Part shown: positions 1-17,669 of the stretch, piece after piece
Layout: the number at the start of each line of letters is the position of its first letter
How positions within the stretch are numbered: the first letter of the stretch is position 1
NCBI GenBank assembly: GCA_964510585.1
Contig: CAZECW010000171.1
Location: 1 to 17,669 of the forward strand
Source of the DNA: an uncultured archaeon
GTDB taxonomy: Archaea > Asgardarchaeota > Jordiarchaeia > Jordiarchaeales > Jordiarchaeaceae
Reading direction: 5' to 3'
Length of the DNA stretch: 17,669 nucleotides
The notes under the pieces: model-generated
Told to the model about the DNA's origin: nothing
What the model saw: only the letters and a program-made list of their open reading frames with translations
Databases searched by the model: none
Position numbers and translations under genes: made by a program

Positions 1-1
1 T

Positions 2-154
2 GATCTGGTAAGGCTTCCCAAAGGGAAGCACAAGGGCTTTGAGGGTGTAGAAAGCGTGTCACCGCAGCCTCGGAAAGTGTTCATGAAGGTGAAAGAGACC
101 ATTCCAAACCTCGAAGTGTACAAAAGACTTTTTATGCCCCAGAAAAATTTATAA
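2..154 (+). CDS. 3' end (about 50 codons) of a gene entering from the left edge; product unknown
   Basis: Frame 2 is open from base 2 to TAA at 152-154 (DLVRLPKGKHKGFEGVESVSPQPRKVFMKVKETIPNLEVYKRLFMPQKNL*). Composition is coding-like and the sequence turns AT-rich right after the stop. No motif recognised. Confidence 0.5.
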   Translation, partial: DLVRLPKGKHKGFEGVESVSPQPRKVFMKVKETIPNLEVYKRLFMPQKNL

Positions 155-155
155 A
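148..155 (+). promoter_or_regulatory. Candidate archaeal TATA box (TTTATAAA) for the ATPase gene
   Basis: Canonical TTTATAAA preceded by a purine-rich BRE-like run (CAGAAAAA), about 100 nt upstream of the TTG start. An SD-like GGAGGG sits at 243-248. Confidence 0.35.
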
Positions 156-256
156 AATAAGCGAGTATTTATGTTTAACTTCTTTAGCGTGTACACGCGG
201 CTCATAATTGGGATTCAACCTTCTCTTATTATTTACAGGGAAGGAGGGTATAAAAA

Positions 257-3001
257 TTGATAGAAATTAGAAACTGGCACAGTATGCCCACAGAGGAAGT
301 AATGAAAATCCTGGAAACCACACCCCGAGGATTAACCAAGGAAGAAGTTTCCAGAAGACAACAAATATATGGACCAAACAAAATCGAGGAAGTAAAAAAG
401 CTATCCGCCCTCAGACTGTTCCTCAGACAGTTCCAAAATGCACTCAACTACATTCTATTTCTAGCAATAGTGATATCAATAATTGGAGCCCACATCGTCG
501 ACGCGATGGTAATCCTAATTATAATCTTCATAAACACCATTCTGGGTTTTGTTCAGGAGTACCGCTCCGAAAAGGCTCTTGAAGCCCTCAAACAGTTGTC
601 CGCACCCAAAACCCATGTAATAAGAGATGGTAAGGAACGAAAAGTAAACACTGAAGACCTTGTCCCGGGAGACATAGTGGTTCTCACCACTGGAGACATT
701 GTACCCGCAGATATGCGTCTCCTCTCTGCAGTAAGACTACGTGCACAACAAGCCATACTTACAGGCGAACCAGGCTCTGAAGAGAAACACATCGAGCCTT
801 TGCCCGAAGACACACCCCTAGTAGACCGACGAAATATGGCCTATTCTGGCACCACCATCACCGGAGGCAGAGGCACCGGGATAGTGGTAGCCATAGGCAT
901 GGACACTGAAATGGGGAAAATCGCCAAGGAAATTTCTGAGGCTGGAGAAGAAAAAACACCTCTCCAAAAGAGAATAACACGCCTAGCAATTCAACTCTCA
1001 ATCCTCGCCGCAATCCTCTCAACAAGTTTGGGCATCTTAGCATTTTTGAGAGGTATCCCTACATACGACGCCCTCATGTTTGCATTAGCAGCGGCGGTGT
1101 CAAGCATTCCCGAAGGACTCATTCTTGTTATCACCCTAGTCCTTGTGGTTGGCATAAGAACGATGGCCAAGAGAAATGCGATTATCCGCAAACTACAGGC
1201 AGTTGAGACCCTGGGCTCTGCAACAGTAATATGCACCGATAAGACTGGGACTCTAACCAAAAATGAGATGACAGCACGCGCCCTATACCTTAATGGTGAA
1301 CTTATAGAAATTACTGGTGAGGGATACACACCTGTAGGTGATTTTCGGAAAGACGGTACCTTAATAAAACCTGAGGAACATCCCCACCTCAGACTATTTC
1401 TGAGGGCTATGGCCCTGTGCAACGACGCTCAAATAGTTCAAGAGGATGGCCGGTTCTCTATTTTCGGCGACCCCACCGAGGGAGCTTTGGTGGTAGCCGC
1501 AGCCAAAGGAGGTATAGAGAAGGAGAAGGAAGAAAAAGAAACTCCCCGCGTAGCAGAGGTTCCCTTCGAGCCCGAACGAGCGTGTATGACTACTGTTCAC
1601 CAGTTCGCAGATGGGAAAAGGCACATCTATACTAAGGGAGCCCCAGAACGTGTGGTAAGCTTTTGTAATGAGATATATGTTAATGGCAAAGCTATAGAGT
1701 TTACTTATGAGCTGCGAAACCAAGTATTGAATGAGGCCCACGAATTGGCAGCTAGGGGTTACCGGGTTCTGGGAGGGGCATACAGAGTGATAGAGGACTC
1801 AGAACAACATTTGGACCTAGATGAGTGTGGCAAAGACTTGGTTTTCTTGGGATTGGTGGGGATAGTTGACCCTCCTAGGAGGGAGGCTATAGAGGCGGTT
1901 GCAAAATGCAAAAGTGCAGGAATCAAAGTTGTCATGATTACAGGTGACCACCGAGAAACTGCCAGAGCAATAGCGGAAGAAATTGGAATAATGACCAAAA
2001 AGGATCTAATCCTTGAGGGAAGGGAACTGGACAAAATACCAGATGAAGAATTCGCAGAAATAGTGGAGTCTGTTAAGGTTTTTGCTCGAACTGAGCCCCG
2101 TCACAAGCTCAGAATAGTAAGGGCGTTGAAGGCTAGGGGTCACATTGTGGCTATGACTGGAGATGGAGTCAATGATGCACCTGCCCTGAAGGAGGCAGAT
2201 GTTGGCATTGCTATGGGCATAACTGGCACCCAGATTACCAAGGAGACCTCGGATATGGTTTTGGCCGATGATAATTTCGCCTCCATAGTTGCAGCAGTTG
2301 AGGAGGGAAGAACAACCTTTGACAATATGAGAAAAGTGGTTGCCTACCTGATAACAACTACTATAAATGAAAACATAGTTTTATTCACCGCTCTTTTCCT
2401 TGGTTTCCCTCTACCCTTCCTACCTCTTCAGATCCTGTGGATTAATATGGTTACTGACGGTCTTTGCGATAAGACCTTGGCGGTTGAGCCAAGGGACAGG
2501 GATGTTCTTCAGGAGCCTCCTCGACCTCCTAAGGAACGGATCGTCACGAGGAGCGTAGCTTATCGGATGGTGTTTTTAGCTTCGATTATGGCTTTGGGAA
2601 CGATTCTTGTTTACTATTTTTCCATTCAGTCTTTGGGACCTTTAGTGTTTATCTATGGTTATAAAGAACCCCGAACCATGGCTTTCTACACCCTTGTTTT
2701 CTTCCAGCTTTACAATGCTTTAAATATGAGGTCTCAGGAATATTCTCTGTTTAAGATTGGGTTTTTCTCAAACAGGTACCTTATTGCAGGTTTCATCATT
2801 TCATTTGTTTTGAACATCTCTATTGCCTATGCTCCGTTCTTCCAAGAACTCTTCCAAATCATGCCGTTACCCCTCAATGACTGGATCATAGTGCTTCTGG
2901 TCAGTAGCAGCGTTTTAATAATAGAAGAAATCAGAAAGCTTTTCGTACCAAAGCTATTCACCAGAAAATCCTCTGCGCCAAAAGGAGTGATTGCCTCATA
3001 G
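257..3001 (+). CDS. P-type cation-transporting ATPase, P2 (P2A/Ca2+-like) family, 914 aa
   Basis: DKTGTLT phosphorylation motif (D328, 1238-1240), TGE actuator motif (761-769), PEGL in TM4, KGAPE, MITGD, GDGVNDAPALK, WINMVTDG in TM6, and a 10-TM hydrophobic layout. GGAGGG SD 8 nt before the TTG start. Confidence 0.95.
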   Translation: MIEIRNWHSMPTEEVMKILETTPRGLTKEEVSRRQQIYGPNKIEEVKKLSALRLFLRQFQNALNYILFLAIVISIIGAHIVDAMVILIIIFINTILGFVQEYRSEKALEALKQLSAPKTHVIRDGKERKVNTEDLVPGDIVVLTTGDIVPADMRLLSAVRLRAQQAILTGEPGSEEKHIEPLPEDTPLVDRRNMAYSGTTITGGRGTGIVVAIGMDTEMGKIAKEISEAGEEKTPLQKRITRLAIQLSILAAILSTSLGILAFLRGIPTYDALMFALAAAVSSIPEGLILVITLVLVVGIRTMAKRNAIIRKLQAVETLGSATVICTDKTGTLTKNEMTARALYLNGELIEITGEGYTPVGDFRKDGTLIKPEEHPHLRLFLRAMALCNDAQIVQEDGRFSIFGDPTEGALVVAAAKGGIEKEKEEKETPRVAEVPFEPERACMTTVHQFADGKRHIYTKGAPERVVSFCNEIYVNGKAIEFTYELRNQVLNEAHELAARGYRVLGGAYRVIEDSEQHLDLDECGKDLVFLGLVGIVDPPRREAIEAVAKCKSAGIKVVMITGDHRETARAIAEEIGIMTKKDLILEGRELDKIPDEEFAEIVESVKVFARTEPRHKLRIVRALKARGHIVAMTGDGVNDAPALKEADVGIAMGITGTQITKETSDMVLADDNFASIVAAVEEGRTTFDNMRKVVAYLITTTINENIVLFTALFLGFPLPFLPLQILWINMVTDGLCDKTLAVEPRDRDVLQEPPRPPKERIVTRSVAYRMVFLASIMALGTILVYYFSIQSLGPLVFIYGYKEPRTMAFYTLVFFQLYNALNMRSQEYSLFKIGFFSNRYLIAGFIISFVLNISIAYAPFFQELFQIMPLPLNDWIIVLLVSSSVLIIEEIRKLFVPKLFTRKSSAPKGVIAS

Positions 3002-3090
3002 TCCTGTTTGTTGCTTCTGTTGGAACCGTTTTTTGAACTTGCTTTTCCACATTTTTTGCCTATTTTTTATTGAGTGTTTTTACGCTAAAA

Positions 3091-3098
3091 TTTAATAA
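3091..3098 (+). promoter_or_regulatory. Candidate TATA box (TTTAATAA) for the USP gene
   Basis: TTTAATAA preceded by AAAA, about 55 nt before the ATG; GGTGA SD at 3144-3148. Confidence 0.4.
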
Positions 3099-3152
3099 GG
3101 TGTTCGCAGAACATTTTTTTCGCGTGTTTATTCATAATTTCAGGGTGATGAA

Positions 3153-3584
3153 ATGTATAGGAGAATAATGGTGGCCACGGACGGTTCTGAACATTCTGTG
3201 AAGGCTGTCGATCATGCAATCGAACTTTGCAAGAGTACTGGGGCGGAACTCTTGGCGGTCAGCGTGGTTAACATGGATGCCATCTCATGCATGGAAGATA
3301 GTGATAGGGATGTTTACTGTAAAGTTCAAGACGCTCTCGAAAAGAGGGCAAGCGACATTCTCAATGAGGTTGAAAAAAAGGCAGTCAAAGAAAATGTGCT
3401 GGTTAAAAAGATAATACAGGTGGGAGACCCCTCAGAAGTAGTAGTGGAATTAGCAAAAAGGGAAGGGGCAGACCTGATAGTGATAGGAACCAGAGGGCTT
3501 CTGGGTGTTAAAAGAGTAGTGCTGGGAAGTCATGCGGAAAAAATTGTGAGATGGGCAAGTGTACCTGTCCTCGTGGTGCGCTGA
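3153..3584 (+). CDS. Universal stress protein (UspA family), ATP-binding type, 143 aa
   Basis: N-terminal IMVATDGSEHS and C-terminal IVIGTRGLLGVKRVVLGSHAEKIVRWASVPVLVV, matching the G-x2-G-x9-G(S/T) USP signature. GGTGA SD present. Confidence 0.95.
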   Translation: MYRRIMVATDGSEHSVKAVDHAIELCKSTGAELLAVSVVNMDAISCMEDSDRDVYCKVQDALEKRASDILNEVEKKAVKENVLVKKIIQVGDPSEVVVELAKREGADLIVIGTRGLLGVKRVVLGSHAEKIVRWASVPVLVVR

Positions 3585-3590
3585 AGCACC

Positions 3591-3615
3591 TTTTCTTTTA
3601 TCCCAATTCCTTTTT
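3591..3615 (+). terminator. Oligo-T archaeal-type terminator candidate after the USP gene
   Basis: TTTTCTTTTA...TTTTT begins 6 nt after the stop codon. Confidence 0.45.
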
Positions 3616-3916
3616 GACAAAAATGTTTTACTATTTTTTTAATAAGCCATTGCTCAGAATTTGGTATACTTCAGTCTATTAAAATATGGGAACCCTAGCC
3701 GATTCGGAGGAGGATAAACTTATCTTACTGTTTCTCATTTCGTTTTCTCAATTTCACATTTTCGTATACTAATCGGAACCATACCTATATTAGTTAGAGC
3801 CGTAAATCTTTATTTTACAAATTTCCAAGTAACGACTCATAATCGAAATTATTGGTGTAATTTTGATCTTATCCTGAAGATTATTCAGAACAATAGACTT
3901 GTTCTTATTTTTAATA

Positions 3917-5158
3917 TTACTTAACTAGTTGTATACTGCTGGGGAATATTCCGGCCCTAGGCGACTTACCATATATTTTTTCGAGTTCTTCAACCATTTT
4001 TTGAAAGTTCTTTTGGAAAATTGTTCTTTTTGGGTAGTAGTGAAGAACATCTGCTCTACTGAGGTTGGGAGAGAATATTCCGAATGGGTTGTTTGATAGG
4101 GCTTGAAACAATAAGTGTTCACCCCAATTTTGGTACAGTCTGCATCCGGTTTCTCCAAGTAAGGAGTGGTATCCACGTCCCTCAGTGGCTGCGGTCATAA
4201 AGATGATGGCCGCATCGCGCTTAAATAGTTCTTGGGCACTGAAAAATATTGGAAATCCCTTTACTGTTTGCGATAACTCGGTGTCCTCTGGATAGAGGTT
4301 GAAGAATCCAATGTCTAGTCTTTCATCTGGGGAAAGTTTTGGTAACTCAGTGTGATACACCTTTTTTGCCAGCTCTACAGCTTTCCTGTGCGCTTGAATA
4401 TAGTGCCCTGCAAAGATCCCAGCGATTCCCCGCTTCATGGTAGAAACCAGATTTATACTGAAATCCAGTCCCACTCTGCTGCAAACGTCTTCAATGTCCA
4501 TCCTCAGTTCAGTAATAAATCCTAACCCCACCCCTATTCCCTTTAATGCGGCTTTATGATTTGCCTCAAGTGTCTGGATGCCGCAAACTCCGGGAAGTAT
4601 TATTTTTGCTCCACCACCGAAACCTGCGAGTGGATGGGGAATTACTGTTCCCACCGCAATCTTCACGTCTGCCTCGTAGTATGTTTTATTTATGTAAATT
4701 GGTGTTCCCCTGTTTGAATATCCTATAAAGACTAGGTTCTCGTATGGGTGGTGGTTTTCAATGTTCACGCTATCCACCACCTTTTCGCCAACCTTTTTTA
4801 TGAAATCTTCCCGGGTCATGGGCCGGTGTGCGCCCAAAGCTGCTATCAGTGTGACATTCTCGTTAGATAATCCTGCCTCATTTAACTCCTCTAGAACAAG
4901 TTCACAAATTGTTCCCGCTCTTGTAGGGCGAGAAATGTCCTCAACTACAATTACTGCATTTTTCTTTCCCCGAGCAATCTCTTGTATAGGAGGCGCTCCA
5001 ATAGGGTTTTTTATTGCAGTTTCCAATTCTTCCAGACTAGTGATCTCCTCTGCATCGCGCATACGAAATAATTGAACACTCCAAGTGTCTGGAAATTCAA
5101 GGACATACTCCTCTTTTCCATACCATGCACTCCAAGGAATCGTGATGGATTGCACCAA
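3917..5158 (-). CDS. LarA-family (DUF2088) nickel-pincer-dependent racemase/epimerase homologue, 413 aa; substrate unknown
   Basis: NPIG, VVEDISRPT (D74, R77), ALGAHR (H111), VIPHPLAGFGGGAKIILPG (H175, K185), ANH (H201) and QTVKG (K300) match in order and spacing the LarA residues D72, R75, H108, H174, K184, H200 and K298. TTG start with a GGTG-containing SD. Confidence 0.85.
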   Translation of the reverse strand: MVQSITIPWSAWYGKEEYVLEFPDTWSVQLFRMRDAEEITSLEELETAIKNPIGAPPIQEIARGKKNAVIVVEDISRPTRAGTICELVLEELNEAGLSNENVTLIAALGAHRPMTREDFIKKVGEKVVDSVNIENHHPYENLVFIGYSNRGTPIYINKTYYEADVKIAVGTVIPHPLAGFGGGAKIILPGVCGIQTLEANHKAALKGIGVGLGFITELRMDIEDVCSRVGLDFSINLVSTMKRGIAGIFAGHYIQAHRKAVELAKKVYHTELPKLSPDERLDIGFFNLYPEDTELSQTVKGFPIFFSAQELFKRDAAIIFMTAATEGRGYHSLLGETGCRLYQNWGEHLLFQALSNNPFGIFSPNLSRADVLHYYPKRTIFQKNFQKMVEELEKIYGKSPRAGIFPSSIQLVK

Positions 5159-5249
5159 CTCTTCTCACACCCTTTACCACAATTAAGCAAAGATTTCCAG
5201 ATTTTTAACTCTACCATTATATAACCTACCTTTAAATCAAGGGTGTTTT

Positions 5250-5378
5250 ATGCATTGGTTGATTGCAGAACAGTACTTATGGTTCATGAAGCCCAAGAGG
5301 CATTCCAACTGCTGTTTACCGCACTCACTGGCATTTGGAAAAATAAGGTTCTCCACACCCACAGCTTATTTCCAGTAA
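5250..5378 (+). CDS. Possible small 42-aa ORF (MHWLIAEQYLWFMKPKRHSNCCLPHSLAFGKIRFSTPTAYFQ)
   Basis: ATG at 5250 with GGGTG at 5241-5245 and palindromic TTATATAA at 5217-5224. This stretch is more GC-rich than neighbouring intergenic DNA. It is below the ORF-track cutoff and no homology was recognised. Confidence 0.2.
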   Translation: MHWLIAEQYLWFMKPKRHSNCCLPHSLAFGKIRFSTPTAYFQ

Positions 5379-5431
5379 GTCTGAGCAACTAATGCTTTTT
5401 AACTAAAATAAAGGTTCGCTTCTTTTTCTAT

Positions 5432-5442
5432 AAAAAAAGAAA
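5432..5442 (-). terminator. Oligo-T terminator candidate after the membrane-protein gene
   Basis: The minus strand reads TTTCTTTTTTT starting about 12 nt past the stop at 5455. Confidence 0.45.
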
Positions 5443-5454
5443 GGGTTGGGGCTG

Positions 5455-6639
5455 TTACCACCACCTCAGAGGTTCACCCTTAACTGCTCGCCAGATAAGA
5501 TATATAACTACTATTACTGTCGAAGCAATGGCTACAAGAGTAACACCGTAACACAGTCCCACAGTAAACAGGGTTAGAAAATTCATGGAAAGACTTGACA
5601 ACCATACTGATATTAGACCAATAGGCACAACTAGTATGAAAAGGTATAATGCAGACAGCCAGCCCTGTTTACTTGAAACTCCATCCTTTTCCGACTCCAA
5701 TTCCGGCACCTTGGCAATCCCAAGAAAAAGTGGAACCGTAAGTAAACATAGGCGTGAACCCGCAGCCTCAATGAAAACATCGAAAGAGATGGAAAAGACT
5801 GTACCACCAAAACTAGCAGGGTAAAGCCAGAAGTTAACAAGCCAAGGCATCCACGACTGGCCACTCATAATCCAGTAGTAGGCGAAGAACACCGCGTAGC
5901 CTCCAGACATCCAAATACTGGGATCAATTACTGGAATTGCCACGTAGCGACGCCAACCCCACAACTGCAAAGTCCAAGCAAACCAAAAAATGTAAAATGC
6001 GAAGGCAGAAAAGTGGAGAGCGGCAAACTTCCAATATCTGGGACGCCTAGCATTCAACGCTGCGAGAGCAACAAAACCAATAATAGTCATAGATATAAAT
6101 GAGCCCACAGCGTTAGGTCTAAATAGCCAACGTACACTAACCGAGGTGCTCCAGACAAATTTGGAATACAGGTCTCCCATAGGTCCAAACACGTGTAGGA
6201 ATGATGGGATTCCTCCGCTGGCAATAAACATGAGAACCGAATCATTGAACAAAAGCAGAACTATTACTATGAGCAGCCACAAAGCCTTCTTGTACTCCTT
6301 CCTGAAAGCGTGTCTCGCAAAAAGGAAAGACAAAACTGTCGGTGTTCCTCCCTCACGGAAAGCCAGAATAATGGACGGAATAGGATATCCGACACTTATT
6401 CCTCCCAGAAGCTGTATTGGAGCACTAAATTCCCGGGCGCCAATGGAGGCTGCGCCTATCTCAGCAACAACGTATAAACTGAAGCCAAAGACGAAAATCC
6501 AGAACGGAGTGCGGTCCCCTTTCCTCAAATAATAAGCCACAATTATTATGCCCACAATGCCAAAGATAATTTCACCAGTTAAGAATCCTCCGTTCGTTAT
6601 GAGAATCATTCGGAGCTGATTAAAGAAGGGATCAATCAT
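5455..6639 (-). CDS. Hypothetical multi-pass membrane protein, 394 aa
   Basis: Long ORF with ATG and GAGGGTGA SD. It has many aromatic-rich hydrophobic segments (roughly 9-11 by eye). No family motif recognised. Confidence 0.8.
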   Translation of the reverse strand: MIDPFFNQLRMILITNGGFLTGEIIFGIVGIIIVAYYLRKGDRTPFWIFVFGFSLYVVAEIGAASIGAREFSAPIQLLGGISVGYPIPSIILAFREGGTPTVLSFLFARHAFRKEYKKALWLLIVIVLLLFNDSVLMFIASGGIPSFLHVFGPMGDLYSKFVWSTSVSVRWLFRPNAVGSFISMTIIGFVALAALNARRPRYWKFAALHFSAFAFYIFWFAWTLQLWGWRRYVAIPVIDPSIWMSGGYAVFFAYYWIMSGQSWMPWLVNFWLYPASFGGTVFSISFDVFIEAAGSRLCLLTVPLFLGIAKVPELESEKDGVSSKQGWLSALYLFILVVPIGLISVWLSSLSMNFLTLFTVGLCYGVTLVAIASTVIVVIYLIWRAVKGEPLRWW

Positions 6640-7180
6640 TTTTTCACCCTCAAGACCAGTTTTGAAAAATTCTTTAATTTATCCAATATTTATTTTTTAC
6701 TCCTAAAATCTACTACATTATTTGAAAAATTAAATAATTAAAAAATACGCAAGAGTAACTTCTCACTTAATTTGTTTGTTTATGTGCAGCTGCCATTTTC
6801 TACGTATGTCAACTTTTTGAATGATTTTTTTGGTTCTTATTTGAAAATTATTCCCTTAGTCTTACAAACGATTATTTCTCGAATTTCTGCAAAGTATTGG
6901 GTTAATTTATTTTTAGGCGGTTTTTCACTTTTCGGATGGTATTACTAGTTTTTGATTAGGTGATGCTTGTATTGGTAAATTTTTTTATATTTTGTTAATG
7001 GTTTTTTAATAAAATTTATTTTTTATTTTTAAATTTAAAATATTATATTTATGAATATTTCTATACTGTTAAACATTTCAGAATTCATTTTAGTGCTGTA
7101 TAGAAAAATTAATAAACAGAAACTATTTACGTTCTTATGAAGGAAGTTAAACAAAAAATTGGTGAGAGGTTGGGTGTAAG
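6640..7180. promoter_or_regulatory. 541-bp AT-rich divergent promoter region (membrane protein / htpX)
   Basis: Lies between two divergent starts with no ORF in the track. Contains a 51-bp A/T-only run at 7002-7052 and TTTGAAAAAT twice (6661, 6721). Confidence 0.55.
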
Positions 7181-8146
7181 ATGCGCACTCTTGGCTTAAA
7201 GGTGAGAATGTTTATAGTAATAGCGCTACTGTTCTCAATCCTCTTTGCATTATTTGCCGGCATATCCTACCTGCTCGGTTACTTCCAGCCCTGGATGTAT
7301 GTTATCATGGCACTAGTTATCATGGGCATACAGTACTTCACTGGTCCCTACATTGTCGGTTGGACTATGAAAGTGAAGTATGTGACTCCGCAGGAGGAGC
7401 CTCGGCTGCACCGCATAGTGGATGGTTTAATCTGGAAGCTAGGAATACAGAAGCCCAAAATAGGAGTATCCCATGTTAAGGTTCCCAACGCCTTCGCCTT
7501 CGGAAGATGGAAAAGCGATGCTCGCGTGGTGGTGACCAAGCCCCTGCTAGAAAAACTTGATGACGGTGAACTAGAAGCCGTAATAGGACATGAATTATCC
7601 CACGTGATTCACCGAGACATGATCGTACTAACAGCTATCAGCGTTATACCTTTGATATGCTACTACATCTTCCTGAGCTTAGTGTGGGGCGGAATGGGAA
7701 CGGGAGGAAATAGAAACGCCGGATATGCTGTACTAATTGGACTAGCAGCCTTCGTCATGTATTTTGTGACGAATCTACTGGTTCTCTGGGTGAGCAGAGC
7801 AAGGGAATACTATGCAGATGCGGGCAGCGCAGAAATGACCAATCAACCATACAACCTAGCTTCAGGACTTTACAAACTGGTGCTAGCAAGCAAAGACCTA
7901 GATGAAAAAGCTCTCCATGAAGTCGAAGGGGTAAAAGCCTTTTTTGCAACAGATCCTACTAAGGCTGCAGGAGAAATCAGAATGCTCATTGAGGCAGACC
8001 TAAACAGAGACGGGAAACTGGACGCCTACGAAGTGAAACAATTCGCAAACCAAGCAAAAATGAGAAAATTCTCAGCGCTCGCAGAACTATTCTCAACACA
8101 CCCAAATCCAGTAAAGAGAATCATAAAACTAGCGGAAATGTACTAA
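7181..8146 (+). CDS. htpX: Zinc metalloprotease HtpX (M48 family), 321 aa, with an EF-hand-like insert
   Basis: PNAFAFG, GHELSH (HExxH, 7589-7603), SRAREYYADA third zinc ligand, C-terminal FSTHP, and N-terminal TM helices. SD-like GGTGAGAGG/GGGTG upstream. Confidence 0.93.
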   Translation: MRTLGLKVRMFIVIALLFSILFALFAGISYLLGYFQPWMYVIMALVIMGIQYFTGPYIVGWTMKVKYVTPQEEPRLHRIVDGLIWKLGIQKPKIGVSHVKVPNAFAFGRWKSDARVVVTKPLLEKLDDGELEAVIGHELSHVIHRDMIVLTAISVIPLICYYIFLSLVWGGMGTGGNRNAGYAVLIGLAAFVMYFVTNLLVLWVSRAREYYADAGSAEMTNQPYNLASGLYKLVLASKDLDEKALHEVEGVKAFFATDPTKAAGEIRMLIEADLNRDGKLDAYEVKQFANQAKMRKFSALAELFSTHPNPVKRIIKLAEMY

Positions 8147-8376
8147 TGGGAACCCTGAAAAGCGATAATGAAGGATGCGGATAGCGCCCCCTTCAAAAAA
8201 TTTTTCGCTACTTTTCTTTGTCATATAATTCTACCTTTTTCAAAATATTTGATTGAGGTTCTGAAAATTTTTCAAATTAACATTGTAAAGTTGCAAATAA
8301 TTCATCAAAACATGCAAAAATTTAAAAAAAATAAAACTGCTGCGTAGGGGATTATTTTTTTATTTTTGGTGGTGTG

Positions 8377-9774
8377 CTACTTTTTTGATGCTCTGTCTTT
8401 AAGTATTTTCTCCACGCATTTCATGGCTGATTCTGCTGCGGCGTTCATTCCCACTCCTCTTCCTCGATAAGTATCTCCTGCGAAGTAGAGTCCCTCTACT
8501 CCTGGGGCTTTAATATCGGGTTTGTATTTTCCCACCATTCCGGGTTTTTTGGCTAAACCGTCTATTCCCACGTATCTTGCTGGAAGTGTCCATTCCACAT
8601 GCTCATCCAAACCCGGAAATATGTAGTTCAAGTCGTCCCATAGGATGTCTAATCCTTCTCTTACCCACCACTTGTCAAGGGCGTTTTCAGTTTCGCAGGG
8701 GCAACCCATGGATAAAAGGAATTTTCCTTCTGGGGCAGAGTCTGGGTCAATGTTTGAGGGGGAGTAGCATTGGAGCGGTAGATTTGTTTGAGGTAGGCTT
8801 AGTGATACTCGGAATTTATTATCGTTCCAGAGGGGTTCATCTAATCCAAGGATGTATCCAATGGCTGAGGAGGTTTCTCTGGCTAGGCTGTTTATTTTGC
8901 TTATGAACCATGAAGGGAAATCTTCAGATGTGAGGATTGCTTCTAGATTCCATATGGGAACCGCGCAGATCACGGTGTTGGTTCTCAAAAATTCGGTGTC
9001 GTAAATCAACCAGTCCTCAAAGTTTTTTGGTGCGTCTCCGACAACGTTTTCCACTGTGACTCCTATAACCCTTCCCTCCTCAATTATCACTTCGTCTACC
9101 CCGGTGCCAGTCAGGATTATGCCACCTCTATCTCTAATTGTTTCAACCATGGGTTTTACTAGATTTATGGTTCCTCCCTTGGGGAATCCAGCTGTGAGAA
9201 GTTGTCCTTTCTTTTCCAGATTCTTTTTCATTTCGTATATTACTTCGCTTGCCGCCATTTCCTTCCAGTCTGTAAGGGTTGTAATCATCATTCCCAGATA
9301 ATTAAAAAAGTCGTGGACGTCTGGATCCTCGGTTATTCCTTCCACCCATTCTCTAAGTGAAACATCATCTAACCTATCGATGTCTTGGTAGCTGATCTCG
9401 ATGATCGCTTTAACCACTCTTTTGAAGTTTTCATTGTGGGCAGGGCTAACTTGTCTTAGCTCCGAAATGTCCAGCCACCCATCATTCTCCCAAACATTCA
9501 CACCCTCAGACCAACCCGCCAGTTCAATCTTTCTATTAATTCTTGCCAACAAATCCGCCACGGAGCTGACATCCCCTCTGGAGAGAGCGTGAAGGCCAGT
9601 ATCAATGGTGAAGCCTCTAAAATTCGTAGTGGTGGCGCGGCCCCCAATGTAGTTAAGCTCGTCGTAGACAGCCACCCTAAAACCATTAGAGGCCAGAAGT
9701 GAGCCGCATCCCAGGCCAGCAATGCCGGCGCCAACAATTACCGCGTCAAAATCATAATCCATCATGAAAATCAA
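8377..9774 (-). CDS. FAD-dependent oxidoreductase, phytoene desaturase / amine oxidase-like (COG1233-type), about 462-465 aa
   Basis: Rossmann motif VIVGAGIAG, then IGGR and DTGLH, plus C-terminal GLYFAGD...G..AAAES. The true start may be ATG at 9765 or 9762 rather than TTG at 9774. Confidence 0.85.
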   Translation of the reverse strand: MIFMMDYDFDAVIVGAGIAGLGCGSLLASNGFRVAVYDELNYIGGRATTTNFRGFTIDTGLHALSRGDVSSVADLLARINRKIELAGWSEGVNVWENDGWLDISELRQVSPAHNENFKRVVKAIIEISYQDIDRLDDVSLREWVEGITEDPDVHDFFNYLGMMITTLTDWKEMAASEVIYEMKKNLEKKGQLLTAGFPKGGTINLVKPMVETIRDRGGIILTGTGVDEVIIEEGRVIGVTVENVVGDAPKNFEDWLIYDTEFLRTNTVICAVPIWNLEAILTSEDFPSWFISKINSLARETSSAIGYILGLDEPLWNDNKFRVSLSLPQTNLPLQCYSPSNIDPDSAPEGKFLLSMGCPCETENALDKWWVREGLDILWDDLNYIFPGLDEHVEWTLPARYVGIDGLAKKPGMVGKYKPDIKAPGVEGLYFAGDTYRGRGVGMNAAAESAMKCVEKILKDRASKK

Positions 9775-9975
9775 TTCCTAAAACTAATTCAAAAATTGTG
9801 TTTTAACTTCATTTGCCACCCTTTAAACTTTATTCTCAACAGCATTTATGGCGAATTTCAGAAATGAGTCTATGTTCTAAGGATTTTTTGTATTTTTTAT
9901 TTGTGTTTTTGATGGAAAAAAAGAAAAACTAAGAGGTATTATAATAATTTTAATTTGACTCGATGGAGATGATTT

Positions 9976-10764
9976 GTGATGGGCAGTTATAAGGACATAA
10001 TTTTTGAGAGAAAGCCTCCTGTTGCATGGGTGACCTTTAATAGACCAGAAAGGCTCAATGCCATATCCCTAACTCTGATAGAGGAATTGGGAGATGTGCT
10101 GGACAAACTTTGGAATGATGAGGAAATTAGGGTACTAGTCTTAACGGGTGCAGGAGACAGGGCTTTCTGTGCGGGAGCAGACATTACAATGTTTCAAGGG
10201 AAAAGTCCCAACACTATGTTTCATATCATAAGAAAAATAGTTGAAGTTACCGAGAAAATGGAGAAATTCCCCAAGCCCATAGTTGCGGCAATCAATGGTT
10301 TTGCTCTGGGTGGCGGATGCGAATTAGCCATCTCCTGCGACTTCAGAATAGCAACCGATAAGTCTGCTTTCGGGCAGCCTGAGATAAGGCTGGGACTAAT
10401 TCCCGGTGCAGGGGGAACCCAAAGACTTTCTAGACTCATAGGTCTGGGAAGAGCCAAGGAACTCTGCATGTTAGGGGATCGTATTTCGGCGGAAGAAGCA
10501 TACCGCATAGGTCTGGTAAACAGGGTGGTTCCCGTAGATAAATTTCAGGAAGAGGTTCAAAAATTTGTTAGCAGATTAGCTGAAGGTCCACCAGTAGCCC
10601 TCAAAATGGCTAAGTATGCCTGCAACTTTGGAACTCAAGTTCCGCTAGACGTGGGATTGGTTCTAGAGTCTGGAGTGTTTGGAATTCTTTTTGGAACTCA
10701 AGACATGGTAGAAGGCACCTCAGCCTTCCTAGAAAAGAGGCAACCTAAATTCTCCGGAAAATAA
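9976..10764 (+). CDS. Enoyl-CoA hydratase / crotonase family protein, 262 aa
   Basis: FCAGADI oxyanion motif, AINGFALGGGCELAISCDFR and FGQPEIRLGLIPGAGGTQRL with both catalytic glutamates, and C-terminal AFLEKRQP. GGAG SD at 9965-9968. Confidence 0.95.
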   Translation: MMGSYKDIIFERKPPVAWVTFNRPERLNAISLTLIEELGDVLDKLWNDEEIRVLVLTGAGDRAFCAGADITMFQGKSPNTMFHIIRKIVEVTEKMEKFPKPIVAAINGFALGGGCELAISCDFRIATDKSAFGQPEIRLGLIPGAGGTQRLSRLIGLGRAKELCMLGDRISAEEAYRIGLVNRVVPVDKFQEEVQKFVSRLAEGPPVALKMAKYACNFGTQVPLDVGLVLESGVFGILFGTQDMVEGTSAFLEKRQPKFSGK

Positions 10765-10772
10765 ATCTCCAC

Positions 10773-10785
10773 TTTTCTTTTTTTT
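10773..10785 (+). terminator. Oligo-T terminator candidate after the crotonase gene
   Basis: TTTTCTTTTTTTT begins 8 nt after the stop. Confidence 0.55.
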
Positions 10786-10879
10786 ATTGGCTTAAAAAAC
10801 ATTTAATCAATTTTTAAAGCACCATGAGTGGTGCGAAAATTCTTCCTGGTGAATTTTGGAATTTTCGGATAGGAAACAA

Positions 10880-10887
10880 TTTATAAT
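10880..10887 (+). promoter_or_regulatory. Candidate TATA box (TTTATAAT) for the wHTH regulator
   Basis: TTTATAAT preceded by purine-rich AGGAAACAA, about 90 nt before the TTG start. Confidence 0.4.
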
Positions 10888-10976
10888 ACTTATACACTAT
10901 CTATTTATTATTAGTACTAATTCTTTAGCATCAGTTTGAATATTTTGAATAGGGCTCTGGCGGAGTTGGTTTTTAG

Positions 10977-11717
10977 TTGCAGGACATTGTTAAGTTGTTG
11001 TTTGAGTTGGCTTCTGTGGAGAGGTTGTCTTTGCTGATGCTTATTAATGAGACACCTAGGAGACTATCTGACATTTCGAGGGAAGTGGATATAACCACTC
11101 CCGAGGTTTCCAGGCAACTTAACAGGTTGGTGTCTCAGAAAATCGTTAACAAAACCTCTGAAGGTTTCTACGAAGTAACGCCCTATGGTAAACTAATACT
11201 GCAATCACTGGACGTATTCAATTTCCTAACTAAACACAGGGATTACTTTGCGAGTCACAATTTAACAGTTATTCCTCCCGAATTTATCCATAGACTAGGA
11301 GAATTAAAAGATTCAGTGATGGTGGAGGGCGTCTATAGAATTATTAACATCCAAGAGAAATACATGGAAGAGACACAATCCAGACTGTGGACTCTGTCCA
11401 GACAGATTTTTCATCGAGTATTTCCGGTGCTGGAAAAACTATCCGGAAAGAGTGTTGACATCAGACTCATTCTCCCCAAATCCATTATCGAGACGCAACA
11501 GTTTAAAAAACTTGAACAATATGGCAGCCACTTCACAAGATTTCTGGAAAAAGTAGACCTTGTTATAGGAGTGCTCGACCAAGCGGGTGGAATTTGTTTC
11601 CCCTCAATCGAGGGAAACATAGATATGTCTTATATGATAGGTTGCACCGATCAGGTCTCCTACAAATGGTTAACAGACCTCCACTCCTACTTCTGGAGAA
11701 AAGCAGAAACTTTATAA
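10977..11717 (+). CDS. Winged-HTH (ArsR-like) transcriptional regulator with an archaeal COG4742/DUF1724-like C-terminal domain, 246 aa
   Basis: N-terminal HTH LSDISREVDITTPEVSRQLNRL, wing YEVTPYG, then HNLTVIPPEFIHRLGEL, which I recognise as typical of this archaeal family. GGAG SD at 10962-10965. Confidence 0.8.
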   Translation: MQDIVKLLFELASVERLSLLMLINETPRRLSDISREVDITTPEVSRQLNRLVSQKIVNKTSEGFYEVTPYGKLILQSLDVFNFLTKHRDYFASHNLTVIPPEFIHRLGELKDSVMVEGVYRIINIQEKYMEETQSRLWTLSRQIFHRVFPVLEKLSGKSVDIRLILPKSIIETQQFKKLEQYGSHFTRFLEKVDLVIGVLDQAGGICFPSIEGNIDMSYMIGCTDQVSYKWLTDLHSYFWRKAETL

Positions 11718-11937
11718 AAAGGAATGCTCGGTTTTTTGCGCTCATATTTTTGCATTACTGGAGAACAAATAACTATCCAACTCCCTTAACATTGTGATTC
11801 GCTTCTCCTTTTTATTCTTTTTTTGGGCCTCCTGAGAGAAGAGATTTTTATAAGCAATTCTTTGTGCGGGAAGGCGGATCTGAGTTTCTGGTGATAGTTG
11901 TTTGTTGACCGAAATGTTTATATTTTTATACTTTAAC

Positions 11938-11975
11938 TATACAACTTGAATTTGTATAATTACTTAAGTTGTATA
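11938..11975. promoter_or_regulatory. Palindromic operator candidate upstream of the heat-shock cluster (inferred consensus TATACAAC-N5-GTTGTATA)
   Basis: TATACAACTTGAATTTGTATA (11938-11958) is a 21-bp palindrome with 9 of 10 arm pairs matched. TATACAACTT (11938-11947) and AAGTTGTATA (11966-11975) form a perfect 10-bp inverted repeat. TTGTATA repeats at 11952 and 11969. The site abuts a TATA candidate. Confidence 0.7.
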
Positions 11976-11981
11976 CCTAAA

Positions 11982-11989
11982 TTTAATAT
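11982..11989 (+). promoter_or_regulatory. Candidate TATA box (TTTAATAT) of the regulator-grpE-dnaK-dnaJ cluster
   Basis: TTTAATAT lies 6 nt downstream of the inverted repeat. A second TATA-like TTAAATAA is at 12061-12068. Confidence 0.45.
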
Positions 11990-12094
11990 GGTAGGATACA
12001 CGTAAGGAACACGCCGAATTAAAAATAATCAGTCCCAAAATTTCGTAATCATCTCCAGGATTAAATAAAGTATGCCTAGAGCGTGGTGGAACAT

Positions 12095-12796
12095 ATGGAA
12101 AACTGCAACCAAGAAGAGTTAGAGACTGTAATGTCAGTTCTTGATAATCCTATTAAAAGGAAGATTATTCGCAAGCTTAGCGAGGAGCCTACTTACGCTT
12201 TACAGTTATCCAAGGAGCTGAGATTAGGACAGCAGAATGTGAACAAGCACCTCAAAAATATGGAGATGGGAGGAATAATTGAAAGCGTAGAGAAGGAGAG
12301 CCCTTCCGGCCCCAAAAGGAAACAGTACTCAATTAAAAAATTCTACTCTTTAAGGATAGATTTTGGCCCCAACCTTTACCTAGAGTCACTGAGGTGCTTG
12401 GACAACCTTCAGGAATTGGCATATAGTGATTTGGGGTTGGAAAAATTTAAAAAAAGGCTCGAGGAAATAAAAGCCCTGAAAGAGAAGGGTGAAAAGCTGG
12501 ACGGTTTAAATATTTTAATTTCAGAAATTGAAGATGAAATCAACGCTCTCGAAGAAAAGCGCGCTGGTATGCTCCTAATCAGAAATATGGCCATGAAGGA
12601 GGCGGGTCTCCTGATGAGTGATCTTACTCAGCCGGAAAGGAGAGTAATGTACAGAATTCTGGATCAGAAAACAACCAGTTGCGAAGCAATATCTGAGCAA
12701 CTAGACATGAGAGAAAACAAAGTCAGAGAAGTCATAAAAAAACTAATAGAAAGAGGACTTAAGAGCATAGAGGTGAAGGTTGAAAAATCTAAATAA
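12095..12796 (+). CDS. Phr/HSR1-like archaeal heat-shock transcriptional repressor (ArsR wHTH, coiled coil, second HTH), about 233 aa
   Basis: VLDNPIKRKIIRKLSEEPTYALQLSKELRLGQQNVNKHLKNMEMGGIIES...GPKRKQYSIKK parallels the recalled Pyrococcus Phr N-terminus (VLGNETRRRIL..L...P..VSELSRELGVGQKAV..HL..LEEAGLIES...GRPRKYYMIKK). A heptad-rich middle and a C-terminal HTH (CEAISEQLDMRENKVREVIKKL) follow. ATG at 12095 has a GGTGG SD; the track start is GTG at 12083. Confidence 0.8.
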   Translation: MENCNQEELETVMSVLDNPIKRKIIRKLSEEPTYALQLSKELRLGQQNVNKHLKNMEMGGIIESVEKESPSGPKRKQYSIKKFYSLRIDFGPNLYLESLRCLDNLQELAYSDLGLEKFKKRLEEIKALKEKGEKLDGLNILISEIEDEINALEEKRAGMLLIRNMAMKEAGLLMSDLTQPERRVMYRILDQKTTSCEAISEQLDMRENKVREVIKKLIERGLKSIEVKVEKSK

Positions 12797-12889
12797 AACC
12801 CAAGCCGGTGATTAATAGAACTTCTCAAATTGTGAAGCATCCAGTACTGCAAAAACCTGTAATAATCTGGAAACTGGTGGTGAAATTTT

Positions 12890-13495
12890 ATGGACAGTCC
12901 TAAAAAAGATGAACAAGGGGGAAACAAAGACAAGAATACTAAAAAGAAAGACCAAGAAGAATCCAAAAATGTAGAAGAGCTGGAGAAATGCTTAGAAGAG
13001 GAGAAGAAAAGGGCAGAAGAATTTTCAAAATCACTAGAGGCGGAGAAGAAAAAAACAGATGAGTATCTAAACAGGTTAAAGTATTTGCAGGCGGATTTTG
13101 AAAATTATAGGAAAAGAGTGGAAAGAGAGAAGGAAGAAATAGCAAGCCGGGAAAAAGCAAGATTGATCACCAGACTACTAGTAATACTGGATGAACTTGA
13201 ATTGGCAATCAAGAATGGGAAAGAGGCTGAAAAGAAAGACATTTTGGTGGAAGGGGTGGAAATGGTTTATAACAAATTCCAAAAACTACTGTGTGAAGAG
13301 GGACTGTGCGAGATTCAAGCTTTGGGCAAGCCTTTCAACCCCGAGCTTCACGAAGCTGCACTAGTAGTTCAAACAGAGGAGCACCCCAACAACACCATTA
13401 TTGAGGAAACCCGGAAGGGTTTTATGCTCAATGGTAAAGTCGTTAGACCAAGCACCGTAATAGTTGCAAAAAACCCTGCTGGAGGTTCATGCTAA
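12890..13495 (+). CDS. grpE: Nucleotide exchange factor GrpE, 201 aa
   Basis: LQADFENYRKR, GKPFNPELHEA and KGFMLNGKVVRPSTVIVAK motifs. GGTGGTGA SD at 12876-12883. Directly upstream of dnaK. Confidence 0.97.
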   Translation: MDSPKKDEQGGNKDKNTKKKDQEESKNVEELEKCLEEEKKRAEEFSKSLEAEKKKTDEYLNRLKYLQADFENYRKRVEREKEEIASREKARLITRLLVILDELELAIKNGKEAEKKDILVEGVEMVYNKFQKLLCEEGLCEIQALGKPFNPELHEAALVVQTEEHPNNTIIEETRKGFMLNGKVVRPSTVIVAKNPAGGSC

Positions 13496-13521
13496 TCTAA
13501 TAAAAATTGGAGGCGAAAAAA

Positions 13522-15426
13522 ATGTCTAAGGAGAGTAAAAAGGAGAAAATTATTGGTATAGACTTGGGTACTAGCAACTCTGCAGCTGCCGTCATGGAAG
13601 CTGGCAGACCCGTGATAATTCCCAGTGCTGAGGGTACTACACTTTACGGCAAAGCGTTTCCCTCAGTTGTGGCGTTTACTGAGGATGGCACCCTCCTTGT
13701 GGGTGAGCCGGCGAGAAGACAGGCAATCACAAATCCTGAGGGAACAGTGATGGCCATTAAGAGAAAAATGGGCACCGACTACAAGGTAAAAATCAGAGGC
13801 AAGGAGTACACTCCCCAACAGATATCAGCATTCATACTGCAGAAGATAAAGAGAGACGCTGAAACCTTCTTGGGAGAAAAGATTAACAAGGCAGTGATTA
13901 CAGTTCCCGCCTACTTCAATGATAACCAGAGACAGGCAACTAAAGACGCTGGAACTATAGCTGGCTTAGAAGTTGTGAGAATCATAAATGAACCAACAGC
14001 GGCTGCACTGGCTTATGGTTTAGACAAAGCCGAAAAAGAAATGAAAATCATGGTCTTTGACTTTGGCGGCGGCACCCTTGATGTTACCATAATGGAGTTT
14101 GGCGGCGGCGTTTTCGAAGTAAAATCCACCAGCGGCAACACACAACTTGGCGGTACAGACATGGACAACGCGATTGTCGACTACATAGTTGAGGAGTTCA
14201 AGAAGAGTACGGGAATAGATTTACGAAGAGACAAGACAGCCATGCAGAGAATAAGGGAAGCCGCTGAAACGGCAAAAATAGAACTCTCAACCATGCTGAC
14301 AACAAACATAAACCTCCCATTCATAACCTCAGATGCCAGCGGCCCAAAGAATCTAAACATGACCCTCACAAGAGCCAAATTAGAGGAACTAGTTGCTCCA
14401 ATTATTGAACGTTGCCGCGAACCAATGAGACAAGCTCTCGCTGACGCTAAACTCACTCCAAAGGACATAGACAAAATAATTCTAGTGGGCGGACCAACCA
14501 GAATGCCCATAGTGCGCAAGTTTGTGGAGGACTTTATGGGCAAGCCCGCGGAAAGAGGAGTAGACCCGATGGAGTGTGTAGCTATGGGCGCCGCTATACA
14601 GGGCGCAGTTCTGGCAGGAGAAATAACTGACATTCTACTGCTAGATGTAACCCCGCTCTCTCTAGGTGTAGAAACACTGGGAGGAGTAGTAGCAAAAATA
14701 ATTGAGAGAAACACAACTATTCCCACCAGAAGGAGCCAAATATTCACAACTGCTTCTGACTTCCAAACCACAGTAACCATCCACGTCGTTCAGGGAGAGC
14801 GCCCCATGGCTGCAGATAATGTTTCCCTAGGAATGTTCAACCTTACAGGTATCCCACCGGCACCCAGGGGAGTACCTCAAATCGAAGTTACATTCGATAT
14901 AGACGCGAACGGAATACTAAATGTGTCTGCCAAGGACCTGGCGACGGGGAACGAGCAGAAGATAACCATAACTGCCGCAACTAAGCTCTCAGAAGCTGAA
15001 AAGGAACGCATGATAAGGGAAGCTGAACAGTTCGCCGAACAGGACCGCAAGAAGAAGGAAGAAGCAGAGACCAGAAATGAAGCTGACTCCCTCATATACA
15101 CCACGAACAAAACCATAAAGGACTTGGGCGACAAAATCAGCTCAGACCAAAAAGAACGACTAGAAAAAGCGGTAAAAGAGCTACAAGAAGCACTGGGCAA
15201 GAAAGAAATAGAGCCAATAAAAAGCAAGATTGAAAACTTAAAGAACGTCTTACAAGAAGTGAGCACAACTGTTTATCAGAGGGTGGCTCAAGAACAGGCA
15301 AGGCAAGCTCAAGCAAGTCAGGCAGGAGCAACAGGCGCAGGAGCTGCGGGAAGCTCTGGTTCAGGAGGAAAGAAGGAAAAGGTGGTTGACGCAGATTTCA
15401 AGGTTGTGGATGAGGAGAAAAGCTAA
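13522..15426 (+). CDS. dnaK: Chaperone DnaK (Hsp70), about 634 aa, short archaeal/Gram-positive type
   Basis: [49 protein letters not shown] and [11 protein letters not shown] motifs; lacks the ~23-aa N-domain insert. ATG at 13522 is preferred over the track's TTG at 13507 because GGAGG lies at 13509-13513. Confidence 0.98.
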
Positions 15427-15439
15427 AAAATGATTCCCA

Positions 15440-15453
15440 TTTTTTTATTCTTT
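15440..15453 (+). terminator. Oligo-T tract between dnaK and dnaJ (possible partial terminator)
   Basis: TTTTTTTATTCTTT starts 13 nt after the dnaK stop. Confidence 0.4.
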
Positions 15454-15499
15454 GACAATATGAATTTTTGTGAAGCTTCTTCGTTAAAGGGGAACAACT

Positions 15500-16648
15500 A
15501 TGTCTACTAAGAGAGATTATTACGATGTGCTGGGTGTTCCGAGAGATGCTACAAAGGAACAGATAAAGAATGCTTACCGCAAATTAGCTATGCAGTATCA
15601 TCCAGACCGTAACAAGTCACCGGACGCAGAGGAGAAATTTAAGGAAATATCTGAGGCCTACGCGGTGTTGTCTGATGATGAGAAGAGGCGGCAGTACGAC
15701 ATGTTTGGACACGCAGGAATTAGCGGTAGATACACGCAGGAGGATATATTCAGAGGCACCGATTTCGACAGCATATTCAGAGACCTGGGATTCGACTTTG
15801 GCTTCGGAGGCTTTGACAGCATATTTGACATGTTCTTTGGGCGGGGCCGAGAACGAGGCCGCAGAGCAAGGTGGGAATCCTGGGATAATCGCCCAATACC
15901 AGGAGACGATCTGAGATTCGATATGGAAATAACCCTTGAACAGGCGTTTACGGGACTAAAAACAGAGATAAGTGTTCCCCACGCTCGAGAGTGTAATACC
16001 TGTAAAGGTACAGGTATCGAGCCCGGAAAACAGCCAACTCGATGTTCACAGTGTGGAGGCACGGGTCAACTGCAACATGTGAGAGAGTCGGCGACCACAA
16101 GATTTGTACAAATAACAACATGCCCCAGGTGTGGAGGGAGAGGACAGATAATTGAGTATCCGTGTCATGAATGTAAGGGTTCAGGAAAAGTTCACATTAA
16201 ACGCAAAATAGCAGTGGACATACCTCCCGGAGTGGATAATGGCACCCGCATTAGAATAAAGGGTGAAGGTGAGCCGGGCATAAGGGGAGGCCCTCCGGGT
16301 GACCTGTATGTGGTGACACATATCAAGCCCCACCCCATATTTCAAAGGGAGGGGAACGATCTATTGGTGGATGTTCCCATATCCTTCACGCAAGCTGCTC
16401 TTGGCGCAAGAATTGAGGTCCCCACAATAAATAGTAAGGCGGAACTTAGAATACCTCCAGGCACGCAGAGCCACACTGTGTTTAGATTAAAAGGTAGGGG
16501 AATGCCTGACATATCAAGTGGCCAGAGAGGAGACGAGTTTGTGAGGGTTATAGTGCGTGTTCCCGAAAAGTTAACTCCCCGACAGAGGGAATTGTTAAGA
16601 CAGTTAGCTGAAGAAGAAAAAAGATCCCATAAACCTAATTTTGATTGA
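15500..16648 (+). CDS. dnaJ: Chaperone DnaJ (type A), 382 aa
   Basis: J domain with HPD, a G/F-rich linker with DIF motifs, four CxxCxGxG repeats ([32 protein letters not shown]), and GGPPGDLYV in the C-terminal domain. Confidence 0.98.
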
Positions 16649-16671
16649 TTTTTCTATTCTTCAAAAAAGTA

Positions 16672-17466
16672 TTATTCGTTGGAACCATCTATTTTAATAT
16701 TGGAATCGGTGGGGTGGCCATTTCTGTGTTTTTGATTTTCTTCTTTTGAACTATTTTTTTGGGACTCGAAATATTTGCTTAAATGTCTAATGGGCGCGTA
16801 GAAGATTTGGGGTGAGGAACGGATGCGTCCTCCAATTACAGTTAGTTGTCCTACGTCTTTTTTCAGCCAACCTACAAGTTCATGGACTACGATGTCCCGA
16901 GGAGCTTCACCAACCTCTTCCACATGTCCCAGTAAAGCTACCGAGAGTGCGCCTAGTAGGGAAGATAGAATAAATTGGAAATCTAACCCCTCGAAGGATA
17001 AAACTGGTACTCTAGCGGATATTCCGTACTGAGACCATTCCAGAGTTAGGGACAATTGCTTTTGTACAAAAAAGTCTGCAAACAGTCCTCCAAGGGCTGA
17101 TGCGATGCCAGAGGCAATAGAAGTTATAACCGCCACACTTGCCAAGTAGGTGGAGGCGGGCTTAGGATATGATAGTTTAGCTGCAATATTTAGAGTCGTC
17201 AGGTCTGTCCCCGCATTTGACATGCCCAAAAGCAAGCTCAAAACAAATAGAAGTGGTAGACTTAAAACATGCTTTTCGGGGAGGGTGGTGAATGTCCAAG
17301 CAAAAATAGTAATTACGAATACGCCAGCGCTCAACGAAAGCACGGGCTTATTGCCAAACCTATCGGTTAACTTCCCAAATGGCCCCATAAAATAAATGTT
17401 AGAAATTCGGGTAACTACCGTGAAAAGCATAACATAGGCTATATTCAGATCTAAGACTGAAAGCAT
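16672..17466 (-). pseudogene. C-terminal half (264 codons) of an MFS transporter gene interrupted by an IS200/IS605-type insertion
   Basis: MFS motif-A-like GPFGKLTDRFGNKPVL and about 6 hydrophobic helices are present from ATG 17466 onward. No N-terminal half follows upstream in frame (TAG at 17584-17586), and codons 1-35 of the track ORF are IS right-end sequence. Confidence 0.75.
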
Positions 17467-17659
17467 TTGACACTCTCCGCGACTAAAGTCGGGCGATTCT
17501 TGCTTCTGGCTCATCGGGAGCCTTCGAAGCAATGGGTGTGCCACCACCCAGTTAACACGCCCTTCCCTCAAAGGGAACGGCGTCTATGTTGGCACCCTCA
17601 TGGGGGCTGCGTCTTGTTTAGCCTCCTTGAGCCCAAGCCAAACCCTTCAGCTACCAACA
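17447..17659 (-). ncRNA. Putative TnpB omegaRNA (right-end scaffold plus ~20-nt guide from the MFS flank)
   Basis: Dense base-pairing visible by eye: three-way junction 17587-17659 and hairpins at 17557-17583, 17533-17550, 17500-17532 and 17474-17496. Loop TTTGA is complementary to the terminal TCAA. The position at an IS605-type right end is where omegaRNAs originate. tnpB itself is not in the window. Confidence 0.6.
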
Positions 17660-17669
17660 ACTATTAGTA
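17467..17669 (-). mobile_element. Right end of an IS200/IS605-family element (continues beyond the window)
   Basis: The minus strand ends ...AAGAATCGCCCGACTTTAGTCGCGGAGAGTGTCAA. It shows GAAT (17496-17499) at the 5' foot of a bulged hairpin (CCCGAC-TTTA-GTCG-C-GG), 10 nt of spacer including the terminal TCAA (17467-17470), and a translation ESPDFSRGECQ typical of such ends. GAAT/TCAA is the IS608 right-end guide/cleavage pair. Confidence 0.85.

Follow-up and report, generated by a model that had tools for sequence, protein, structure and literature searches.

A gene-less IS608-like mini-transposon with a putative TnpB omegaRNA core, expanded in the genome of an Asgard archaeon

The DNA analyzed here (the window) is a stretch of 17,669 nucleotides from the genome of a hot-spring Asgard archaeon. 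Near its right end the minus strand carries the C-terminal 264 codons of an MFS transporter gene (16672-17466; Pfam MFS_1, E = 1.3e-9), directly preceded by a 203-nucleotide segment that runs into the contig end (17467-17669, minus strand). BLAST matches to this segment, together with complete copies aligned with their flanks, define it as the right part, about two-thirds, of a gene-less mini-transposon of the IS200/IS605 type, which we term family A. The search returned 131 matches in the 3.78-Mb, 217-contig genome, most of them 95-98% identical and many situated at contig ends, and the number of family A copies in the genome is about 75-90. In the aligned complete copies (27-30) the left end lies about 80 nucleotides upstream of the position corresponding to 17665, and conservation runs about 80 nucleotides past the end of the window and stops sharply on both sides; these limits and the mapped left and right ends imply that the element is 275 nucleotides long. 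As the contig end cuts the window copy, its left 76-80 nucleotides or so, comprising the left end and the promoter region, lie beyond 17669, and the left end of this copy is absent from the assembly. The right boundary falls at 17467, where the element ends in TCAA.

The termini of the family are highly uniform. An invariant TTAC precedes the left end in nearly all of 93 cases, a few diverged ends reading TTAT, TCAC or CATA, and the sequence 5' of this tetranucleotide is unrelated among them. At the other extremity 88 right ends close with GTGTCAA (found in all 72 family copies that were read), beyond which the flanks are unrelated from the first base on. Near-identical subterminal hairpins are present at the left and right ends, with AAAG located 5' of the left one and GAAT 5' of the right one. 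The 275-nucleotide complete copies contain no protein ORF, and an antisense open frame survives in 19 of 35 copies. The IS608 element of Helicobacter pylori uses a TTAC target, has a TCAA right end, carries AAAG and GAAT 5' of its left and right hairpins respectively and produces no target duplication; in this element GAAT pairs with TCAA and AAAG with TTAC. All of these features recur in the mini-element, whose end layout we take to be that of IS608, though it differs in being non-autonomous and archaeal. The stretch is a PATE or MITE, namely a protein-free derivative of an IS608-like IS200/IS605 insertion sequence. In BLAST searches of 400 genomes of the phylum the full element was found in this genome only, and the same-genus genomes share with it just the terminal hairpin or short segments of the core. 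The presence of about 80 dispersed copies at 95-98% identity, with none in sister genomes, points to recent mobility, and family A represents a recent, species-specific burst. A second gene-less family (family B; about 335 nucleotides, 4-5 copies, about 84% identity) was recognized by the same layout of left end, core and right end (L040-L044, at C58:28280-28577, C32:13023-13320, C107:6962-7253, C21:127-418 and C121:23157-23467); its long hairpin H4 (see below) resembles that of the element on contig C81.

The insertion of the mini-element split the MFS gene. The ATG at 17466 is no start codon: it specifies a Met inside a gene of about 527 codons, and the orthologues are open for 527-530 amino acids in three same-genus genomes (labelled Candidatus Jordarchaeia/Freyarchaeota and including Jordarchaeum madagascariense), in which the junction reads ...GTTTAC|ATGCT.... 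The empty site in these three sister genomes indicates that the element inserted 3' of TTAC without target duplication. The N-terminal half of the gene was found on another contig (G000:C172:10349-11146), where it ends in TTAC as expected. After this TTAC the contig continues with 137 unique nucleotides (G000:C172:11147-11283; L115:248-384) that are unlike the left end of the family, and of which positions 46-137 recur in three sister genomes; this tail could stem from another insertion at that TTAC or from a join made in assembly. On the other side of the element the right flank (17447-17466, minus strand) is the resumption of the interrupted MFS gene, and would serve as a guide if transcription reads through the right end.

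The original prediction described a series of minus-strand helices in this segment, all of which we recovered in the window copy. At the 5' side UGUUGGUA (17659-17652) pairs over 8 nucleotides with UGCCAACA (17594-17587), forming a helix that we denote P1. Four hairpins follow, which together make up a 119-nucleotide core: H2 (ACGCC...GGCGU, 17557-17583), with a conserved purine-purine mismatch in its stem and a variable loop; H3 (UGGGUG/CACCCA, 17533-17550); H4 (UUGCUUC...GAAGCAA, 17500-17532), which ranges from about 25 to about 100 nucleotides in length among relatives; and, behind GAAU at 17499-17496, the subterminal right-end hairpin H5 (17495-17475; 17475-17499 with GAAU), which bears a UUUA tetraloop and in single-stranded DNA is the recognition hairpin of TnpA. 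In the window copy a change (CGCC for CUCC) breaks one pair of this terminal hairpin. The core closes with UGUCA-A (17467-17472), whose last four bases, UCAA (17470-17467), form the cleavage motif of the right end. As had been claimed, each of the three minus-strand frames is interrupted between 17584 and 17666 (stops at 17666, 17663 and 17600 in frame 0, at 17653 and 17620 in frame 1, and at 17649 and 17586 in frame 2). RNAfold predicts P1 and the four downstream hairpins with a minimum free energy of -81.5 kcal/mol (z = -3.43); at z = -3.35 the antisense strand is nearly its equal, and folding energy by itself therefore settles neither the strand nor a function. Searches of Rfam recovered no family at the gathering threshold, and a permissive search gave only chance-level miRNA hits with E of at least 0.5.

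In the unedited MAFFT alignment of related sequences the stems did not line up, which left RNAalifold with a poor consensus; it was replaced by a hand-set structure, a covariance model and model-guided realignment. The model, R1 (119 positions, 36 pairs), was derived from families A and B and two tnpB-linked right ends. It finds matches in 23 of 61 Asgard genomes, and many of these matches coincide with the 3' end of a TnpB ORF (310-443 amino acids; L067, L107, L093, L065, L063, L081, C8 and C81); the R1-linked ORFs contain the Pfam OrfB_IS605 and TNB domains. The proposal of an omegaRNA-type scaffold at an IS200/IS605 right end is thereby sustained, in that the segment is homologous to structured tnpB 3' ends across Asgard archaea, and its right 119 nucleotides with their four hairpins can be assigned, by homology, as a probable TnpB omegaRNA core. 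The four hairpins covary strongly among 61 distinct related sequences in the model-guided alignment. Paired cells amount to 88.3% as against 40-52% with slid partners, and the covariation score is 0.361 as against at most 0.10 for the slid-partner controls, a large margin even for an alignment that is fitted to the model and thus favours the structure. Changes on both sides were seen in 36 of 41 pairs, including every pair of H2 (10 of 10 across the 61 sequences), of H4 and of H5 (all 8); in H3 covariation extends to 5 of 6 pairs, with 94.8% of cells paired. G-U pairs are frequent (43, for instance, at a single position of the candidate pseudoknot); with the other strand as the RNA they would turn into A-C mismatches, and they thereby identify the strand as the minus strand of the window, that is, the sense strand of tnpB. 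The 3' end of the scaffold at TCAA coincides with the mapped boundary of the element, so that the flank directly adjoins it.

Within family A paired positions are about half as variable as unpaired ones (0.29 versus 0.54 variants per position). Pair-keeping variants of the stems number 9 of 14 against 8.0 expected in one count and 8 of 24 against 8.0 expected in another, which is the expectation of neutral drift, and the copies of this family may simply be too young to have decayed. Family B and independent mini-elements of sister genomes keep the whole core (100-170 nucleotides), which exceeds by far what TnpA needs. The original prediction further held that the scaffold does not overlap an intact tnpB tail; this stands insofar as there is no intact tail, but frame 2 from 17583 reads a decayed TnpB C-terminus (GRVNWVVAHPL...); the scaffold is what remains of a tnpB tail and was not added to one. 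The decayed frame continues in frame into the C-terminal half of the MFS gene, giving an ORF of 299 amino acids (16672-17571, minus strand); this in-frame join is probably an accident with a 1-in-3 chance, and the ORF could yield a truncated transporter.

A pseudoknot had been proposed between the UUGA loop of H2 and the terminal UCAA. The complementarity is real in the window copy and is not maintained in other copies: no part of the element varies more than this loop, with 9 variants among 74 copies and UUGA missing from 20 of them, and on this account the pairing is unsupported. Pairing of the H2 loop with the terminus occurs in 84.9% of cells, with variation that only breaks pairs, and the loop is non-complementary to the terminus in the tnpB-linked relatives on C8 and C81 and in family B. 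A conserved candidate, well placed if not proven, is a pseudoknot of 5 base pairs between UGGCA in the loop of H3 (17543-17539) and the terminal UGUCA (17472-17468), which would be laid out as in ISDra2. UGGCA is present in 78 of the 81 family H3 loops read, and across families the two strands are paired in 94.6% of cells; they are nearly invariant, with wobble-compatible changes and one double change, and the support for this pseudoknot is conservation and not covariation. In the cryo-EM structure of the ISDra2 omegaRNA (Nakagawa et al. 2023, PMC10097598) positions -6 to -2 form a pseudoknot with the first stem loop of the core, a UUUA tetraloop occupies -20 to -17, and the region 5' of the core is dispensable. 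In the scaffold of the window UGUCA lies at -6 to -2 and the UUUA tetraloop at -21 to -18. The two RNAs share an order of parts: a first stem with its pseudoknot (a candidate one in the window), a long-range stem around a variable one, a stem capped by a UUUA tetraloop, and the guide; by this analogy H3 would be the counterpart of stem 1 of ISDra2, the base of H4 that of stem 2, the variable top of H4 that of stem 3 and H5 that of stem 4. There is no sequence similarity between the two, and they differ in the loop of the pseudoknot (6 nucleotides in the candidate here, 19 in ISDra2), in the additional, well-covarying hairpin H2 that precedes the core here, and in the target (TTAC here, TTGAT in ISDra2).

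Upstream of H2 the mini-element contains a family-specific 5' domain (17587-17659, minus strand) with P1 (17659-17652/17594-17587), a GCUG/CAGC pairing, a 9-base-pair hairpin (17643-17616) and a CCC/GGG pairing, previously read as an extra junction domain. These helices are present, and the most divergent copy (L048) folds exactly as the proposed three-way junction; however, the domain of the window copy folded alone attains only z = -1.14, with 26 of 200 shuffles folding as well, and the copies of family B share no common fold in this region. Within family A P1 displays one compensatory (double) change and the 9-base-pair hairpin varies only via wobble pairs, variation that is indistinguishable from drift. 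We detected no homologue of the domain elsewhere in the genome or in 400 Asgard genomes. Its local and end-free global alignments with the tnpB coding region upstream of the core are no better than those of shuffles, the only bases common to both being a few next to H2 (AACAU).

The position of the predicted promoter bears on how much of this domain would enter a transcript. In the autonomous element a TATA box, TATATTGA, ends 20 nucleotides before the ATG of tnpA, a spacing typical of leaderless archaeal mRNA and one base pair shorter than in the mini-element. There the homologous box, TATATAAA, ends about 20 nucleotides before the 9-base-pair hairpin, which places the predicted transcription start near 17643-17639. 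The outer (5') strands of P1 and of P2 (GCUG) are probably upstream of this start, from which we infer that the three-way junction cannot form in the primary transcript. Two mini-elements of sister genomes possess the left-end hairpin, a TTTAAATA/TTAAATAT TATA box and, exactly 25 nucleotides later, H2, and lack the 5' domain. These minimal elements (L090:1501-1633 and L098:1501-1617, plus about 100 nucleotides upstream, in two same-genus genomes) are a promoter fused directly to the omegaRNA core. In the only RNA-labelled run, a metatranscriptome (word share 0.07), two low-depth contigs at about 3.5x match part of the scaffold and then diverge, and they demonstrate neither transcription nor transcript ends.

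The alternative offered in the original prediction, a non-autonomous derivative with tnpB elsewhere in the genome, agrees with the tnpA and tnpB relatives that we identified: a Pfam profile search of the genome uncovered five TnpB loci and four loci encoding a Y1 transposase (Y1_Tnp). The autonomous type is represented by its left part on C169, C7 and C162, with the left end, tnpA (129 amino acids, Y1_Tnp E = 9e-35) and the N-terminus of tnpB, and by its right part on C8, C45, C54 and C152, with the C-terminus of tnpB and the right end. Over its first 62 or so nucleotides the mini-element hardly differs from the tnpA-tnpB element that begins on C169, its last 124 show 75-79% identity to the right 113 nucleotides of the autonomous elements, and the right-end hairpin is common to the mini-element and the tnpB elements on C8 and C81. 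The cognate tnpB of this genome is not in one piece, a contig end breaking the gene exactly at the RuvC-II motif. The R1-linked TnpBs read G-D/N/R-L where canonical TnpBs have E-D-L, with Gly replacing the RuvC-II Glu. The clade with this Gly (TnpB ORFs in L067, L107, L093, L065, L063, L061, L081 and G000:C81) also shows an invariant Glu three residues before the Thr-Ser motif of the zinc-finger region, and the TnpB encoded on C204 of the same genome has the canonical Glu-Asp-Leu and is without an R1-type RNA. The R1-linked TnpBs match the RuvC-II-rearranged clades of Altae-Tran et al., for which a rearranged but active site has been predicted by modelling (PMC10691335). In an AlphaFold model of the fused ORF on C81 the TnpB portion is modelled with confidence and resembles Cas12f, TnpB and Fanzor2; the partner clade is predicted to adopt the TnpB/Cas12f/Fanzor2 fold. 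This ORF (G000:C81:5075-6745, minus strand; L118:176-1846) is a single frame of 557 amino acids with a Y1 TnpA (31-128) followed by a complete TnpB (OrfB_IS605 299-413, TNB 435-496); an R1-type omegaRNA and the right end lie 3' of it, and it looks like a fused transposase-nuclease gene.

PATEs often encode omegaRNAs that are used in trans (Meers et al. 2023, PMC10055086). The closest parallels to our element are the omegaRNA PATEs of Geobacillus stearothermophilus (PMC10055086), which likewise have no protein gene, have ends matching those of autonomous relatives, keep an omegaRNA scaffold at the right end and would need TnpA and TnpB in trans. The present case differs in its host, an Asgard archaeon, in the far greater number of copies (about 75-90 in 3.8 Mb), in a likely partner TnpB with Gly at the position of the RuvC-II Glu, in a promoter that is apparently of archaeal TATA type and derived from tnpA, and in the extra family-specific 5' segment of about 75 nucleotides. 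The sotRNAs of Halobacterium salinarum (sense overlapping transcripts; Gomes-Filho et al. 2015, PMC4615843) are archaeal non-coding RNAs from the 3' end and right end of tnpB elements. They arise at the 3' end of IS1341-type tnpB by processing of the transcript of an intact gene, with which they overlap (PMC4615843), whereas the mini-element has lost the gene and retains no more than a decayed frame.

Based on these observations we consider it highly probable that the window holds part of a gene-less IS608-like PATE or MITE carrying an omegaRNA, with TnpA and TnpB acting in trans, its transcription and use by TnpB being the presumptive parts of this reading. The Y1 transposase TnpA of autonomous copies would move the element as single-stranded DNA via its two hairpins, while the retained promoter of the insertion sequence, with the TATA box inherited from tnpA, would give rise to a transcript that spans the scaffold and runs on into the flank. 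This RNA would then fold into H2-H5, and UGGCA in the loop of H3 would form the pseudoknot with UGUCA at the scaffold's end. Supplied in trans by the autonomous copies, TnpB would bind the RNA and trim its 5' end; guided by the flank, the nuclease would cut the TTAC-adjacent empty site after excision, and recombination following the cut would restore the element.

The main competitor of this proposal, which we regard as unlikely, is that the element is only a mobilisable relic of a young family, moved by TnpA through its DNA hairpins, whose helices are remnants of a tnpB 3' end and have no guide role any more. Such a relic would fit the neutral share of pair-preserving variants within family A, the two low-depth contigs of the RNA-labelled run, which establish no transcription, and the broken pair in the terminal hairpin of the window copy. 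However, TnpA requires just a subterminal hairpin and a cleavage motif, and yet families A and B and several independent mini-elements of sister genomes retain the full core of 100-170 nucleotides with covarying stems; the halved variability of paired positions and a TATA box that, in several elements, lies as far upstream of the scaffold as expected for a promoter likewise argue against a mere remnant. Considerably less probable still is that the window copy terminates a full-length element with tnpB, or a larger composite one, whose genes lie past the end of the window, an idea to which the truncation by the contig end, with the left part unseen, and the divergent unique sequence after TTAC on C172 lend some room. 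Against it, all three frames are closed within 80 nucleotides of the window end, the 27-30 complete copies place the left end about 80 nucleotides upstream of 17665, and the window copy is 97-98% identical to complete copies over its whole visible length. A structured RNA directly upstream of an ATG might also suggest a cis-regulatory leader, a riboswitch-like 5' UTR of the downstream transporter gene, but the segment recurs about 80 times, each time between different flanks, and has no Rfam match, so that we assign this reading almost no probability; it is refuted by the empty sites and by an ATG internal to a 527-amino-acid gene that is uninterrupted in sister genomes.

Returning to the interpretation of the element as an omegaRNA-bearing mini-transposon, this kind of element has already been described (PMC10055086) and the one in the window is a clean example of it; no new principle is revealed. 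Its boundaries, empty site and covariation document a massive expansion of guide-RNA mini-transposons in the genome of an Asgard archaeon (Jordarchaeia), and with R1 a covariance model is available for the omegaRNA that accompanies Asgard TnpBs of the clade in which Gly replaces the RuvC-II Glu. The reassignment of the pseudoknot matters for reconstituting this thermophilic TnpB-omegaRNA pair. More speculatively, and to our minds rather improbably, the roughly 80 promoter-plus-scaffold cassettes might constitute dispersed stand-alone guide RNAs for the Glu-to-Gly RuvC-II TnpB, with the 5' segment as a new module for stability, processing or regulation, and the whole serving either to regulate host genes or, in the manner of a gene drive, to secure retention. 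If so, every guide would be tied to one place in the host genome, for example the inside of the MFS gene, and the copies would not be decaying debris.

The mini-element has also left its mark on the assembly. About 85 contig ends stop within it (for example those of C2, C6, C10, C11, C54, C99, C117, C138, C146 and C193), at two preferred positions around element positions 135-140, and the repeat is a main cause of the fragmentation of this genome assembly.
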